Below are positions 1-64,000 of a DNA stretch of 64,000 nucleotides, in pieces. The translations under genes were made by a program, and so were the position numbers. The DNA is from Longimicrobiales bacterium (GTDB lineage Bacteria > Gemmatimonadota > Gemmatimonadetes > Longimicrobiales > Gaopeijiaceae), in NCBI GenBank assembly GCA_965238005.1, contig OZ250165.1, positions 1,248,001 through 1,312,000 on the forward strand. The letters run 5' to 3'. The notes beneath the pieces were generated by a model, which was not told the DNA's origin, ran no database searches, and saw nothing but the letters and a program-made list of their open reading frames with translations. Every line of letters starts with the position of its first letter. Position 1 is the stretch's first letter.

Positions 1-96
1 ATCTCCCAGTCGCTTGCAAACACGATACTGGCAGCGATTCCGAACCGGATCGCGTACCTCGACGGTCAGTCATTCGACATGTATCCCATCGAGTAG
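1..96 (+). CDS. 3' end of an unidentified CDS entering from the window edge
   Basis: Frame 1 is open from base 1 to TAG at 94-96 (ISQSLANTILAAIPNRIAYLDGQSFDMYPIE*); too short to assign. Confidence 0.3.
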   Translation: MSQSLANTILAAIPNRIAYLDGQSFDMYPIE

Positions 97-267
97 CCCC
101 AGACTCTTTCTTGCGCATGTGGGCCCGAGGACATCAAAGCACAACCGCAAGGTCGCCTCAAGGTCTTGAAGCCTGAATTGGACCCGCGGACCCGGCTGCG
201 TACCAATCAAGAGCAGCGCTGGACGGCCAAGGCGACCGCTAGAGCGGCGTCACCGCGAGTTGTTCGC

Positions 268-1440
268 TCAGCCGCGCCGGCCGTGCCATGCGGAAAGGAG
301 TTCTCTCTCCCGGTCCCGACTCATCCCCGCCCGACGGTTTTCCCGCTCCTCGGCGGGGCGGGTCTTATCCCATTCCAGCGTATCGTGCGCGGTGACGGCG
401 AGCGGTCGGAAGACCAGTCCGGCAGCCACGGCACGCTCCACACTCACATACATCAAGGCGTCACCCGGGCTCCAGGACGGCACGTCACCCCAGGGACGCA
501 CCCCCTGCTTCTCCAAGAATGCCTCGGAAACCCAGGTGAACTTGACCGCAGCGGAGGTGACGGCGCGGATCCCGTAGAGCATCTCCGCCATCGACATACG
601 GGTGGTGGGACCGGTGGTGTTGAAGTCGCCGGTGGTTCCCCTCTCCGCCAGGCGGACGATCCATTCGGTTAGGTCGCGCTGGTCGATGATCTGGTTGGCG
701 TGGTTCCGATTGCCCGGAGCCAAGACTTCTCCTCCCTCGTCGATCCGCACGGGCCAGTAAGTGAATCGGTCGGTCGGGTCGCCGGGTCCTACGATGAGGC
801 CGGGGCGGACTACGGTGGTCCGGTCGGGGAAGGCGGCATGGGCAACGTTCTCACCTAGGGCCTTCGTGAGACCGTAGGGCGCTGCGTCACCGTCATTCCA
901 ATCCGGTGGGGGAGGGGGACTGAATCTTTCCGAATCCTCGTCGATGATCGGCTCCCGGAGAACCCGGTCCTTGAATCCGTAACCCATGCTCTCCGTTACG
1001 TAAGCCGAGATGGAGGAGACGAAGATGTAATGCTCCGCCGAGTCCTTCAGCATCTCGGTGCTGAGCTCGACCCAGCGGTAGTCACTTGAGTTATTGTCCA
1101 AAACAACGTCCCAGGTTCGTCCCTCGAGAGCGCTGAGGTCGTTGTTTCGGTCTCCGATGAGGCGCTCCACATCGGGGATGTCTGCCTGACTGCGGCCGCG
1201 GGTGAAGATGGTCACCTCATGGCCCCGGTCCACCGCGTAGCGAACCATGTTCGGTCCGATGAAACCAGTGCCGCCCAGAATCAAGAGCTTCTTGGAGGCC
1301 TGGCGGTCGTTCCCACGGGCACGGGTACTCGAGTCGGACCGCCGCTGTCCTTGGGAAGGTGTAACGCCACCTGGCCCCAGGGCCAGTCCTGCGCCAACGA
1401 GGCCGGCCATGCGGAAGAAGTGTCTTCGGGTCGGGGTCAT
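268..1440 (-). CDS. NAD-dependent epimerase/dehydratase family (extended SDR) with Tat-like signal peptide
   Basis: GGTGFIG Rossmann motif, YGLTK YxxxK motif, N-terminus MTPTRRHFFRMAGLVGAGLAL; start set at ATG 1440. Confidence 0.85.
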   Translation of the reverse strand: MTPTRRHFFRMAGLVGAGLALGPGGVTPSQGQRRSDSSTRARGNDRQASKKLLILGGTGFIGPNMVRYAVDRGHEVTIFTRGRSQADIPDVERLIGDRNNDLSALEGRTWDVVLDNNSSDYRWVELSTEMLKDSAEHYIFVSSISAYVTESMGYGFKDRVLREPIIDEDSERFSPPPPPDWNDGDAAPYGLTKALGENVAHAAFPDRTTVVRPGLIVGPGDPTDRFTYWPVRIDEGGEVLAPGNRNHANQIIDQRDLTEWIVRLAERGTTGDFNTTGPTTRMSMAEMLYGIRAVTSAAVKFTWVSEAFLEKQGVRPWGDVPSWSPGDALMYVSVERAVAAGLVFRPLAVTAHDTLEWDKTRPAEERENRRAGMSRDRERELLSAWHGRRG

Positions 1441-1551
1441 GATGGTACATCCGGGCTCGTGGGATGTTTGCTTTCCGTGCACGTCAACGTAGCTGTCGCC
1501 ATTGGCTGCACAACGGACGAGCTTCGAGCTTCGGGCGGGCACACTGATCGC

Positions 1552-3986
1552 CTACCCCTCTCGTAGGGCGATCACCGGCATGACCCGAGCCGCTCTGTTC
1601 GCCGGAATGATCAGCGCCAACAAGCTCACGGCGATGAGCAACGCCGGAACGCCGACGAACGTGAGCGGATCCATAGCACTGACGTTGTAGAGGAAGCTCG
1701 CCAACGCCTGCCCCAGGAGGGCCGCGAGGCCCAGCCCCACCACGATCCCCACCGCCAGGGGCCACACCCCCTGTGCGAGAATGAGCCGCACGATCCGGCC
1801 TCCGTCGGCGCCGAGCGCCATGCGGATACCCACCTCCGCGGTGCGCCTGCCGACCGAGAATGCCGTCACGGCGTAGAGGCCGATCGACGCCAGGAGTAGG
1901 GCGACCACGCCGAACACGGTGAACATCCCGCCGATGATGACCATGTCCAAGGACGCTTGCCGGATGCGTTGATCCATGGTGGCGACCCGGTTTACCGAGA
2001 TATCGGAGTCGAGGCGCGCGACCACGTCGCGGAGGGGAGTGGCGGCGACCAGCGGGTCGCCCGCCGTCTTGAGCATCACCGAGATCCCTGCCACCGGAGC
2101 CTGGCCGATGGGTATGAACATGTTCTCGGGAGGCTCGGCGAGGAAGTTCAAGGGCTCGGTCATAGCGATGGTCCGTACGACCCCCACGATCGTGTGCCAC
2201 GGGTTTTCGGAATCCGAGCGGCCGAGCCGAACCGAACCTGCTTGCCGAGAGCATCCTCTCCAGGCCAGTTGCGCTCAACGAAGCGCTGGTCCACGACGAT
2301 GACCCGTTTGCCTCCGAGTACGTCCGTCTCTGTGAAGCCGCGACCGGCCACGATCGGGGCGCCGAGGATACCGAAGAATCCCGGCGTCACGCGGGTGTAC
2401 CCGCCGAAGCGGTACTCGCTGTCGTCGGCGTAGTCGTGGTCCAGGACCCCGTAGAAGTACAGCGACGATCCCAGCACCGGCAGGTTCGACGTGATGACCA
2501 CATCGTCGGCCCCGGGCAGCGACTCCAGCTCCGTCCGCAACCTGTCGATGACATCGCGTCGAACAGTCGAGTCGGCATTGGTCGCCGCCGGCAACAAGAG
2601 CCGGGCCGTCAGAATACCATCGCGCTCCAGCCCGAAGTCGTCGTTCGCCACCTCGAGCGTACTGCGGATCATCAGTCCCGCCCCCACCAGCAGCGCGCAC
2701 GAGAGTGCCACCTCGAGGACTACCAGTGCGGCCGATACTTTGCTCCCACTGCGCCCGGAGCTGCCGCGCGACTGATCCTGCAGGATCGTATGCACGTCGC
2801 CCCGGGTCGCCTGGAGGGCGGGCAGGATGCCGGACACCAGCGCGGCGAAGAACGTCACGCCGATCACGAAGACAACCACGGCCGGGCTCACCTCGAACGT
2901 CATCCACGGAGGCGGGGTCAGGGGAGCCACGATCCTGGTGAAGAGGTCGAGCGAGAACTTGGTCAGCACGAGACCCACGGCGGCTCCTCCCGCAGCCAGA
3001 AGCAACGTCTCGCTCAACAGCTGCCGTAGGACCCTGAAACGCGCAGCGCCCAGCGCCGTGCGAACGGCGAGCTCCTTGCCGCGCGCGGCGGTAAGTGCGA
3101 AGAGCAGGTTGGCCACATTGGCACAGGCTATCAGCAGGACGCCCACCACGCCGACGAACATCGTGTACAGAATGCCCTTCGTCTCGTCGTCCACGAACCC
3201 GGCATCTATCCACGATTCCGTCACGGGGACGATGTCCTCGTTGGACTCGGGGAACTGCCGCTCGAGCCTGTTTGCGATGGCGGTCAGTTGGGCATGCGCC
3301 GCGGCCTGAGTGTTACCCTCGGTGAGCCGGCCGAGAACCTGGAGGCCGGGCCCTTCACCCCGCTCGAGCGTGGCCATATCCACGCCAAGGGGTAGCCACA
3401 TGTCGCCCAACTCGGGAAAGCGGAACCCCTCGGGCATGACGCCCACGACCGTCGTGGGCTTCGCGTTCACACGGATGGACCTGCCCACGATGCCGGGATC
3501 GCCGCCGTAACGGTTCTCCCAGACGTGGTGGCCGAGGATCACGACGTCCTGATCGGGGAACAGATCCTGATCGGGCGTGAACGGACGGCCCATCAAGGGC
3601 TGCGTCCCGAGCAGGGCTAAGGTGCTCGCCGTCATGCGGACGCCGCGGTAGGTCTCCGCTCGGACGTCGTCCCCTGAGAGGTTCACCGACCGTCCGTAAT
3701 AGGCCGCCATCTCCTTGAAGACCGTCTGCTGCTCACGCCAGTCGAGGTAGTCGTGGATGCGGACCGCTTGGTTGAACTCGCTCAGCGGAATGGTCGTCTG
3801 GAGATAGACGATCTCGTCCACGTCCGCGTAGTCGGGCCCGGTGAGCACCACGCCATTGATGATGGCGTACATGCTGGCGGTCAAACTGATGCCGAGCGCC
3901 ATCACGATGATCGCCACGCTCGTCACGCCCAGGCGCTTCCGGAGAAGACGGAGGGCATATCCGAAGTCCTGGAACAGCATGTTCAT
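1552..3986 (-). pseudogene. ABC-type (MacB/FtsX, ADOP-like duplicated orphan) permease, frameshifted
   Basis: MLFQDFGYALRLL, LLIACANVANL, ELAVRTALGA and EVGIRMALGA motifs split over ORFs 2160-4175 and 1552-2187; a 5-bp tandem duplication (CCGAA x2, 2227-2236) explains the shift. Confidence 0.85.
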
Positions 3987-4245
3987 GGGGGTGCCTGGGC
4001 CGAGGGTCAGGGATCCCCTTTCCGGGGACGAACGAGTGACACCAGGCCCTACGGGTGGTTGGTCTGTGGGGTTTCGGGGGGCATCCGGCCTAGTCGGGAT
4101 AAGGTGTGGGGCAGGACCAGACCGGTCAACATGAGGTCTCACGCCTGGTTCAAGCGGGCGCTCGCTTCGGCTCATCTCTTAACGCTCACTTCCATTTTCC
4201 ACGTCTGTGTCATTGAGGACGGATAGCACATCGAGAAATAGGAGA

Positions 4246-5493
4246 TCAAGAAAATGACAACGGTCGGGCCGGGGCAGGGAGAAGGCCGCGCGCAATCGTG
4301 CCAGAGCTGACGAGCAAAAGGGCGATGATCCAAAACGTGGCGCGGAAGCCCAGCCAATCTGTCAGTAGGCCCGCCAGCAATGCGCCGACCACGTAGCCAA
4401 GGTCACGCCACAACCGGTACCGGCCAACAGCGCTCGCACGGGATTCGGGGCTTACCAAGTCGCCCACCTGCGCTATGAGGGTCGGGTACACAGCAGCCGT
4501 GCCGACGCCCAGGATCACGCCCGCAGCGGCCCACTGCGCAAACCCGTGGAGACTCGCGAAGCCGACCAGGCCAAGCGCCTGAAGCAGTAGCCCGCCGACG
4601 ATCAGCGAGCGGCGTCCGAATCGGTCTGAGAGCGGGCCGGTGCCGAGCTGCACCACGCCCCAAACCGCGGGGTACATCGCGGTCAGCCAGCCGATTTGCC
4701 GCAAATCGAGCCCCTGTGACGCGAAGTAGATTGGTAAGAGTCCCCACGCCACACCCTCCTTGAGGTTATTGACGAGTCCCGCCTGGTTCGCCGCCCACAG
4801 GGGCAGGCGAGCCCAGCGGTTGTGGCGGAACCGCACTCGATCGGAAGGAAGATCTGTGGCGTTCGAGGGCCCGGCGGCCACCAACGTGCGCTCCAGCTCT
4901 ACGTGTGCCTCGGTATCCCGCGCCCCGCCCAGGGTCACCCCGAACCCGAGCACGGCGGCCCCCAGCGCAATAAGATAGGGGGCGGGGCGCGGACCGTAGG
5001 CGGCCGCGAGGTATCCCGCGCCCAACGCCGCGCTCGCGACGGCCAGATATCCGGCGCATTCGTTCAACCCTATCACGAGGCCGCGCCGTCTTGGCCCCAC
5101 GAGATCCATCTTCATGATCTGCGTCGCAGACCATGCGAGGCCCTGGTTGATTCCGAGAAGTAGGTTGGCGAACCCGATCCAGCTCCACGTTGGAGCCCAC
5201 ATGAGCAGGAGGGGGACCGGAATACCGAAACCCCACGCGACCAAGAGAATGCGTCGCCGTCCGATGCGACTGGCAAGGTCGCCGGCAATGAAATTCGCGA
5301 CCGCCTTGGCGAAGCCAAACGCGACCAGAAAGCTGATCGTGACCGTCGCCGAAACAATGCCAAACTCTGACGTGGCAAGCAGCGGAAGGACCGAGCGCTC
5401 GACTCCAACTACCGCGCCGATGAAAACAACAATGAGCAGAAGCAGTGCGACTTGCGATCCATTTGCGCGCACCCCCAGCTGGACACTTGCCAT
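4246..5493 (-). CDS. MFS transporter
   Basis: 415 aa hydrophobic protein; MFS motif A variants GDLASRIGRRR and GPLSDRFGRR. Confidence 0.9.
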   Translation of the reverse strand: MASVQLGVRANGSQVALLLLIVVFIGAVVGVERSVLPLLATSEFGIVSATVTISFLVAFGFAKAVANFIAGDLASRIGRRRILLVAWGFGIPVPLLLMWAPTWSWIGFANLLLGINQGLAWSATQIMKMDLVGPRRRGLVIGLNECAGYLAVASAALGAGYLAAAYGPRPAPYLIALGAAVLGFGVTLGGARDTEAHVELERTLVAAGPSNATDLPSDRVRFRHNRWARLPLWAANQAGLVNNLKEGVAWGLLPIYFASQGLDLRQIGWLTAMYPAVWGVVQLGTGPLSDRFGRRSLIVGGLLLQALGLVGFASLHGFAQWAAAGVILGVGTAAVYPTLIAQVGDLVSPESRASAVGRYRLWRDLGYVVGALLAGLLTDWLGFRATFWIIALLLVSSGTIARGLLPAPARPLSFS

Positions 5494-6253
5494 GCACCGT
5501 CTCCTTGTCTAGCAACTCCGAACCCAGCGGCGAAGCGGTCCTCAAGCCGGACACAGCGGAGTGGGCCAGCGAAGCACTTCCGCGGTTGCCAAGCGGGTGG
5601 AATATTTGCCTATTCGATGGTCGGTTCGGGCGAGCAAGGTCGCTGGCTGGTGCCGTTCTTGGCCAGACCGAAGCGGCCGGGAAGCGAGCTCACAGCCATC
5701 CCCATAGACGAGCGGCCAGCCCATCTTCGGAGTGGCCGCTTCACTGCCGACCCTGTCCCGTCCCCCTGTCACATTCGGGGCTCCTCATTCGTTTCCATGC
5801 TCGATGAGAGTTCCTAGCCAGACTGAAGGTATGGAGTACCCAATGAAATCGAGAGTTTTTGTACTTATTACGGTGGTGGAGCTTGTGCTTGCGGTGGTGA
5901 CTGCGGTGCTGGCGGGATGCGGCGACGACCCCACGTTTCCCAGCGAACTCCAGGGCGGAGTACTCGCGACGTTCCAGGTCGAGGCGGAGCAGTTCAAGCT
6001 CTGGGTGACCAACGAGAGCACGATCCAGCAGATCCTGGATCTGCAAGCGGGCACCAGCACCGCGTCGATTCCGAACGGGCCACTCTTGGAAGGGGCTGGA
6101 CCGGCCGCATACAACAGCCCCTACTCCTGGCACCTCGACGCGGTCGAAACCGAGATGGCCGACGCCACCATCGAGCTCTGCAGCGGGCTCCCGAGTGGAG
6201 TTGACCCGCTTTGGTGGACACCTCAGTAGTGAGGGAGACAGGAGGAGTCCACG

Positions 6254-6568
6254 ATGCCAAGAACACATGCGCCGTACCCGCCGGAGTTTCGGCGGCAGAT
6301 GGTCGAGTTGGTCAGGTCGGGCCGCTCCGTGGAGGAGCTGGCCCGGGAGTTCGAGCCCTCAAACGGGGCGATACGGAACTGGGTCAAACAAGCTGACTTG
6401 GATGAAGGCCGTCGCAGTGACGGGCTGACGACGGAGGAGCGTGGGGAACTCAGGCAGCTTCGGCGTGACAACAAGCGTCTGCGCATGGAGCAGGAGATTC
6501 TAAAAAAAGCCGCCGCCTGGTTTGCTCGGGAGAGCAACTCGATCCCGGAACGGGGTTCGAGTTCATGA
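6254..6568 (+). CDS. IS3 transposase OrfA (HTH)
   Basis: YPPEFRRQMVELV...EQEILKKAAAWFA; A7G slippery site at 6502-6509 for -1 frameshift into OrfB. Confidence 0.95.
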   Translation: MPRTHAPYPPEFRRQMVELVRSGRSVEELAREFEPSNGAIRNWVKQADLDEGRRSDGLTTEERGELRQLRRDNKRLRMEQEILKKAAAWFARESNSIPERGSSS

Positions 6569-7416
6569 AGACGAATCAGGCCGACTTCCCTGTGCGGGCG
6601 ATGTGCCGTGTGCTGGATCTCTCCCCCAGCGGCTACTACGCCTGGTTGGATCGCGAGCCTTCGGCTCGGGCGAAGCGAGATGAGGAGCTCACAGAGCGGA
6701 TCGAGACGGTCTGGCGCGAGAACCGAAGGGTCTATGGCCGGCCCCGCATCTACGCGGACCTCAAGGAAGCTGGCGAGCGGGTCGGTGAGAAGCGGGTGGG
6801 CCGGCTCATGAAGCAGGCCGAGATTGTGGGAGCTAGCCGGAGGCGGCGCGGCCCGAAGACGACCAGGCGCAACGAGGACGCCCGTCCCGCGCCGGATCTC
6901 ATCGAGCGGGACTTCAGCGCAGACGGGCCAGACCAGTTGTGGGTGGCCGACATCACCTACATCCCGACCTGGGCGGGGTTCTTGTACCTCGCGGTTGTGC
7001 TCGACGTCTGGAGCAGGCGGGTGGTCGGGTGGTCGATGGCTACGCACCTGCGCACCGAGCTCGTCCTGGACGCGCTGAACATGGCGACCTGGCAGCGCCG
7101 GCCCGAATGCGTCATCCATCACAGTGATCAGGGAACCCAGTACACCTCGATCGCCTTCGGCCTACGCTGCAACGATGTCGGTGTGCGGCCCTCGATGGGC
7201 TCCGTGGGCGACGCCTACGACAACGCGATGTGCGAGAGCTTCTTCGCGACGCTCGAGTGCGAGCTACTCGACCGGCAGCGCTTCCGGACCCAGGCCGAGG
7301 CGAAGATGGCCGTGTTCGACTTCATCGAGGGCTTCTACAACCCCCGGAGGCGACACTCGGCACTGGGTCAGCTGTCGCCCATCAACTTCGAGCGTCGCCA
7401 CGGAGCGGCAGCATGA
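6565..7416 (+). CDS. IS3 transposase OrfB (DDE/rve)
   Basis: WVADITY, HHSDQGTQY, DNAMCESFF and YNPRRRHS motifs. Confidence 0.95.
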   Translation: MKTNQADFPVRAMCRVLDLSPSGYYAWLDREPSARAKRDEELTERIETVWRENRRVYGRPRIYADLKEAGERVGEKRVGRLMKQAEIVGASRRRRGPKTTRRNEDARPAPDLIERDFSADGPDQLWVADITYIPTWAGFLYLAVVLDVWSRRVVGWSMATHLRTELVLDALNMATWQRRPECVIHHSDQGTQYTSIAFGLRCNDVGVRPSMGSVGDAYDNAMCESFFATLECELLDRQRFRTQAEAKMAVFDFIEGFYNPRRRHSALGQLSPINFERRHGAAA

Positions 7417-7949
7417 GAAACCTGCGTGGCCAAGTTGCCCTTTACTCCCCCGCTGCGCGGGGGAAGCTTTCCTCTCCCCAGCGAGGGGGACAGACTATAA
7501 ACCTCAGTGTTCACCCGTCCACTGAAACGGGACAGCTCCAGAGTTTCGTTGAGGAGAACCTGGATTCGTGGCTGGACGAAGTCGGACAGTACTGCCCCTG
7601 GTCGGCACAGTTGCTCAGCGTGGAGGACTACCGCTGACCGAAGCAGGACACTTTCGTTGTGGGTCTCGGGAACCATTAGGATCGCCGATGTATACCCCGT
7701 AGGGTAAAATGCACGAGCGCTCAAAAAAGTTCTTTACCGGATGACGCCGGATCGGTCCGGGATGATCCCCTACTTACCCTACCCGCGGCGGTGGAGGCGA
7801 CAGCCGGTGGTGCTGAGCTGCGACATCGACAGCGACCGGATGCTGATCACTCCGTTTTACACACCTTTTGAACTTACTTCGTGAATATCGAGGCCCGGAT
7901 CTTCGGAGGATCAAAATGAAACAGGATAAGAAACGAATGCGGATCCTAG

Positions 7950-9551
7950 GAGTCTGCGCCGCAGAAGCACAGCTGACTGAGCCGAATGGTCATCGAGCCG
8001 TCCGCGGCGAGGCGGATCCGGGTGATTGGGAGGTTGAGGACTTGTGTCTGCGACGGATCGGGAGAGCGGAATGGATGCGTTGGGGGGGGCAAGAGAGCTA
8101 CGAGAGCCCTCGCGCCGGCAGATGCGGGTGAACCCTCGTGCAGTCATGCCGCCTGAAGGGTGTGCAGCCGCTTCACATTGAGTGCCAGGCACACGAGGGT
8201 CCACTCGGCCCGGACCTTCTCGAGGCCCCGGTAGCTGAATCGTCGAAAGCCCATCACTTCCTTGATCCAGCCGATGGGCGCCTCGGCCTGCGACTTTCGC
8301 CGTGCGTAGCGTCTGCGGCCATCTTCGCTCGCCAGCTTCTCCGCCATGCGGACTTTCGCCGGATATTCCTCCTTGTCAACCGTGGGGGCGGCCTTGCCCT
8401 CCCGGGCCAGCGCCACATACCCGTCGATGTCTCGCTCTTCCAGTTCCTCGAGATCCCGCTCGTTGCAATAGCCCGTGTCCGCCAGCACCTGCGCCGGCGT
8501 CTCGCCGTACGCTTGCGCCACCGCGTCGACCATGGGCACCAGCTGGCCCTGGTCGCTCGCGTTGTCCGTCACCTCGGCCCCGACCACCAGCTGGTTCTCC
8601 CCCTCCACGACCGTCTGTGCGTTGTAGCACTGCTGGAACCCCTCCGAACTCGTCTTCATGATCCGGCTCTCAGGGTCCGTGAAGTTGCTCTGCGCCGCCT
8701 CGTCCGGCTCTCCGTACTCCCGCTTGTAGGGCCTGCCGCCCTTCGGGTTGCGCGTCTGCCCCGGCTTGCGGCCCCGTGCGTCGTCCGCCGCTCTCTGCTC
8801 GGCTTCCAGGCGCGCCTTCGCCTCCCGGATCGCCGCCAGCCGGTCCTCGCGCCGCTTGAGCTCCTCCGGCACCTCGTCTCCGCATGCTTCCTCGCCGTAG
8901 CGCTCGTCTTCCGCTTCGTCCACCGCCTCGGCCCTCTCCAACAGCCCCCGGATCTCCGCCTCCAGCCGAGGCTCCCCGGTCACCATCCGGCCGTAGCTCA
9001 TCGCCTTGCGCTTGTTCGCGTTCGCCCGAACCTTCGTCCCGTCCACCGACACCCTGCCAAGCCCCGCCAGCCCCAAGGCCCGCGCGAGCATCACCACCTC
9101 CACAAACACCGCCCGGAAATCCCCGAGATGGCGCTTGCGGAACTCGCACAGCGTCCGGTGCTTCGGGAAGTTCTCCGCCGCCAGCATCCGAAACGCGACA
9201 TCCTCCTCCAGCTTCCTCGCCATCTTCCGCGACGAGAAGGTGCCCGTCGCATACGCGTAGATCAGCACCTTGACCATCATCCGAGGGTCGTACGGCGAGT
9301 TGCGCCGCCCGTCCCCCCGGTACCGCCCGTAGAACGCGCTCAGCTCCACCGCGTCCACCAGGTCGCTCACATGGTGCGCCAAATGACCCTCCGACACCCA
9401 CTCCCGAAGATCCGGAGGCAGCAACAACATCTGCTCCGGATCGTACGGTCGAAATGTCGTTCCCATTCACCCCCCTCGGTGATCCGCAAGCCTTCCCAAT
9501 GCCTTCGCTACCACCAAAGATAGCCGCCGCAGGGTTCTGCGGCGCAGACTC
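7950..9551 (-). mobile_element. IS1182-family insertion sequence
   Basis: Perfect IRs GAGTCTGCGCCGCAGAA / TTCTGCGGCGCAGACTC, flanked by duplicated CTAG (7946-7949, 9552-9555). Confidence 0.95.
8144..9466 (-). CDS. IS1182-family DDE transposase
   Basis: YDPRMMVKVLIYAY, SVDGTKVRANA, NFTDPESRIMK, ADTGY and FRRFSYRGLEKV motifs. Confidence 0.95.
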   Translation of the reverse strand: MGTTFRPYDPEQMLLLPPDLREWVSEGHLAHHVSDLVDAVELSAFYGRYRGDGRRNSPYDPRMMVKVLIYAYATGTFSSRKMARKLEEDVAFRMLAAENFPKHRTLCEFRKRHLGDFRAVFVEVVMLARALGLAGLGRVSVDGTKVRANANKRKAMSYGRMVTGEPRLEAEIRGLLERAEAVDEAEDERYGEEACGDEVPEELKRREDRLAAIREAKARLEAEQRAADDARGRKPGQTRNPKGGRPYKREYGEPDEAAQSNFTDPESRIMKTSSEGFQQCYNAQTVVEGENQLVVGAEVTDNASDQGQLVPMVDAVAQAYGETPAQVLADTGYCNERDLEELEERDIDGYVALAREGKAAPTVDKEEYPAKVRMAEKLASEDGRRRYARRKSQAEAPIGWIKEVMGFRRFSYRGLEKVRAEWTLVCLALNVKRLHTLQAA

Positions 9552-11616
9552 CTAGCTTCAGCTGATGGGCCGGCGGCGGCAGCCCTCTGGTTGGGAATAG
9601 TGTTTGCGCCCAGTCTACTGGAGGCTCAGCAAGCCAAACGACCCGATCCCCGAATCATGGTAGGGTCGAACGTCCAGATCAGCAGCTCTTTCGCGGATCG
9701 TCCCCACGCCGAGGCGATCGCCGCTGCTGATCCGGATAATGCTGGACGCATGGTCACCTGCGCCATGGAATACTACGAGGACCGGGATCTCCACGCCCAG
9801 CACTGCTATTCCTCCTTTGATGGAGCAAAGAGCTGGGAGCCGACGCTGATCTTAAATGACGCCCGGGTCGCCGGTGATCCCACCGCGTATTACAGCTATG
9901 GAGATACCGCGTACATCGTCTCCCTTATCACGCCATATGACGAAGTCTGGAACTACAAATACAAGACCCACGTCTTCCGCTCTCTAGACGGTGGGCGCAG
10001 CTGGAACGAGACCGCCGAGTACCGCAACGTGGACCGGGAATACATCATCGGGGACCGGACCGGTGGAGAGTACGACGGCCGGATCTATATCAACGGTCAG
10101 GGAAGTGTTCGGGGGATGAGGGATGAGCGTCCCCCGGGGATCTATCTTTTTCACTCCGAAGATGGCGGCCAGACGATCAAGGGACCTGCCGTTCGCATGA
10201 ACATGAAGGGAGGCGGGCTGGCGGGAGTGACGAATATGGTCGTCCTCTCCGATGGTACGGTAGGGATGCTCTTTGGGCATACCAAGCAGGGACGCACTCA
10301 AGACCTCACGGTGAACGATGGCGACAACAGCGCCAACGCCACCATCGAGTTCCTCTACTCCGAGGATGGGGGAGAGACGCTGGAGCCATCGGTAGTCGTA
10401 GGCCAATTCTACAAGGACCGGCCTCGCTCCCAAGGGGCCCTCATCAGCCAGCTCGCCGTGGACGCTACCGACGGCCCCTTCAAGGATCGACTTTACGCCG
10501 TCTGGCCCGATGCCCGTGAAGACCGGGTCCAGGTTCTCTTCTCCTATTCAGCCGACAAGGGAAAGCGCTGGTCCCAGCCCCTTACCGTCAACGATGACCG
10601 CTCCTTCGACGACATGGAGAAGAAACGGGACCATATCCTTCCGGCGGTGGCGGTGAACAAGGACGGAGTCGTGGCCGTGACCTGGTACGACCGGCGGGAA
10701 AGCACGGACAATCTGGGCTGGAGGGTTCGGGTCGCCGCATCGTTGGATGGAGGAGAGACCTTTACAGCCAGCGTGCCGGTGTCTAGCCAACCGAACGCCT
10801 ATACCAGCAAGATTCGCTGGCCCCTTGGAACCTCAGCCCGGACCGACAGCACCAACGCCATGGTTACGATGGGACTCGGCCTCGATCTCTTCTTCGGGAG
10901 CGGAGGACACACCACGGGGCTGGTGGCCGACGCCAATGGAGTCTTTCACCCGGTTTGGGTGGATAACCGTACCGGGGTCAGTCAGATGTGGACCGCACCG
11001 GTGACGATTCAGGGCAAAGCGGTGGAGAATGGCTCAGCGGAGCTGGCGGAGCTGGAGAATATCTCCAGGAAGGTAGGGGTCGATCTGAGATACACCTCCT
11101 TCGATCGTGCCACCAACACCGCAACGGCCAAGATCCGGATCAAGAATGTCTCTGACGAGACCATCACCGGGCCTCTCAAGATGAGGGTTGTTGGCCTCAG
11201 CTCCGGGATGGGAACCCCGGAGATCCTGGGTGCGGAGAACGGCATCTCCGGAATCGGCGCCGTCTGGGACCTCACCTCCATCCTCCCCAATGAAGGGCTC
11301 CCCCCCGACGCCTACTCGGAGGAGCAGGAGCTGACGTTCCGCCTCTCCAACCTTCAGCCTCTGAAGGGCGGGAGAGAGTACAAGGGTTGGATGGTGAGTA
11401 TGCAGACCCGGGTGCTCGGGAAGACCAAGTGATCCGAGTGATCCGATCAGATTCGTCGATGAGCTAGGATACGTATCTTTATATCGTGAGTATACGTATG
11501 AGGTTGCATGCCCAAGAAGGAAGGAAGACCGCTTGCGCGGCCGAACGGAAGGATGAAGGATGAGGGTGCGGCCGCGCCCTCGGTGGCTACCAGACTTCTG
11601 AAACACCACACCAGCC

Positions 11617-13788
11617 GTGAGGTCCGACATGCTGTCGTCCCCCCGAATCCGTGACGCGCTCCTCGTCGTCCTGCTCGTGGTCCTGGGATCTCCGTTTCCC
11701 ACGCTCGGCCAGTCGTTCAGCATCGACGACATCCTCAGCCCGGGCTATCCCATGAGCCTCGTGTCGGCCAAGGACTCCGACCGCATCGCGTGGATCGAGT
11801 TCGAGCGCGGCATGCGGAACCTGTATACTGCCGCCGCGCCGGCCTTTCGACCGCTCCGCCTCACCGACTACATGGACGACGACGGCCATGACATGTCCGA
11901 GGCGCAGATCTCCGACGACGGCTCCATCGTGGTCTTCCTTCGTGGTCACACCCCCAACCGCGACGGGTGGATCGCAAACGTGACGAGCGATCCGCGAGGC
12001 ACAGAGCGAGCCATCTGGGCCGCGAACACCAGAGGTGGGCGGCCCTGGCGAGTGGCGGAAGCGTGGAACGTGGCGCTCTCACCCGACGGGAAGTGGGTGG
12101 CCTACAGCAAGGACGGAGCGATTCACCGCGCCGCTGTGAACCCCGGCACCCACAACGCCGAGGCGGTGGACAACTCGCCGCCGCTGTTCAGCACCTTCGG
12201 CGACAACCGGAGCCCCGTGTGGTCACCAGATTCCAAGAGGATCGCCTTCGTCAGCGATCGTGGGGACCACAGCTTCATCGGCGTCTACGACACCGAGAAC
12301 CCGAGCATCCTCTACTTGGCTCCCGGTGTCGATCGGGACACGAGCCCGACGTGGTCGGCCGACGGCGCCCGCATCGCCTTCATCCGTAGGCCGGGCCTGC
12401 CCTTCGGCGATCGAGCGGATCCAGGGGAGGCGACTGAGGACGACCTCCCCGACGGGCTTCTGACGGCGCGCTTCGCTGGCGGCTACGACTGGTCCATCTG
12501 GGTTGCCGACGTGGTAGAGGGCGCGGGCTGGGAGCTCTGGCACAACGATCCCGGCGACGAGCTCCATCGGGAGGTGAGGGAGGTCGTCTGGGCCGGAGAC
12601 AACGTCATCTTCCAGGCCGAGCCCGACGGCTGGCGGCACTACTACACCGTCTCCGTCTCGCATCCGGAGGATGGGGCCGTGCTCCTCACGCCCGGGGACG
12701 GCATCGCCGAGCACATCTCCCTCTCCAGGGAGGGGCGGACGCTCTACTACGCCACCAACGCCGAGGACATCGACCGGCGGCACCTCTGGAAGGTCCCGAC
12801 GTCCGGCGGACGGGCGGTACAGCTCAGCCGCGGTAGTGGCGTGGAGACCTATCCCGCCGCGCTGGCATCGGACGACGCCGTGGCGACGCTGGCCGGTGGG
12901 GCCGCCCGGCCGCTCTCGGTTGCCGTCGTCCCGAGGGAAGGGGGGGAGCCCCGCTTCATCACGTCCCTTTCGGAGGAGTTCCCGCTGGACCGGCACGTGA
13001 CCCCCGAGGCCGTCACCCTCACCGCCGAGGACGACTTCGAGTTCTACAACCAGATCTTCCTGCCCCCGGACCTCGGGCCGGGCGAGAAGCGGCCGGCCCT
13101 GCTGTTCATCCACGGGGGCTCTCGCCGGCAGATGCTCCTGGGCTACCACTACATGCACTTCTACCACATGGCGTACGCGATGAATCAGTACTTCGCGAAC
13201 AAGGGCTACATCGTCATGTCGGTGAATTACCGGAGCGGCATCGGCTACGGGCGGGAGTTCCGGAACGCTCCTGGGCGGGGTGGTGAGGGGAACACCGAGT
13301 ACCAGGACATCATCGCCGTGGGGCGGTACCTGCAGGGCCGGCCGGACGTGGACACGGATCGCATCGGCGTGTGGGGGCTGTCGTACGGGGGGATTCTCAC
13401 CGCCCAGGCGCTGGCGCGAAACTCCGATGTCTTCGCGGCCGGTGTGGACATGGCCGGTGTGCACTTGCGGGGCAGCTACATCGATCCGGAGGTCCTGTCG
13501 TACCGGTCTTCGGCGATCTCGGCGGTGGAAGGGTGGACCTCCCCCGTGCTGCTCGTGCACGGCGACGACGACCGGAACGTTCCCTTCTCCCAGACGGTGG
13601 GGCTGGTGCAGGCACTCCGGGCGGTCGGCGCGCCGTACGAGCTCATCGTGTTCCCGGACGACGTGCATGACTCCCTGCTCTATGAGCGATGGCTCATCGC
13701 CTTCGGTGCCACGGACGAGTTCTTCGATCGTGCGATGATCCGTGGGGAGCCGATTCGGGTGGACGGGAGCAGAGCGCCGGGGCGCTGA
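11617..13788 (+). CDS. S9 (prolyl oligopeptidase/DPP) family peptidase with TolB-like propeller repeats
   Basis: GLSYGG nucleophile elbow, HGDDDRNV Asp, DDVHD His; WSPD/PD40-like repeats; signal peptide. Confidence 0.92.
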   Translation: MRSDMLSSPRIRDALLVVLLVVLGSPFPTLGQSFSIDDILSPGYPMSLVSAKDSDRIAWIEFERGMRNLYTAAAPAFRPLRLTDYMDDDGHDMSEAQISDDGSIVVFLRGHTPNRDGWIANVTSDPRGTERAIWAANTRGGRPWRVAEAWNVALSPDGKWVAYSKDGAIHRAAVNPGTHNAEAVDNSPPLFSTFGDNRSPVWSPDSKRIAFVSDRGDHSFIGVYDTENPSILYLAPGVDRDTSPTWSADGARIAFIRRPGLPFGDRADPGEATEDDLPDGLLTARFAGGYDWSIWVADVVEGAGWELWHNDPGDELHREVREVVWAGDNVIFQAEPDGWRHYYTVSVSHPEDGAVLLTPGDGIAEHISLSREGRTLYYATNAEDIDRRHLWKVPTSGGRAVQLSRGSGVETYPAALASDDAVATLAGGAARPLSVAVVPREGGEPRFITSLSEEFPLDRHVTPEAVTLTAEDDFEFYNQIFLPPDLGPGEKRPALLFIHGGSRRQMLLGYHYMHFYHMAYAMNQYFANKGYIVMSVNYRSGIGYGREFRNAPGRGGEGNTEYQDIIAVGRYLQGRPDVDTDRIGVWGLSYGGILTAQALARNSDVFAAGVDMAGVHLRGSYIDPEVLSYRSSAISAVEGWTSPVLLVHGDDDRNVPFSQTVGLVQALRAVGAPYELIVFPDDVHDSLLYERWLIAFGATDEFFDRAMIRGEPIRVDGSRAPGR

Positions 13789-13907
13789 GGGGAGGGAGAG
13801 GCGGGCACCTTGCTGCCGCTCACGGGGCACCCCATCCTGACTTCCGGTTCGGGTCTTGACGATCGGTCCCACGCTCGGTTCAACGGATCATCCCTTGGAG
13901 GCTCTCC

Positions 13908-15536
13908 ATGCGTCGCTCACTCACGCTCTCCCTCGCGATCGGACTGGTATTCGCGACGGGGCTCTCGGCTCAGAACATCGATCCACGGCTGGAGTCCTTG
14001 AAGGAAGAGGCCCTCGGGAAGGTCCAGGACCGAGCCAAGATGGTTCAGGAGATCATCGACCAACTGTATTCCTTCGGCGAGTTGGGAATGCAGGAGTTCG
14101 AGACCCAGCGCTACCTGACGGGCCTGCTCGAGGAGAACGGCTTCGAGATCGAGCTGGGCGTTGCCGGCATGCCCAGCGCCTGGACGGCGAGGTGGGGCTC
14201 GGGCAGCCCAGTGATCGCCCTCGGGTCCGACATCGATGGAATCCCGCAGTCGAACCAGAAGCCCGGAGTGGGCTACCGCGAGGCCATCGTCTCCATGGCG
14301 CCCGGACACGGAGAGGGGCACAACTCCGGCCAGGCCGTGAACATCGTCGCGGCGCTGGCCGTGAAGGAGATCATGGAGCGGGAGAACATCTCGGGAACTC
14401 TCCTGATCTGGCCGGGCGTCGCCGAGGAGCAGCTGGCGTCCAAGGCCTTCTTCGTGCGGGAGGGCGTGTTCGAGGGCGTAGACGTAAACCTCTTCACGCA
14501 CGTCAGCTCGGGCTTCGGCATGAGCTGGGGCCACACCAGGGGCAACGCCCTGATCTCCGCGCAGTTCCGCTTCAAGGGTGAGACCGCTCACTCGGCCGGC
14601 TCGCCCTGGCGGGGCCGCTCGGCGCTAGACGCGGTCATGCTGATGGCGCAGGCGTGGGAGTTCAAGCGCGAACATCTGCGGCCTGCTGCCCGGTCGCACT
14701 ACATCATCGTGGAGGGTGGAGATCAGCCCAACGTGGTGCCCCAGAGGGCCACTATATGGTTCTACTTCCGGGAGAAGGATTACAAGCTGACCAAGGAGCA
14801 GTACGACGCGGCCATCAGGATGGCCGAGGGCGCGGCGCTCATGACCGACACCGAGATCGACACGATACAGATCGTGGGATCGGCCTGGACCCGCCACTTC
14901 AGCAAACCGGTGGCCGAAACCACCTACGCCAACATCCAGCGCGTCGGGCTGCCCGAATGGGACGAGGCCGACATCGAGCTGGCGCACGCCCTACAGCGGG
15001 AGCTTGGCCAGGAGGAGGAGGGACTGCCCGACTCGATCCCCGAGCTCACGGGTCCGATCGACCTCTCTACATATCTGGGAGGTGGCTCGGACGACATCGG
15101 CGACGTCTCGTGGAACATGCCGACGGTCACGCTCCGCTACCCCGCCAACATCCCCGGCGGGCCGGGGCACAACTGGGCGAACGGCATCGCCATGGCCACG
15201 CCGATCGCCCACAAGGGTACGCTGGCCGGGGCCAAGGTGCAGGCCCTGACGCTGCTCGACCTGATGCTGAACCCGCAGATCGTGACCGACGCGTGGACCT
15301 ACTTCAACGACGTCCAGAGCAAGGAACAGGAGTACATCCCCTTCATCGCTCCCACGGACAAGCCGGCCATCTTCCTCAATGAGGAGATCATGGCGAAGTG
15401 GCGGCCCCTGATGCGCCCGTTCTACTACGACGCGTCCCGATTCGACACGTACCTGGAGCAGTTGGGCATCGAATACCCAACCGTGAAGGCGACGCCGATC
15501 AGCGAGGAGCAGGAGCCGCAGGGGGGCTCGAACTGA
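13908..15536 (+). CDS. M20 family amidohydrolase (AbgB-like), secreted
   Basis: GHGEGHN, AEEQL, AHSAGSPWRGRSALDA and GGSDDIGDVSW motifs. Confidence 0.9.
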   Translation: MRRSLTLSLAIGLVFATGLSAQNIDPRLESLKEEALGKVQDRAKMVQEIIDQLYSFGELGMQEFETQRYLTGLLEENGFEIELGVAGMPSAWTARWGSGSPVIALGSDIDGIPQSNQKPGVGYREAIVSMAPGHGEGHNSGQAVNIVAALAVKEIMERENISGTLLIWPGVAEEQLASKAFFVREGVFEGVDVNLFTHVSSGFGMSWGHTRGNALISAQFRFKGETAHSAGSPWRGRSALDAVMLMAQAWEFKREHLRPAARSHYIIVEGGDQPNVVPQRATIWFYFREKDYKLTKEQYDAAIRMAEGAALMTDTEIDTIQIVGSAWTRHFSKPVAETTYANIQRVGLPEWDEADIELAHALQRELGQEEEGLPDSIPELTGPIDLSTYLGGGSDDIGDVSWNMPTVTLRYPANIPGGPGHNWANGIAMATPIAHKGTLAGAKVQALTLLDLMLNPQIVTDAWTYFNDVQSKEQEYIPFIAPTDKPAIFLNEEIMAKWRPLMRPFYYDASRFDTYLEQLGIEYPTVKATPISEEQEPQGGSN

Positions 15537-15677
15537 CGCCTCCGCAGCGAGGGCTCAACCGAACTCGGACGCCCGGAATGACCTCATGACCCAGGACCGT
15601 GTGCCGTCCTCCTCGAAAGACGGAGGGTCCGTGATATGTGAATTAACCCCCATGGTCTCGATGACCGATCTTTGACC

Positions 15678-15845
15678 TACCGTCGGAAATTTACAACCGA
15701 ACGGAAACACCTCCCAGACGTGGATGTGGCCACAGCCGGCGGATGGACGTCTACCGTGAGCCTGAAAACGTCCTACCAGCAGGCCGACAGCGAGACTACC
15801 TTACGGGTCGTTCTTGGGGTGGGCGAACTTCGGGAGGCCCAGTGA
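15678..15845 (+). pseudogene. C-terminal remnant of a tyrosine recombinase/integrase
   Basis: Manual translation YRRKFTTERKHLPDVDVATAGGWTSTVSLKTSYQQADSETTLRVVLGVGELREAQ* has box II spacing (R...GGW...Y); no 5' part present. Confidence 0.7.
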
Positions 15846-15942
15846 AACCCCCGAACATGCACAGAAACGTAGACACTCGTTCGTCGGCGGGGATTAGCGG
15901 AAACAGAAATCTCGCTTACCTACGCGAATAAGGCAGGACAGA

Positions 15943-15985
15943 GGGGCCATAGCTCAGTTGGGAGAGCGCTGGCTTTGCAAAGCAG
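15943..15985 (+). tRNA. 5' half of tRNA-Ala(TGC), degenerate; probable att-site remnant
   Basis: GGGGCCATAGCTCAGTTGGGAGAGCGC followed by TTTGCAA (anticodon 15976-15978); anticodon stem mismatched, no proper T-arm, 3' acceptor strand or CCA. Confidence 0.75.
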
Positions 15986-16255
15986 AGCCCGCTTCGACGG
16001 ATTTGGTATAAAATAAAGCACGGCAACGATTTACTGACACATCCTACAAAGCCCTTGGTACAGATTTAACGGGCCTTACGCTCCCAAACCATCCCAAACT
16101 TGAACCCAAGGTGAGCCGGTGTCATCATTCAGGTTGGGAGATGAGCGACGCAACTCAATCCTGCGCGGTTCAGCGGGGACATAAGTGGCTTGCCGAGCGG
16201 TCCGGAGAGACCAAGATTCGTGCCTGAGCCTTGTGTACATCTCACATTGTAAAGT

Positions 16256-16513
16256 ATGGAACTCCGGAACCGGATTCTCGTCTACGCGGCCGCAGGGGCA
16301 TTGACCGGACTCGTGATTTCGCTTTGGGCATCAATGATGTATGGGGTTGTTCACGTGGTCCACGAGAGTTCGGTTACATTGGATCCCTCTGGCCCGCGCC
16401 TACCTTCCGTCTTCCGTGTCACGGGAGCGTACGTCATTGGCGGAGCACTCGCGGGCGCGGTGTGGGGTGGGCTCCTACCCCTGACCAAAAGCCCACTTCT
16501 TTGTTGGTCGTGA
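16256..16513 (+). CDS. Small membrane protein, possibly truncated
   Basis: 85 aa with two hydrophobic segments; no recognised family. Confidence 0.35.
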   Translation: MELRNRILVYAAAGALTGLVISLWASMMYGVVHVVHESSVTLDPSGPRLPSVFRVTGAYVIGGALAGAVWGGLLPLTKSPLLCWS

Positions 16514-16541
16514 TCGGTCCTCAGAGCTTCGGGCTTGTTTG

Positions 16542-16595
16542 GTTTCCTAAACGGGCATAGTTTCTGTCGACGGAAACAGTGCTTGTTTAGGAAAC
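16542..16595. promoter_or_regulatory. 23-bp inverted repeat; probable autoregulatory operator of the AbiE-like operon
   Basis: GTTTCCTAAACGGGCATAGTTTC - 8 nt - GAAACAGTGCTTGTTTAGGAAAC (19/23 match), ending 3 nt before ATG 16599. Confidence 0.75.
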
Positions 16596-16598
16596 ATC

Positions 16599-17648
16599 AT
16601 GAAACTCCCGGAAGCCCTCAAGCGAGTCCCGGAACTGCTGCGGGAACTCACCTACGTAGATGTTGCTCTCGTACCAGATGCGGTAGTTCAGGGTCACACT
16701 CGGCATGGTCCCGACCTCGTGCTGAGTGTTGCGGACGGTGTTTTCTGGGTTGAGTACAAGCCACGAAGCGTAGCGGAGTCGATCGGCGGGGCTCTCGCTC
16801 AAGTGGATTCGTGGCTAGCGCTAGACGGCGTATCAAGCTGGACTCCACTAGTAGTCGTTCCACACATGGGTGACGTCGGACGCAGGCTGTGTGAGCAAGC
16901 AGGTGTGAACTGGTTGGACCTGTCAGGGAATGCGCATGTCCGGGCACCGGGCCTGAACGTAAACGTCTCCGGACAGCCGAACCTCTACCCGGCCACTGGG
17001 CGTCCTCAGAACCTCTTTGCGCCCAAGGCCGCGCGGGTGGCGAGGGCCCTGCTGATGCACCCAAACCGCCGGTGGTCACATCAATCACTCGTTTCTGAAA
17101 CTGCCCTCTCGAAAGGCTATGTCAGCAAGTTACTCAGCCGTATGGAGACGGCAGCATTCGTCGAGAAGGGTGAGGGTCTCAACTACGTGCTCCGAGATTC
17201 GGAGTCGCTCCTCACAGCGTGGACGGAATCGTATGACTTCACGCGGCAGAGAGTGGTCAGAGGCTTCGTAGCCGAACGCACCCCTGAGGCGATCCTCAGG
17301 CGACTGGTTGAGCGACTGAATGGGATCGCAGTGAGAGTTGCTATCACCGGTCTGGCTGCAGCATGGCACTACGATCGTCATGCTGGATACCGACTCTGTT
17401 CCCTATACGCTTCGCCCATGCCCGTGTCCGAAAGACTGGCCGAGTTCGGCTTCCGGCAGGTGGAAAGTGGTGCGAACACGTGGCTGGTCGAACCTTCCGA
17501 TGACAGCGTGTTCACCGGTGCTGTCGCAGGAGATGGCCTGCCCTATGTAAGCCCACTCCAGGCGTACCTCGACCTGAAGGGTCACCCCGAACGAGCGGCA
17601 GAAGCGGCCGATGTTCTCCGCCCGCGGGTGCTGGGGGTGGCCGGATGA
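16599..17648 (+). CDS. Type IV toxin-antitoxin AbiEi-like antitoxin/regulator
   Basis: GVNWLDLSGNAHV, wHTH-like LSKGYVSKLL, TGLAAAW and VSPLQAYLDL...ERAAEAA motifs; overlaps the downstream NTase start (ATGA). Confidence 0.75.
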   Translation: MKLPEALKRVPELLRELTYVDVALVPDAVVQGHTRHGPDLVLSVADGVFWVEYKPRSVAESIGGALAQVDSWLALDGVSSWTPLVVVPHMGDVGRRLCEQAGVNWLDLSGNAHVRAPGLNVNVSGQPNLYPATGRPQNLFAPKAARVARALLMHPNRRWSHQSLVSETALSKGYVSKLLSRMETAAFVEKGEGLNYVLRDSESLLTAWTESYDFTRQRVVRGFVAERTPEAILRRLVERLNGIAVRVAITGLAAAWHYDRHAGYRLCSLYASPMPVSERLAEFGFRQVESGANTWLVEPSDDSVFTGAVAGDGLPYVSPLQAYLDLKGHPERAAEAADVLRPRVLGVAG

Positions 17649-17966
17649 AGGACAAGCCTCAGGTAGCTTCAGGGTATTCGCCTGAATGGGTAGCGGATGC
17701 GCGGGCCGCCCTCCTGTACGCCGCCACTGTCTTGGGCGATCTACTCGATGAAGACCTCGTCGTTGTAGGCGGACTGATTCCAAGTATCCTCATTGCCCAG
17801 GATCCACCGCCGGAGGGCGTGCCACTCCACCCGGGCACGATGGACCTGGACTTGGGACTGAGCCTTGGGCTTCTTGACGATGCCCGGTACTCCGAGATAG
17901 CTAAGCGGCTCCGGCAGGCGGGGTTCGAGGTACACAAGAATGATGTTGGTAACGCGGTGCTCCCTT
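17645..17966 (+). pseudogene. AbiEii-like nucleotidyltransferase toxin, truncated by IS3
   Basis: VVVGGLIP...HPGTMDLDLGL (GG...TxDxD) polbeta-type NTase motif; cut after about 107 codons. Confidence 0.75.
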
Positions 17967-18090
17967 TGGAGCTGTCCCGTTTCAGTGGACGGGTGAACAC
18001 TGAGGTTTATAGTCTGTCCCCCTCGCTGGGGAGAGGAAAGCTTCCCCCGCGCAGCGGGGGAGTAAAGGGCAACTTGGCCACGCAGGTTTC

Positions 18091-18942
18091 TCATGCTGCC
18101 GCTCCGTGGCGACGCTCGAAGTTGATGGGCGACAGCTGACCCAGTGCCGAGTGTCGCCTCCGGGGGTTGTAGAAGCCCTCGATGAAGTCGAACACGGCCA
18201 TCTTCGCCTCGGCCTGGGTCCGGAAGCGCTGCCGGTCGAGTAGCTCGCACTCGAGCGTCGCGAAGAAGCTCTCGCACATCGCGTTGTCGTAGGCGTCGCC
18301 CACGGAGCCCATCGAGGGCCGCACACCGACATCGTTGCAGCGTAGGCCGAAGGCGATCGAGGTGTACTGGGTTCCCTGATCACTGTGATGGATGACGCAT
18401 TCGGGCCGGCGCTGCCAGGTCGCCATGTTCAGCGCGTCCAGGACGAGCTCGGTGCGCAGGTGCGTAGCCATCGACCACCCGACCACCCGCCTGCTCCAGA
18501 CGTCGAGCACAACCGCGAGGTACAAGAACCCCGCCCAGGTCGGGATGTAGGTGATGTCGGCCACCCACAACTGGTCTGGCCCGTCTGCGCTGAAGTCCCG
18601 CTCGATGAGATCCGGCGCGGGACGGGCGTCCTCGTTGCGCCTGGTCGTCTTCGGGCCGCGCCGCCTCCGGCTAGCTCCCACAATCTCGGCCTGCTTCATG
18701 AGCCGGCCCACCCGCTTCTCACCGACCCGCTCGCCAGCTTCCTTGAGGTCCGCGTAGATGCGGGGCCGGCCATAGACCCTTCGGTTCTCGCGCCAGACCG
18801 TCTCGATCCGCTCTGTGAGCTCCTCATCTCGCTTCGCCCGAGCCGAAGGCTCGCGATCCAACCAGGCGTAGTAGCCGCTGGGGGAGAGATCCAGCACACG
18901 GCACATCGCCCGCACAGGGAAGTCGGCCTGATTCGTCTTCAT
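18091..18942 (-). CDS. IS3 transposase OrfB
   Basis: Translation identical to 6565-7416. Confidence 0.95.
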   Translation of the reverse strand: MKTNQADFPVRAMCRVLDLSPSGYYAWLDREPSARAKRDEELTERIETVWRENRRVYGRPRIYADLKEAGERVGEKRVGRLMKQAEIVGASRRRRGPKTTRRNEDARPAPDLIERDFSADGPDQLWVADITYIPTWAGFLYLAVVLDVWSRRVVGWSMATHLRTELVLDALNMATWQRRPECVIHHSDQGTQYTSIAFGLRCNDVGVRPSMGSVGDAYDNAMCESFFATLECELLDRQRFRTQAEAKMAVFDFIEGFYNPRRRHSALGQLSPINFERRHGAAA

Positions 18943-19253
18943 GAACTCGAACCCCGTTCCGGGATCGAGTTGCTCTCCCGAGCAAACCAGGCGGCGGCTT
19001 TTTTTAGAATCTCCTGCTCCATGCGCAGACGCTTGTTGTCACGCCGAAGCTGCCTGAGTTCCCCACGCTCCTCCGTCGTCAGCCCGTCACTGCGACGGCC
19101 TTCATCCAAGTCAGCTTGTTTGACCCAGTTCCGTATCGCCCCGTTTGAGGGCTCGAACTCCCGGGCCAGCTCCTCCACGGAGCGGCCCGACCTGACCAAC
19201 TCGACCATCTGCCGCCGAAACTCCGGCGGGTACGGCGCATGTGTTCTTGGCAT
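18939..19253 (-). CDS. IS3 transposase OrfA
   Basis: Translation identical to 6254-6568. Confidence 0.95.
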   Translation of the reverse strand: MPRTHAPYPPEFRRQMVELVRSGRSVEELAREFEPSNGAIRNWVKQADLDEGRRSDGLTTEERGELRQLRRDNKRLRMEQEILKKAAAWFARESNSIPERGSSS

Positions 19254-19311
19254 CGTGGACTCCTCCTGTCTCCCTCACTACTGAGGTGTCCACCAAAGCG
19301 GGTCAACTCCA

Positions 19312-19525
19312 GGCCTTTCAGCCGTTCAAGGTGGATTTCCTGCTCCAGGACGTGCACATCAAGGTCGGCGACTGTGTTGCTGATGGGCAGGTAGTACATG
19401 GCGATGGCGTCAACCTCATCCTGAACTCTTCCCACCAGTCGAGTAGAAAACACTGCCACCACCACCATTAAAACCAACACGCCCAAAACGATGCCAAAGA
19501 TTTTTAACCCGACGGGAAATCTCAT
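19312..19525 (-). pseudogene. N-terminus of a membrane sensor (TM helix plus helical extracytoplasmic segment), truncated by IS3
   Basis: MRFPVGLKIFGIVLGVLVLMVVVAVFS...; AGGAGG SD upstream; runs into the IS end. Confidence 0.6.
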
Positions 19526-19595
19526 ATCGATGACCTCCTGAGCTGTGACCCTAGCCGAGCCTTAAGAAAGCGTCAAGTTAGGCCTGGTCCGATGT

Positions 19596-19854
19596 GATGT
19601 CCTGCCGCTCGTCTGCCCGGGGCACCGCGCGAAGCGTGGTCGCGGTGCTTCCATGAGCATCATCGCCTTCATTAGGGATCCCGTTCCCGTTCGCTCCATT
19701 CTGTCCTATCTCGATCTCCCCACCCGATCCCCTCCACTGTCTCCCGCTCGGGCCCCGCGGGCACCACGCAAAGCGTGGTCGGGCATCTTCGAGTTCGATC
19801 AGACCGGCGGGTTCGACCCCACCGATCCGGAACCCATTCCCGACCACGCTTCGC
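19596..19854 (+). pseudogene. C-terminal remnant of an IS91-like (Y2 HUH) transposase carrying micro-insertions
   Basis: DVLPLVCP[GHRAKRGR]GASMSIIAFIRDPVPVRSILSYLDLPTRSPPLSPARAP...FEFDQT matches the CPxCGxxMxIIAFI...PARxPP tail of this family. Confidence 0.7.
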
Positions 19855-20080
19855 CGTTCATCTCGACGGAGTGTGCAGCGACCCGGAACCACGGGTCCGG
19901 TTTCGCGCCTTCGGCCCCTCGGGGCTCGAGTTGGAGCTTCTAGGCTGGATTGAGGAGCCCGTCCTCCGCGGCCGCATAACCGACGCGCTCAACACCGAGG
20001 TGTATCGCCGTTTCAACCAGGAGGGAATCGAGATCCCCTACCTGAAGCAGGACGTGTACATAAAGGAGATGCCTCGGTAG
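19855..20080 (+). pseudogene. C-terminal remnant of an MscS mechanosensitive channel
   Basis: DPEPRVRFRAFGPSGLELELLGWI...DALNTEVYRRFNQEGIEIPY motif; no TM region. Confidence 0.75.
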
Positions 20081-20336
20081 AGCCTCCTCGAGTCCTTTTC
20101 TCCCAAGAAGACCTTCAACGGGAACAGCCGCGTGGACTACAAGGATCAGGAAGCCATCGTGGCCATACGCTATCGAGCATGAGCTGGGTGAAGGCCCGTT
20201 TGCGCAAAAGCGGCGCGTCATCTACGATCAGAGCTTGAACAAATGGGGCCTTCCGGTCCCGCCGCCGCTGTAGACGCCCCGTAGGACGCCCGCCCGACGA
20301 CGAGACCTCTAGGCCGCTTGTCACGAGGGCTCAGGA

Positions 20337-21071
20337 ATGAACCGACGGGACATGCGAGAGCAGAAACTCAGGCGGAGGACGTTGGTCGCACCGGCGGTTG
20401 TGTGCCTCGTAGCTTTGGTCTCGCCGCCACACTCTGCTGCGCAGCAGGACCAGGCGAACACCCCGATCACGCGCCCCGTAATTTCCGAGGACGTCATCCC
20501 GCTCCAAGCGATCGCCCCCAAGCGCTATTTCTTCCCCCAGGCCAACAGGGACGCGATCATCGTCGACGAGCGCTACAACGGCGGCGGATACATGGCCGAC
20601 TACTACATCGACATCCTGCGCCGGCCTTACGCCTCCCACTGGAACACCCGATACGGCAACGACCTCAAGACCCCCATCGCGTCGATCCAGGGTCCCAAGG
20701 TGATGCTCATCGACGAGAACGCCGGCTCGGGCGGGGACATGCTCCCGTGGATGTTCCGGAAATTCGGCCTGGGAAAGCTCATCGGGAAGCGGACCTGGGG
20801 TGGTCTCGTGGGGACCCTGGGCTTCCCCATGCTCCTGGACGGTGGCGTGATCAGCGCCCCGAACTTCGCCATCTGGGTGGAGGACCAAGGCTGGATCATA
20901 GAGAACGTGGGGGTGCCGCCGGACATCGAGGTAGAGCAGTACCCGGCGGACGTGTTCGCCGGCCGGGACCCGCAGCTCGAGCGGGCCATCGAGGAGATCA
21001 TGAAGGAGCTGGAGGCGAACCCGCCCCCCAAACCGACGCCGCCGCCCTATCCGGTGCGGGTAAGAAGATAG
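20337..21071 (+). pseudogene. Chimeric ORF: signal peptide fused to the C-terminal S41 domain of a tricorn-like protease
   Basis: DERYNGGG, NAGSGGD, GKRTWGG and ENVGVPPDIEV motifs begin abruptly near 20520; propeller, C1 and PDZ parts are missing. Confidence 0.75.
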
Positions 21072-21316
21072 CCCGGGCTCCGGGATAGGCGTCGCGAATC
21101 CACCGTCCGCTCAACAGCTAGACGACCTAGGACGCTACCGACTTCCATCTGAAGCATCCGACGCTCGAGGGTTGAGCAGGAGAGCAATTGTCCAAGGGAT
21201 AAAGGTTTCAAAGGCTCTTTCCGAGTCCGGCGCCCTCCTTGAGCGAGCCGAGACACCCCAAGAACCTCCTCTTGCGAGGCCGTTTCCAGCCTAGATCAAA
21301 AATTAAGGAGCTGAAC

Positions 21317-23146
21317 ATGAACCGGAGACAATCCCAAGTACTAATGGTTTCCCTTTCACTTGCCTGGGTGATCAGCATCCCTATTGCAGGAGGATGTTCA
21401 CAGACCCACGCAGCCGCTCCACAGGCTGTTTCAGTCGAGGTGGGCGTCAAGATCCCGATACGAGATGGTATCAACCTGGCTGCAACAATCTACAGACCGA
21501 AAGATACGCAAACGCGTTTACCGGTTATCCTGCACTTCACTCCGTATATCGCTGACCGCTTTTCAGATCGCGCCCTCTATTTCGCGAGGCGAGACTATGT
21601 CGTCGCGACCGTGGACGTCCGTGGGCGCGGTAACTCCGAAGGGGAATTCGAACCATTCGTGAATGAGGGGCGTGACGGATATGATGTTGTGGAATGGCTA
21701 GCCAGCCAACCATGGTCGAACGGAAAGGTGACCATGATAGGAGGATCCTACACAGGTTGGGACCAGTGGAGTGTAATCAAAGAGTTCCCGCCACATCTGG
21801 AGACTATCGTTCCAGCAGTCTCCGTTTTTCCAGGAATGGAAGGAGTGCCCATGAATCGAAACATATATCTTTCGTATATTATGAGCTGGCTGACTACAAC
21901 CGGCGGAGCCAGCGCTGGACCTACTTTCGACGACGAATTCCATATCGAAAAAAGGTATGAGATGTATAGAAAACATCTTCCCTTCAATACACTCGACCAA
22001 ATCTATGGGAACACATCGACAGCGTTCCAGACTTGGGTCGCGCACCCTGCTATGGATGCTTATTGGGACGCGATGAGTCCTTCCATCGAGGATTATGCCC
22101 GGATCGACAAGCCGATCCTTACGATCACCGGACACTATGACGCTGACCAGACAGGAGCAATGGGTCACTACCGGTTCCATATGCAGCACGCTTCGCCGGA
22201 GGCCCGGGAGAAACACTATCTCATCATCGGCCCTTGGGATCACGGAGGTTCACAACGATCCAAGAGCGAGAATGCAGGTTTGACGTTCGGTGAGGCCTCT
22301 CTCATTGACAATAACAAGTTGCATAAGGAATGGTACGACTGGACCATGAAAGATGGCAACAAGCCCGAGTTTCTACAAAAGCGCGTCGCCTATTACGTCA
22401 TGGGCGCGGAGGCATGGAAGTATGCCGATAGTCTCAAGGCGATCCCGACTACACCTGTGAAGCTGTATCTCGATTCCGGCGAGGAGGGCGCAAACGATGT
22501 CTTTGGCTCCGGTACGCTAAGCGAGAGCCGGCCGAGAATGGCGACCTCGGACGAGTATACGTACGACCCGCTCGACACTCGCCCGGGAGAAGTAGAAGTG
22601 AGGCTTGGACGGGAGCCAGGCTCTTATAACATCATGGGGACGAGTGCCAAGAGCCAGCGCTATGCCTTGAACCTCTTCGGAAATGGCCTTGTTTACCATA
22701 GTGAACCTTTTCCTGAGGACACTGAGATCACAGGATATGTAGAGCTTGTTGCTTGGATCGCCATGGATGTTCCGGATACAGACTTCATGGTGACTCTCCA
22801 TGAAATCATGCCGGACGGAACAAGCATACAGCTGACGGATGACGCCCTGCGTGCGAGATACCGGGAATCTCCTCGGAAGGAGAAGCTGGTGACACCCGGC
22901 GCAATTACACGCTATGAGTTCAAGCAATTCTGGTTCTTCTCCCGACAGATCGCCGAAGGAAGCCGGTTGCGGCTTGTCTTCTGGTCTCCAAACTCTATTC
23001 ATCTGGAAAAGAATTACAACAGTGGAGGGGTGGTTGCTGAGGAATCCGGGAAAGACGCCCGGACCGCCCATATCACCCTGTATCATGACTCCGAGCACCC
23101 GAGCTATATAGAGATTCCGGTGGCGAAGTCTGAAAGAGAGGAATAG
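21317..23146 (+). CDS. CocE/NonD family hydrolase (peptidase S15)
   Basis: TPY, DVRGRGNSEG, GGSYTG and IGPWDH motifs; AAGGAG SD before ATG 21317. Confidence 0.92.
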   Translation: MNRRQSQVLMVSLSLAWVISIPIAGGCSQTHAAAPQAVSVEVGVKIPIRDGINLAATIYRPKDTQTRLPVILHFTPYIADRFSDRALYFARRDYVVATVDVRGRGNSEGEFEPFVNEGRDGYDVVEWLASQPWSNGKVTMIGGSYTGWDQWSVIKEFPPHLETIVPAVSVFPGMEGVPMNRNIYLSYIMSWLTTTGGASAGPTFDDEFHIEKRYEMYRKHLPFNTLDQIYGNTSTAFQTWVAHPAMDAYWDAMSPSIEDYARIDKPILTITGHYDADQTGAMGHYRFHMQHASPEAREKHYLIIGPWDHGGSQRSKSENAGLTFGEASLIDNNKLHKEWYDWTMKDGNKPEFLQKRVAYYVMGAEAWKYADSLKAIPTTPVKLYLDSGEEGANDVFGSGTLSESRPRMATSDEYTYDPLDTRPGEVEVRLGREPGSYNIMGTSAKSQRYALNLFGNGLVYHSEPFPEDTEITGYVELVAWIAMDVPDTDFMVTLHEIMPDGTSIQLTDDALRARYRESPRKEKLVTPGAITRYEFKQFWFFSRQIAEGSRLRLVFWSPNSIHLEKNYNSGGVVAEESGKDARTAHITLYHDSEHPSYIEIPVAKSEREE

Positions 23147-23147
23147 C

Positions 23148-23503
23148 ATGAGGACACGTTGTCTTCTAGTTCTGTTTGTGGTTTCTCTAACGCCTTGCCT
23201 CTTCTCATCACAAGAGGAAGGATAAGAGGCGAATGTGGTGGCGCTCATAGGTGGAACTTTGATAGATGGAACCGGCGCTACACCGCTCCCGAGCACAACG
23301 GTCCTTATCGAGGGAGAGAAGATTGGGGCCGTCGGTCCCTTGGGTAGAGTGACGGTTCCCGAGGGAGCTGAGAGAATAGATGTTTCCGGAAAATGGATCC
23401 TGCCCGGGTTCATCGATGCCCACATGCACCTCACCTATCCTGGCGATACGAGGCAGCATTTCACACAAACAAACAGCTTGGCCACTCTTAGAGCGGTCCA
23501 TAA
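23148..23503 (+). pseudogene. Amidohydrolase N-terminal fragment with internal TAA
   Basis: Signal peptide, TAA at 23223-23225, then GGTLIDGTG...GKWILPGFIDAHMH; breaks off shortly after the HxH motif. Confidence 0.8.
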
Positions 23504-24195
23504 ATGGGAGTGCATGTCGATGAACCCCGGGATGATGGTCTTACCCTGTAAGTCGACAACGCGGTCGGCACCTGCGGTGTCGCATTCTCCCACGCACGTG
23601 ATCCGGCCGTCCCGTACGAGGAGCGTCCCGGATTCGATGACCTCGCGGTTCTCCAGTGTCACCAGGCGAGCACCCTGCAGGGCGACGGTTCCGCGCGCCT
23701 GATCACGCGGGATCGACAGGCGGATGTCAACGGTATCCGTCTCCTCCGAATCGAGGTGGTGCGCGAAGTAGCGGGGACCGCTCCCGAACTCGACGGTGCT
23801 CGTGTTGCGCCACCGAGGGAAGAGCCCTCCCTCTTTACTGAGCTGCTTAACCGGAAGCTTCGGGTTCTTCCTATCCACGCGCACCTTCCCTCCCACTCCC
23901 GCCCGCGGGGAGCGGAACCACGTAGATATTGTCGCCTTCGTTGAACGCCACCCATTTCCCATCGGGGGACGGAACCACCTCGTCCGCGTAGGGGAACGTG
24001 AGGTGCTCCAGGCGGTCACCGCCATCCCTGCGCACCGACACAAGCGTGGTGCGCTGAACGCGGGCGTCGCGGGCGTCCGCAAGGCTGGTCACGTCGAAAT
24101 AGAAGATCCGGCCGTCGAGCCCGTGCCACGCTGCTTCCACGCCGGGCACGGGCTCGTCCGTCTGGATGATGCGGGCGACGCCCGTGCCCAAGTGC
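23504..24195 (-). pseudogene. Internal fragment of a TolB/PD40-repeat amidohydrolase, frameshifted near 23905
   Basis: VPSPDGKWVAF in one frame; GTVALQGARLVT...GKTIIPGFIDMHSH in another. Confidence 0.75.
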
Positions 24196-24199
24196 GGTG

Positions 24200-24440
24200 G
24201 CTCAAGGCGATGGGGGGCGACGATCCGTCGGATCCGTTCGGGGGGGCGACTTATGGCGGACGAAAGCTTGAGGGGAAGATGGGTGAACAACAAGCGCACC
24301 GTCGCGGAGGCCTATCGCCACGGCGTTCGCCTCCTGACGGGGACCGACGCCGGCGGTGGTTACCCGGTTCCAGGGGTCGGTCTTCACTGGGAGTTGGAGT
24401 TCTTCGCCGAGGCGGGCATCCCCCGCTCGACATCCTACGC
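24200..24440 (+). pseudogene. Amidohydrolase C-terminal fragment
   Basis: GVRLLTGTDAG...PGVGLHWELEFFAEAGIP(P)LDILR; shifts at homopolymer runs; boundaries approximate. Confidence 0.7.
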
Positions 24441-24517
24441 TGCTCGGTTGGACGCCTCGTCAGGCCACCGTGGACCACGTCGCTCACGCGCCCGACAGCG
24501 AAGTTCGCCGGATAGAC

Positions 24518-24802
24518 CTACCCTCCGTCTGCCTTCCGGAGGTAGCGCTCAGCGAGCTGTACCCGGCGCTCGTCACCCTGTTGGCGAGCCTCGTCGAGGA
24601 TCGCTCGGATGTCGGGAACGAGCTCCGGCTGTCCCCACCGGTATCCCGTGGCACGCTCTGCGCTCTTCGTGTTGCCCTGGTTGGCACCCTCGATGAGGGC
24701 CCGGGCCGCCGCTTCGTTGAAGTACGGTGAGTCCGGATCCGGAAGCCCGTAGCGTGGCTCCGGATCCGGATTCGCGTCCTCTTTGACGAACGCTCTAGAC
24801 AT
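24518..24802 (-). CDS. Hypothetical protein with MSRAFVKE N-terminus
   Basis: 94 aa; start resembles that of some GreA/GreB-like proteins, remainder unassigned. Confidence 0.55.
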   Translation of the reverse strand: MSRAFVKEDANPDPEPRYGLPDPDSPYFNEAAARALIEGANQGNTKSAERATGYRWGQPELVPDIRAILDEARQQGDERRVQLAERYLRKADGG

Positions 24803-24827
24803 GGTCTGCAAGATACTTCCGGGGGCG

Positions 24828-25310
24828 CTACTCCCGATACGCCCACCCGCCCACCAGGGCCATCGCGTCCACCTCGACCAGACCCCATAACGCCATGATC
24901 ACGTTGCCCCGCACCTCCTGGGCCCGGTCGGCGAAGACCTCCCAATCGCGATGGGTGAGCTCCACGGTGGTGCCCTCGCCGTCGGCCGTGAACCAAACCT
25001 CGACGCTTTGCGCCGTGGATGGGTCTCGATCCAGGTGCCACGTGAATGCCACGTACTCGGACGGCTGCCACGCTGTCACCGTGCCCCAGAGGCACGTTTT
25101 CCCGTCCACGTCCGTTTCGTAGAGCCGGCCGCCTTCTCGACCCTCCATCGTCACCGTCTGTGCTCGCTCACCACTCAGGGAGCGGGTCTCGACCGGCCAC
25201 CAGGTCCCCGTCTCATCCGTGAAGCGGCGGAACGCCGTCTCGGGGGACCAGGAGACCGTGACCGACCTGACGATAGGCTCCATCCCGGCCCGGGTCTGCT
25301 CAGCGTTCAT
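24828..25310 (-). CDS. SRPBCC/AHSA1 domain protein with apparently foreign C-terminus
   Basis: AFRRFT...WWP, WGTVTAWQP, VEVWF...GTTVELTHRDWE; last ~25 aa are hydrophobic and atypical. Confidence 0.8.
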   Translation of the reverse strand: MNAEQTRAGMEPIVRSVTVSWSPETAFRRFTDETGTWWPVETRSLSGERAQTVTMEGREGGRLYETDVDGKTCLWGTVTAWQPSEYVAFTWHLDRDPSTAQSVEVWFTADGEGTTVELTHRDWEVFADRAQEVRGNVIMALWGLVEVDAMALVGGWAYRE

Positions 25311-25633
25311 GCCTCTTCCTCCTCCTATTCAGGTTGATCTCGGGTGTGTTGCCCGATGCTTCGAATGCGGCGAGCACGTCGCCCCAGAACGATTCCACAT
25401 AGCAGCGCAGCTCCTGCAGCCCTTCCTGGCTCACTCGGTAGCTGTGACGCGTGCCGTCCCTGCGGAGGTCCACGAGGCGGGCCTCCCGGAGCACCTTCAG
25501 ATGCTGCGACACAGCCGGCTGGCTGATGGGAAGCGCCCTGGCTAGCTCCCCCACCGACTGTGGTCCTCGCCTCAACCGCTCGAATACCTCGCGACGGGAC
25601 GGATCCGCAAGCGCCTGCAGAACTGTTTCATAA
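25300..25633 (-). CDS. ArsR/SmtB family regulator; native start codon missing
   Basis: YETVLQALADPSRREVFERLRRGPQSVGELA...SQPAVSQHLKVLREARLV; no in-frame start upstream of the ALADP motif. Confidence 0.75.
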
Positions 25634-26050
25634 CGAGCGGTAGAAAGGCTCCTGAAGCGCCGCGTCGAGGCGGCGAGGCCGCATGGATCGAGCGTTCAAC
25701 GGGCAGTAGACGCTCTTCGCTCGGGCCAACAGTTGGCCGTCGGCCTCCCGGACGATCTCGGTGTGGCGGTCCCAGGTCGTGGGCGTGGCGTCGCCGACCC
25801 AGGTTCGGGCGATGATCTCTTCTCCGAGATAGGCCGGTCGCTCGTAGTCGATCTCGTGCCGAAGGACGACCCAAACGGTCTCCGCACTCTGCTCCGGACT
25901 CGCGACACTCAGCCAGTGATCCGTGGCCACGTCCTGGATCCAAGACAAGTACACCACGTTGTTCACGTGACCGAGACCGTCGATGTGCTCCTTGCCCACG
26001 TGGAGCTTCAACTCGTGCGGTCGCGACCGCCGCTCGGGCCCCTGAGACAT
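25628..26050 (-). CDS. Acyl-CoA thioesterase (4HBT/YbgC-like hotdog fold)
   Basis: IDGLGHVNNVVYLSW and HEIDYERPA motifs. Confidence 0.9.
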   Translation of the reverse strand: MSQGPERRSRPHELKLHVGKEHIDGLGHVNNVVYLSWIQDVATDHWLSVASPEQSAETVWVVLRHEIDYERPAYLGEEIIARTWVGDATPTTWDRHTEIVREADGQLLARAKSVYCPLNARSMRPRRLDAALQEPFYRSL

Positions 26051-26120
26051 GGCCTCGAAGATGCCGGGTCGTTGAGAGGAGTGGCAAGAAGTGCGTTGCC
26101 CGCGACGAAGGTCGTCTCCC

Positions 26121-26353
26121 CTACTCCACGTCCCCCATCACCTTCTTTATAGCGGGGTTCAAGAGGAGCGCGACGATGCCCGAGGTGCCGACGATGCGGC
26201 GACGCCCTCCATGAGTCCGATCACTGGGAGGCGCAGGCTCAGCACGTTGGCCGGGAACAGCGGCAGAAGGTGGACGAGCATCTCGCTCGCGATGTCGCGC
26301 AGGAGGCTCGTCAGCGACAGAACCCAAACGTTGCGTAGTAGGCGGGAAGGCAT
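26121..26353 (-). pseudogene. Fused remnants: MFS N-terminus (paralog of 28454) and POT transporter C-terminus (paralog of 26467)
   Basis: RNVWVLSLTSLLRDIASEMLVHLLPLF joined to IVALLLNPAIKKVMGDVE*. Confidence 0.8.
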
Positions 26354-26466
26354 GGAGCAAGCTATGCGCCCTTGCCAAGGGCAAGAAGAACCCCGAGATA
26401 GAGAGTTCCGCCCACAGACCTAGAGCGGTCTTGAGCGCGACTTCCGAGTACTCGGCTGGAGCTCAG

Positions 26467-28143
26467 ATGATCGACCAAAAGACGTTCTTCGGGCAGCCGA
26501 GAGGGCTGGCCACGCTGTTCTTCACCGAGATGTGGGAGCGCTTCTCGTACTACGGAATGCGTGCGCTCCTGGTTCTGTTCATGGTCGCGGCGGTCGACAC
26601 GGCCAATCCCGGTCTGGGCTTCGGCGACAGTACGTCTGGCGCCATCTACGGGCTGTACACTTCGATGGTGTACCTGTTCACGCTGCCCGGTGGGTGGGTC
26701 GCCGACAACCTGTGGGGACAGCGAAAGGCTGTCTTCCGCGGCGGCGTGATCATCGCGATGGGCCACTTCACGCTCGCGGCGCCCCTCGTCGGCGCGCCCG
26801 ACGTGCCGTCGTTCTTCCTGGGCCTGCTCTTCATCGTCATCGGCACCGGGCTGCTCAAGCCGAACGTCAGCACGATGGTCGGCGACCTCTATCCGAAGTT
26901 GGCCGACGACGCGACCGACCATGACCGCAAGGTGTGGGGCGCGAATCGTGACGCGGCCTTTTCGATCTTCTACATGGGCATCAACATCGGGGCGATGCTG
27001 GGGCCGTTCGTCTGCAGCACGCTCGGCGAGCTGGTCAACTGGCACTGGGGCTTCTCGGCGGCAGGGTTCGGCATGGTGCTCGGGCTGATCCAATACCGGA
27101 GGGGCGACAAGTACCTGGGCGAAGCCGGCCTGTTCAGGCCGGATGCCCCCGAGGACGAGATCGATCGACGCCGGCGGATCTTCTACCTCTCGGCCGGCGC
27201 CGTCGCGGCGGTGGCAGCCCTCGTGGTCTTCTTGCTGGTGACCGGCGCGCTCGGCATGACGATCGTGGACTTTGCCACATGGATCGCCTACAGCATCGTG
27301 CTGCTGTCGATCCTGTTTTTCGCGTATCTCATCTTCGGTACCTGGTGGGCGACACTCCTGCTGATCCTGTTCACAGTCCTGAGCGCAGCTCTGGTGCCCG
27401 GCATGGGCATCGATGGAGGACAATGGGCCGCTGTCGGCACGCTCGGCACCTTCATCGTGATGTGTGTCGGGCTGCTCAGCTTCCGGGGCGACACGGTCAC
27501 GACCGACCAGAAGCGCCTTATGGTCATCTACTGGCTGTTCCTGCTGGCAGCCGTCTTCTGGGCTGGATTCGAACAGGCCGGCTCGTCGATGAACCTGTTT
27601 GCCGAACGTGACACGGACCGTGTCCTCTTCGGCTGGGAGATACCCACCGGGTGGCTCCAGAACGTGAACCCGTTCTTCATCATCGTGCTGGCGCCGGTCT
27701 TCGGCTCTTTGTGGACCTGGCTCGCGTATCGCGACAGGAACCCGTCGACGCCGCGGAAGTTCGCGCTTGGCCTGATGGGCCTGGCGGCGGGCTTGCTCGT
27801 TTTGGCTTGGGGCGCGTCGTTCGCGTCTGACGGAAACCGTGTGTCGATGGCCTGGCTCGTCGTCACCTATTTCCTCTTCACGTGCGGAGAGCTCGCGCTG
27901 TCGCCTATCGGACTCTCGGCGATGACCAAGCTTGCGCCGCACGGCCGGCTGGGACAGATGATGGGCGTCTGGTTCATCGCCGCGGCGCTGGGCAACCTGG
28001 TGGCTGGACTTGTGGCCGCGCAGCTCGAAACTCTTGCGCCTGTGACGATCTTCATGAACACCGCGATCTTCGCCGGTGCAACGGGCCTGCTTGCCCTCCT
28101 GGTCAGCCCGAGCGTGAATAAGCTGATGGACGGCGTGGAGTAG
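26467..28143 (+). CDS. POT/PTR family proton-dependent peptide transporter
   Basis: EMWERFSYYGMR, GTGLLKPN, FYMGINIG and GELALSPIGLS motifs. Confidence 0.95.
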   Translation: MIDQKTFFGQPRGLATLFFTEMWERFSYYGMRALLVLFMVAAVDTANPGLGFGDSTSGAIYGLYTSMVYLFTLPGGWVADNLWGQRKAVFRGGVIIAMGHFTLAAPLVGAPDVPSFFLGLLFIVIGTGLLKPNVSTMVGDLYPKLADDATDHDRKVWGANRDAAFSIFYMGINIGAMLGPFVCSTLGELVNWHWGFSAAGFGMVLGLIQYRRGDKYLGEAGLFRPDAPEDEIDRRRRIFYLSAGAVAAVAALVVFLLVTGALGMTIVDFATWIAYSIVLLSILFFAYLIFGTWWATLLLILFTVLSAALVPGMGIDGGQWAAVGTLGTFIVMCVGLLSFRGDTVTTDQKRLMVIYWLFLLAAVFWAGFEQAGSSMNLFAERDTDRVLFGWEIPTGWLQNVNPFFIIVLAPVFGSLWTWLAYRDRNPSTPRKFALGLMGLAAGLLVLAWGASFASDGNRVSMAWLVVTYFLFTCGELALSPIGLSAMTKLAPHGRLGQMMGVWFIAAALGNLVAGLVAAQLETLAPVTIFMNTAIFAGATGLLALLVSPSVNKLMDGVE

Positions 28144-28217
28144 CCCCTGAACTCCACTCGATTCGGGATCGGAAAGACGGAAGCCAGCGACCGGTGAGCG
28201 ACTCCCGCTACCCGATT

Positions 28218-28388
28218 CCGGAGCTCCCACATCTCCGTGAAGAAGAGGGTGGCCAGCCTCCGCAGCTGTCCGAAGAAGGCGTGGTCCTGGCTCGTGGTCG
28301 GAGCTCCCGGGGCTGCGTACGCGGATGTGGTGCTCAAGACCGCTCCAGTGCTACGCGTGAGGCTTCTTGTCTCCATACAATACGTCAC
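28218..28388 (-). pseudogene. N-terminal remnant of a second POT transporter
   Basis: DHAFFGQLRRLATLFFTEMWE versus DQKTFFGQPRGLATLFFTEMWE in the intact copy. Confidence 0.75.
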
Positions 28389-28453
28389 TTGAACCTTTCT
28401 ATCTCGGGTTTCTTCTCGCGAGTGGCAAGGGGGGGTAGCTTGATCACCAGCGC

Positions 28454-29686
28454 GTGACCGCCCGGAGCCAGAAAGGAAGGCCCACCACGTCCGAGACTCG
28501 CGCCCTACCCAGGAACGTCTGGGTGCTCTCGCTGACGAGCTTTCTCAGGGACATCGCCAGCGAGATGCTCGTCCATCTCTTGCCGCTCTTTCTGGCCAAC
28601 GTCCTGAGCGTGCGGATCGCCGTCATCGGCCTCATCGAGGGGGTGGCGGAGACGACAGCCAGCCTCATGAAAATCTACTCGGGCTGGCTGTCCGATAAGC
28701 TGGGCCGCCGGAAGGGGCTGACCGTGGGAGGGTACGGCGTGGCGGCGCTGGCCATGCCGTTGCTGCTCATCGCCCGGACCTGGCCGGTGGTCCTTCTGTA
28801 CCGGTTCTTGGACCGCATGGGGAAGGGCATCCGAACGGCTCCCCGCGATGCCCTCATCGCCGACTCGGTAGAGACGCACCAACGAGGGGCGGGCTTCGGC
28901 TTGCACCGGGCGGCGGACAGTGCGGGAGCCTTCCTGGGACTGCTCCTGGCCATCGCCTTCGTCTGGCGGATCCAGGGGGGGAGCGTCTCCTTGGACCAGG
29001 AGACCTTCCGGGCCATCGTGATGTGGGCCATGGTCCCCGCAGGCCTCGCCGCCCTGGTCGTGGCGGTGGGTGTGAAAGAGGTCGTGACGGATCGGCCCGC
29101 GACACTCCCCAGCATCAGCTTTCGGGGGGTCGACCCCCGTTTCAAGCGATTCCTGGTGGTGATGACGCTCTTCACCCTGGGCAACAGCACCGACGCGTTC
29201 CTCATCCTTCGAGCCCAGAGCGGCGGCGCATCGGTTCTCGCGATCCTCGCCCTGCTGGCCGGCTTCAACCTCGTCTACACGGTGCTCGCAGGTCCCGTGG
29301 GCGCCCTCTCCGACCGGATGGACCGGCGCAAGGTCATCATCGGGGGATGGTTGCTGTACGGTGGCGTGTACCTGGGCTTCGCCATGGCGGACCGGACGTG
29401 GCACTTCGGCGTGCTCTACGCCCTTTACGGGGCGTACTACGCCCTGACGGAGGGAGTGGCGAAAGCCTACGTGGCGGATCTGGTGCCGGAGCCCGAGCGC
29501 AGGGGCTCGGCCTACGGAGCCTACAACGGCGTCATCGGTCTCGCGGCCCTGCCGGCCAGCGTGATCGCGGGCGCTCTCTGGCAGGGGGTGGGGGAGTGGT
29601 CCGGCCTTGGCCCTGCCGCCCCCTTCCTCTTCGGTAGTGGCCTCTCCCTTGTGGCGGCAATGCTGCTCTGGCGCTGGGTCGACTGA
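28454..29686 (+). CDS. MFS transporter
   Basis: DIASEM, GWLSDKLGRRK, DRMGKGIRTAPRDALIADS and FTLGNSTDAFL motifs. Confidence 0.93.
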   Translation: MTARSQKGRPTTSETRALPRNVWVLSLTSFLRDIASEMLVHLLPLFLANVLSVRIAVIGLIEGVAETTASLMKIYSGWLSDKLGRRKGLTVGGYGVAALAMPLLLIARTWPVVLLYRFLDRMGKGIRTAPRDALIADSVETHQRGAGFGLHRAADSAGAFLGLLLAIAFVWRIQGGSVSLDQETFRAIVMWAMVPAGLAALVVAVGVKEVVTDRPATLPSISFRGVDPRFKRFLVVMTLFTLGNSTDAFLILRAQSGGASVLAILALLAGFNLVYTVLAGPVGALSDRMDRRKVIIGGWLLYGGVYLGFAMADRTWHFGVLYALYGAYYALTEGVAKAYVADLVPEPERRGSAYGAYNGVIGLAALPASVIAGALWQGVGEWSGLGPAAPFLFGSGLSLVAAMLLWRWVD

Positions 29687-29721
29687 CGCCGGGTCGACCG
29701 AGGCAGCGCCTGCGGCGACGC

Positions 29722-32700
29722 TCAGTCCAGGTCGCTGATCACCGGTGGCATGTTCCGGTCTCGGAGCATGCGGTTGAACCCCGCCACGTCCGTCCGAAGT
29801 AGCTCGTCGACCTCGGCGCGGTATCGCATGACCCTCTCGTTCAGGATGACCTGCACGTCGCGCGCCTGATCCGTAGGTGCAAAGTCCCCGGTGGCCACGG
29901 CTCCGGCCAGGTAGCGGATCTCCTCAACGAGCTTGGGAGCCCAGCGGACTCCGTCCTGTCCGGTGCCCGTGGTCAGCAGCCGGATCAGGTTGCCTTCGGC
30001 GGCGATGAGCTTCTCGTCCAGCTCGGCGGCGGCCTCGAGGATCTCGGGCGCGTCCCCCCGGTCCTCCAGCACACGGTTCAGGTCGTAGAGCTGGCGACGA
30101 ACCCACTCGAGCCGGTTCACCATGCCAACGACGACTTCGTAGTCGTCCCTGAGCTCCGAGAACAGGGCCACCTGTGCTCGGATGTTCGCCTCCGTGCCCT
30201 CGGAGTTGGGATCCTTGAGGACCCTGAGCTCCTGCGACTGGCTCTGGCCGTCCACGTCCAGCGTGACCGTGTACGTGCCGGGGGGGACCAGCATGGAGAG
30301 GTCTTGGCCGCCCGACCGCCATCCCTCGTCACCGAGGTCCACCCAGTCGGCGTACAGAGGCTTGGTGCGTAGCTTGATCTGAGTGGAGGGTTCGTCTTGG
30401 AGATCCCACCATACCTGATTGATCCCGGGACTGCCCGGCCCCGCCAGCGTCCGGATGTGTCGTCCCGACCGATCAGTGATCCTCAACGTCACGCTATCCT
30501 CGAGGGCATCGGCCAGCCAGTAGTTGATCGACGCACCGTCGGGCGGGTTCTCTCCCGCCGTCAGATCGTTGGGCAGGGCGCGCGCTCTGGTCAACGGCTG
30601 GAACCGGTACGCGTCCCGAGGCTCGAACAGATGGGCCGAAGACGCCACAACGTCGGACGTCAGCTGCTGCAGCGGGGTGATGTCGTCCAGGATCCAGAAG
30701 CCACGCCCGTACGTCCCCACCACCAGATCGTTGAAGCGCTCTTGTACGACGAGCCAGTACATGGGGCTCGCAGGAAGGTTGTTCTGTAGCGGCTGCCACC
30801 TGTCCCCGTCGTCGAAGGAAACGTACAGGGCGTTCTCGGTGCCCAGGTACAGGAGTCCGGGGCGCACCGGATCCTCGTGGATGCTCCTCGCGTAGCTCAG
30901 GGGACTGTCGGCGATCCCGTCCACGATCTTCGCCCAGCTCTCCCCGTAGTCCTCCGTCTTGTAGACGTGAGGCTCGAAGTTCCCTTGTTGATGATGCTCG
31001 ATGGCGATGTATGCCTTGCCGGCGTCGTATCTCGAAGCATCGATGTTCCGCACTACTCCATCGGGAGGAAGGTCCGGGAGGTTTTGCGTGACGTTCGTCC
31101 AGTTTGCGCCATCGTCCCTGCTCACGTGAACGAGGCCGTCGTTCGATCCCGTCCAGAGTACGCCGGGCTGGACGGAGGACTCGTCGAAGGCGTAGATCAC
31201 ACAGCAGAACTCCACCCCGATGTTGTCTGGCGTGAGCCCGCCCGAGATCCCCTGCTTGGACAGGTCGTTGGTCGTGAGGTCGGGGCTGATCACATCCCAA
31301 CTCTGTCCGCCGTCCGTCGTTCGGTGCACGTGCTGGCTGGTGACATAGATGGTGTTCCGGTCGTGAGGCGAGATGTGCAGCGGGAAGGTCCACTGGAACC
31401 GGTAGCGGACCCCGCTCGCGGGCTGTCCGCTGGCCAGCTCCGGCCACACCTCCACGTTTCGGAACTGTCGGGTTCGGGCATTCCAGCGCACCACGATGCC
31501 GCCCCGGGCGCCCGAGCCCGAAGCGCTCGACCACACGATGTTCGGATCCTCCGGATCGGGCGTGGCGAACCCGCTCTCCCCACCGCCGACAGTGGTCCAC
31601 TCCGAGCGCTGGATGGTCCCGCCCCCCGGGCTGTTGCTCGGGCCGCGGAACGAGGGGCCGTCCTGCCTATTCCCCATCACGTTGTACGGGATCGCGTCGT
31701 CCACGGTCACGTGGTACATCTGGCCCACGGGGAGTTCGACCCGGTGCCACGTGTCCCCACGGTTCACCGAGACGGCCAGGCCACCGTCGTTGCCGACGAT
31801 CGTGCGGTCCCCGTCGTGGGGATCGATCCACATGTCGTGGTAGTCACCGCCCGGCCGGCGTCGATCCCGCTCGTTGACGTAGGTGTGCCCTCCGTCGAGC
31901 GTGCGGGCGAGCTGCGAGGTCAGGAAGTAGACCTCGTCCGGATCCTCGGAATTGACGAAGCAGTTGTTGTAGTAGGCTGTGCGCCCCCCGAGGTCGCGGC
32001 TGTGGTTGATGAGCTCCCACGTGGAGCCTCCGTCGTCCGACCGCCAGAGCTCACCGCTCTCCGTCTCGCGCCCGTGCCAGGGTACCCCGTCACCGGTCTC
32101 GATCAGGGCGTAGACGCGATCCGGGTCGGCCGGCGCCAGGCAGATATCGGTCTTCCCCACCGGCAACGTCGGCAGCCCGTTCCCCTCCAGCTTCGTCCAG
32201 GAATCGCCTCCGTCCTTGGACATGTAGATCCCGCTGCCCTCACCGCCGCTCTCACGTCCCCATGTGTGGACTTCTAGCGTCCACATCCCGGCGAAGAGCT
32301 TGCGAGGGTTGTGTGGGTCCATCTCGATGCTCGAGGCACCTGTGTTCTCGTCTACGAACAGCACGTGCTCCCAGGTCTTCCCACCGTCCTCCGTGCGGAA
32401 GACCCCGCGCGTCTGCTGGGGGCCATGTGCGTGTCCCAGGGCTCCCACGTACACGATGTCCGGATTGGTGGGATGGATGACGATCCGCGAGGTGCGCGTC
32501 GGTCCGCCTTCGCCGAGCCCCATGTGCTGCCACGTGTCTCCTCCGTCCGTGGACTTGTAGACGCCCGTGCCGAGGGAGACGTTCGAGCGGATGTGCGGCT
32601 CGCCGGTTCCCGCCCAGACGATCTGCGGGTCCGACGGCGCCACTGCGAGAGCCCCCACGGCGTGGTCCGACTGACCGTCGAAGATGGGCTCCCAGTACTC

Positions 32701-32949
32701 GCCACCGTCCACGGACTTCCAGATTCCGCCGGATGCGCTGCCCACGTAGTAGGTCAGCCGGTCGCCAGGCACGCCCGCGACCGAAGCGATCCGATTCCCT
32801 ACGGGCCCGATGTGCCGGTACCGGAGGCTCTCGTACAGATCGGGCGAGACGCCTTGTGTGAGGCCCTCCGCGGCCGTGCCCGCGAGCACGGTGAGAACCG
32901 AGAGGAGCAGGGGGAAAAGGCGGCGAAGTCCGGGCGTGCGCGTGAACAT
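29722..32949 (-). CDS. Large secreted BNR/VPS10 (sortilin-like) glycosyl hydrolase family protein
   Basis: YRHIGP..GNRI start and many S/T-x-D-G-G-x-x-W boxes; start set at MFTRTPG. Confidence 0.9.
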   Translation of the reverse strand: MFTRTPGLRRLFPLLLSVLTVLAGTAAEGLTQGVSPDLYESLRYRHIGPVGNRIASVAGVPGDRLTYYVGSASGGIWKSVDGGEYWEPIFDGQSDHAVGALAVAPSDPQIVWAGTGEPHIRSNVSLGTGVYKSTDGGDTWQHMGLGEGGPTRTSRIVIHPTNPDIVYVGALGHAHGPQQTRGVFRTEDGGKTWEHVLFVDENTGASSIEMDPHNPRKLFAGMWTLEVHTWGRESGGEGSGIYMSKDGGDSWTKLEGNGLPTLPVGKTDICLAPADPDRVYALIETGDGVPWHGRETESGELWRSDDGGSTWELINHSRDLGGRTAYYNNCFVNSEDPDEVYFLTSQLARTLDGGHTYVNERDRRRPGGDYHDMWIDPHDGDRTIVGNDGGLAVSVNRGDTWHRVELPVGQMYHVTVDDAIPYNVMGNRQDGPSFRGPSNSPGGGTIQRSEWTTVGGGESGFATPDPEDPNIVWSSASGSGARGGIVVRWNARTRQFRNVEVWPELASGQPASGVRYRFQWTFPLHISPHDRNTIYVTSQHVHRTTDGGQSWDVISPDLTTNDLSKQGISGGLTPDNIGVEFCCVIYAFDESSVQPGVLWTGSNDGLVHVSRDDGANWTNVTQNLPDLPPDGVVRNIDASRYDAGKAYIAIEHHQQGNFEPHVYKTEDYGESWAKIVDGIADSPLSYARSIHEDPVRPGLLYLGTENALYVSFDDGDRWQPLQNNLPASPMYWLVVQERFNDLVVGTYGRGFWILDDITPLQQLTSDVVASSAHLFEPRDAYRFQPLTRARALPNDLTAGENPPDGASINYWLADALEDSVTLRITDRSGRHIRTLAGPGSPGINQVWWDLQDEPSTQIKLRTKPLYADWVDLGDEGWRSGGQDLSMLVPPGTYTVTLDVDGQSQSQELRVLKDPNSEGTEANIRAQVALFSELRDDYEVVVGMVNRLEWVRRQLYDLNRVLEDRGDAPEILEAAAELDEKLIAAEGNLIRLLTTGTGQDGVRWAPKLVEEIRYLAGAVATGDFAPTDQARDVQVILNERVMRYRAEVDELLRTDVAGFNRMLRDRNMPPVISDLD

Positions 32950-33057
32950 CGAAAGTCTCCTGAACTTGAGAGGGTAGGCCCTCACAAATAGCCCGCTGCG
33001 GCGCCGTACGGCAAGCGGGTGAACCTGCCGACTTCGTGGGCGTCGGAGCACCGGCGC

Positions 33058-33588
33058 TCAGGACACCAGCTTCACCTCGGTCAGCGCGAAGGAGAGTGCT
33101 TGGACCGAGCGCTCCGTGACCATTCCGGCGGCCTTCCGGCAGTACTCGTCGTCGTCGGTCTCCAAGGCGCTCCTGAGGATGCGCACCGTTGCGGCCGAGG
33201 CCTCGGCGAGAGCCTGGGAGCTTTCCACGGACACGTCTTCGATGCGGGTGAGGACCTCACGTACGCCCTTTTCCCACTGCATCGCGAGCACCTCGGCCTC
33301 TGCCCGCGAGCGTGTGGACTCCACGAGCACGCGCCAGAGGGCGTCCTGATAGCGGCGCCCGAGCTCCGGTGTGTCGACGGGGACGCCTTCGCCCACACGT
33401 GCGACCAGAGCGAAGTAGTGGGCCACGAGCGATCTGACGCGCAGGATCTCGGCCGCCTGGATCCGCTGTACCGCTGTGAGCGCGAACGCGGGATCCGCGT
33501 GCGCCATGGGGAAGCCACCTGTGAACGCGGCGGCGATCGTATGGTGCAGGAAGCGGTTTAGCTCGACCTTCTTCTTGAACAGGGCCAT
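33058..33588 (-). CDS. Hypothetical protein
   Basis: GAGGT SD before MALFKKKVEL; 176 aa; no family recognised. Confidence 0.55.
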   Translation of the reverse strand: MALFKKKVELNRFLHHTIAAAFTGGFPMAHADPAFALTAVQRIQAAEILRVRSLVAHYFALVARVGEGVPVDTPELGRRYQDALWRVLVESTRSRAEAEVLAMQWEKGVREVLTRIEDVSVESSQALAEASAATVRILRSALETDDDEYCRKAAGMVTERSVQALSFALTEVKLVS

Positions 33589-33747
33589 CCACACCTCTTG
33601 TGGGATGTCCGTGGGGCGCTTCCACCGTGTCAATATTTGGCAGGTCCCGCCTTCGGTGCAATGGCCGGCACATTCGAGTTCATGGGCGATGGCCCCGGAG
33701 GACCGGCCCTCCGAGGCGGGATGGCCGAGAAGGACGACATCGCCCTC

Positions 33748-35880
33748 CTACAGCAGCCCAGCACCGCGAGCCCACTGGTATTTCGCGCCGAGGATCGCGA
33801 CGGGGAGCTCCGTGGTGTACGGACAGGCGACGATGCCTCGCTCGTAGAGGTACTCGGAGGCTTCCTCGACTTCCACGTCACCCACCAGCGAGGCCACGAT
33901 GGGTTTGTCAATGCCTTTGTCTCTGGCTTCCTGAACCACGCGGGCACAGAGCTCGGCGAAGACCATAGGCGGCGTAATGATGGTATGCCAATAGCCCAGG
34001 ACGAGTGCGTGGACGCGATCGTCTTCGAGTCCGAGACGAATGGTGTTCTCGTAAGTGATCGGCGGCTCTCCGCCCGTGATATCCACCGGGTTTCCCCAAG
34101 CACCGAACGGAGGAATGAACTCCTTGAAGGCCTCGTCCAGATCCTGCGGAAGCTTCATCAAGGAAAGCCCGTTATCCACGATCGCGTCGGACAGGAGTAC
34201 ACCGGAACCGCCCGCGCCTGTGATGATCACGATGTCCTCGCCTTTCGGTGTGGGAAGGACCGGAAGGCCGCGCGCAAACTGCAGCAGGTCGTTGAGGCTG
34301 TAGGCGCGAATCACACCGCTGGCTCGCAGCACGTCATCGTAGATCTTGTCGTTACCCGCCAATGCGCCTGTGTGCGAAGCCGCAGCCTTCGCGCCGAGCT
34401 GAGTGCGGCCCGCCTTCAGCATGACGACGGGCTTTTTCTTGGAGACGCGTTTCGCGACCTCGGCGAAGCTTTGGCCGTCCTTGAGATCCTCCGCATGCAT
34501 CGCGATGACGTCGGTATTGTCATCCTGCTCGAAGTAGGTGAGCAGATCATCTTCGTCGAGATCCGACTTGTTGCCCAGTCCGACGATGGCCGAGACGCCC
34601 ATTTTCGTCGATCGGCTGAAGCCGATGATGGACATGCCGACACCACCGCTCTGTGAAGACAACGCGGTTCTGCCCTTGACGTCATACGGGGTGCAGAAGG
34701 TGGCGCAGAGATTCGCGGGCGTGTAATAGAACCCATAGATGTTGGGTCCCATGATGCGCACGTTATGCTTGCGTGCTGTGGCAAGGAGCTCATCCTGGAG
34801 CTCCGTCTCCCCTACCTCGGCAAAGCCCGAAGGGATCATGATCGCACCGGGAATGCCCTTCTGACCCACCTCTTCCATCGCACCCACGCAAAATTTCGCG
34901 GGGACCGCGAAGACGGCGACGTCAACGACACCCGGGACGTCTTTGACGCTCTTATAGACCTTCTTGCCGAGTATCTCGTCGGCCTTCGGGTTGATCGGGT
35001 AGAGCTCCCCTTCATAACCGCCATTGATGATGTTCTTCATCACCGAGTTCCCGATCTTGCCTTCACCATCGGACGCACCGATCACCGCGACCGCTTTCGG
35101 GTTCATGATGCGACTCATGGCCGAGACGATCTCTTCCTGACTCGGGCGATACATTTCCTTGGGCGGCGAAAAATCGACGGCAATCAGCGCATCGACCGCC
35201 GTCGCGCCATTGGCATCCGCCAGGATCGGGTTGAGGTCGATCTCCTGGATCTCCGGAAAATCGCTGATCAGCTCGGAGACATTGACGATGATGCTCGCCA
35301 GGGCATCTCGGTTGACGGCTTTCGAGCCCCTGACGCCGCTCAGCACCTCAGCCGCCTGGATGCTGTCCAGCATAGACTGCGCGTCGTCACTCGTGGCGGG
35401 AGCCAAGCGGAAGGTGATGTCTTTCAACACTTCCACCAGGATGCCGCCGAGCCCGAACGCCACGAGTTTTCCGAAGCTCGGGTCCGTGACCGCGCCCACG
35501 ATCACTTCCAGACGATCGCCGGTCACCATCTCCTGGATCTGAACGCCCGCGATGTTGGCGTCGCCTTTGTACGCCTTGGCATTACCAACGATGCTCTCGT
35601 AGCCGGCCGCGGCAGCTTCGGAGTCCGCCACGCCGATCAGTACGCCCCCGGCTTCCGTCTTATGCAGGATGTCCGGCGAGACGATCTTCATGACCACGGG
35701 GTAGCCGATGTTCTCGGCCATTGCAGAAGCCTCCGCGCCAGACTGGGCAAGCCCTTCACTAGGCACGGGAATGTCGTAGGTGTCGCACACCGTCCTGCAT
35801 TCCGGAGCGGTTAGAGAGGTGCGCCCCTCGGATTTCACCTGGTCCAATACCGCGCGGACACCTTCGCGCCGGCTACCCAT
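33748..35880 (-). CDS. Acetate--CoA ligase (ADP-forming) family protein; ATP-grasp domain N-terminal, CoA-binding domain C-terminal
   Basis: YPVVMKIVSPDILHKTEAGGV, AVIGAS, MGPN, SQSGG, SHTGALAG (phospho-His) and NPVD motifs. Confidence 0.9.
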   Translation of the reverse strand: MGSRREGVRAVLDQVKSEGRTSLTAPECRTVCDTYDIPVPSEGLAQSGAEASAMAENIGYPVVMKIVSPDILHKTEAGGVLIGVADSEAAAAGYESIVGNAKAYKGDANIAGVQIQEMVTGDRLEVIVGAVTDPSFGKLVAFGLGGILVEVLKDITFRLAPATSDDAQSMLDSIQAAEVLSGVRGSKAVNRDALASIIVNVSELISDFPEIQEIDLNPILADANGATAVDALIAVDFSPPKEMYRPSQEEIVSAMSRIMNPKAVAVIGASDGEGKIGNSVMKNIINGGYEGELYPINPKADEILGKKVYKSVKDVPGVVDVAVFAVPAKFCVGAMEEVGQKGIPGAIMIPSGFAEVGETELQDELLATARKHNVRIMGPNIYGFYYTPANLCATFCTPYDVKGRTALSSQSGGVGMSIIGFSRSTKMGVSAIVGLGNKSDLDEDDLLTYFEQDDNTDVIAMHAEDLKDGQSFAEVAKRVSKKKPVVMLKAGRTQLGAKAAASHTGALAGNDKIYDDVLRASGVIRAYSLNDLLQFARGLPVLPTPKGEDIVIITGAGGSGVLLSDAIVDNGLSLMKLPQDLDEAFKEFIPPFGAWGNPVDITGGEPPITYENTIRLGLEDDRVHALVLGYWHTIITPPMVFAELCARVVQEARDKGIDKPIVASLVGDVEVEEASEYLYERGIVACPYTTELPVAILGAKYQWARGAGLL

Positions 35881-35900
35881 GTTCGATCTTCTTCTTGTTC

Positions 35901-35978
35901 GCGGCCCAGCGGCCGCCCCTGCAACCCATTCGCTTCATTGGAGCGCAACACCCTTTCGCGGCCCGGCGGCCGCTCCCT
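35901..35978. repeat. Two short REP-like hairpins GCGGCC-N4-GGCCGC between frc and the ligase
   Basis: GCGGCCCAGCGGCCGC at 35901 and GCGGCCCGGCGGCCGC at 35958. Confidence 0.55.
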
Positions 35979-35991
35979 CGATCGCGACGTT

Positions 35992-37230
35992 TCATCTTGT
36001 AAAAGCGCCCGCTTCCTTCAACCCATCGATCTCGCTGCCCTCGTAGCCCAGCACCTCCCTGAGAATTTCATCGGTATGCTCGCCCAGCAGCGGCGAACGC
36101 TCGATCTCCACTGGGGAGTCGGAGAGCTTGATCGGGCAGCCCAGGTTGTACCACTTGCCGCGCTCCGGGTGATCGAGTTCCACATACATCTCGCGCTGCC
36201 TTACGTGCTCGTCGTTGGCCAGGTCCATGGTGCTCAAGACCGGGCCGCAGGGTACGTTGATCTCGTTGAAGATCTCCATGAGCTCGCGCTTGGTATGGTT
36301 GCTTGCGAACTCGGTCAGCAAGGCCCACATCGCACCCTGGTTCTGGCGGCGCGCATCGATCTTTTCGAAACGCGGATCCTTGACGAGTTCTTCACCCCCG
36401 ATCAGCTCCGCCAGCGTGTCCCAGACGCGCTCCTGGACGACGACGTAGAGATAATCGTTTGAGCCACCGGGCTTGCACCGGATCGCGTTGCCGAGCTGGC
36501 CGCCGCCAGAATCGTTACCGGCTCGAGGCGTAGAGTCCTCGAACTCCTGAATGGAATACTCCGACAGGGGCCCGCGCTGGACGCGTTGGTGATCCCGCCA
36601 CTTCACGCGCGCTAGATTCATCACACAGTCCATCATCGCGCACTCCACGTACTGGCCACGCCCCGTGCGCTCCCGCTGTATGAGTGCGGCGAGGATGCCG
36701 GCCATCAGGTGTACGCCCGTCCCCGAGTCGCCAATCTGCGCACCCGTCACGGCAGGGGGACCATCGAACATTCCCGAGGTGCTCATGGAACCACCCATGG
36801 CCTGCGCGATATTCTCATAGGCCTTGAACGCTGCGTACGGTCCTTCGGTGCCGAACCCCTTGATGGAGGCCATGACGATTCGGGGATTGATCTCGTGGAC
36901 CTTCTTCCACCCGAAACCGAGCCGATCCAATACGCCCGGCCCAAAGTTCTCCATGAGCACGTCGCAGGTCTCCACGAGCTTCGCAAAGACCTCTTTGCCC
37001 TTGTCGTTCTTCAGGTTCACGGTGATCGAGCGCTTGTTGCAGTTCAGCATCGTGAAGTAGAGGCTGTCGGCGTCCGGGATGTCCCGCAGCTGCTTGCGCG
37101 TGGCGTCTCCCATCGGGGATTCGAGCTTGATGACGTCCGCACCCAGGAAGCCCATCAGCTGGCTCGAGGTCGGACCCGCCTGCACGTGGGTCATGTCCAG
37201 GATGCGAACGTCAGAGAGTGCCTTATCCAT
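35992..37230 (-). CDS. frc: Formyl-CoA transferase (family III CoA-transferase)
   Basis: HVQAGP, DSLYFTMLNCNKRS, YENIAQ, IGDSGTG (catalytic Asp) and PRAGNDSGGGQ motifs; start MDKALSD at 37230. Confidence 0.9.
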   Translation of the reverse strand: MDKALSDVRILDMTHVQAGPTSSQLMGFLGADVIKLESPMGDATRKQLRDIPDADSLYFTMLNCNKRSITVNLKNDKGKEVFAKLVETCDVLMENFGPGVLDRLGFGWKKVHEINPRIVMASIKGFGTEGPYAAFKAYENIAQAMGGSMSTSGMFDGPPAVTGAQIGDSGTGVHLMAGILAALIQRERTGRGQYVECAMMDCVMNLARVKWRDHQRVQRGPLSEYSIQEFEDSTPRAGNDSGGGQLGNAIRCKPGGSNDYLYVVVQERVWDTLAELIGGEELVKDPRFEKIDARRQNQGAMWALLTEFASNHTKRELMEIFNEINVPCGPVLSTMDLANDEHVRQREMYVELDHPERGKWYNLGCPIKLSDSPVEIERSPLLGEHTDEILREVLGYEGSEIDGLKEAGAFTR

Positions 37231-37247
37231 GGTCGGTTGTGCTCCGA

Positions 37248-38999
37248 TCACTTGTACATGGTTTGACGTTTGGTTCCGGGTGACCATTCGCCAGGGTCCA
37301 CCCAGATATTGATGACCGCGGACTTGCCGGATGTTTTCACGGCTTCCCGCGCGCGTTGCATCGAAGGTTGGATCTCCGCTGGGTCTCGCACCTCCTCGCC
37401 GTATCCGCCGAGCATCTCGGCGAACTTGGAGAAAGGCACGTCGCCCAGAAGATTGCCGACGTTGCCACGCTCCTCGCCATACTTGGACAGCTGCCCGTAG
37501 CGAATCTGATTCATGGCGGAGTTGTTGCCGATGACCGCGATGTACGGAGCGCTGAATCGATTGGCCGTCTCCATGTCGAAAGCAGTCATGCCGAAAGAGC
37601 CGTCGCCGTAGTAGCAGAGGACCTCTTTGGTGGGATGCACCAGTTTCGAGGCCAGCGCGAAGCCGGTGCCGACACCCAGGCCGCCCAGCGCGCCCGGGTC
37701 CATCCAGTTGCCTGGCGCTCGGGGCTGAACCGCCTGGGCACTGATGGTGACCACATCGCCGCCGTCGCCAATATAGATGGTGTCCTCGGTGAGGAACTCG
37801 TTCAGCTCCCACGCGACGCGATACGGATGGATGGGGTGTGCGTCCGACAAAAAGAGCGGCATCAGCTTTTCCGTCTTCTTCTGCTCGATGGCTCGCAAGT
37901 GCTCGAGCCAGTTCGCCCGCCCTTTGGCCCCGTTGTCCACGAGACCGGTGGTGGCGTCATGCACGGCCCTCAGGATCGCGCCGGGATCACCCACGAGTCC
38001 GAGCGACACGTCGCGGTTCTTTGCCACAGTCCTGTAGTCCATGTCGATGTGCACCACCGTGGCGTCAGCACGCAATCGTCGGCCGTAGCCCATCCGGAAA
38101 TCGAATGGCGTACCGACGATGACGATGACGTCAGCCTCCTTGAAGGCATCGCTGCGGGTGCGGTGGAAATAGTGGGGATCGCCCGGCGGGAGGATTCCGC
38201 GCGAAGCGCCGTTCATGTAGCCCGGGATATTCAGACCTCTCAGGAGTGCAATGGCCTCTTCGTGGCCGCGGCAGGTCCACACTTGGGTGCCCAGTAGGAT
38301 GGCCGGTCGTTCGGACTTGACCAGGATCTCCGCCAGCTTCTCGATATCGGCGGGATCACCGATGGACTTCGTGGAGGCCCGATAGTGGCCGGCCTTCGGC
38401 ATGATGGCTTTCTCGAGGGGTACCTCGCCGTCCAACACGTCACGGGGGATCTCGAGATAGCTCGGTCCGGGCGCGCCGGCAAAGCACTCCCTGGCTGCCA
38501 TGGACACCATGTCCGCGATTCGTTCCGTGGACCCCACGCTTGCGGAGAACTTGGTAATCGGCGCGGCGATGTCCACGTGGGGTAGATCCTGGAGCGACCC
38601 CATCTTGTGCTGGGTAAGGGCACCCTGACCGCCAATGTGCAGTACTGGACTCTCGGATCGAAACGCCGTTGCAATGCCTGTGAGCGCATTCGTAAAGCCG
38701 GGTCCCGCCGTCGTGATCACGCACCCCAACCGGCCGGTCTGGCGCGCGTAGCCGTCCGCGGCATGGGCCGCCACCTGCTCGTGGCGCACATCGATGATGC
38801 GAATGTCGTTGTCGATACAGCCGTCGTACGTGTCGATGATGTGCCCGCCGCAGAGGGTGAAGATCGTATCGATCCCCTCGTTCTTGAGTGCCGCGGCCAC
38901 CAGATGACCACCCGAGATGACGTTCGCGTCCTGGCTCTTTCTCGCCAGAGTGTCTTCCGCCGTCGTAGTTTTCGCTTTTTCTGTGGAGACGCTTGCCAT
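37248..38999 (-). CDS. ThDP-dependent enzyme of the oxalyl-CoA decarboxylase/2-hydroxyacyl-CoA lyase superfamily
   Basis: DVRHEQVAAHAADGYAR, TAGPG and GDGSFG...NN ThDP motif; adjacent to frc. Confidence 0.85.
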   Translation of the reverse strand: MASVSTEKAKTTTAEDTLARKSQDANVISGGHLVAAALKNEGIDTIFTLCGGHIIDTYDGCIDNDIRIIDVRHEQVAAHAADGYARQTGRLGCVITTAGPGFTNALTGIATAFRSESPVLHIGGQGALTQHKMGSLQDLPHVDIAAPITKFSASVGSTERIADMVSMAARECFAGAPGPSYLEIPRDVLDGEVPLEKAIMPKAGHYRASTKSIGDPADIEKLAEILVKSERPAILLGTQVWTCRGHEEAIALLRGLNIPGYMNGASRGILPPGDPHYFHRTRSDAFKEADVIVIVGTPFDFRMGYGRRLRADATVVHIDMDYRTVAKNRDVSLGLVGDPGAILRAVHDATTGLVDNGAKGRANWLEHLRAIEQKKTEKLMPLFLSDAHPIHPYRVAWELNEFLTEDTIYIGDGGDVVTISAQAVQPRAPGNWMDPGALGGLGVGTGFALASKLVHPTKEVLCYYGDGSFGMTAFDMETANRFSAPYIAVIGNNSAMNQIRYGQLSKYGEERGNVGNLLGDVPFSKFAEMLGGYGEEVRDPAEIQPSMQRAREAVKTSGKSAVINIWVDPGEWSPGTKRQTMYK

Positions 39000-39031
39000 G
39001 AGATGCTCCCGGTAGACTTTGCTCAGGTCAG

Positions 39032-39172
39032 CTAAGCCAAGTAGTCGACGTAATTGTTGATGTGCTCCGCCAGTCCGAAGCAGTGTTCACGCACGAGCCG
39101 CTCCGCCAGCTCGGTGTCCCGATTCTCGATGGTTTCGATGATGTGCATGTGATCGATGATGGAGCGGCTCAC
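39032..39172 (-). pseudogene. C-terminal (FCD) remnant of a GntR regulator
   Basis: VSRSIIDHMHIIETIENRDTELAERLVREHCFGLAEHINNYVDYLA*; HTH half absent; in-frame stop in CTAGCTAG just upstream. Confidence 0.75.
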
Positions 39173-39609
39173 GCTCCATGCTAGCTAGTTTCCGAGGTGC
39201 AGCAAGAGCTTAACTCCTGGTCCGACGCGATCCTTTTCGGAGCATCGTGAGCGCGTGAACGCGGGAGTGCCGTCCAGGAGAAGGGGCGTCTCGTCGAACT
39301 TCCAACGCCGACCATCGACATGGTCCTGGCCCTCGTCCGGCAAAGAGCGCAGGTAGGGATTTCCTTGACAGACCAGTCCTCTCCCTAGGATTCCGTCCCG
39401 TCCCCCCAGAAACACGAGCGGCGCCCGCTGGGAAAGACCCTCGTGAAGGTGCTGCTAGGGCTGGTCGTAGTGATCTTCGTGGGGGGCCACGTGGCTGCTG
39501 AGGGGGGAACGGCCGTTCGATGGCTTGGCCACCCACAACTGGCCCGAAGAGCAAGGAGAGTCTCATCGGGTCCCGGTCGGAGGCCGGTGCAATAGGAGGG
39601 GTGGGATGC

Positions 39610-39711
39610 CTTCGCACGGTGCCTGCTTACGCTACGCCGCGTCGTCCCGCCTTGATCCCACGGCGCCCCGACCCTCTTGGTGGCTCGCGAACTTCGGCAA
39701 TGGAACACTAG
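39610..39711 (-). mobile_element. Partial copy of the CTAG-ended MITE
   Basis: Reverse complement matches the first ~100 nt of 47934-48119; its CTAG overlaps the stop codon of the neighbouring gene. Confidence 0.85.
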
Positions 39712-41041
39712 TTGACGCGGCTCCGCACGACGAAGAGGCCCTCGTCCCGGCTCGTGAAGACGATCACACCGCTCTCGAAGAACGGGTAGTTGCTCCAGGA
39801 GCCAAAAAAGCCCGGCTCGTCGGTCGTGGGCACGGTGTCGAAGAAGCCGACCTCCCTGGGATTGACAGGATCGGACACATCCAGGATCCGGAGTCCGCTC
39901 ACGTAGTTGGATTGGTACATGAGATGACCGCGGATGTAGAGGTTGTGGTCCGTGGAGGTCGTCACGCCGACGTGCTCCTTGACCAGGACCGGATCGTCCA
40001 GGTCCTCGATGTCAAACACCAGCGTGCGCGTGCGGGCCACGATGCCCGCCAGCTCGTCGCCCTCGTCGTCGATGAAGAAGTAGCGGTGGTCCTCGGAGAT
40101 CCAGCCTTGATGCACGTAGCCCACGTTCGGATAGACCGCCCTGGAGATCGCCAGGGGATTCTCCTTGTCCGTCACGTCTGCGATGCTGAGCGCCGTCTCA
40201 TTGGACCCCAGGCAGATCTCCCGGCCCTGGTAGTCCTCGTCGGGACCGGCGTACATGATGCACTGAGCGTCATGTGTGTACCCCGTCCCCTCGAGGCCCG
40301 TGGAGGGATCGGCGAAGCACCCTGCGAACGTCGGGTTGGCGGGGTCGTGGATGTCGATCATGTGGAGCCCACCGCCGCACGTCTCGCCTCCGGCCCGGTT
40401 GCCCACGGTGTACGCGAACCCCGACTCCTCGTTGATGACGATGTTGTGGGCGCTGGCGATGCCGCCGTAGACCGTCGTTTCTTGAAAGGTCACCGGTGGT
40501 CCCTGGATGTCCCGGAGCCGGCGAAGGTCGAATACCTGGACGCCGTGGTCCCCGGCCCCGTCGGCCACGATGAAGGCGTGATCGGCGTAGACTTTGACAT
40601 CGCGCCAGAGGCTGACGGGAGCCAGACCCGTTCTGGGGAGCTGGCCCAGGTACACCGGCCTCTCTGGATCCTCGAGGCTGATGAAGGCCATGCCGTCGGT
40701 GCGGCCCACGAGGGCGTACTCGATGCCGGTCAGGGGATCGGTCCAGCCCCACATGTCGTTCACCGTGATGTCCGGCACGCTGTCGGCCGGGACCGTTCCG
40801 GGCACGCGCCCCCGCCCAGGTCCTCCAGTGTGAGGAACGACACCAAATCCACATCGGAGCATCTGAACCCCGCGGCGAACCCGCCTTCGCATTGGACGGG
40901 TGATCCCAGGATGGGATCCGTGAGGTTGGGATCACCCGGGCCGGTCGGGTCCTTGTCGCACGCGGACAGGACTGCGATGCCTACGACGCAGGAGGCATGC
41001 AGTAGAGCCCGAGCGGCATCTATGAACTTCAGTCGAGTCAA
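39708..41041 (-). pseudogene. Choice-of-anchor B (LVIVD-repeat) lipoprotein, frameshifted near 40805-40813
   Basis: LSAC lipobox and CSDVDLVSFL in one frame; NDMWGWTD, WRDVKVY, YTHDAQC, DDEGDE and WSNYPFFESG in the next; GGAGGA SD before TTG 41041. Confidence 0.8.
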
Positions 41042-41232
41042 ATCTCCTCCGACACCTTGAATTCGGCCGGTGATGATCGAACCATCGCTGGGCGGTGCGG
41101 GTTCCCGCCAACACAATCGATGTACGCTGTCGTAGCCCGGAGGTGTCACACGGATCCTTGTCGAGCCGGGCGCAGGCCCCGGTGGGCTGACCCTCCCGGA
41201 AACGGCCGGTCGGCAGCCCCTCGCGAGACGGC

Positions 41233-41967
41233 TCAGGGCGTCTTTCCGAACGCCTCCTCCACGAACCGCCTGAGGATCGCCTCCGTCTCCGGTGTCTCGG
41301 GAGTGGCCGCCGCGAACTGCTCCATCGTCGCGTACCCCGCGAGCGGGAGGTACTCGGGGTAGTATCCGATCCGCTTGAGGAGCCCATCCCGGTCGAGCTC
41401 GGGGTGGAACTGGGTGCAGTAGATGGGCTTCCCCTCGAATCGGAATGCCTCGTTGGGGACCTGATCGCTCGAGGCCAGCAGGACGGCGCCCCTGGGAAGC
41501 TCGGTGACGATGTCCTCGTGGCCGATCTGTGCCTGAAAGCGTGGACCCAACGGTCCGAATACCGGATCGCGGCTTCCTTCGGACGTCAGCTCCAGGGTCA
41601 CGGTGCCCACCTCGGCCCGGTTGTGATCGGTAACGACCTCGCCTCCCAGCGCCCGGGCCATGGCCTGGAATCCCCAGCACGAGGCGAAGGTGGGCCTCGA
41701 GGTCTCGTACAGCTCCCGCATCGTCTCCAGAGCCGCGGGGAGCCACGGCCCTCCCTTCGCCACCGAGTAGTCTCCGCTTCCGCCCAGGAGAACCACGTCG
41801 ACCTCGTCCAGCGCCTCCCTCGACGGAACGCCGCTGAGCAGATCGAAGACGCGGATCCGCTCCGTGGGGCACCGGAGCGATCGGGAGAAGGACTGGACTT
41901 CGTGATCCCGCATGGGGTCGTCGTCATTCCGGACCTGGAGGAGCAGGAAGCGACGGTCTTGGGACAT
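41233..41967 (-). CDS. Class I glutamine amidotransferase (GMP-synthase-like)
   Basis: ASCWGFQ (Cys) and QFHPE (His-Glu) motifs. Confidence 0.9.
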   Translation of the reverse strand: MSQDRRFLLLQVRNDDDPMRDHEVQSFSRSLRCPTERIRVFDLLSGVPSREALDEVDVVLLGGSGDYSVAKGGPWLPAALETMRELYETSRPTFASCWGFQAMARALGGEVVTDHNRAEVGTVTLELTSEGSRDPVFGPLGPRFQAQIGHEDIVTELPRGAVLLASSDQVPNEAFRFEGKPIYCTQFHPELDRDGLLKRIGYYPEYLPLAGYATMEQFAAATPETPETEAILRRFVEEAFGKTP

Positions 41968-41990
41968 GCGGTTCCTTGCTCGGCGGCGAC

Positions 41991-43490
41991 TCAAGCCCCG
42001 AAGAGGGGCACCCAGATCCGCCAGAAGATCAGGACGATGCTCATTCCCGTGAAGACCGCGAGGCTCAGCCACCCGAACCAGCGATCGAAGCGGTTGGGAT
42101 AGAAGACCTCGTCGTGCTTGGGGATGATCGTCATGCAGTAGTAGAGATTCAGGTAGAAGATGACCGGAGCCACGAAGAAGGCCAGGGCCGACGCCACGAG
42201 CACCATGAAGACGGGCCGAGGAACGCCGGCGATCAGGATTACCGAGGCCACCAAGGAATACAGCATCGTGATCCTGTAGATGTTGTACTCCGAGTACCAC
42301 TTCGTCCTGTACTCGTCCGTGACATGATGCTCGTGTCCGATTCCGCTCAAGCGGGCCGTGGACCGGAAGAGGTTCCGGCAGCAAGCGCCCACGATTCGGG
42401 GCCAGCCGTCGAAGTAGTTGAACGCGGTGGAGAAGGTGGCGGCGAGGGCGCCGAAGATGAACACGATCATCATCCAGGGCCCGACGCTCTCGGTGAAGAT
42501 GGTGGCGATCTCACCCATGACGCCTCGTCCCTCCACCGCGCTGGGGTACATCCAGACTGCGGCCAGGAGCAAGAAGATGGTCGCGATCAGGAAAGATATG
42601 ACATGCCCGAAGCGGAAGTCCCAGAGCCCGATCTTGAACCAGCGCCGGCAGTACTCGCGCACGTGGGGGGACATCTTCGCTGCGTCGACGGCGAGGGCCT
42701 CCTTCGAGGACGCAAAGGGGTCGAAGCGGGGCACCAGTCCTGCCTCCTCGAGGTCGGGCCTCACCTTCGCCAGCCCGGCCTTCTTCGCCTTCCCCCACTC
42801 CGAAGCCTGCAGCGAGACGTCGATGCCGGTGGGTAGGAGTCCCAGGAAGGCGGCGATTACCAGCCACGACCCCTCGGGCGTCTCCACGATGAAAAAGTGT
42901 CCCATCTCGGACAGAGGTGCGGGCGACACGAAATAGACGGCCAAAGACGAGATCAGGAGGATGCCGGCGAGGATCTTTGTCAGAACCTCGATGACTTTGT
43001 ACTCACCTCGGAGTATGACCACCACCGAGATCAGCCCCAACCCCAGCGCGTACGCCTCCAGGGGGATGGGAAGCCCCAGGGCCACGGTGAAGACGTAGTA
43101 GGTCACGGCCGCCGCAGCGATCAGACGGCCAGCCTGTCCGATGGCGCACTGGAGAAGCGTCGTGATCATGACGTACCACAGGGGCCACTTCTTCCAGGCG
43201 GTCGCATACGCCTCCAGTAGGCTCTTGCCGGTCGCGTTCGTGAACCGGAAAGCCATCTCGAAGCCGTAGTACTTGAAGACGTAGGACACGGGGATGCACC
43301 ACAGCAAGGCGTAGGCGAAGCGGCCTCCGGCCGTGGGCGCGGTCACCAGGTGGCTGGTCCCGATCCCCGTCATCATGAGGATCAACCCGGGCCCGAAGTG
43401 GGCGATGAGGGCCCGCGGCGTCATGGAGGGGAGTTTGAGGCTCTCCAACGACTCGAGTCGTTGCTCGGATGTGGGGCTTCCTTCAGCCAC
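41991..43490 (-). CDS. Nramp-family-like divalent metal transporter
   Basis: GPGLILMMTGIGTSHLV...AGGRFAYALLW...FKY...TGKSLLEAY; multi-TM. Confidence 0.75.
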   Translation of the reverse strand: MAEGSPTSEQRLESLESLKLPSMTPRALIAHFGPGLILMMTGIGTSHLVTAPTAGGRFAYALLWCIPVSYVFKYYGFEMAFRFTNATGKSLLEAYATAWKKWPLWYVMITTLLQCAIGQAGRLIAAAAVTYYVFTVALGLPIPLEAYALGLGLISVVVILRGEYKVIEVLTKILAGILLISSLAVYFVSPAPLSEMGHFFIVETPEGSWLVIAAFLGLLPTGIDVSLQASEWGKAKKAGLAKVRPDLEEAGLVPRFDPFASSKEALAVDAAKMSPHVREYCRRWFKIGLWDFRFGHVISFLIATIFLLLAAVWMYPSAVEGRGVMGEIATIFTESVGPWMMIVFIFGALAATFSTAFNYFDGWPRIVGACCRNLFRSTARLSGIGHEHHVTDEYRTKWYSEYNIYRITMLYSLVASVILIAGVPRPVFMVLVASALAFFVAPVIFYLNLYYCMTIIPKHDEVFYPNRFDRWFGWLSLAVFTGMSIVLIFWRIWVPLFGA

Positions 43491-43694
43491 GCCGATCCTT
43501 CGTCAGGGAAAAGGATCGAGCAACGTACACGGTGGAGCCCGCCTCGACCAACCACTCGCGGGGGTAGGTCCGACTCGACCAACCCCTCGAGGGGGTGTGG
43601 CGTTGGCACCCGTCGGCGGGGGGGTGTGGCCAAAGACGCCCTTCCGACGGCGGCCACCGACGCGTTCCCGACGGCCTCCTCCTCCTCCTCGGGG

Positions 43695-43934
43695 TCAGTC
43701 CGTTCGCAGCACCGTCATGGGATCCACCCGGGAGCCTTCCCGGGCCGGGAGGTAACAGGCCGCCAGCCCCACTGCCGCGAGGATCGCTACGACCCCGACG
43801 TAGGTCGACGGCTCGCTTGCGGTAACGCCGTACAGCAAGCTCCCCAGCAGTTGCGAGGTTCCGAGGGCACCGATCAAGCCGAGCACGAGCCCGGCCGTCA
43901 CCAGGGTCATCCCCTCCGTCCACAGCTTTCGCAT
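43695..43934 (-). pseudogene. C-terminal remnant of an ADOP-like ABC permease
   Basis: EGMTLV..GLVLG...LLYGV...ACYLPAREGSRVDPMTVLRTD*. Confidence 0.8.
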
Positions 43935-44178
43935 GCTGAATTCGTCTCATCCGGCTATGGACAGGTTTGGCGGGTGCGCGAGCGCGATAGTCCGAGAGCA
44001 CTCCCGAATCCGGACCTCTGTAGGGTCTGCTGGCCCTGTAACGCCTCTCGATCGATCGACCCCACTTCTTTGACTTCGGGACCCCTTCTCGGGGCCTCCT
44101 GAGGCTCCTGAGACCTCGAAATATCGCCCTTATATTTCACTGTAAGTCAGTACTGCTCTTACAGATGAGGGGGTTTCG

Positions 44179-45819
44179 ATGGGTCCCGCAACGCTCGCAG
44201 TCACCGAGGTCTCACACGCTGCTGCCCAAGCCGACGAATGGGCGCCGGAAGCGTCCAACCCGACTGAGGCCGGAGCCAAGGCCTCAGTCGCTGGGGCAGT
44301 CGACGACGAGCTGGACGCTCTCCAAGACCTCGGCGACGAGATCGCCACCCTCGCGGCACACATCCATGCCGCCGAGCACCACTTCCTCACCCTGATCGCC
44401 GAGTTCGACCGACTCGGCGGTTGGGAGCCGGGCGGCCACCGCTCCTGCGCCCACTGGCTCGCCTTCCGCACCGGCATCGACCTCGGTGCCGCCCGCGAGA
44501 GGGTGCGAGCCGCTCGAGCCCTCAACGACCTTCCCCAGATCAGCGCGTCCATGGAACAAGGCGAGCTGCCGTTCGCAAAGGTGCGGGCGCTCACGCGCGT
44601 CGCAACGCACGAGAGCGAGGGCGATCTGCTCGAGCTAGCACACTCGAGCACGGCGGCCCAACTGGAGAGGATTGTGATGGCGTGGCGTCGGCTGAGCCGA
44701 TTCGACGAAAACGAGCTCGAGAGGATGCGGCATCGCTCGCGGTGTTTCTCTGTCTTCCCGGACGAGGACGGCATGTACGTGGTGCGCGGAAGGTTGGACG
44801 CCGAGGTGGGGGCAATGCTCATGCGGGCGATCGATGCGGCGAGCGATGCTCTGTTCCGTAAGGATACCTCGAAGGACACCTCGGAGGAAACCTCGGGGGA
44901 GATCGAGCCGAAGCAGCGGCGTGCGGACGCGGTGGGGCTCATGGCCGAGCGTGCCCTGGCGGTGGGGTTCGGCCGAACGGGCGTGGAAGCCACGCACGGA
45001 GAGGACCGTGCGGTGGGCGAGGACGGCGTGGACCGGGCCGACGACGAGGACACCGCACCCCTGAGTGGCAGCCGGGCCGAGCGCTATCAGGTGGTCCTCC
45101 ACGTAGAGGCGGCCACGCTGGAGAGCGAGCGAGAGCCGGGGCGCTCGGAGCTGGAGGACGGGACACGCGTTTCCGCGGAAACGTCCCGGAGGCTCTCGTG
45201 TGATGCGAGCGTGGTCCAACTCAGCGAGGCCCCGGACGGCTCCGTGCTCGACGTGGGACGAAAGACGCGGACGATTCCGCTGGCGCTCAGGCGTGCGCTG
45301 GAGTCCCGGGACCGGGGGTGCCGCTTCCCGGGCTGTGGGCTCCGCTTCACCGACGCCCATCACGTGAGGCACTGGGCCGACGGTGGTGAGACGAACCTGG
45401 AGAATCTGGTCCTGCTATGCCGTTTCCATCACCGATTGGTGCACGAGGAGGGGTACACGGTGCACTTCCCCCAGGGCGGACGGCCGAATTCCCCGGACCG
45501 GCGGCCGAACTTCCTAGAGGGGCAGCCGGACTCCCTAGAGGGGCGGCCGGACTCCCTAGACCGGCGGCTCTACTTCCTCGACCCGAGAATGAGGCTGCTG
45601 CCCGACGCGCCACCACCACCACCACCCCTCCCGCCGGAGCCCGTCGAGGCACTCGTGCGGCAGAACCGGCTCCGGGGCGTGGAGCCCGACTTCCTCACCA
45701 GCGCGGCCCGCTACAAGCGCGAGGACGATATCCCCTCGGTCGTATTCATGCAGGCGTTCGAGGCTTTGGACGCTGCGGCCCCGACTCAGAGCGACACGGT
45801 TCTCGCCAACTTGGAGTAG
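44179..45819 (+). CDS. DUF222 + HNH endonuclease domain protein
   Basis: SCAHWLAFRTG, RRADA, RRLSCDA, RDRGCRFPGC...DAHHVRHWADGGETNLENLVLLCRFHHRLVHE. Confidence 0.92.
   Translation: MGPATLAVTEVSHAAAQADEWAPEASNPTEAGAKASVAGAVDDELDALQDLGDEIATLAAHIHAAEHHFLTLIAEFDRLGGWEPGGHRSCAHWLAFRTGIDLGAARERVRAARALNDLPQISASMEQGELPFAKVRALTRVATHESEGDLLELAHSSTAAQLERIVMAWRRLSRFDENELERMRHRSRCFSVFPDEDGMYVVRGRLDAEVGAMLMRAIDAASDALFRKDTSKDTSEETSGEIEPKQRRADAVGLMAERALAVGFGRTGVEATHGEDRAVGEDGVDRADDEDTAPLSGSRAERYQVVLHVEAATLESEREPGRSELEDGTRVSAETSRRLSCDASVVQLSEAPDGSVLDVGRKTRTIPLALRRALESRDRGCRFPGCGLRFTDAHHVRHWADGGETNLENLVLLCRFHHRLVHEEGYTVHFPQGGRPNSPDRRPNFLEGQPDSLEGRPDSLDRRLYFLDPRMRLLPDAPPPPPPLPPEPVEALVRQNRLRGVEPDFLTSAARYKREDDIPSVVFMQAFEALDAAAPTQSDTVLANLE
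45481..45585 (+). repeat. Five degenerate 21-bp tandem repeats in the HNH gene
   Basis: Encode RPNSPDR/RPNFLEG/QPDSLEG/RPDSLDR/RLYFLDP. Confidence 0.85.
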
Positions 45820-45958
45820 CGTCGAGGACTTCTGGAGACTCAACCCGCCGCAGGGAGGGTTGCGGATCTTCAGGAGGCCTTTCGGTAGGATCGTTGATCG
45901 GCGCCTGAGCGACGAATTCGGACCGACGCCCTGATGCGGCCCAGTCGCGTGGCCGTCG

Positions 45959-47929
45959 TCAGATGACACGGACGTCCCCCCCGTCCACGGGAATCTGAGC
46001 TCCGGTGGTCTTCGCGAACAACGGCCCGGCCATGGCGCACGCCAGGGCCGCTACGTCCCGGGAGCTGACCTCGATCCCCAGAACGTTGCGCGTCTTGTAC
46101 TCATCGACACTGACGCCGTAGTGCACCGCCCGCTCCTCGAGCACATCAGGGGTCCACAGGGCGGTGTCGTACACCTTGTCGGGGTGCAGGACGTTGACTC
46201 GGATCCCTGCCCCCCCGAGCTCCAGGGCTGCTACCCTCGCCAACTGGGTGAGCCCCGCCTTCGCGACGGAGTAAGCGGCGGCACCCGGTCCGGGAGCCGG
46301 AACGTTTTTCGACGCGATCACGACCACCGCGGGGTCCGCGCCGAGGCGCAGGAAGGGTATACACGACTGCCATAACCGCTGATGGCTGGTCAGATTCACG
46401 GCCATGCTGTGGTCCCAGGTCTCGGCCCGGATTCCTTCGATGACCTCGCTCTTCGGGAAGACGCCGACGTTGTCGATGACGATGTCTAGCCCCCCGAACT
46501 GCCGTACCACGGCCCTCACGGCGTCCGCCAGCGCCCTGTCGTCCACGACGTCGCACTCGATTCCGAGCCCGATCTCGGAGTCCATCAGATCGACGATCTC
46601 GGGATTGACGTCGAGCGCGCCCACAACCGCCCCCAGGCGCTGAAGCTCGCGCGCACATGCCAACCCGATCCCGCTCGCCGCCCCGGTGACCAGGGCGATC
46701 TTGCCCGCCAGCAGAGGTGACGATCCGGATCGGGCGAGCTTGGCCTGCTCCAAGACCCAGTATTCGACCTCGAACACGTCCTTCTCCGGGAGGGCGGTCC
46801 ATCCGCCCAGAGCTTCGGCGACCTGGATCGCGCGAATCGTGTGGTCCTTGATGTCCGCCACGATGCGAGCCTCCTTGGGGCTACGTCCGAAGCAGATCGT
46901 GCCGCGACCCGGCCAGATGGCCCAGCGCGGGGCCGGGTCCAGGCAGGTCAGCCCCTCGGTCGCATTGCGCTCGAAGTACTCCCGGTAGCCCGTGGCGTAC
47001 TCCTCGACGTCCGCCGCCGGATCGTCCCCTACGACCAACGCAGTGCGCTTGGTGCGAATGACGTGATCCGGGGTCAGCGGGCCGCGCGTCGCCAGGTCGG
47101 CCACGCCCGGCAATTCCGAGAATCCGACGGACACAGGGTCCCCGTCCCAACGTGCGAGAACGGCCTCTCCCCGCGCGGCTCCGACCGACCGCCGAATCCG
47201 GGCCAACGCCTCCAGGTCCTCCGGCAGAGGCTCCGGAGACGTCTTCAGCGGACTGGTCCGAGCAGCCACATACTCCTCGGCCCGACTGACGAGCTCGATC
47301 ATCCTCTCGTACGAGCCCTTCGCGTCGTCTGCGAACGTGCATGCGCCATGATTCATCAGGATCATGCCGTCGCATTCCGACCAATCCCTGTCCCGAGTCA
47401 TCGTGTAGATCCTCCGGGCCAAGGCGAAGCCGGGCATGACGTACGGAAGCACCCACACCCGCTCGCCATAGAGGTCGCGAATGGCCTCTTCTCCGTTCGG
47501 CGTGTTGGTGACGGATACGACCGCGTCGGCATGCGTGTGATCGACGTACTCGAAAGGGATGAGCGCGTGCAGAATGGCCTCGACGGACGGGGAGGGCGCA
47601 CCTGGGTCGAGCATCGCGGCCCGCTGGGCGCGGACCATGTCCGCGTCGTCGAGCTGCTCGAGCTCCGCCATGCTCAGGAGTGCATCCAGGCGCACCGGCG
47701 CGAACCCAGGGGCTTCGATGGTCTCCAGGTCCCATCCGCTGCCCTTCACGTAGAGCACCCGATGAATATTTCCGAAGAGATCGGTTGCGGTCGTCTTGAC
47801 TGATGTGTTGCCGCCACCATGCAAAACGAGGTCAGGCTCACGACCGAGAAGGCGAGACGTGTAGACGCGAAGCTCCAGCGGGTCATCCCTGTGGGTGGCG
47901 GCCTCACGATCGCTCCACAAGCTCTTCAT
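45959..47929 (-). CDS. Bifunctional class II aldolase/short-chain dehydrogenase (rhamnulose-1-phosphate aldolase/SDR-like)
   Basis: LVLHGGGNTSVK, PSVEAILH, DHTHAD, TPDHVIRTK; TGAASGIG and YSVAK. Confidence 0.92.
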   Translation of the reverse strand: MKSLWSDREAATHRDDPLELRVYTSRLLGREPDLVLHGGGNTSVKTTATDLFGNIHRVLYVKGSGWDLETIEAPGFAPVRLDALLSMAELEQLDDADMVRAQRAAMLDPGAPSPSVEAILHALIPFEYVDHTHADAVVSVTNTPNGEEAIRDLYGERVWVLPYVMPGFALARRIYTMTRDRDWSECDGMILMNHGACTFADDAKGSYERMIELVSRAEEYVAARTSPLKTSPEPLPEDLEALARIRRSVGAARGEAVLARWDGDPVSVGFSELPGVADLATRGPLTPDHVIRTKRTALVVGDDPAADVEEYATGYREYFERNATEGLTCLDPAPRWAIWPGRGTICFGRSPKEARIVADIKDHTIRAIQVAEALGGWTALPEKDVFEVEYWVLEQAKLARSGSSPLLAGKIALVTGAASGIGLACARELQRLGAVVGALDVNPEIVDLMDSEIGLGIECDVVDDRALADAVRAVVRQFGGLDIVIDNVGVFPKSEVIEGIRAETWDHSMAVNLTSHQRLWQSCIPFLRLGADPAVVVIASKNVPAPGPGAAAYSVAKAGLTQLARVAALELGGAGIRVNVLHPDKVYDTALWTPDVLEERAVHYGVSVDEYKTRNVLGIEVSSRDVAALACAMAGPLFAKTTGAQIPVDGGDVRVI

Positions 47930-47933
47930 TTAT

Positions 47934-48119
47934 CTAGTGTTCCGTTTCCGAAGATCGCGAGCCACCAAGAGGGCCGGGGCGCCGTGGGATCAAGGCGGGA
48001 CGACGCGGCGTAGCGCAAGCGGGCACCGCGCGAAGCGTGGTCGCAAGGAGTCCCAACGCCGAGCCCACGGATGCACCGTGCCCTCGACTGGCCGAGACAC
48101 TTTGGTAACGGGACACTAG
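47934..48119. mobile_element. Complete 186-bp non-autonomous element (MITE) with CTAG termini
   Basis: IRs CTAGTGTTCCGTTTCCGAAG / CTTTGGTAACGGGACACTAG; no credible ORF; two partial copies elsewhere in the window. Confidence 0.85.
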
Positions 48120-48520
48120 CCTTCCCCGTGGAACGTCGTGAAGCCCTGCTCTTCGAAGCGCTCGTCGAAGGCGAAGGCCGTGTGGACGGAGAGTCGCCTC
48201 ATGATGTGGAAGCTCACGCAGTCCACCAGGCTCAGATCCCGACGGTTCGCCGTGAGCAGAGCCTCGGCGGCCCGTGCGTGGTCTTCCTCGTCTACCCAGT
48301 GGACGTCAAGGACGGGGGCCACATCCTGGGCGACGGCCCGGACCGCCTGGACACCCAGCCGGTTCTGCACCAGGGCGAGGGTCTCCACCAGGACGTAGTT
48401 GCTGACCAGGAGGTGATGCTCGGCCAGGAGCTCCGTCCACGTCTCCCGGGCCCGGGCATGCCATCGGTCGTCGCGATCCAAGACTGCATAGAGCCCCGAC
48501 GTGTCGACGAAGACGGTCAC
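48116..48520 (-). CDS. vapC: VapC-type PIN domain toxin
   Basis: VFVDTS, VLVET, SLVDCVSF and AFDERF acidic PIN motifs. Confidence 0.92.
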   Translation of the reverse strand: MTVFVDTSGLYAVLDRDDRWHARARETWTELLAEHHLLVSNYVLVETLALVQNRLGVQAVRAVAQDVAPVLDVHWVDEEDHARAAEALLTANRRDLSLVDCVSFHIMRRLSVHTAFAFDERFEEQGFTTFHGEG

Positions 48521-48765
48521 TCCCCGAAGGCTTCCGTGAGGTGGCGGTCATGCTCGGACGCCACGTCGACGCAACCCGACGCGAACTGTCCGGCCACGGC
48601 CATGGCGCGCTGTCTCCTCTTCTCCGGAGACGGCTCCGTGGGATCGGCCATCCATCCGTCCACGGCCCTGCGCACGAGCTCGGAGACCGAGACGTCCTCC
48701 TGGGAGGCCCGTGACCTCAGGGCCGAGAGCTGATCTTCGGTGAATTGGACCTGAGTGCGTACCAT
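48517..48765 (-). CDS. Ribbon-helix-helix (CopG-like) antitoxin
   Basis: MVRTQVQFTEDQ...VSVSELVRRAVD...DVASEHDRHL; overlaps the vapC start. Confidence 0.88.
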   Translation of the reverse strand: MVRTQVQFTEDQLSALRSRASQEDVSVSELVRRAVDGWMADPTEPSPEKRRQRAMAVAGQFASGCVDVASEHDRHLTEAFGE

Positions 48766-48779
48766 CTTCGATCGTGATA

Positions 48780-48811
48780 ACATCATGATGGTAATTATAC
48801 CATCATGATGT
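48780..48811. promoter_or_regulatory. Perfect 14-bp inverted repeat; probable TA operator
   Basis: ACATCATGATGGTA-ATTA-TACCATCATGATGT immediately upstream of the antitoxin. Confidence 0.8.
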
Positions 48812-48953
48812 CCAATCTAGGAAGTCCTGAGGACCCGCGACGCTTACGGCTCTCCCGGAGATGCGCGCCGAGTGGGGGGCCGCTGTGTTGCGGGAAGGAT
48901 CGCGGGTGGGCCGAGGTGATGCCACTGGTCAACTCCGGCGAAGGGCACTCCCG

Positions 48954-49691
48954 TCAGCGGATCTCCGGTCCTCCCATCCGGTTGTCGGGCACGAAGCGGT
49001 CGCGGGCCGGCATCACGACGGCCGGGAGCGTCTCGGCGTCCATGACGGCATCCTCCGGGATGATCTCATTGAGGTAGAGGACGTAGGCGGCCGCGCCGTA
49101 CACCTCGTTCGCCGTGAGCGAGCCGGGTTCGTCCAAGGGCATGGTGCGGTTCACATAGTCGAACAGGGTCGTGGCGTAGGGCCAGTAGTTGCCCACTGTC
49201 TTCCGGTACTGTCCGCGGACGGCACCGAACGGAAAGCCCTCCCGTGGCTCCCGCCCTACCAGGCGGTCGTTGGGCCCCTCCGTACCAGTGGGGCCGTGGC
49301 ACACGGCACACTTGGCCGCGTAGACCCGAGCACCCTCGGCCACCGAGGCGCTTCCCGGGGGCAGTCCTGCACCGTCCGGCCTGACGTCGATGTCCAGCGC
49401 CGCGATCTCGGCTTCGGTGGCGTCCCGGCCGATCGTGAAGGTCGTGGGCCAGTGCTCGGGTGCGGCGGTGGGTTCGGGCGGGGCGCCGAACCCAGGAGGG
49501 GCTTGGGGCCCGACCGTGGCTTGCCCGCTCTCAATGGCCGCCCCCGATTCGCACGCCAGGGGCAGGAGGGCCAAAGCGAACATGATCGCGGCCGTCACGG
49601 CCATGGGCTGCCCGGTCTCGGGGTGCCTCCGATGCGCACCCAAGGCGTGCCTCCGCGCCGTGCTTTTGGTGTGCTTCGGCGGCGCGCTCAC
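48954..49691 (-). CDS. Monoheme cytochrome c (SoxD-like)
   Basis: IDVRPDGAGLPPGS, CAVCH and TVGNYWPYATTLFDYVNRTMP motifs; GTG start overlapping the soxC stop. Confidence 0.88.
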   Translation of the reverse strand: MSAPPKHTKSTARRHALGAHRRHPETGQPMAVTAAIMFALALLPLACESGAAIESGQATVGPQAPPGFGAPPEPTAAPEHWPTTFTIGRDATEAEIAALDIDVRPDGAGLPPGSASVAEGARVYAAKCAVCHGPTGTEGPNDRLVGREPREGFPFGAVRGQYRKTVGNYWPYATTLFDYVNRTMPLDEPGSLTANEVYGAAAYVLYLNEIIPEDAVMDAETLPAVVMPARDRFVPDNRMGGPEIR

Positions 49692-50953
49692 GGCCCATCC
49701 CCCGTCCCGAAGAAGACCCGCCCGTCCGACTCCACCTTCCAGGGTCTGATGCTGTTGTAGTGGTACGCACTGCCCTCTCCCCTCACGGCCATGAGCGTCT
49801 GGAGATCGGGCTGTGTGTACCCCGTCTCGTCCACGGCGCGGCTCATGAGAACGGTCTCTCGGCCGTCCCAGTTCCACAGGTGCCGGAAGCGCGTGGTGCA
49901 CTTCGAGAGGATGGGGTCCTGGAGCTCAGCCGGCTGCCAGGTGCGACCTCCGTCGGTGCTCACGTCCACCCGCGTGATGCGGCCCCGGCCGCTCCAGGCC
50001 AGCCCCGAGATCTCCCACCAGCCACGCTCCGGCAGCACGTACGGGAAAGTCGGGAAGGTGATGGTCGACTTCGCGTCCATCACGAGGCTGAACTGGCGTG
50101 CCGTTCCGTCGGCGAGCGGGTCGGTGTACTTGGAGGTCTCGTCCCGCGTCATGAAGGGCCCGTCCGACACTTCGATGCGGCGGATCCACTTCACCTGTGC
50201 GTTACCCTCCCATCCCGGCAGGAGGAGCCGAGCCGGATAGCCCTGTTCGGGACGGAGTGCCTCGCCGTTCTGGCCGTAGGCGATCATGGCGTCGTCCCAG
50301 GCCTTCTCCACAGGCACGCTTCGGGCCATGACGGCCGCGTCCCCGCCTTCGGCCAGCAGCCAGGTCGCTCCAGGCTGCACCCTCACCTCCCGAAGGAGCG
50401 TGGCCAGGGCCACCCCCGTCCATTCGCTCGTGCTGAGCAGCCCGTCGATCTGCTGCGGGGAGGCCTCGGGGCGGGGACTTCGGTTGTACGCCGCCCCACC
50501 GTTCCCGGAGCACTCGACGAAGCAGAGGCGTGACGCGGCGGGAAAGCGCTTCAGGTCTCGCAGCGTGAACGTCATCGGCCGCTCCACCATGCCGTGGATC
50601 AGGAGTGAGTAGCGTTCCGGATCGATGGTGGGAATGCCGCCGTGGTGCCGCTCGAAGTGGAGGTCGGCGGGCGTGACGATCCCGCGGAGCTCGTGGAGCG
50701 GAGTACGAGACGACGACGACGGACCGGGTCGCGACACCTGGCGCCGGGGCTGCTCGCTCGGGGCCCTCCGGCCCAGCTCGCTGGTGTTGGCTCCCAGCAC
50801 TCTGGTACGATCCTGCGGCGCCTCCTGCGGTGCCTCCTGCGGCGCGGGCGCGGCATCACCCAAGGTGATGGCGTCGGCCTGCGTCTTGAGGAGTCCCCCT
50901 GCGATGAGTCCCCCGGTCGCTCCCAGCATCGCTCGGCGTGACAGGCTGGCCAT
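49688..50953 (-). CDS. soxC: Sulfite dehydrogenase-type molybdoprotein (SoxC/SorA), Tat-exported
   Basis: LSRRAMLG Tat signal; LHFERHH, ECSGN, QNGEALRPEQGYP, GWEGNAQVKW and SRAVDETGYTQP motifs. Confidence 0.9.
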   Translation of the reverse strand: MASLSRRAMLGATGGLIAGGLLKTQADAITLGDAAPAPQEAPQEAPQDRTRVLGANTSELGRRAPSEQPRRQVSRPGPSSSSRTPLHELRGIVTPADLHFERHHGGIPTIDPERYSLLIHGMVERPMTFTLRDLKRFPAASRLCFVECSGNGGAAYNRSPRPEASPQQIDGLLSTSEWTGVALATLLREVRVQPGATWLLAEGGDAAVMARSVPVEKAWDDAMIAYGQNGEALRPEQGYPARLLLPGWEGNAQVKWIRRIEVSDGPFMTRDETSKYTDPLADGTARQFSLVMDAKSTITFPTFPYVLPERGWWEISGLAWSGRGRITRVDVSTDGGRTWQPAELQDPILSKCTTRFRHLWNWDGRETVLMSRAVDETGYTQPDLQTLMAVRGEGSAYHYNSIRPWKVESDGRVFFGTGDGP

Positions 50954-51104
50954 GGCGCCTCCCGGATCTGTGGGTCTTCGCGACAGGTCCCCTCGCGGAG
51001 TATCCCCGGGGAGTCCAGGGATCGCCCCTCCCGCCACGTTTGCAGACAGCAACCTCCGTTCCGCCCGACGCCTCCCGCAAGTCCCCCCACGGGAGCCCGT
51101 CGCG

Positions 51105-51133
51105 TTGACAGCCCAGACGGACTCGTCTAGCGT
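51105..51133 (+). promoter_or_regulatory. Sigma70-type promoter implying a leaderless transcript
   Basis: TTGACA (51105-51110), 17-nt spacer, TAGCGT (51128-51133); ATG 51141 lies at the expected start-site distance. Confidence 0.65.
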
Positions 51134-51140
51134 CATGGTC

Positions 51141-51473
51141 ATGATCCGGTTGCGGGAATGCTTGGCCAAACGATTGGGGACCGAGCTGGCGATTTGGATG
51201 CTGGCCGTAGGGGTCGCCATACCCCTCCTCGATCGCGATCTCTTGGGCTCCGAGATCGCCATCGAGGCGGAGCACCAGGCGGCATGTAGCCTCCCCACAC
51301 ACGATCACAGCATCTGCGTCCAGTACGGGAAGCAGCTATGGGCCAGTAAGCCCGCAGATGTCGAGAGGGCCCTGCCGCCCCCCGTGGTCGAAGCTGCGGC
51401 ACCCACTCAGGATGCAGCACCGCGCTCACGCCTCGCCCGTCCCACCAACCCCCGAGCTCCACCCACCCTCTAG
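51141..51473 (+). CDS. DUF2946-like leader protein with His/Cys motif and C-terminal RAPP
   Basis: 110 aa: basic N-terminus, hydrophobic segment, HQAAC...HDHSIC, ...RPTNPRAPPTL*; hidden within track ORF 50625-51473. Confidence 0.75.
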   Translation: MIRLRECLAKRLGTELAIWMLAVGVAIPLLDRDLLGSEIAIEAEHQAACSLPTHDHSICVQYGKQLWASKPADVERALPPPVVEAAAPTQDAAPRSRLARPTNPRAPPTL

Positions 51474-51597
51474 ATCCTCTCTGCAGCACGCAGGGAGATC
51501 GTGAGCGCGGTGCATCCGCACTCTCGCGGAAACTCGCGCCCCGTCGCTCGTCGCCCCTTCCCAGGCAGTCGGAAATGGGCGTCTCAGGGGAAGGACC

Positions 51598-52932
51598 ATG
51601 AAGCAGAAACCGACCAGAGGCTTGAGCCTCTTCATCCTAGCCGGCGCTCTCGCGGCGTGGCCCGTAATGGCGTGGGGTCAGGATATTCCAAGAACGCAGG
51701 CCGACTCGCTACGGGCGCAGATCGCCCAGCTCCGGGCGCAGCTCGACAGCATCGGACTGCTCCTCGAGCGGGGTGAGGCGGAACCGGCCGAAGAGGAGGA
51801 CGCCCTCGCCCGGCTCCGCGCTGCCGCCCGGGCCGCAGCGGGTGGCGCGCAGGCCGACGCGCCTGCGGAGCCGGAGGGCGACCAGGAGTTCGTGGGCCGG
51901 TCGCGCTCTCTCCAGGCACTGAACCCGGAGATCAGCGTTACGGGTGACATCTACGTTTCTGTCCAAAGCGAAGACCCGGACGCCGACAACTTCGTCCCGA
52001 GGGAGTTCGAGTTCTCCTTCGTCTCGGCCCTCGATCCGTTCACCCGGGCGAAGATCTTCGTCTCGGCGGAGGAGGAGGGGGCGGGCGTCGAGGTCTTCCC
52101 GGGCGCCGAGGAAGAGGAGGAGGAGCACGGCACCGCCCTGGTCGTCGAAGAAGGCTATATGGAGTGGGTGGGGATCGCCGGCGGGCTGGGGATCAAGGTA
52201 GGACGCTTCTTCCAGCAGTTCGGCCAGCTCAACCGCTGGCACGGCCATGCCCTCCAATTCCAGAGCCGGTCGCTCCCCCACCTGGCCTTCATCGGGGAGG
52301 AAGCACTGGCCCAGGACGGCGTATCGCTCCACTGGTTGCTTCCCAATAGCGGAGGCGGTGCGTATGAAACGACGTTTGAGGTCACGAGGAGCCGCAACGA
52401 CATCCTGTTCGGTGAATCCCACGGTCTGAGCTACCTGGGTCATTTCAACGCCTTCTGGCAGCTGTCGTCGTCCACCGATCTGGACCTGGGCTTCAGCGCC
52501 GTTTTCGGCGATCACGTCGAGGAAGACGGCCAGTTCACGAATCGACTCTTCGGTGCAGAGGCGTCGTTCAATTGGATTCCGCCGGATCGCTCCCTGTACC
52601 GCGGCTTCACTCTTCGGGGGGGCGTCATGCTCTCCGATCCGGGAGCCGTGGCCGGTCTGCCGGCGCCCGAGTCGGCCCTGGGCCTTTGGTCCCTCGCGGA
52701 GCTCAAGCTCTCGAGACAGTGGATTGCCTCCGGCCGGTACGAGTGGGTAGAGAACCCCGAGGATCCGAGTCAGACGGCGTGGCTCGCGTCGCCCGCGCTC
52801 ACGTATTGGCAGAGCGAGTTCGTCCGCCTGAGGGCCGAGTACGACATACTGGGAAACCCGGGGGAGACCACGGGGCAGTTCACGCTGCGGATCACCTTCG
52901 CCATGGGCCCGCACAGGCACGAGACGTACTGA
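51598..52932 (+). CDS. Putative outer-membrane beta-barrel associated with metal uptake
   Basis: Signal peptide, coiled coil, LNPEISVTGD, FGQLNRWHGH, SEFVRLRAEY, C-terminal GPHRHETY. Confidence 0.7.
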   Translation: MKQKPTRGLSLFILAGALAAWPVMAWGQDIPRTQADSLRAQIAQLRAQLDSIGLLLERGEAEPAEEEDALARLRAAARAAAGGAQADAPAEPEGDQEFVGRSRSLQALNPEISVTGDIYVSVQSEDPDADNFVPREFEFSFVSALDPFTRAKIFVSAEEEGAGVEVFPGAEEEEEEHGTALVVEEGYMEWVGIAGGLGIKVGRFFQQFGQLNRWHGHALQFQSRSLPHLAFIGEEALAQDGVSLHWLLPNSGGGAYETTFEVTRSRNDILFGESHGLSYLGHFNAFWQLSSSTDLDLGFSAVFGDHVEEDGQFTNRLFGAEASFNWIPPDRSLYRGFTLRGGVMLSDPGAVAGLPAPESALGLWSLAELKLSRQWIASGRYEWVENPEDPSQTAWLASPALTYWQSEFVRLRAEYDILGNPGETTGQFTLRITFAMGPHRHETY

Positions 52933-52944
52933 GGGGATAGTGGG

Positions 52945-54009
52945 ATGATGAGAATACTTGCTGCAGTGATGATGACGGGCTGGACGCTGGGGCTCGGCGG
53001 TGGTGGATCTACCGTCGCCTCGCCAGACGGGCGCGAGCCTGTACGGGTGGTGACGACGCTTCCGGTCTACGCGGATCTCGTGCGGAAGATCGGAGGCGCG
53101 GAGGTGGAGGTGAGCTCCATCGCGTCACCCAACGAGGACTCACACTTCGTCCGACCCAAGCCCAGCTTCGCCGTCCAGATCCGTCGCGCCGACATGTTCG
53201 TCACGACCGGCTTGGACCTGGAGCTCTGGGTACCGACCCTTCTCGATCGGGCGGGGAACAGGGACGTCTCGGAAGGAGGCCGCGGTTATGTGACGGCCTA
53301 CACGGGTATCGAGCTCCTGGACATCCCGGCATCGGCCGATCGGAGCGGGGGAGATGTTCACATCTTTGGTAACCCCCACCTGGTCACCGATCCCCTCAGG
53401 GCGGTGCAGGTGGCCCGGAACATCACGGTGGGACTAACAAGGGTCGCGCCCGACCGGTCTCGAGTCTGGGACGAAGGCCTCGCGCGCTTGACCGACGAGA
53501 TCCACAGGAGGCTTTTCGGGGAGCGTCTCGTCGAGCTCCTCGAGGGGGATCTCCTGCAGCAGTTGGCCCTCCAGGGGACGCTACACTCGTTCCTCGAAGG
53601 TGAGGAGTTCGAGGGCAGGCCACTCATCGAAGAGCTCGGGGGCTGGCTCGGAGTGGCGGAGTCGTTCCGCGGCCGCGATATCATATGCTATCACAAGAAC
53701 TGGGCGTACCTCGAGGACCGCTTCGGGGTGCGCTGTGCCGATTTCGTCGAGACCAAGCCGGGCATCCCGCCCACCCCACGCCATGTGGCCGAGCTCCTGG
53801 AGGAGATGTCGAGCCAAGGCCTCGACGTGATCCTGGCGGCCTCCTACTTCGACCAGAGGAAGGTCGAGTCGGTGGCCCGACGTGGCCACGCCACGGCGGT
53901 CGTGGTCCCCATGAATCCGGGGGGCAAGGAAGGCGTGGATGACTACTTCTCCCTCGTGGACGACTGGGTCAACGGGCTGGCCGGGGCTGTTGCCCGACCG
54001 GCCGGCTGA
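52945..54009 (+). CDS. Metal ABC transporter substrate-binding protein (ZnuA/TroA family)
   Basis: VVTTLP, DSHFVRPKPS, GLDLELW, DVHIFGNPH, YHKNWAY and ETKPGIPPTPRH motifs. Confidence 0.92.
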   Translation: MMRILAAVMMTGWTLGLGGGGSTVASPDGREPVRVVTTLPVYADLVRKIGGAEVEVSSIASPNEDSHFVRPKPSFAVQIRRADMFVTTGLDLELWVPTLLDRAGNRDVSEGGRGYVTAYTGIELLDIPASADRSGGDVHIFGNPHLVTDPLRAVQVARNITVGLTRVAPDRSRVWDEGLARLTDEIHRRLFGERLVELLEGDLLQQLALQGTLHSFLEGEEFEGRPLIEELGGWLGVAESFRGRDIICYHKNWAYLEDRFGVRCADFVETKPGIPPTPRHVAELLEEMSSQGLDVILAASYFDQRKVESVARRGHATAVVVPMNPGGKEGVDDYFSLVDDWVNGLAGAVARPAG

Positions 54010-54063
54010 CCACGGCGCCCCGACCCTCTTTGTGGCTCGCGAACTTTGGAGACGGAACACTAG
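54010..54063 (-). mobile_element. Terminal 54-nt fragment of the MITE filling the SBP-permease spacer
   Basis: CCACGGCGCCCCGACCCTCT...GGAACACTAG matches the end of 39610-39711; abuts ATG 54064. Confidence 0.8.
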
Positions 54064-54885
54064 ATGCTCGACTTGATGCTCGCGCCCATCGCGGCAGGCC
54101 TTGTCATCCTCGCGCTTCACACGTATCTGGGCCTGCACGTCATCGCTCGGGGCGTGATCTTCGTGGACCTGGCGTTCGCGCAGATCGCCGCCTTGGGCAC
54201 CACCGTGGGCCTGCTGATTGGGGTGGAGCACGGGACGCCCCTGTCGCTGGCCTTCTCACTCGGTTTCACGCTTCTGGGGGCCCTGATCTTCTCGTTCAGC
54301 CGCCTCAAGGAGACGGTGGTGCCCCAGGAGGCCATCATCGGAATCACCTTCGTAGTGGCCTCCGCGGCGGTCATCCTCATCACCGGCTTCACTGCCGAGG
54401 GGGCGGAGCACGTGACGGAGACGATGACGGGCACCCTCATCTGGGTGACCTGGCCGCAGATCCTGCGCATGGCTGCGGTCTACGCCGCCCTAGGCGTCTT
54501 CTATTACGTGTTCCGAGGCCGTTTTGTCGCTTCGTCTCTGCGTGACGACACCGTCAGCCGGGCACGGCTCTGGGACTTCCTCTTCTACGTGCCCTTCGGG
54601 ATCGTCATCTCGTTCTCCGTCGCCATCGCCGGCGTGCTCATGGTGTTCTGCGCCCTTGTGATCCCCGCCGTCGTGGCCTTCCTGTTCACGAGCCGATTCC
54701 TCGCGGCGCTCGCCCTGGCGTGGGCCGTGGGAACGGTCGCGTTAGTGGCCGGGGTGGTGGCGTCTTTCGTGTTGGACGTCGCGACGGGGCCGCTTCTGGT
54801 GTGCGTGTTCGGGCTGACGCTGGTCATCGCACTGTTGGTTCGGTGGGGGACGGGTATCCGGCCCGGGGTCGTGCTAAAGGCCTGA
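54064..54885 (+). CDS. Metal ABC transporter permease (ABC-3/ZnuB-like)
   Basis: YLGLHVIARGVIFVDLAFAQIAALG, PQEAIIG and AGVLMVFCALVIPA motifs. Confidence 0.9.
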   Translation: MLDLMLAPIAAGLVILALHTYLGLHVIARGVIFVDLAFAQIAALGTTVGLLIGVEHGTPLSLAFSLGFTLLGALIFSFSRLKETVVPQEAIIGITFVVASAAVILITGFTAEGAEHVTETMTGTLIWVTWPQILRMAAVYAALGVFYYVFRGRFVASSLRDDTVSRARLWDFLFYVPFGIVISFSVAIAGVLMVFCALVIPAVVAFLFTSRFLAALALAWAVGTVALVAGVVASFVLDVATGPLLVCVFGLTLVIALLVRWGTGIRPGVVLKA

Positions 54886-55008
54886 GACGTCGTGGTGCAC
54901 GCGCGAGATCCGCGATGCCCAGCGTTCCTTGGTCGGCAGCTGTGACCTTGAGGTAGATTCGCTGTATCCCTTGTCAGCGCATCGTCGAATGTGAGCATGG
55001 AGGTCGCT

Positions 55009-55594
55009 TTGAACCGTCTCTTGTGCGCTATTGGTGTCGTCGCTTCCCGCCGCGCTGAGCTGTGGCGGAGGCAGCGATCCGGTGGGACCCATCCAGTCGG
55101 GTCCCATGGAGATCACGATCAACGGCATCAGCCCGTCGAACATCACTGCCGGAATAATCGACAGGGATGTGAGCATCAACACTGCTGGCGCCAACCTGTG
55201 GTCGAGCTATGTGCGGCTCACCACCGACCTGTGTGGCCGGGAGCCCGTGGGTTTCGCGATCAGCGCACTGGCTCTCACACTCGACTTCGAGGGGAGCGTG
55301 AACGTCTCTGTATTGGATGACGTCATCGACGGCACGGTGACGGTCTACTTCGCCAGCACCCAGGGAAATGACGCCTCCGCGGTGAAGGTCGACCTCGGCA
55401 GGGGAGTGGTATCCGGCGTCGGTCCGGTGGGGCTGGAGGAGGTGAGCACCCGGGAGACGCTGGCGGCCGTACACACTCGGATGTTGGGGAGCGACTTTCA
55501 TGTGGGCATCCGAGCCGAGACCTCGCGGACGGACAGCGACGACTTCTCCATGGCGGTGGAGGTGTCGTTCCTCGCCCGCGCGCTTTGTGAGTAG
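55009..55594 (+). pseudogene. Lipoprotein with probable frameshift in its signal peptide
   Basis: GGAGG + TTG 55009 gives MNRLLCAIGVV; the lipobox ALSC and mature part lie in another frame (55031-55594). Confidence 0.5.
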
Positions 55595-55627
55595 GCGTTC
55601 CCCCGTGCGGCTACACCTCGAGGTTCC

Positions 55628-56161
55628 TCAGAACGACCAGTTCACGATAGGGAGGAACTGAAGACTCTCCTTCCCGCTGATGATGTTGATGAGGCCGATC
55701 TGGATCCCGTACATGTTCTCGGCCCAGTTCACGATCCCGAGCTGGAAGCCCGAGATGTCCCGGGCCCGATTGAAGATCCCGAACTGGAACGCTTCGCCGA
55801 AATCGATCTCGTTATAGAGACCGAAGCCCTGGACGCCGAAGAACTCAGCTTGATTGATGTTCACCAGAAGGTTGTCCTGCCACCCCAGGAAGGCGCCTTC
55901 GACGACGCCGTACTGGAGCCCCTTGGACAGGCCGCCCGTGTTGTGATTCACCACGCCGATGTCGAGGCCCCGGACGTCGACGTTCTTGTTGTAGAGACCT
56001 AGCCGCAGGATTCGGATGGCCGAGTCCTCTCCCCGCAGCTGGAGGGGTGGGAAGAGCGAGAGCTCGAAGTTCTCGACGGACTCCTGAGCTGCGACCTGAA
56101 TAGGGGAGACCGCGACTGCAATGAGAAATCCGACCACTAGGACGAACGGAGACGCTCTCAC
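55628..56161 (-). CDS. Surface repeat protein (GxQxGxxN repeats, LA_2272-like)
   Basis: GLDIGVVN, FQFGIFN, GFQLGIVN, GIQIGLIN and terminal LPIVNWSF. Confidence 0.75.
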   Translation of the reverse strand: MRASPFVLVVGFLIAVAVSPIQVAAQESVENFELSLFPPLQLRGEDSAIRILRLGLYNKNVDVRGLDIGVVNHNTGGLSKGLQYGVVEGAFLGWQDNLLVNINQAEFFGVQGFGLYNEIDFGEAFQFGIFNRARDISGFQLGIVNWAENMYGIQIGLINIISGKESLQFLPIVNWSF

Positions 56162-56232
56162 TGGTCCCTCCCTACCTTGATGTCTGATGGTCTTGTTCGT
56201 GGTTTCCAAGGCGAAACACGCCCAGGGTACGC

Positions 56233-56298
56233 TCACTCTACCCGGAGCGCCACTATTGGGTCGATGCGGGCGGCCCGCACTGCGGGGATAGCGGCCAA
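56233..56298 (-). pseudogene. Last ~21 codons of another ADOP-like ABC permease
   Basis: LAAIPAVRAARIDPIVALRVE*. Confidence 0.7.
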
Positions 56299-56355
56299 GG
56301 CGGGCCGGCGTCAGATGGAGCGGAGGGCGTGCCGTAGGTCGCGTCCCATGTTCGA

Positions 56356-58596
56356 TTAGCTCTTGAGGATCCGGGTCGCCTGCTCGAGGGCTTCGGAGAC
56401 CCTATTCAGCATGTCTGCCACCAGGCCGATGTGCTCGGTGGCCTCGTCCCAGTCCCTCAGCTCGATGGCCTCGCGAATCCCCGGTAGCGTCTTCACCCCG
56501 TAGCCGGTGTGGAAGCCGGGTGCGTAGATCTGATGCCGATACCATGGACGTCGCGGCAGGCCCTCGTCGTTGGTCATGAGCCGCTCCGTGGTCTTTAGCA
56601 CGCGATTCAGGGCCTGGGCCTCGGCTGCCGTGGCGCCCGTCTCCATCACGCGCCGCATCTCCACATCCAGCGCCTTCGCGCTCGTCTCGAGGCGCCGCAC
56701 GGCGTTTTGCAGGGGCGCGAAACTCAGATACGGCACGTCGTCCTCGGCCTCCGGCGGCACGTAGGTCTGGGTGGGGTCGGCGGCCAGGCCGTAGGCGTTC
56801 ATGGCCACCAGCCGGTTTTTCCGATCCGTCGAGGCCCGGGTGTCCTCCAGGAGCTCCATGACCTCGCCGGCGTACAGCGCCACGTTGTCAGCGAAGTTCT
56901 CGAAGCGCATGGGCAGCACGTCGGCGTTGGCGAGGCGCAGGGCCAAGCGTCCGGTGGTCTTCGAGAGCGTCACCCCGTAGTGGAAGCCCGGATCTCCGAA
57001 GCGTGTGTAGTGCTCGAAGGAATCGAACTGTGAGTGATACGACCCTCCGCCGTTCTCTCCGCCGTAGCTCACGTTCAGTGAGGCGATGCCCAGGTGCTGG
57101 AGGAAGGGCGTGTAGTCCGAGCCCGAGCCCAGGGGGCTGATGCGGAGGTCGGGACGCGTGGTGGCCTCGGCGTCTCCGGACACGGCTCGCTGGGCCTGGA
57201 CCCGCTCCCAGACCGACACGCCGGTCTGGGGATCCTCCACTTCGCGGGCCACCTCGTTCACCAGCCGTTCGAGGGTGTGGGAGCCTCCCACGCGCAGGAA
57301 GCCGCGACCGTTCCCGTCCGTGTTGATGTACGCGACGGCCTTCTCCCGGAGCTCGTCGGCATGGTGCTCCGCCCATTCGGTGGATCCCAAGAGGCCAGGC
57401 TCCTCGGCGTCCCACGAGGCGTAGACGATGGTCCGCTTGGGCCGCCGGCCGCTCTGGGCCAGGACCCCGATGGCCCGGGCCTCCTCCAGGAGCGCCACAT
57501 GGCCGCTGATGGGATCTCCGGCTCCCATGGCCCAGCCGTCCCGGTGGTTCCCCCGGATGATCCACTCGTCTGGGTACTCCGAGCCCTCCATGCGGGCGAT
57601 GACGTCGTACGCGGGCTCGAGGTTCCAGTCGAACTCGAGGTGGACCCGCACGGTGACAGGCCCGGGCCCGATGTGATAGGTGAGGGGCAGTGCACCGCGC
57701 CAGGCGGCAGGCGCCACGGGGCCGCCCATGGCCTTCAGGAGTGGCAGCGCGTCGCCCCAAGAGATGGGGAGAACCGGGATCTTCATGATGGCCGGCGCCT
57801 CTTCGACCGTGTAGCGCTCGGCGTCCTCGGTGGCGCCCACGAAGGGCGTGAGTGGATCGCCTGGGTAGAGAGGCATGTCCGTAACCGAACCCCTCTGCAC
57901 GCCCCACTTCATCCGGTAGGGACCTTCGGGATAGACGTCCCCCTGGAAGTACCCGTCGTCCCTGGGATCGGAGTAGAGGATCGTGGCGACGGCGCCCTTC
58001 TCGTGGGCGAGCTTCGGCTTGATCCCCCTCCACGATCCGCCGTAGCGCGCGATGATGATCTTGCCCCGGACGTCGATCCCCCGGCGCTCGAGCTCCTCGT
58101 AGTCGCCTGGGATACCGTAGTTCACGTAGACCAGCTCGGCCGTGACGTCTCCGTCGGCGCTGTAGGCGTTGTACGAGGGGAGACGCCCGTCCACACCGGA
58201 GCTGGCATCCTCCGGAATCACCGGCTCCTCAAGCCGGGCCCGATACCGCTCCGGAGCCACCATCTCCACCTCCCGGATGCGCGGCTTCGGGAACAGCACG
58301 CGGTACTCCACGATCTCGGCCTCGTATCCCCACTCCCGGAAGAGATCACGCACGAACTCGGCGTTCTCCTTGTTGTGCGGCGCACCCACGAAGAATGGCT
58401 CGGCGGTGATGCGCTCCATCCACTCCCGCAGGTTGTCGCGGTTCATCTGTTCGTCCAGGCGCGCCTCGAGCTGGCGCTGAGTCGCGGCGGACTCGGCCGA
58501 GAACCCCAGCATGGAGGACTCTTGGCCGTCGAGGGTCGACGCCAGGAAGAAGAGCGGGCTGAGGACGGCCATAAGGGCTCTGACTCGGTACGGCAT
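56356..58596 (-). CDS. M28 glutamate carboxypeptidase II-like peptidase (PA and TFR-dimer domains)
   Basis: GNHRDGW, WDAEEPGLLGSTEW, GSGSDY, YHSQFD and RPWYRHQIYAPG motifs. Confidence 0.93.
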   Translation of the reverse strand: MPYRVRALMAVLSPLFFLASTLDGQESSMLGFSAESAATQRQLEARLDEQMNRDNLREWMERITAEPFFVGAPHNKENAEFVRDLFREWGYEAEIVEYRVLFPKPRIREVEMVAPERYRARLEEPVIPEDASSGVDGRLPSYNAYSADGDVTAELVYVNYGIPGDYEELERRGIDVRGKIIIARYGGSWRGIKPKLAHEKGAVATILYSDPRDDGYFQGDVYPEGPYRMKWGVQRGSVTDMPLYPGDPLTPFVGATEDAERYTVEEAPAIMKIPVLPISWGDALPLLKAMGGPVAPAAWRGALPLTYHIGPGPVTVRVHLEFDWNLEPAYDVIARMEGSEYPDEWIIRGNHRDGWAMGAGDPISGHVALLEEARAIGVLAQSGRRPKRTIVYASWDAEEPGLLGSTEWAEHHADELREKAVAYINTDGNGRGFLRVGGSHTLERLVNEVAREVEDPQTGVSVWERVQAQRAVSGDAEATTRPDLRISPLGSGSDYTPFLQHLGIASLNVSYGGENGGGSYHSQFDSFEHYTRFGDPGFHYGVTLSKTTGRLALRLANADVLPMRFENFADNVALYAGEVMELLEDTRASTDRKNRLVAMNAYGLAADPTQTYVPPEAEDDVPYLSFAPLQNAVRRLETSAKALDVEMRRVMETGATAAEAQALNRVLKTTERLMTNDEGLPRRPWYRHQIYAPGFHTGYGVKTLPGIREAIELRDWDEATEHIGLVADMLNRVSEALEQATRILKS

Positions 58597-58833
58597 CGGT
58601 CTGTCTCCGGGAGGTCAAGCGCTGGTGTCGGAATGCTCTGTTGCGATCCTCGAGTCAGGGTCGAGGAGCGAACGCCTAGAGTACGACGGGGAGGGAAACG
58701 AGGAAACCGGAGGAGGCGGGAAGAACTGGCGGGAGGGTGTCGGCCCGACTCACGTTGTCGGGCCTGTAGCTTCACCGTCAAGGCTAGAGCGGCTCGGGGG
58801 GGGACGGCCCAACGAAAAGAAGCGGAGGATGGA

Positions 58834-59833
58834 ATGCGGGTCCCATTCGGAGTCACGCTCCTCGTTCTCGTCCATGCCGCCGCGTCGGGCTCGCGGGAGA
58901 TCGCGGGCCAGGCCTTCGAGTTCGCCTTTTTGGGTGACAACCCCTACGGGTCGGCGAGCGTCGCCAGATTCGAGTCCCTCATTGAGGACGTAAACGGGCG
59001 AGACGGCATCCAGTGGGTCATCCACGTGGGAGACGTAAAGGCAGGCGCAGACTCCTGTTCGGACGAGTTCCTCCAGGGTCGATTCGACCTCTATCAGCTG
59101 TTCGACGCGCCCTTCGTCCTCACCCCGGGCGACAACGATTGGTTCGACTGTGGACAGGAAAGCGCGGGCGCGTACGACGTATACGAGCGCCTCGATTATT
59201 TTCGGCAGCTCTTCTTCCCGATTCCGGGGCAGACGACGGGGGGGCGCCCGATGGCGGTGCGCACCCAGGCCTCGGAGCCGCGCTTCGGAGAGTTCGTCGA
59301 GAACGTGATGTGGACCCGAGAGGACGTGGTGTTCTCCACGCTTCACCTGGTCCGGACCACCCCGCCGCCCCCCGATCCCGCGGTGGCCGAGCGCAGGATG
59401 GATGCCGCTCTACAGTGGATTCACCAGACGTTCGAGCTCGCGCATGAGCTGGGCAGCCCGGCCGTCTTCATGGCGATGCAGGCCGATCCCTGGATGGCCT
59501 GGGGGGCTTCCCCTCGTGCTCGGCGTCGTATGCCCGCAATGCCTGCTGCCCTCGGCCGGATTGGACCGGCTCTATCCGGTCCTGGTGGAGGAGTCCCTGG
59601 CGTTTGGCCGGCCTGTGGTCCTGGCGGTTGGGGATACCCACGTCTTCCGGGTCGACAAGCCTCTCTACGACTCGAAGACCGAGCAGTCCGTCGAGAACTT
59701 CACCCGTGTCGAAACGTTCGGTAACCCGTTGGTCCACTGGGTGCGGGTGGTCGTCGATCCCGGCGAGCCCCGAGTGTTCACGTTCCACCAGCAGATCGTC
59801 ACGGCCAACACGGGCGGACCGCCCGGACCCTGA
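58834..59833 (+). pseudogene. Calcineurin-like metallophosphoesterase, frameshifted at a G6 run (59501-59506)
   Basis: GDNPY, HVGDVK and TPGDNDW in one frame; GDTHVFRVDKP and NFTRVETFG in the next; removing one G restores the frame. Confidence 0.75.
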
Positions 59834-59921
59834 GCGGCATGCCCGCGTCGGAACCGGATGCTCCCGGGTCCGGCCCCCAGTGAGAGGCGCGCGCAGGGCC
59901 TCACTTCGGGTTCAACGTCAA

Positions 59922-60005
59922 CGAGGACACGGCCACCTTGAAGAAGTCGGGGTAGACGAGCATGGCCGCTGTCGACATGAAACCCCCACCCGAATGGCCG
60001 TAGAT
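59922..60005 (-). pseudogene. 84-bp internal fragment of an S9B dipeptidyl peptidase (catalytic Ser region)
   Basis: IYGHSGGGFMSTAAMLVYPDFFKVAVSS. Confidence 0.75.
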
Positions 60006-60248
60006 GCATGGTGATGTCAATACTTATTATGTCATTTACATGTCTATAAAGTAGACAAGCCTCGTTGCCGCCAACCGTTCTTCTCTCTGGCACTTACAGC
60101 GAGCTGGCGGTTGCGATGAGGCCGAACGAAGTCGTCATCCTACGACGGACGCCGGTCCTGCAAGAGGAGCCGTGCCTGGAGACCGCTTGACGCGAGTCAC
60201 CCCTGTCCGGGAGGTTGCTCGTCTACCACAACATCAACGGAGCTTGCC

Positions 60249-61307
60249 GTGATGCGTCGTATGCCTCTCCTCGTTTGCCTGTCACTCTTGCTGCCATCTG
60301 CCGGACCATTGGCCGCCCAGCTCCGCCTGACCCGGACGGAACAGGAGAGTGGGACCAGCGTGCTCCTTCAGGCCGTCAGCCCCGTCAGCGATCAGATCGT
60401 ATGGGCCAGCGGTCATGGCGGGACCTTCGCCCGGACCACGGATGGGGGAAGGAGCTGGACGGCTCGTGTCATGCCCGGTGAGGAGACCCTCCAGTTCAGG
60501 GATGTGGACGCCTTCAGCGCCGAGACGGCGTATCTGATGAGCGCGGGAAGCGGAACGGTGTCGCGCATCTACCGTACCGACGACGGTGGAGAGACCTGGG
60601 ATCTCCAGTTCCGGAACGAGCATCCGGACGGCTACCTCGACTGCATGGCGTTCTGGGACGTGGACCATGGGATCGCGTTCGGCGACGAGGGCGAGGGGCA
60701 GCTCTTCATCCTCCGAACAGACGATGGCGGTGCCTCCTGGAATCGAGTGCCCTCGAGTGCGCTCCCTCCCGCTCAGGAAGGAGAGGGTGGATTCGCAGCG
60801 AGCGGAAGCTGCGTCGCCACTGGGCCGGGCGGACGAGCTTGGATCGCCACGGGGAACGGCGAGCGCGCCAGGGTGCTATTGACCCGAGACGGTGGTGGGA
60901 CCTGGACGGACTCCAGGGTGCCCGTTCTGGGAGGGGCGGCGGCCGGGCTGACCACCATCGGTTTCCTGGACGACGAGACGGGAGTAGCGTTGGGGGGCCT
61001 GATCGGGCAGGACAGGGTGATTGTCGACAACGTGGCGCTCACGGTGGACGGGGGCCTGACGTGGACGCGGGGAGGCAGGCCTCGCATGGCCGGTCCCATC
61101 TACGGCTCCTCCTGGGTGCCGGGAGCCTCGCGGCCCACGATCTTTGTCGTGGGCCCCAGCGGAGCCGACTTCTCGGCGGATGGTGGTCGGACCTGGCGAG
61201 CGGCGGATGCGCGCACCTACTTTGCCGTCGCCTTCGTGTCTCCGGTGCGAGGGTGGGCGGTTGGTCCGCAGGGCCGGATCACTCGATTCGGATTCCGGGG
61301 CGGCTGA
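60249..61307 (+). CDS. Secreted YCF48/BNR-repeat beta-propeller protein
   Basis: Signal peptide; repeated T-x-D-G-G-x-x-W; LQFRDV and GGFAASG motifs. Confidence 0.85.
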   Translation: MMRRMPLLVCLSLLLPSAGPLAAQLRLTRTEQESGTSVLLQAVSPVSDQIVWASGHGGTFARTTDGGRSWTARVMPGEETLQFRDVDAFSAETAYLMSAGSGTVSRIYRTDDGGETWDLQFRNEHPDGYLDCMAFWDVDHGIAFGDEGEGQLFILRTDDGGASWNRVPSSALPPAQEGEGGFAASGSCVATGPGGRAWIATGNGERARVLLTRDGGGTWTDSRVPVLGGAAAGLTTIGFLDDETGVALGGLIGQDRVIVDNVALTVDGGLTWTRGGRPRMAGPIYGSSWVPGASRPTIFVVGPSGADFSADGGRTWRAADARTYFAVAFVSPVRGWAVGPQGRITRFGFRGG

Positions 61308-61448
61308 TCGGCGGACGCCCGTGTGCCGTTCCACGCGGTCCCGTGTTGCTCGGCTCGGGAACTTCCGTACCGGGTGACGGGATATGGAGGGACCAGCGAA
61401 AGACGGGTCCGCGCTATTTGGGCGGTCCCGGCTTAACCGGAGGGACCC

Positions 61449-62414
61449 GTGCTGATCAAGAAGCCTGCCGACATTCCGTCGTCCGAGATCACGGCGGAGA
61501 GCGTCTACCTGAATCGCCGCGAGTTCATCGCCGGGCTCGCCTTGGCGGGGGCCGTGGGCGGCTCGATCATGGGTGCTCCTCGGCGGGCGGCGGCGCAGCC
61601 TCCCGGAGGTCAGCCGGGTCACCCGCAGAAGGATTGGAGCAAGGTCCGATCCGAGCTCGATGAGAAGCTGAATCCCTACGAACACGTCACCACCTACAAC
61701 AACTTCTACGAGTTCGGGACCGGGAAGAGCGATCCCGCAAAGAACGCGCACACGCTCCGGCCCCGCCCCTGGACCATCGAGGTGGAGGGCCTCTGTGCCA
61801 ACCCGGGGACGTATGGGCTCGAGGACTTCATCAAGCCCGGCAAGATGGAGGACCGGGTCTATCGGCTTCGCTGCGTCGAGGCGTGGTCCATAGTGGTCCC
61901 GTGGCACGGCTTCTCGCTCAAGGACGTCATCGATCGGGCCGAGCCTCTTGGAAGCGCGGGCTACGTCGAGTTCACGACGCTCTACGACCTCGAGCAGATG
62001 CCCATGCAGCGCTCCTCCGTCCTGGAGTGGCCGTACGTGGAGGCGCTCCGTCTCGACGAAGCCAGCCATCCTCTGACCATGCTGGTGACCGGCGTGTACG
62101 GCCGCGAGCTGCCCAACCAGAACGGGGCGCCGCTCCGTCTCGTCATTCCATGGAAATACGGCTTCAAGGGCATCAAATCGATCGTGAAGATGCGCTTCAC
62201 CGAGACCCAACCGCTGAACACGTGGCAGCAAGCGACGCCGCGGGAGTACGGGTTCTACGCCAACGTGAACCCCGCGGTGGACCACCCTCGCTGGAGCCAG
62301 GCACGGGAGCGCCGGCTTGGCGAGTTCCGCAAGCGCCGGACCCTCATGTTCAACGGCTACGGGGAGCAGGTCGCCAGCCTCTACTCCGGGATTGATCTGC
62401 GGGTGAACTTCTGA
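61449..62414 (+). CDS. msrP: Periplasmic methionine sulfoxide reductase catalytic subunit
   Basis: NRREF Tat signal, YNNFYEFG, LRCVEAWS, QNGAPLRLVIPWKYGFK and HPRWSQA motifs. Confidence 0.97.
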   Translation: MLIKKPADIPSSEITAESVYLNRREFIAGLALAGAVGGSIMGAPRRAAAQPPGGQPGHPQKDWSKVRSELDEKLNPYEHVTTYNNFYEFGTGKSDPAKNAHTLRPRPWTIEVEGLCANPGTYGLEDFIKPGKMEDRVYRLRCVEAWSIVVPWHGFSLKDVIDRAEPLGSAGYVEFTTLYDLEQMPMQRSSVLEWPYVEALRLDEASHPLTMLVTGVYGRELPNQNGAPLRLVIPWKYGFKGIKSIVKMRFTETQPLNTWQQATPREYGFYANVNPAVDHPRWSQARERRLGEFRKRRTLMFNGYGEQVASLYSGIDLRVNF

Positions 62415-62459
62415 TCAGGTCCTGATCAAGCGAAGCGTAGCTCGAACCCACGAAACCGG

Positions 62460-63110
62460 TTGAACAAGAAGCGCCAGATCCTTCTCCTCAAGGTGATGGT
62501 GTGGCTGATTGGCCTCACCCCCGCCACCTGGCTGATGTGGCGCGCCCTCACGGACCGTCTAGGTGCCAACCCCATCGAGGAGATCCTCCACAATCTGGGT
62601 CGTGCGGCGCTGATCCTCCTCCTCACCACCCTGTCCGTGACGCCGATACGGCGCGTCACCGGGTGGAACAGCATCATCCACGTGCGGCGTATCCTGGGGC
62701 TCTTCGGCTTCTTCTACCTGACCTCGCATTTCCTGGCGTACGCCATCCTGGATCAGACCCTGGACTGGGAGTTCATTCTGGAGGACCTCACGGAGCGGCG
62801 GTACATCATCGTGGGGTTCACGGCGTGGGTGCTGCTCATCCCTTTGGCCGTGACGTCGACCAAGGGATGGATCCGGAGGCTCGGGAAGCGGTGGCAGAAG
62901 CTCCATCGCCTCGTCTACGTCTCCACCTCCCTCGGCGTGCTACACTTCTACTTGCAGGTGAAGGCCGATACGTACTGGCCCCTGGTGGCGACCACCGTCC
63001 TCGTGGTGCTCATGCTGTTCCGGGTCAGATTCCGGAGAGGGGGGCGCCGGCCTTCGAAGCCGCGCCCGACCCGGGTGGCCGAGCCGGCCACTTCGGCGGC
63101 AGACCTTTAG
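62460..63110 (+). CDS. msrQ: Methionine sulfoxide reductase heme-binding membrane subunit
   Basis: LGANPIE, RRILGL, LAVTS and WQKLHRLVY motifs; follows msrP. Confidence 0.95.
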   Translation: MNKKRQILLLKVMVWLIGLTPATWLMWRALTDRLGANPIEEILHNLGRAALILLLTTLSVTPIRRVTGWNSIIHVRRILGLFGFFYLTSHFLAYAILDQTLDWEFILEDLTERRYIIVGFTAWVLLIPLAVTSTKGWIRRLGKRWQKLHRLVYVSTSLGVLHFYLQVKADTYWPLVATTVLVVLMLFRVRFRRGGRRPSKPRPTRVAEPATSAADL

Positions 63111-63138
63111 CTTCTTCCACAGACCTCTAGGACACCCG

Positions 63139-64000
63139 ATGCCCCTCGAGCGATACCGAGCCATCATACCGGACTGGGATCGCTTTCAGGCCACCATCCT
63201 CTCTCGCGACCCCACGACCATCCGGGTCCGCACGGGCCGCATCTCCCTTGCGGACCTCACCGACCGGCTCCGGGAGCAGGGCTTCGTCCTCGAGCCCGTC
63301 GAGGGCCTTCGGGACTTCATGCGCGTGGTGGACGGCCCCCACAGCGTGGCCGACACCATCGAGAACTGGCTCGGGCTGTTCTACATCCAGCAGGCCTCCA
63401 CGGGTGTCGCCGCTCCACTCCTAGGCCCCCGTCCCGGAGAGAGGGTCCTCGACATGTGCGCTGCACCGGGCGGCAAGACGACGCACGCCGCAGACCTCAT
63501 GGAGGATCGAGGCTGCATCGTGGCCGTGGACCGGAACGAAGACCGGATCCGCGCCCTGTTGGGCAACCTCTATCGAACCGCGCATCCCAACGTGTTGGTG
63601 GTGTCGGGCGACGTTATGGCGCTCCCGGACGGGGCCCTCTTCGACCGCGTGCTCGTAGATGCGCCTTGCTCCGCCGAGGGGACCCTTCGCCGTAAAGGCG
63701 GGACCCTGCGCCGGCAGCGGAGGAAGTTCCGGGAGGGGGTCCCGCGGAGGCAGGAGGGGCTCCTGCGAAGGGCCATCGCGTTGACGCGCCCCGGCGGGGT
63801 CGTGCTCTATTCTACGTGCACCTTCGCACCGGAGGAGAACGAGGCCGTGGTCCACCGCGTGCTCGAAGATGCTCCGGTCGTCCTCGAGTCCATCGAGATC
63901 GACGCGCCCCACGCACCCGGACTGACCTGCTTCGAGGGGCAGCGGTACGACGCCAGCCTGGAGGGGGCCTGCCGCATATATCCCCACCACCTGGACTCGG
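63139..64000 (+). CDS. RsmB/NOP2 family RNA m5C methyltransferase (runs off the window)
   Basis: Manual translation from ATG 63139: VLDMCAAPGGKT, DRVLVDAPCSAEG, YSTCTFAPEENE. Confidence 0.92.
   Translation, partial: MPLERYRAIIPDWDRFQATILSRDPTTIRVRTGRISLADLTDRLREQGFVLEPVEGLRDFMRVVDGPHSVADTIENWLGLFYIQQASTGVAAPLLGPRPGERVLDMCAAPGGKTTHAADLMEDRGCIVAVDRNEDRIRALLGNLYRTAHPNVLVVSGDVMALPDGALFDRVLVDAPCSAEGTLRRKGGTLRRQRRKFREGVPRRQEGLLRRAIALTRPGGVVLYSTCTFAPEENEAVVHRVLEDAPVVLESIEIDAPHAPGLTCFEGQRYDASLEGACRIYPHHLDS

Follow-up and report, generated by a model that had tools for sequence, protein, structure and literature searches.

The window analysed here is a 64-kb stretch of the genome of a Longimicrobiales bacterium, in which the same 22-nt sequence lies in the tail of an IS91-like transposase gene and inside a MITE. 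How did so short a hairpin come to occupy such different places? A sequence-only reading had listed five copies (three full and two partial) and taken them for a minimal mobile unit or for the fixed scar of a recombinase. All five are present in the sequence, and with their hosts they are the following.

19596..19854, + strand: host, a 3' fragment (259 bp) of a gene for an IS91-family (Y2 HUH) transposase, sharing 98.5% identity with genome 350924-351183
19620..19641, + strand: element core, 22 nt (site D), at the CPxCG codons of the IS91-like transposase tail
19759..19780, + strand: element variant (site E), 2 mismatches, pair 8 being A-T and the loop having decayed to AAA, within the ARAPPQG codons
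19842..19854, - strand: 3' half of a reverse copy (site F), ending inside the GCGAAGC loop, at the end of the IS91 fragment
39610..39623, - strand: 5' portion of a copy of the element, lying where a truncated MITE A (39610-39711) is broken off
47934..48119, + strand: host, MITE A, with CTAG-ended inverted repeats
48021..48042, + strand: exact element core in MITE A

Copies and empty alleles of the 22-nt hairpin

When up to three mismatches were allowed, the window contained three matches to the 22-mer, and 100 of 100 shuffles contained none. A genome-wide count at up to two mismatches, as the sequence-only reading had proposed, gave 61 copies in the 4.84-Mb genome (39 exact, 18 with one mismatch and 4 with two), to which a third mismatch added none. 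The boundaries of the 22-mer are sharp, and the flanks are unrelated between copies in this genome. Both partial copies are full copies, each cut within the GCGAAGC loop, and the 98.5% identical paralog of the IS91 fragment has the complete reverse copy. C19841 is the extra G of the site-F insert, and G19642 probably belongs to the site-D insert.

We considered the possibility that the sequence is native to its host elements, or a chance match. The inserts had been placed at the CPxCG and ARAPPxG codons of IS91 tails, and the empty versions of these codons, CPACG and ARAPPQG, were found in an intact homolog (L129) that matches Pfam Y2_Tnp (E 2.9e-26) and Zn_Tnp_IS91. Its entire tail is free of all three inserts: it reads CPACG, ARAPPQG and PEPIPEIEFDQ where the window reads CPGHRAKRGRG, ARAPRAPRKAWSG and PEPIPDHAS. 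The inserts are therefore not native to IS91 tails, since empty alleles exist at all three tail sites. For site E the empty allele is also present inside this genome at 623067 and for site F at 3050365, while that of site D occurs in L129 and in public contigs. Contigs from four public runs have loose ends at 19758/19781 and at 19840, followed by the empty sequence; this comparison is one of contigs, and the best run may be the source of the window itself. MITE A was found filled in 34 copies in this genome and empty in 10, the latter having TACG at the place of the element and the restored stem that had been foreseen. Searched against plasmids, MITE A gave no match.

In its favour, a native or chance origin has the fact that mobile DNA houses 76 of the 76 copies of the wider family in this genome, and that one database match, at metagenome locus L165, is a chance match. 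These 76 copies fall in about 12 site contexts; the flanks of 75 are multicopy DNA, which makes up 17% of the genome, and the remaining one is an element with inverted ends. Such an origin is nevertheless hardly credible in view of the empty alleles at all four window sites, the sharp boundaries in unrelated contexts and the absence of matches in shuffled sequence. The earlier suggestion of an inserted mobile unit was supported by those empty alleles, with a net gain of 18 nt at each of the four sites, and the element is almost certainly an inserted, spreading sequence, likely among the smallest mobile DNA elements.

A tree of 15 IS91 tails indicated that insertion recurs. Both strongly supported clades hold filled and empty alleles at the same codons, which forces at least two changes there, and the junctions at the repeatedly filled codons also differ. 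The same IS91 codons have thus been struck more than once. The window piece itself is a pseudogene fragment, whose CxxC motif was destroyed by the insert.

Several observations concern the surroundings and the later fate of the copies. The IS91 fragment lies, without IS91 ends, between the stub of a membrane-protein-like ORF (19316-19595) and the C-terminal stub of an MscS channel (19855-20080). Upstream, an IS3-family element with rve and HTH_Tnp_1 matches (17964-19315; second copy at 6192-7543, about 20 copies in the genome) terminates the reading frame of the ORF at 17645; directly before this ORF lies one of 349 residues without a Pfam match (16599-17648). Three rearrangement breakpoints fall inside the GCGAAGC loop of the element (window 19854, window 39610 and genome 1972826), which suggests that the tip of the hairpin breaks easily or is cut. 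At genome 3237952 and at loci L051 and L175, the left flank of site D is fused to the right flank of site E across one copy; these fusions are deletions via recombination between two element copies. Another micro-insert, of about 30 nt and with two GNA mini-hairpins on the reverse strand, occurs in IS91 tails (L084:1547-1580, L017, L117 and L134), and a related short insert is found five times in a MITE family of this genome.

Family, fold and hosts

The 22-mer belongs to a family of 22, 24, 26 or 28 nt that reads GGG(C/T)ACC, a stem of 2-5 free pairs, S-C-GNA-G-S, the return stem and GGTC. In the window copy the fold is ACCGCGC-GAA-GCGTGGT with GGGC and the final C unpaired, which reproduces the hairpin with a GGGC foot of the sequence-only reading, and the stems of the family covary. 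The invariant ends, GGGC-ACC and GGT-C, surround this covarying stem and the C(GNA)G loop. By itself the exact 22-mer is no more stable than its shuffles (z -1.27), so that structural support comes from covariation. With a pattern free of any pairing requirement, 73 of 84 planctomycete copies were fully paired, compared with 7.5% by chance; G-T positions numbered 26 and A-C positions 4, and any base occurred at the middle of the loop. Among 22 hand-picked variants, 98.7% of cells were paired, which exceeded 500 of 500 shuffles. According to the available part of PMC13037366, the GCGNAGC DNA mini-hairpin with its GNA triloop is very stable and nuclease resistant. The pairing, the wobble bias and the free loop middle indicate that the GGGC strand likely folds, with a DNA-type GNA triloop. 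The tail and the ACC/GGT base never covary, and this invariance suggests a protein contact. Rfam covariance models gave no match at E up to 1 in window 19400-20100.

The 22-mer was found in 8 of 41 relatives, this genome counted, in at least 99 stretches, with Gemmatimonadota, Planctomycetota, Eisenbacteria, Methylomirabilota and Myxococcota among the matches listed, and in at least 120 metagenome stretches. The family pattern occurs in 59 of 151 Thermoguttaceae genomes, with up to 252 copies and 2 control matches, and in 13 of 301 Gemmatimonadota genomes, where 8 control matches imply that some singletons are due to chance. It is thus common in Thermoguttaceae and patchy in Gemmatimonadota. 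Viral contigs contained no exact 22-mer; of 56 viral loci with the family pattern 13 were fully paired, and the others are likely chance matches.

The invariant ends and the presence of the same 22-mer in at least five phyla would also be expected of a fixed scar, left by a larger element or a recombinase after excision. This alternative, which the sequence-only reading had put forward, is very improbable: the stems vary in a compensated manner, there are four length classes, and nesting is repeated, with 13 copies (9 of them distinct) inside the element's own loop. Furthermore, no long parent element was found, long-range end pairs numbering 54 compared with 56 in the control. Nor did a transposase or recombinase gene flanked by the motif, another proposal of that reading, come to light, since among the genes beside 504 copies none recurs except the IS91 transposase host.

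In this genome the element is housed by MITEs, IS91 remnants and an IS3 gene; in other genomes it is housed by REP-like repeats (the main planctomycete host), long tRNA arrays and its own loop. IS91-like genes form the dominant protein-coding host (34 loci), and a long tRNA array can carry as many as 10 copies, placed in anticodon, D and T arms. Hosts are thus mostly mobile or dispensable DNA. Selection against insertion into needed genes probably accounts for part of this bias, but not for the recurring sites. In two other loci the element lies in frame inside a dehydrogenase-like ORF (L022:1501-1522) and a P-loop ATPase-like ORF (L211), both labels being taken from the translation; L022 exceeds three distant homologs by 4-6 residues. 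A search of this genome for homologs of L211, L025 and L195 found none.

Insertion occurs in both orientations, which argues against a strand-specific process. In one tRNA array 5 copies point forward and 5 are reversed, and such mixing within one array speaks against RNA-level and lagging-strand routes. At one MITE site, read by hand, the core fills one and the same gap of four bases, forward in 4 loci and reverse in 3, the orientation independence of the gap being that of this single site. An automatic search for opposite-orientation pairs returned one pair, at a palindromic repeat. In one contig (G475:C5) all 6 copies of the 22-nt pattern are on one strand across 1 Mb. Arrays in which several tRNA genes are interrupted by family members were seen at L189, L164, L148, L292 and L346; the last of these arrays encloses an HNH nuclease gene and is carried by a viral contig of 94 kb. 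A tRNA intron was ruled out by the two orientations and by the positions in D, T and anticodon arms.

Target bases lost and the predicted mechanism

We compared filled sites with empty alleles from this genome and the retrieved loci, in which 421 family copies represented 306 flank contexts. An empty homolog was available for 173 of these 306 contexts and defined 79 events, with a core gap of 3 nt in 15, 4 nt in 36, 5 nt in 18 and another length in 10, mostly poor matches. The gap thus measured 3-5 nt in 69 of 79 events, and in 126 of 128 contexts with at most 4 flank mismatches. The smallest replaced length, obtained for 58 events, was 3 nt in 2, 4 in 17, 5 in 22, 6 in 12, 7 in 4 and 8 in 1, corresponding to a loss of 4-6 nt in 51 of the 58. 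This spread of 3-8 nt is loose for a recombinase. Again with at most 4 flank mismatches, among 64 junction types the base adjacent to the core departed from the empty allele in 33 on the left and 28 on the right, as opposed to 40 of 768 background positions (5%), which implies that the insert often carries one extra base; because the empty alleles are homologs and not true pre-insertion ancestors, single junction bases can mislead. This base is usually a G at the 3' end, and in planctomycetes a C at the 5' end. Most simply, the target loses about 5 nt and gains the core with 0-1 base on either side of it.

The replacement of 4 nt by 22, as first proposed, agrees with the net gain of 18 nt at all four window sites, but does not hold as a fixed rule. 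At site F the core-adjacent base differs from both empty alleles, so that 5 nt were replaced by 23, an exchange with the same net change of +18, and the family mostly loses 4-6 nt. Preservation of the reading frame, presented earlier as a property of the element, was not borne out: the net change was divisible by 3 in just 30 of 58 events, and the IS91 piece of the window is not an intact gene in any case.

No target duplication was found: at 35 of 42 sites any direct repeat was no longer than 1 nt. There was no microhomology either, the lost bases matching the element ends 0.83 times compared with 1.21 expected, and 1.02 compared with 1.11; priming by annealing is ruled out by this lack. Within 40 nt of 151 distinct sites no target motif stood out, save for G/C-rich bases next to the junctions, and a remote-cutting restriction enzyme is unsupported for want of a clear distal target motif. 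Predicted DNA folds tend to leave the middle of the lost segment unpaired (0.71, compared with 0.3-0.6 nearby). Sites were modestly enriched at the apex of host hairpins (18 of 162, compared with 4% in shuffled sequence), with no such enrichment in Gemmatimonadota (1 of 42), and insertion does not depend on a host hairpin.

The insertion rule of the hairpin element is unusual. The reading that we prefer, with a probability of roughly 0.45, is that a single-stranded DNA hairpin is put into a staggered cut of about 5 nt by a candidate, probably tyrosine-type, enzyme. The non-autonomous element would travel as folded single-stranded DNA, and an enzyme acting in trans would join the hairpin into the predicted break. 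That the GGGC strand folds as DNA is highly probable from its pairing pattern; that a protein recognises the unvarying tail and the base of the stem, with the nuclease-resistant mini-hairpin keeping the fold in place, is rather probable. We tentatively predict a cut in each target strand, the two about 5 nt apart, with target 3' ends joined to element 5' ends; the intervening bases would be left as flaps and disappear. By established chemistry, applied here by inference, this way of joining at a staggered break yields loss and not duplication; its polarity would be the reverse of that of DDE enzymes, which gives duplications, and would fit tyrosine-linked chemistry. The predicted enzyme is slightly more apt to be a host or widely shared protein than the product of a gene beside the element. 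Copy number would then be inflated passively by the spread of filled MITEs, REP-like repeats and IS elements.

Enzymes were screened in 44 genomes, namely 18 high-copy and 22 zero-copy Thermoguttaceae and 4 Gemmatimonadota carriers. None of the eight families screened (Ku, Y1, integron integrase, RVT_1, TopIB, Prim-Pol, Cas1 and Y2) tracked the element in this set, in which many genomes are incomplete, kinship is not given, and the high- and zero-copy groups are defined by the element itself. Ku was found in 2 of 18 high-copy genomes (one below the cut-off) and 4 of 22 zero-copy genomes, integron integrase in 1 of 18 and 6 of 22, and Cas1 in 11 of 18 and 17 of 22; TopIB occurred in 1 of the 44 genomes. 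The RepB primase profile matched in no genome, controls included. For DUF559 and GIY-YIG, searched in 5 carriers, nearly all matches lay in long open frames, and no small stand-alone gene family emerged.

The element could instead live parasitically on HUH transposases. In this case GGGC would serve as a guide foot for Y1 TnpA/TnpA-REP or for the Y2 enzyme of IS91, which would move the hairpin by single-strand peel-and-paste and lose a few bases through a second nick. The layout is indeed REP-like (a 4-nt foot plus a palindrome), IS91-like genes and REP-like repeats are the prominent hosts described above, and, in the accessible portion of PMC8266576, 5'-phosphotyrosine links attacked by a 3'-OH provide a polarity able to give loss. 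Yet Y1_Tnp was present in 18 of 18 high-copy and 22 of 22 zero-copy genomes alike and in none of the 4 Gemmatimonadota carriers (G000, G001, G002 and G045), and a custom Y1 profile, run without a positive control, had no match in this genome. An element copy lay within about 1.5 kb of 1 of 30 Y1 loci, and Y2_Tnp occurred in 7 of 18 high-copy compared with 11 of 22 zero-copy genomes. Moreover, the dinucleotide predicted from the guide is absent from the junctions, and orientations are mixed in one locus, as opposed to the lagging-strand bias of IS608 described in the part of PMC5027513 available. We consider this account unlikely, and the sequence-only reading's pointer to TnpA-REP as the HUH mobiliser found no backing in the four carriers or in Y1 linkage.

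Target-primed insertion can delete target bases. It is conceivable, though also unlikely, that a primase-polymerase or a reverse transcriptase makes the hairpin, and that target-primed synthesis into a break leaves small deletions and ragged ends, in keeping with the one-base heterogeneity of the element ends. GNA mini-hairpins figure in primase or polymerase start signals (ssiA/RepB', the phage G4 origin and the N4 promoter) in the text of PMC13037366 that was available. The distribution of the enzymes argues the other way: RVT_1 was found in 11 of 18 high-copy compared with 18 of 22 zero-copy genomes and had no match in this genome, and Prim-Pol in 4 of 18 compared with 14 of 22, and in none of the 4 Gemmatimonadota carriers. 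So do the lack of microhomology and the presence of several variants together in one array, which means that there is no single template.

If joining of a folded hairpin into a staggered break proves true, homology-free oligonucleotide insertion would be a chemistry new to mobile DNA biology. More speculatively, the element may be a gene-less DNA replicon of 22 bases that crosses bacterial phyla by overwrite insertion, a folded oligonucleotide taking the place of about 5 target bases with neither homology nor duplication, and the predicted catalyst a protein outside the transposase, integrase and reverse-transcriptase families tested; SDRs and further GNA-hairpin micro-inserts may rest on this chemistry too. 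Since the element damages IS91 and IS3 transposase genes and the tRNA genes of arrays, it may limit other mobile elements.

Relation to known systems

The closest known kind are the SDR repeats of cyanobacteria, beside which the hairpin element is set by description and not by sequence. SDRs reportedly have a structure supported by compensatory changes, nest in one another and lie within other repeats. As far as the literature examined shows, how repeats of 20-30 bases move has been a standing question since SDRs were first reported (Elhai et al. 2008, Genome Res 18:1484), and the hairpin family makes it testable. Its substrate is defined by invariant ends, tolerated stem changes and a folded strand, its product by the loss of about 5 nt, and its target sites recur; the high-copy and zero-copy genomes within one bacterial family constitute a panel for an enzyme search. 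In the available portions of PMC3116915, PMC5861425, PMC4390886, PMC13756078 and PMC2884548, SDR1-8 of heterocystous cyanobacteria are very small (SDR5 has 21 nt), dispersed, apparently mobile and without a known mobiliser; SDR5 enters HIP1 at an exact point, between bases 3 and 4, and its function is still called unknown by a 2026 paper among these. Like SDRs, the element is short (22-28 nt, beside about 20-27 nt for SDR-type repeats), occurs in 151 distinct contexts with filled and empty alleles, forms a hairpin with compensatory changes and nests in itself. Unlike them, it is found in other phyla, has another sequence grammar, lacks a target motif and removes about 5 nt; the 22-mer scan gave no heterocystous cyanobacterial host among the matches listed.

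We found no description of the hairpin family in the literature, in a search in which the motif itself was not the query and subscription papers were mostly beyond reach; the parts of PMC8421152 (on tRNA arrays) and PMC4476775 that were available mention no such insert. REP/REPIN sequences, mobilised with TnpA-REP (RAYT), include GTAG- and CGTC-tagged REPs in the excerpts available of PMC8266576 and PMC3733652. The hairpin element shares with them a 4-nt unpaired 5' foot followed by a short imperfect hairpin, a length of about 20-40 nt and a high copy number. In contrast, its foot is GGGC, the GTAG/CGTC tag is absent, and neither a linked Y1 gene nor a guide-predicted cut site accompanies it; it enters REP-like repeats, IS genes and tRNA genes, where target bases are lost.

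PATE are miniature derivatives of IS200/IS605 elements. With the latter, as presented in the available text of PMC5027513, the hairpin element has in common the absence of target duplication and a folded single-stranded DNA substrate, which is proposed here. It differs from both in having one hairpin rather than two ends, no target tetra- or pentanucleotide, a loss of 4-6 nt of target, mixed orientation within a single tRNA array and no Y1 match in four carriers. From a MITE of a DDE transposon it is set apart by its asymmetric ends and by direct repeats that do not exceed 1 nt at most sites. Rickettsia palindromic elements and the GC clusters of yeast mitochondria are likewise short, palindromic inserts, and can occur in frame within genes and in structured RNAs; they are longer, or make a duplication, whereas the hairpin element keeps the frame in about half of its events.

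Follow-up and report, generated by a model that had tools for sequence, protein, structure and literature searches.

A conserved RAPP-ended leader before a porin, ZnuA and ABC-3 operon in Gemmatimonadota: a candidate metal-sensing arrest peptide

The leader region and its downstream genes

In this study, a window of 64,000 nucleotides from a Longimicrobiales bacterium was analyzed. Within it, a short leader open reading frame (ORF) is followed on the same strand, after an intergenic region of 124 nt, by genes for a porin-like outer-membrane protein, a ZnuA-family binding protein and an ABC-3 family permease (Table 1). An earlier interpretation of the DNA letters (hereafter the sequence-only reading) had described a TTGACA-17-TAGCGT promoter, a 110-aa ORF starting at ATG 51141 with an HQAAC-x4-HDHSIC cluster and a PRAPPTL end, a hairpin after the stop codon, and a CCTTCCC stretch able to pair with the Shine-Dalgarno (SD) region of the next gene. 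All of these elements are present in the window; the cluster spans residues 45-59 of the leader, PRAPPTL is directly followed by the stop, and CCTTCCC exactly complements GGGAAGG (51588-51594). The ORF was also said to be masked by a longer spurious frame, and it is indeed nested in a same-frame ORF of 282 aa (50625-51473).

Table 1. Features of the leader region and downstream genes, in window positions
Feature	Position	Strand	Basis or remark
-35 box TTGACA of the leader promoter	51105..51110	+	sequence; TTGACA at the same offset in 27/37 homologous loci
-10 box TAGCGT, TAnnnT type	51128..51133	+	17-nt spacer; 7 nt from box end to ATG 51141
Leader ORF, 110 aa, stop TAG (51471-51473)	51141..51473	+	composition, homologs
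Basic segment and hydrophobic helix, residues 2-35; predicted signal-anchor/export segment	51144..51245	+	AlphaFold2
Candidate metal-binding cluster E42-A-E44-H45-x3-C49-x4-H54-D55-H56-x2-C59	51264..51317	+	conservation
Linker of variable sequence and fixed length, 45 residues between C59 and R105	51318..51452	+	alignments
RAPP codons CGA GCT CCA CCC, residues 105-108; presumed arrest site	51453..51464	+	conservation
Final two codons and stop, ACC CTC TAG	51465..51473	+	C-rich end, SD partner in most relatives
Hairpin 1, 8 pairs (one G-U), loop AGCAC; arms 51477-51484 / 51490-51497	51477..51497	+	sequence, folding
CCTTCCC, SD-region partner in the best fold of the window	51556..51562	+	folding
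Purine-rich Shine-Dalgarno region GGGGAAGGA of the porin gene	51587..51595	+	sequence; predicted mean unpaired probability 0.36
Porin-like outer-membrane beta-barrel gene, 444 aa, ATG at 51598	51598..52932	+	no Pfam family; AlphaFold2, Foldseek
ZnuA-family periplasmic metal-binding protein, 354 aa	52945..54009	+	PF01297 at 5.3e-40
ABC-3 family metal permease, 273 aa	54064..54885	+	PF00950 at 1.7e-17

A conserved family of leader genes

The leader ORF has a coding-type base composition, with a GC3 of 0.80 and a GC2 of 0.43 over approximately its first 65 codons, and homologs as distant as 25% identity still carry its motifs; the ORF thus stands above chance. Judged by composition and conservation, the 110-aa ORF is a genuine, conserved gene. 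Besides 14 close homologs, a profile search retrieved 310 cluster representatives at E<=1e-3, and of the 401 genomes sampled from the class, 77 have a leader homolog. A conserved upstream ORF with the His/Cys motif and a terminal RAPP, which the sequence-only reading had proposed to look for in homologous operons, is present as a large family. Four features are common to its members: a membrane helix at the N terminus, the E-x-E-H...C...HDHxxC cluster, a linker whose sequence varies while its length is fixed, and RAPP. The aligned leaders (16/16) are 110 aa long with zero indels, down to 25% identity.

Several candidates were set aside. The Micromonospora match (L003; 34% identity over 62 residues) lies inside a 449-aa open frame and was rejected as a homolog. 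L016-L018 are chance matches: only the peptide pattern agrees, the frame does not look coding, and neither a porin nor a ZnuA gene is close by. A 63-aa frame ending in RGPP (L053) was not convincing, as its neighbor is an MmeI-type restriction gene and a longer frame overlaps it. One further locus (L001) was excluded from the counts; its leader is frameshifted and most of the porin and ZnuA genes are missing. Surveys based on annotation easily overlook this family, because a longer frame hides the ORF, its Pfam score stays under the threshold, and the adjoining porin is unannotated. The 2025 survey of arrest peptides, as described in PMC12992588, left out downstream genes of unknown function.

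The RAPP end, the linker and the candidate metal-ligand cluster

Among 150 representatives examined, the last 16 residues contain RAPP in 135, RGPP in five and RSPP in one, and exactly two residues follow the motif in 114 of the 141 motif-bearing proteins. R105, P107 and P108 are invariant in 104 sequences. Over 36 loci the motif is spelled with five Arg codons, four Ala codons, and four and three Pro codons for the two prolines, which indicates that selection acts on the peptide. RAPP and RGPP are reported as the strongest arrest motifs, and both are depleted from proteomes (PMC12992588). The leader therefore appears to bear an arrest-peptide signature near its stop codon. In stalls of the RAPP type, the third codon of the motif is described as occupying the P site (PMC12992588); by analogy with CruR, ApdA and ApdP (PMC12992588), a ribosome stalled on this leader would hold CCA in its P site and CCC in its A site.

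The candidate metal-ligand cluster is kept as well. H54 is invariant and E42, H45, D55, H56 and C59 are each retained in at least 90% of the 104 sequences, while HxHxxC occurs in 148 of the 150 representatives. Residues 60-104, between this cluster and RAPP, are poorly conserved in sequence, but their length is kept: 45 residues separate the motif Cys from the Arg in 122 of 139 proteins, and the remainder have 44-47 with one exception. Such a fixed Cys-to-RAPP distance looks like the signature of a molecular ruler. In the AlphaFold2 model of the leader, built on 104 sequences, residues 2-35 form a helix (pLDDT 92-98) and the rest is mostly coil. R3, R5, K10 and R11 stand N-terminal to the hydrophobic core, in keeping with an N-in orientation.

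A conserved protein with a membrane helix and candidate metal ligands, always co-located with transport genes, might also be a conventional metal-binding protein of the periplasm, stable and anchored in the membrane, that serves as a chaperone, for example, or belongs to the importer as an accessory subunit; RAPP would then have no regulatory role. This is decidedly unlikely, however. About half of such a protein, residues 60-104, would vary in sequence and not in length, and no folded domain is predicted past the helix. Moreover, RAPP hardly varies among the members and in most of them stands two codons ahead of the stop, whereas it is counter-selected in ordinary proteins (PMC12992588).

An apparently leaderless transcript

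The leader promoter rests on a comparison of 37 loci. A TAnnnT element occurs 16-19 nt past the -35 box in 24 of them, and 5-10 nt separate its end from the start codon; the leader mRNA is therefore apparently leaderless, or nearly so, if the inferred transcription start is correct. A promoter and terminator scanner run on 50900-51700 returned zero promoters and zero terminators. This consensus scanner misses the promoter because TAGCGT shares only three of six positions with TATAAT. Across loci the promoter boxes are conserved and the spacer is not, and no Shine-Dalgarno sequence precedes the leader ATG in the homologous loci. Together, these properties fit a control that acts after transcription initiation.

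The downstream operon and its probable metal

Of 30 genome loci, 27 have a porin homolog directly downstream of the leader; in the other three, a TonB-dependent receptor takes this place. Behind the porin, ZnuA and ABC-3 genes are found in 7/7 loci with sufficient sequence. This portable downstream context is what would be expected of a cis regulator. The porin was modeled by AlphaFold2 (pLDDT 75.5) as a barrel with an N-terminal coiled coil, and its top Foldseek matches in the PDB are the general porins OmpM1, chitoporin, Omp32 and OprP/OprO (E ~1e-10); residues H215, H217 and H439 are invariant. The best NCBIfam matches of the ZnuA-family protein and the permease are AztC (76 bits) and AztB (42 bits), both below the cut-off. 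No ATPase gene accompanies the ABC-3 permease. The operon thus looks like an importer, composed of a porin, a ZnuA-type binding protein and an ABC-3 permease. The solved chains nearest to the ZnuA-family protein are zinc- and manganese-type binding proteins at about equal distance. The sensed metal is most likely zinc, and manganese or another divalent ion is less likely. Two FUR-family regulators are encoded in the genome and could control the operon as well.

If the leader is an arrest peptide, the importer-like operon makes a logic similar to that of CruR the likeliest: without metal, the stall would be long and the operon ON, while bound metal would exert a folding or pulling force, release the stall and turn the operon OFF. 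The same leader could work in the opposite sense, with metal binding prolonging the stall and inducing the operon, as described for CutF and copper (PMC9973294; preprint 10.1101/2025.02.05.636593), and sequence alone fixes no control direction. We consider this unlikely, because induction by the very metal imported would be maladaptive for what looks like an uptake route, including the TonB receptor of some loci. Furthermore, CruR, a leader of uptake genes with RAPP and the same spacing, is reported to be turned off by metal (PMC9426467), and the stall of CutF is ascribed to PPP and EF-P rather than to RAPP (preprint 10.1101/2025.02.05.636593).

RNA structure and coupling to the porin gene

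In 32 of 37 loci, a GC-rich hairpin begins 1-17 nt past the leader stop, and relatives show compensatory changes in it. Over the intergenic region as a whole, the folding energy gives a weak signal (median z -1.26; z < -2 in 10/37, with 40 shuffles per locus). In these 37 loci, for which the porin start codons were picked by hand, the SD region pairs mainly with the codons from RAPP to the stop in 20, and this pairing is the consensus fold in four of six groups. Between loci L026 and L032, a U:A pair of the helix formed by the last codons and the SD region is exchanged for C:G. Cognate duplexes, at -13.64 kcal/mol, exceed non-cognate ones, at -12.23 kcal/mol, in strength, a value matched by 0.065% of 20,000 permutations in a test that ignores kinship between the loci. 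When a ribosome stalled on the leader is simulated by a mask, the mean unpaired probability of the SD region in the 37 loci rises only from 0.35 to 0.41, against 0.33 with a control mask. In the window itself, the fold that pairs the leader end with the SD region lies 1.3-1.7 kcal/mol above the best fold, in which CCTTCCC is the partner.

The sequence-only reading had built on this partner a switch of three elements, in which the stalled ribosome opens hairpin 1, the freed GGGAG (51493-51497) captures CCTTCCC, and GGGAAGG becomes available for initiation. All three elements exist, and CCTTCCC:GGGAAGG is the pairing of the best fold in the window; nevertheless, this part of the proposal did not hold up and is now very improbable. 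By folding, the SD accessibility in the window stays at its unmasked value, with the same partners, whichever part is masked: the footprint of a ribosome at the stall, that of one at the stop codon, or hairpin 1 along its 5' arm. GGGAG makes only five pairs with TTCCC, one of them G-U. By the established geometry of ribosome footprints, a ribosome stalled at RAPP would end at ~51473, ahead of the hairpin. In addition, folding of the relatives gives no conserved role to CCTTCCC as SD partner, and a complement of seven nucleotides such as this arises in 6.3% of 20,000 shuffles of 51474-51580; by itself it is weak evidence.

Coupling may instead involve the termination factor Rho. In CruR, the closest known relative, experiments led to the proposal that the stalled ribosome blocks Rho-dependent termination (PMC9426467). 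Likewise, a stalled lead ribosome on the present leader might prevent Rho-dependent termination in the intergenic region, with no role for SD masking. The genome encodes Rho, and a leaderless mRNA would tie the first ribosome tightly to the polymerase; the hairpin that so often follows the stop could be a pause signal, and the predicted SD accessibility of the window is unchanged by stalling. On the other hand, the intergenic regions, short at 69-141 nt and heavily structured, are only mildly C-rich (on average 35% C vs 31% G), unlike a typical Rho loading site, so that no Rho site is evident; the recurrent pairing of the SD region with the last codons of the leader also speaks against a purely Rho-based coupling. 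We regard it as a possible, though not a probable, account.

Proposed mechanism

The leader anatomy, its conservation and the synteny of the locus are direct observations, and together they point to a cis-acting regulatory peptide of the CruR/CutF type that controls the porin-ZnuA-ABC-3 operon. We give this reading a probability of about two in three (0.68); its inferred parts are the stall, the binding of metal, the sense in which control runs and the coupling at the RNA level. The sequence-only reading had likewise seen an exported His/Cys leader with RAPP at the head of a ZnuA-type operon rather than of copper genes. This core has been strengthened: a large family conserves the motifs, the spacing of 45 residues and the place of RAPP, which is kept through synonymous codons; the porin-ZnuA-ABC-3 synteny is conserved; and DUF2946 is the sole Pfam family approached by the members, 19 of 104 of which match it below threshold and colinearly. 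Two details have fallen away, namely the switch through hairpin 1 and, by the Pfam model, a place for the window protein in DUF2946.

In the proposed mechanism, transcription would start from a strong-looking promoter, apparently without an operator, and yield a leaderless or near-leaderless mRNA. The N-terminal helix of the leader would bring the nascent chain to the membrane. At RAPP, peptide-bond formation is expected to stall with the Pro107 codon in the P site and the Pro108 codon in the A site. Residues 42-59 would then sit 48-65 residues from the peptidyl-transferase center, which would place the cluster just outside the ribosome tunnel or the translocon, and its occupancy by metal could set the duration of the stall. 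As long as the ribosome remains on the last codons, abutting the intergenic hairpin, it would keep the porin, ZnuA and ABC-3 genes expressed. One possible route is that the ribosome hides the C-rich final codons, which in its absence pair with the SD region of the porin gene; another is that it blocks Rho, as in CruR.

A more specific version of this mechanism is tentative. The nascent chain may sense periplasmic zinc by forming a miniature zinc-binding fold co-translationally at the translocon exit; the force of folding would release the RAPP stall, and the last codons of the leader would serve as an anti-Shine-Dalgarno element for the next gene. If so, zinc uptake would be controlled at a constitutive leaderless promoter without a DNA-binding repressor, and such control would be widespread in Gemmatimonadota.

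Metal-sensing arrest peptides have so far been shown for copper alone, in CruR and CutF. The leader family described here appears to keep RAPP and the 45-residue ruler, with a cluster of His, Asp, Glu and Cys in place of the copper-type CXXC. If the mechanism is confirmed, the translating ribosome, and not Zur-type repressors alone, would set zinc-type uptake across a phylum. With its fixed-length linker, the family would also lend itself, as a natural system, to studies of arrest release by ligand-induced folding outside the tunnel.

Comparison with known arrest leaders

Searches of the literature were performed for comparable systems. No zinc leader is described in publications on DUF2946 and zinc as far as their titles and the beginnings of their abstracts go; among the matches listed for RAPP combined with ZnuA, all look unrelated by title, and no match joined CruR, zinc and translation arrest. 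The part of the PMC9973294 supplement consulted makes no mention of Gemmatimon, ZnuA, PF01297 or PF00950.

The relation to DUF2946 (PF11162), which the sequence-only reading had suggested to examine by HMM, was not borne out for the window protein itself: it has no PF11162 match at E<=1 and does not reach the gathering score of 23.7 bits, and a search of the whole genome at E<=10 matched three other places and not the leader. The sub-threshold matches within the family are full-length, the best at 17.4 bits (E 0.0077), and in one neighboring Atlas cluster PF11162 is found on 13% of members. The CXXC motif is absent from the leader, which has H56-S-I-C59 (HxxC) at this position, with His standing for the first Cys as in the family consensus HDHxxC.

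Two proteins of Streptomyces lividans, SLIV_16130 and SLIV_18480, resemble the leader in that RAPP or RGPP lies upstream of metal-related genes and conserved Cys and His residues are predicted to form a metal site (PMC12992588). However, they belong to another phylum and, by their description, to other sequence families, and their sites are read as copper sites (PMC12992588). The arrest peptides ApdA, ApdP, ApcA and SecM, which monitor protein export, share with the leader a RAPP, RAPG or RAGP core near the stop codon (PMC7897499, PMC10951233, PMC12992588), as well as an N-terminal localization signal and, as proposed for the leader, the regulation of the next gene by the stalled ribosome (PMC12992588). 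These monitors are located directly upstream of sec or yidC and are freed by the export machinery (PMC7897499, PMC10951233, PMC12992588), whereas the present leader adjoins genes for a porin and a metal importer and carries a ligand cluster at a fixed distance from RAPP.

CutF of Rhodobacter capsulatus acts as a sensor while it is being synthesized and exported, its metal motif is periplasmic, and its stall occurs at C-terminal prolines, properties that are predicted for the leader; in CutF the translation of the next gene is controlled through an mRNA structure masking its ribosome-binding site, as is proposed here. The leader also agrees with all the rules by which CutF-like proteins were collected (PMC9973294): it is 110 aa long (<150), has an N-terminal helix at residues 2-35 and a His/Cys cluster, carries PP at 107-108 within its last 15 residues, and lies 124 nt from a same-strand gene (<1000 nt). 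His-rich clusters are reported to adjoin HupE/UreJ, and the authors of the CutF work state that not all members are copper-specific (PMC9973294; preprint 10.1101/2025.02.05.636593). The stall of CutF occurs at PPP with involvement of EF-P (preprint 10.1101/2025.02.05.636593), while the leader has RAPP, and copper prolongs it to induce a detoxifying oxidase (PMC9973294; preprint 10.1101/2025.02.05.636593). The opposite logic is expected for the leader because its operon is an apparent importer.

The closest parallel is CruR (Bp2923) of Bordetella pertussis, the DUF2946 prototype, which metal switches off (PMC9426467) and whose arrest has been demonstrated in vitro (PMC12992588). Both are small upstream ORFs, exported (by prediction for the leader), at the head of a metal-uptake operon; in both, a metal motif ending in xxC is followed by 45 residues, RAPP, two to three residues and the stop, and by an intergenic region of ~100-160 nt. 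In CruR the spacing from CXXC to RAPP is 45 residues, and altering it impaired regulation (PMC9426467). The gene downstream of CruR encodes a TonB receptor, as in 3/30 of the loci studied here. Accordingly, the features expected of a CruR-family leader are found: RAPP at 105-108 of 110 residues, the 45-residue spacing, a predicted N-terminal export helix, and a position as first gene of a same-strand metal operon with porin, ZnuA-type and ABC-3 genes. The two differ in their motif (E-x-E-H-x3/4-C-x4-HDHxxC versus CXXC), in length (110 aa versus 145 aa), and in the coupling through Rho reported for CruR. They also differ in setting: CruR belongs to Proteobacteria and to copper-linked genes, whereas the leader is found in Gemmatimonadota, on an apparently leaderless mRNA, and usually heads a porin and an importer of the ZnuA and ABC-3 type.

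Leader ORF and promoter

A proposed metal-sensing role for the 110-aa ORF ending in RAPP stands on strong comparative evidence at the sequence level, whereas the specific RNA switch that the sequence-only reading attached to it does not. The promoter, ORF, H/C cluster, RAPP end, hairpin and CCTTCCC/GGGAAGG pair named in that reading were all found (see the table). The leader is also masked, as had been claimed: the ORF listing shows it only inside a 282-aa same-frame ORF from 50625. Codons 1 to about 65 have a GC3 of 0.80 and a GC2 of 0.43, as in neighbouring genes; the composition of the Pro/Ala-rich C-terminal third is less typical.

Features of the leader and the operon that it heads
Feature	Position	Strand	Basis or detail
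-35 box TTGACA	51105-51110	+	sequence
-10 box TAGCGT	51128-51133	+	sequence; 17 nt after TTGACA
Leader ORF, 110 aa, end PRAPPTL	ATG 51141; stop TAG 51471-51473	+	sequence
H/C cluster H45-QAA-C49-x4-H54-D-H56-SI-C59	leader residues 45-59		sequence
RAPP codons CGA GCT CCA CCC	51453-51464	+	sequence
Hairpin 1, 8 pairs	51477-51497		sequence
CCTTCCC	51556-51562		exact complement of GGGAAGG
GGGAAGG	51588-51594		just 5' of next-gene ATG 51598
444-aa protein, predicted porin-like barrel	51598-52932	+	first gene 3' of leader
ZnuA-family binding protein	3' of 444-aa gene		PF01297, 5.3e-40
ABC-3 permease	3' of ZnuA-type gene		PF00950, 1.7e-17

The 110 nt 5' of the start codon were aligned for the 37 loci analysed. 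TTGACA is present in 27/37 (TTGAC in 29/37) and is followed after 16-19 nt by TAnnnT in 24/37, with TAGCGT in nine and TAGCCT in seven; this hexamer ends 5-10 nt 5' of the ATG. The sequence of the spacer between the boxes is not conserved, and no Shine-Dalgarno (SD) sequence was found 5' of the leader ATG in the alignment. The proposed transcript start at about 51141 is supported by this comparison, which implies that the leader mRNA is leaderless or nearly so, with no obvious operator. The gene caller's form of the leader (P0001, 112 aa, ATG 51135) would begin 5' of that start.

AlphaFold2, run with 104 sequences, gave a confident helix at residues 2-35, a short helix at 57-64 and otherwise coil (mean pLDDT 74). 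Because R3, R5, K10 and R11 precede the hydrophobic core, the leader is most naturally read as an N-in, C-out anchor.

Conservation of the leader family

A word-indexed search returned 14 homologs with 51-100% identity, all of them unnamed and lacking a Pfam domain; R105, A106, P107, P108, H45, C49, H54, D55, H56 and C59 are invariant in their alignment. Pattern scans added loci from a genome collection (L001-L003) and a metagenome collection (L004-L018), and leaders with just 25-37% identity (L009, L010, L012-L015) are still built to this plan. Each of the 16 aligned leaders is 110 aa long without an indel except that of L015, which one additional C ahead of the stop lengthens by four residues. 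The profile built from the 16 matched 310 of 1.84 billion cluster representatives at E<=1e-3 (161 at E<=1e-10), and had matches in 77/401 sampled genomes of the class and in 57/336 high-quality ones.

Among the 150 best of the 310 representatives, 141 carry R[AGS]PP in the last 16 residues (135 RAPP, 5 RGPP, 1 RSPP), in 114 cases with exactly two residues after it; the other nine look truncated, frameshifted or point-mutated (e.g. RAQPLA, SRAPRTA). From the last HxHxxC Cys to the Arg there are exactly 45 intervening residues in 122 of the 139 having both motifs, and 44-47 in all but one. In the 104-sequence alignment, H54, R105, P107 and P108 are invariant, and at least 90% of sequences retain P28, E42, H45, D55, H56, C59 and A106; residues 60-104 have no consensus. 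Across 36 distinct loci, the RAPP positions use five Arg, four Ala, four Pro and three Pro codons, and the constraint therefore acts on the peptide, not the RNA. As background, the genome has 45,268 stop-to-stop frames 60 aa or more in length; within their last 10 residues 38 RAPP and 44 RGPP were counted, almost all in frames of non-coding composition.

Two further cases were observed. At L001:6001-7560, from a relative whose assembly looks long-read, the leader is frameshifted with its RAPP reading lost, and the permease gene comes immediately after the first 56 residues of the porin, all that is left of it; the locus reflects either a misassembly or decay of this operon copy. The window's own genome holds a second RAPP-ending candidate (G000:C1:2678125-2678583, minus strand; L052:5126-5584) of coding-like composition (GC3 0.71, GC2 0.53), with a hydrophobic N-terminus containing its one Cys, a His-rich HSHG...PDHHGHG stretch, no Cys/His metal cluster, an internal HERAPPS and the C-terminus SPRAPPLSI. 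Two IS4/5-type transposase ORFs, then OEP and HlyD/CusB-type genes, follow on the same strand, and the candidate looks like a CutF-like leader parted from a metal-efflux operon by an insertion element.

The downstream operon

Every locus long enough in the tblastn comparison (L002, L006, L007, L008, L012, L013, L014) has the order leader, porin, ZnuA, ABC-3; the remaining loci stop within the porin or ZnuA gene. A porin homolog directly follows the leader in 27/30 genome loci (L019-L048), of which L019 comes from the genome of the window itself. The conserved upstream ORF with an H/C motif and terminal RAPP that the sequence-only reading proposed to look for in homologous operons is borne out by family alignment and synteny. 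In L022, L031 and L034, the next gene encodes a TonB-dependent receptor with Plug and CarboxypepD_reg domains, which is the CruR-BfrG arrangement. The leader homolog of L031 (28-1815) follows directly on the C-terminal end of a multicopper oxidase and a 244-aa ORF, CopB-like as judged by eye; given this context, some members of the family may serve copper rather than zinc.

The 444-aa protein matched no Pfam or NCBIfam family. Its predicted structure (pLDDT 75.5) is a beta-barrel with an N-terminal coiled coil, and the best PDB matches of the barrel are the general porins OmpM1, chitoporin, Omp32 and OprP/OprO (E ~1e-10). The coiled coil, an acidic EEEEEEH loop of low pLDDT at about residues 171-178 and H215, H217 and H439, invariant in 27 homologs, point to a channel selective for cations or metals. 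AztC-type zinc proteins come nearest to the binding protein, at a score well short of the family cut-off (76 vs 350 bits), and structures have been solved for zinc-binding as well as manganese-binding relatives; the metal is accordingly given as probably zinc-type. Structures 5W56/5W57, whose database label is 'periplasmic solute binding protein', are presumably AztC. For an ATPase partner of the ZnuA-type and ABC-3 proteins (52945-54885), the 64-kb window yielded no frame with both Walker A and LSGG, and the seven long loci no frame of at least 120 aa with Walker A.

Divergent from the leader promoter, a Tat-signal molybdopterin oxidoreductase of sulfite-oxidase type (Oxidored_molyb and Mo-co_dimer) and then a cytochrome c are encoded on the minus strand at 48957-50953; the two overlap, the cytochrome c gene starting at 49901 and the oxidoreductase gene ending at 49691. 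Only close relatives share these genes. A 202-aa protein with LA_2272-family surface repeats (55631-56236, minus strand; NCBIfam NF047436, 2.8e-13) is likewise kept beside the operon in close relatives.

Possible coupling to the porin gene

Coupling was analysed in 37 loci, excluding duplicates (L007, L011, L014), the frameshifted L001, the three TonB-receptor loci, and L003 and L016-L018, which were treated as non-homologs and left out of the locus analysis; porin start codons were picked by SD score and signal-peptide-like appearance, a subjective step. In partition-function folds, the SD region (-16 to -4) gets more than half its pairing from the RAPP-to-stop codons in 20/37 loci. In four of six groups (B, C, D, F), the RNAalifold consensus was a long-range helix between leader end and SD that closes off one or two hairpins; group E had a local anti-SD and group A a weak result. 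L026 and L032 differ in this helix by a U:A to C:G exchange. Cognate duplexes averaged -13.64 kcal/mol vs -12.23 for non-cognate ones, the cognate mean being reached in 0.065% of 20,000 permutations, though kinship between loci inflates this test; the 21 nt upstream gave just -10.79 kcal/mol. By established footprint geometry, a ribosome holding Pro107 in its P site should shield the mRNA as far as roughly the stop codon, exactly the segment that pairs with the SD, which was counted in favour of this pairing. Masking this footprint raised mean SD accessibility only from 0.35 to 0.41 (control mask 0.33).

The sequence-only reading suggested that a stall could open hairpin 1, so that GGGAG (51493-51497) pairs with CCTTCCC and frees the SD. 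This switch is not supported, since in the window's best fold the SD pairs with CCTTCCC at an accessibility of 0.36 under every mask. Folds using the leader end are 1.3-1.7 kcal/mol less stable in the window. The leader here stops at TAG, vs TGA in 27/36 loci, and the CCCUCUGA:UCAGGGG helix of L002, L004, L006 and L008 is weakened by this difference. A Rho route like that of CruR is possible: the genome encodes Rho, and in 32/37 loci a hairpin begins within 1-17 nt of the leader stop, but the intergenic region is only mildly C-rich. Folding does not discriminate between SD pairing and Rho.

Comparison with known leader peptides

According to Roy et al. 2022 (PMC9426467), DUF2946/CruR is defined by CXXC and RAPP with 45 intervening residues, and altering this spacing impairs regulation; in their model the RAPP stall blocks Rho and so holds the operon on, copper relieves the stall, and sensing is argued to be cytoplasmic. 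Fujiwara et al. 2025 (PMC12992588) report CruR arrest in vitro with RAPP codons 3 and 4 in the P and A sites, and RAPP and RGPP as the most robust motifs. They describe such small exported ORFs 5' of TonB receptor, YcnI, PCuAC and PepSY genes, in a survey that left out downstream genes annotated as unknown. In CutF (Ozturk et al. 2023, PMC9973294; 2025 preprint), periplasmic copper prolongs a PPP stall, which melts a stem-loop shielding the next gene's ribosome-binding site; 5,334 'CutF-like' proteins are counted, including His-only clusters beside HupE/UreJ (PMC9973294). Within the literature library searched, no description of a zinc-type RAPP leader was found.

The present family has the plan and the 45-residue ruler of CruR, with HxxC in place of CXXC plus extra His, Asp and Glu ligands. 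The link to DUF2946 raised earlier held in part: the window protein is not a member by the Pfam model (PF11162), but DUF2946 is the sole Pfam family approached by its relatives (19/104, best E 0.0077), in alignments that span helix to RAPP and reach the profile end. Atlas neighbours of the leader are Gemmatimonadota clusters, one auto-named 'putative DUF2946' and another with PF11162 on 13% of members. From these sequence comparisons, we take the family to be a sister branch that has diverged from DUF2946.

In a stalled chain, residues 42-59 would sit 48-65 residues from the peptidyl-transferase centre, just beyond the ribosome tunnel or translocon. Conservation of the helix speaks for targeting to the membrane, and hence sensing would be periplasmic, as in CutF. 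The regulated genes resemble an uptake route, and we therefore favour a logic in which the stall would turn the operon on and metal would release the ribosome and turn it off. The principle itself is not new; the novelty lies in the set of ligands, the operon under control, the phylum and the leaderless promoter.
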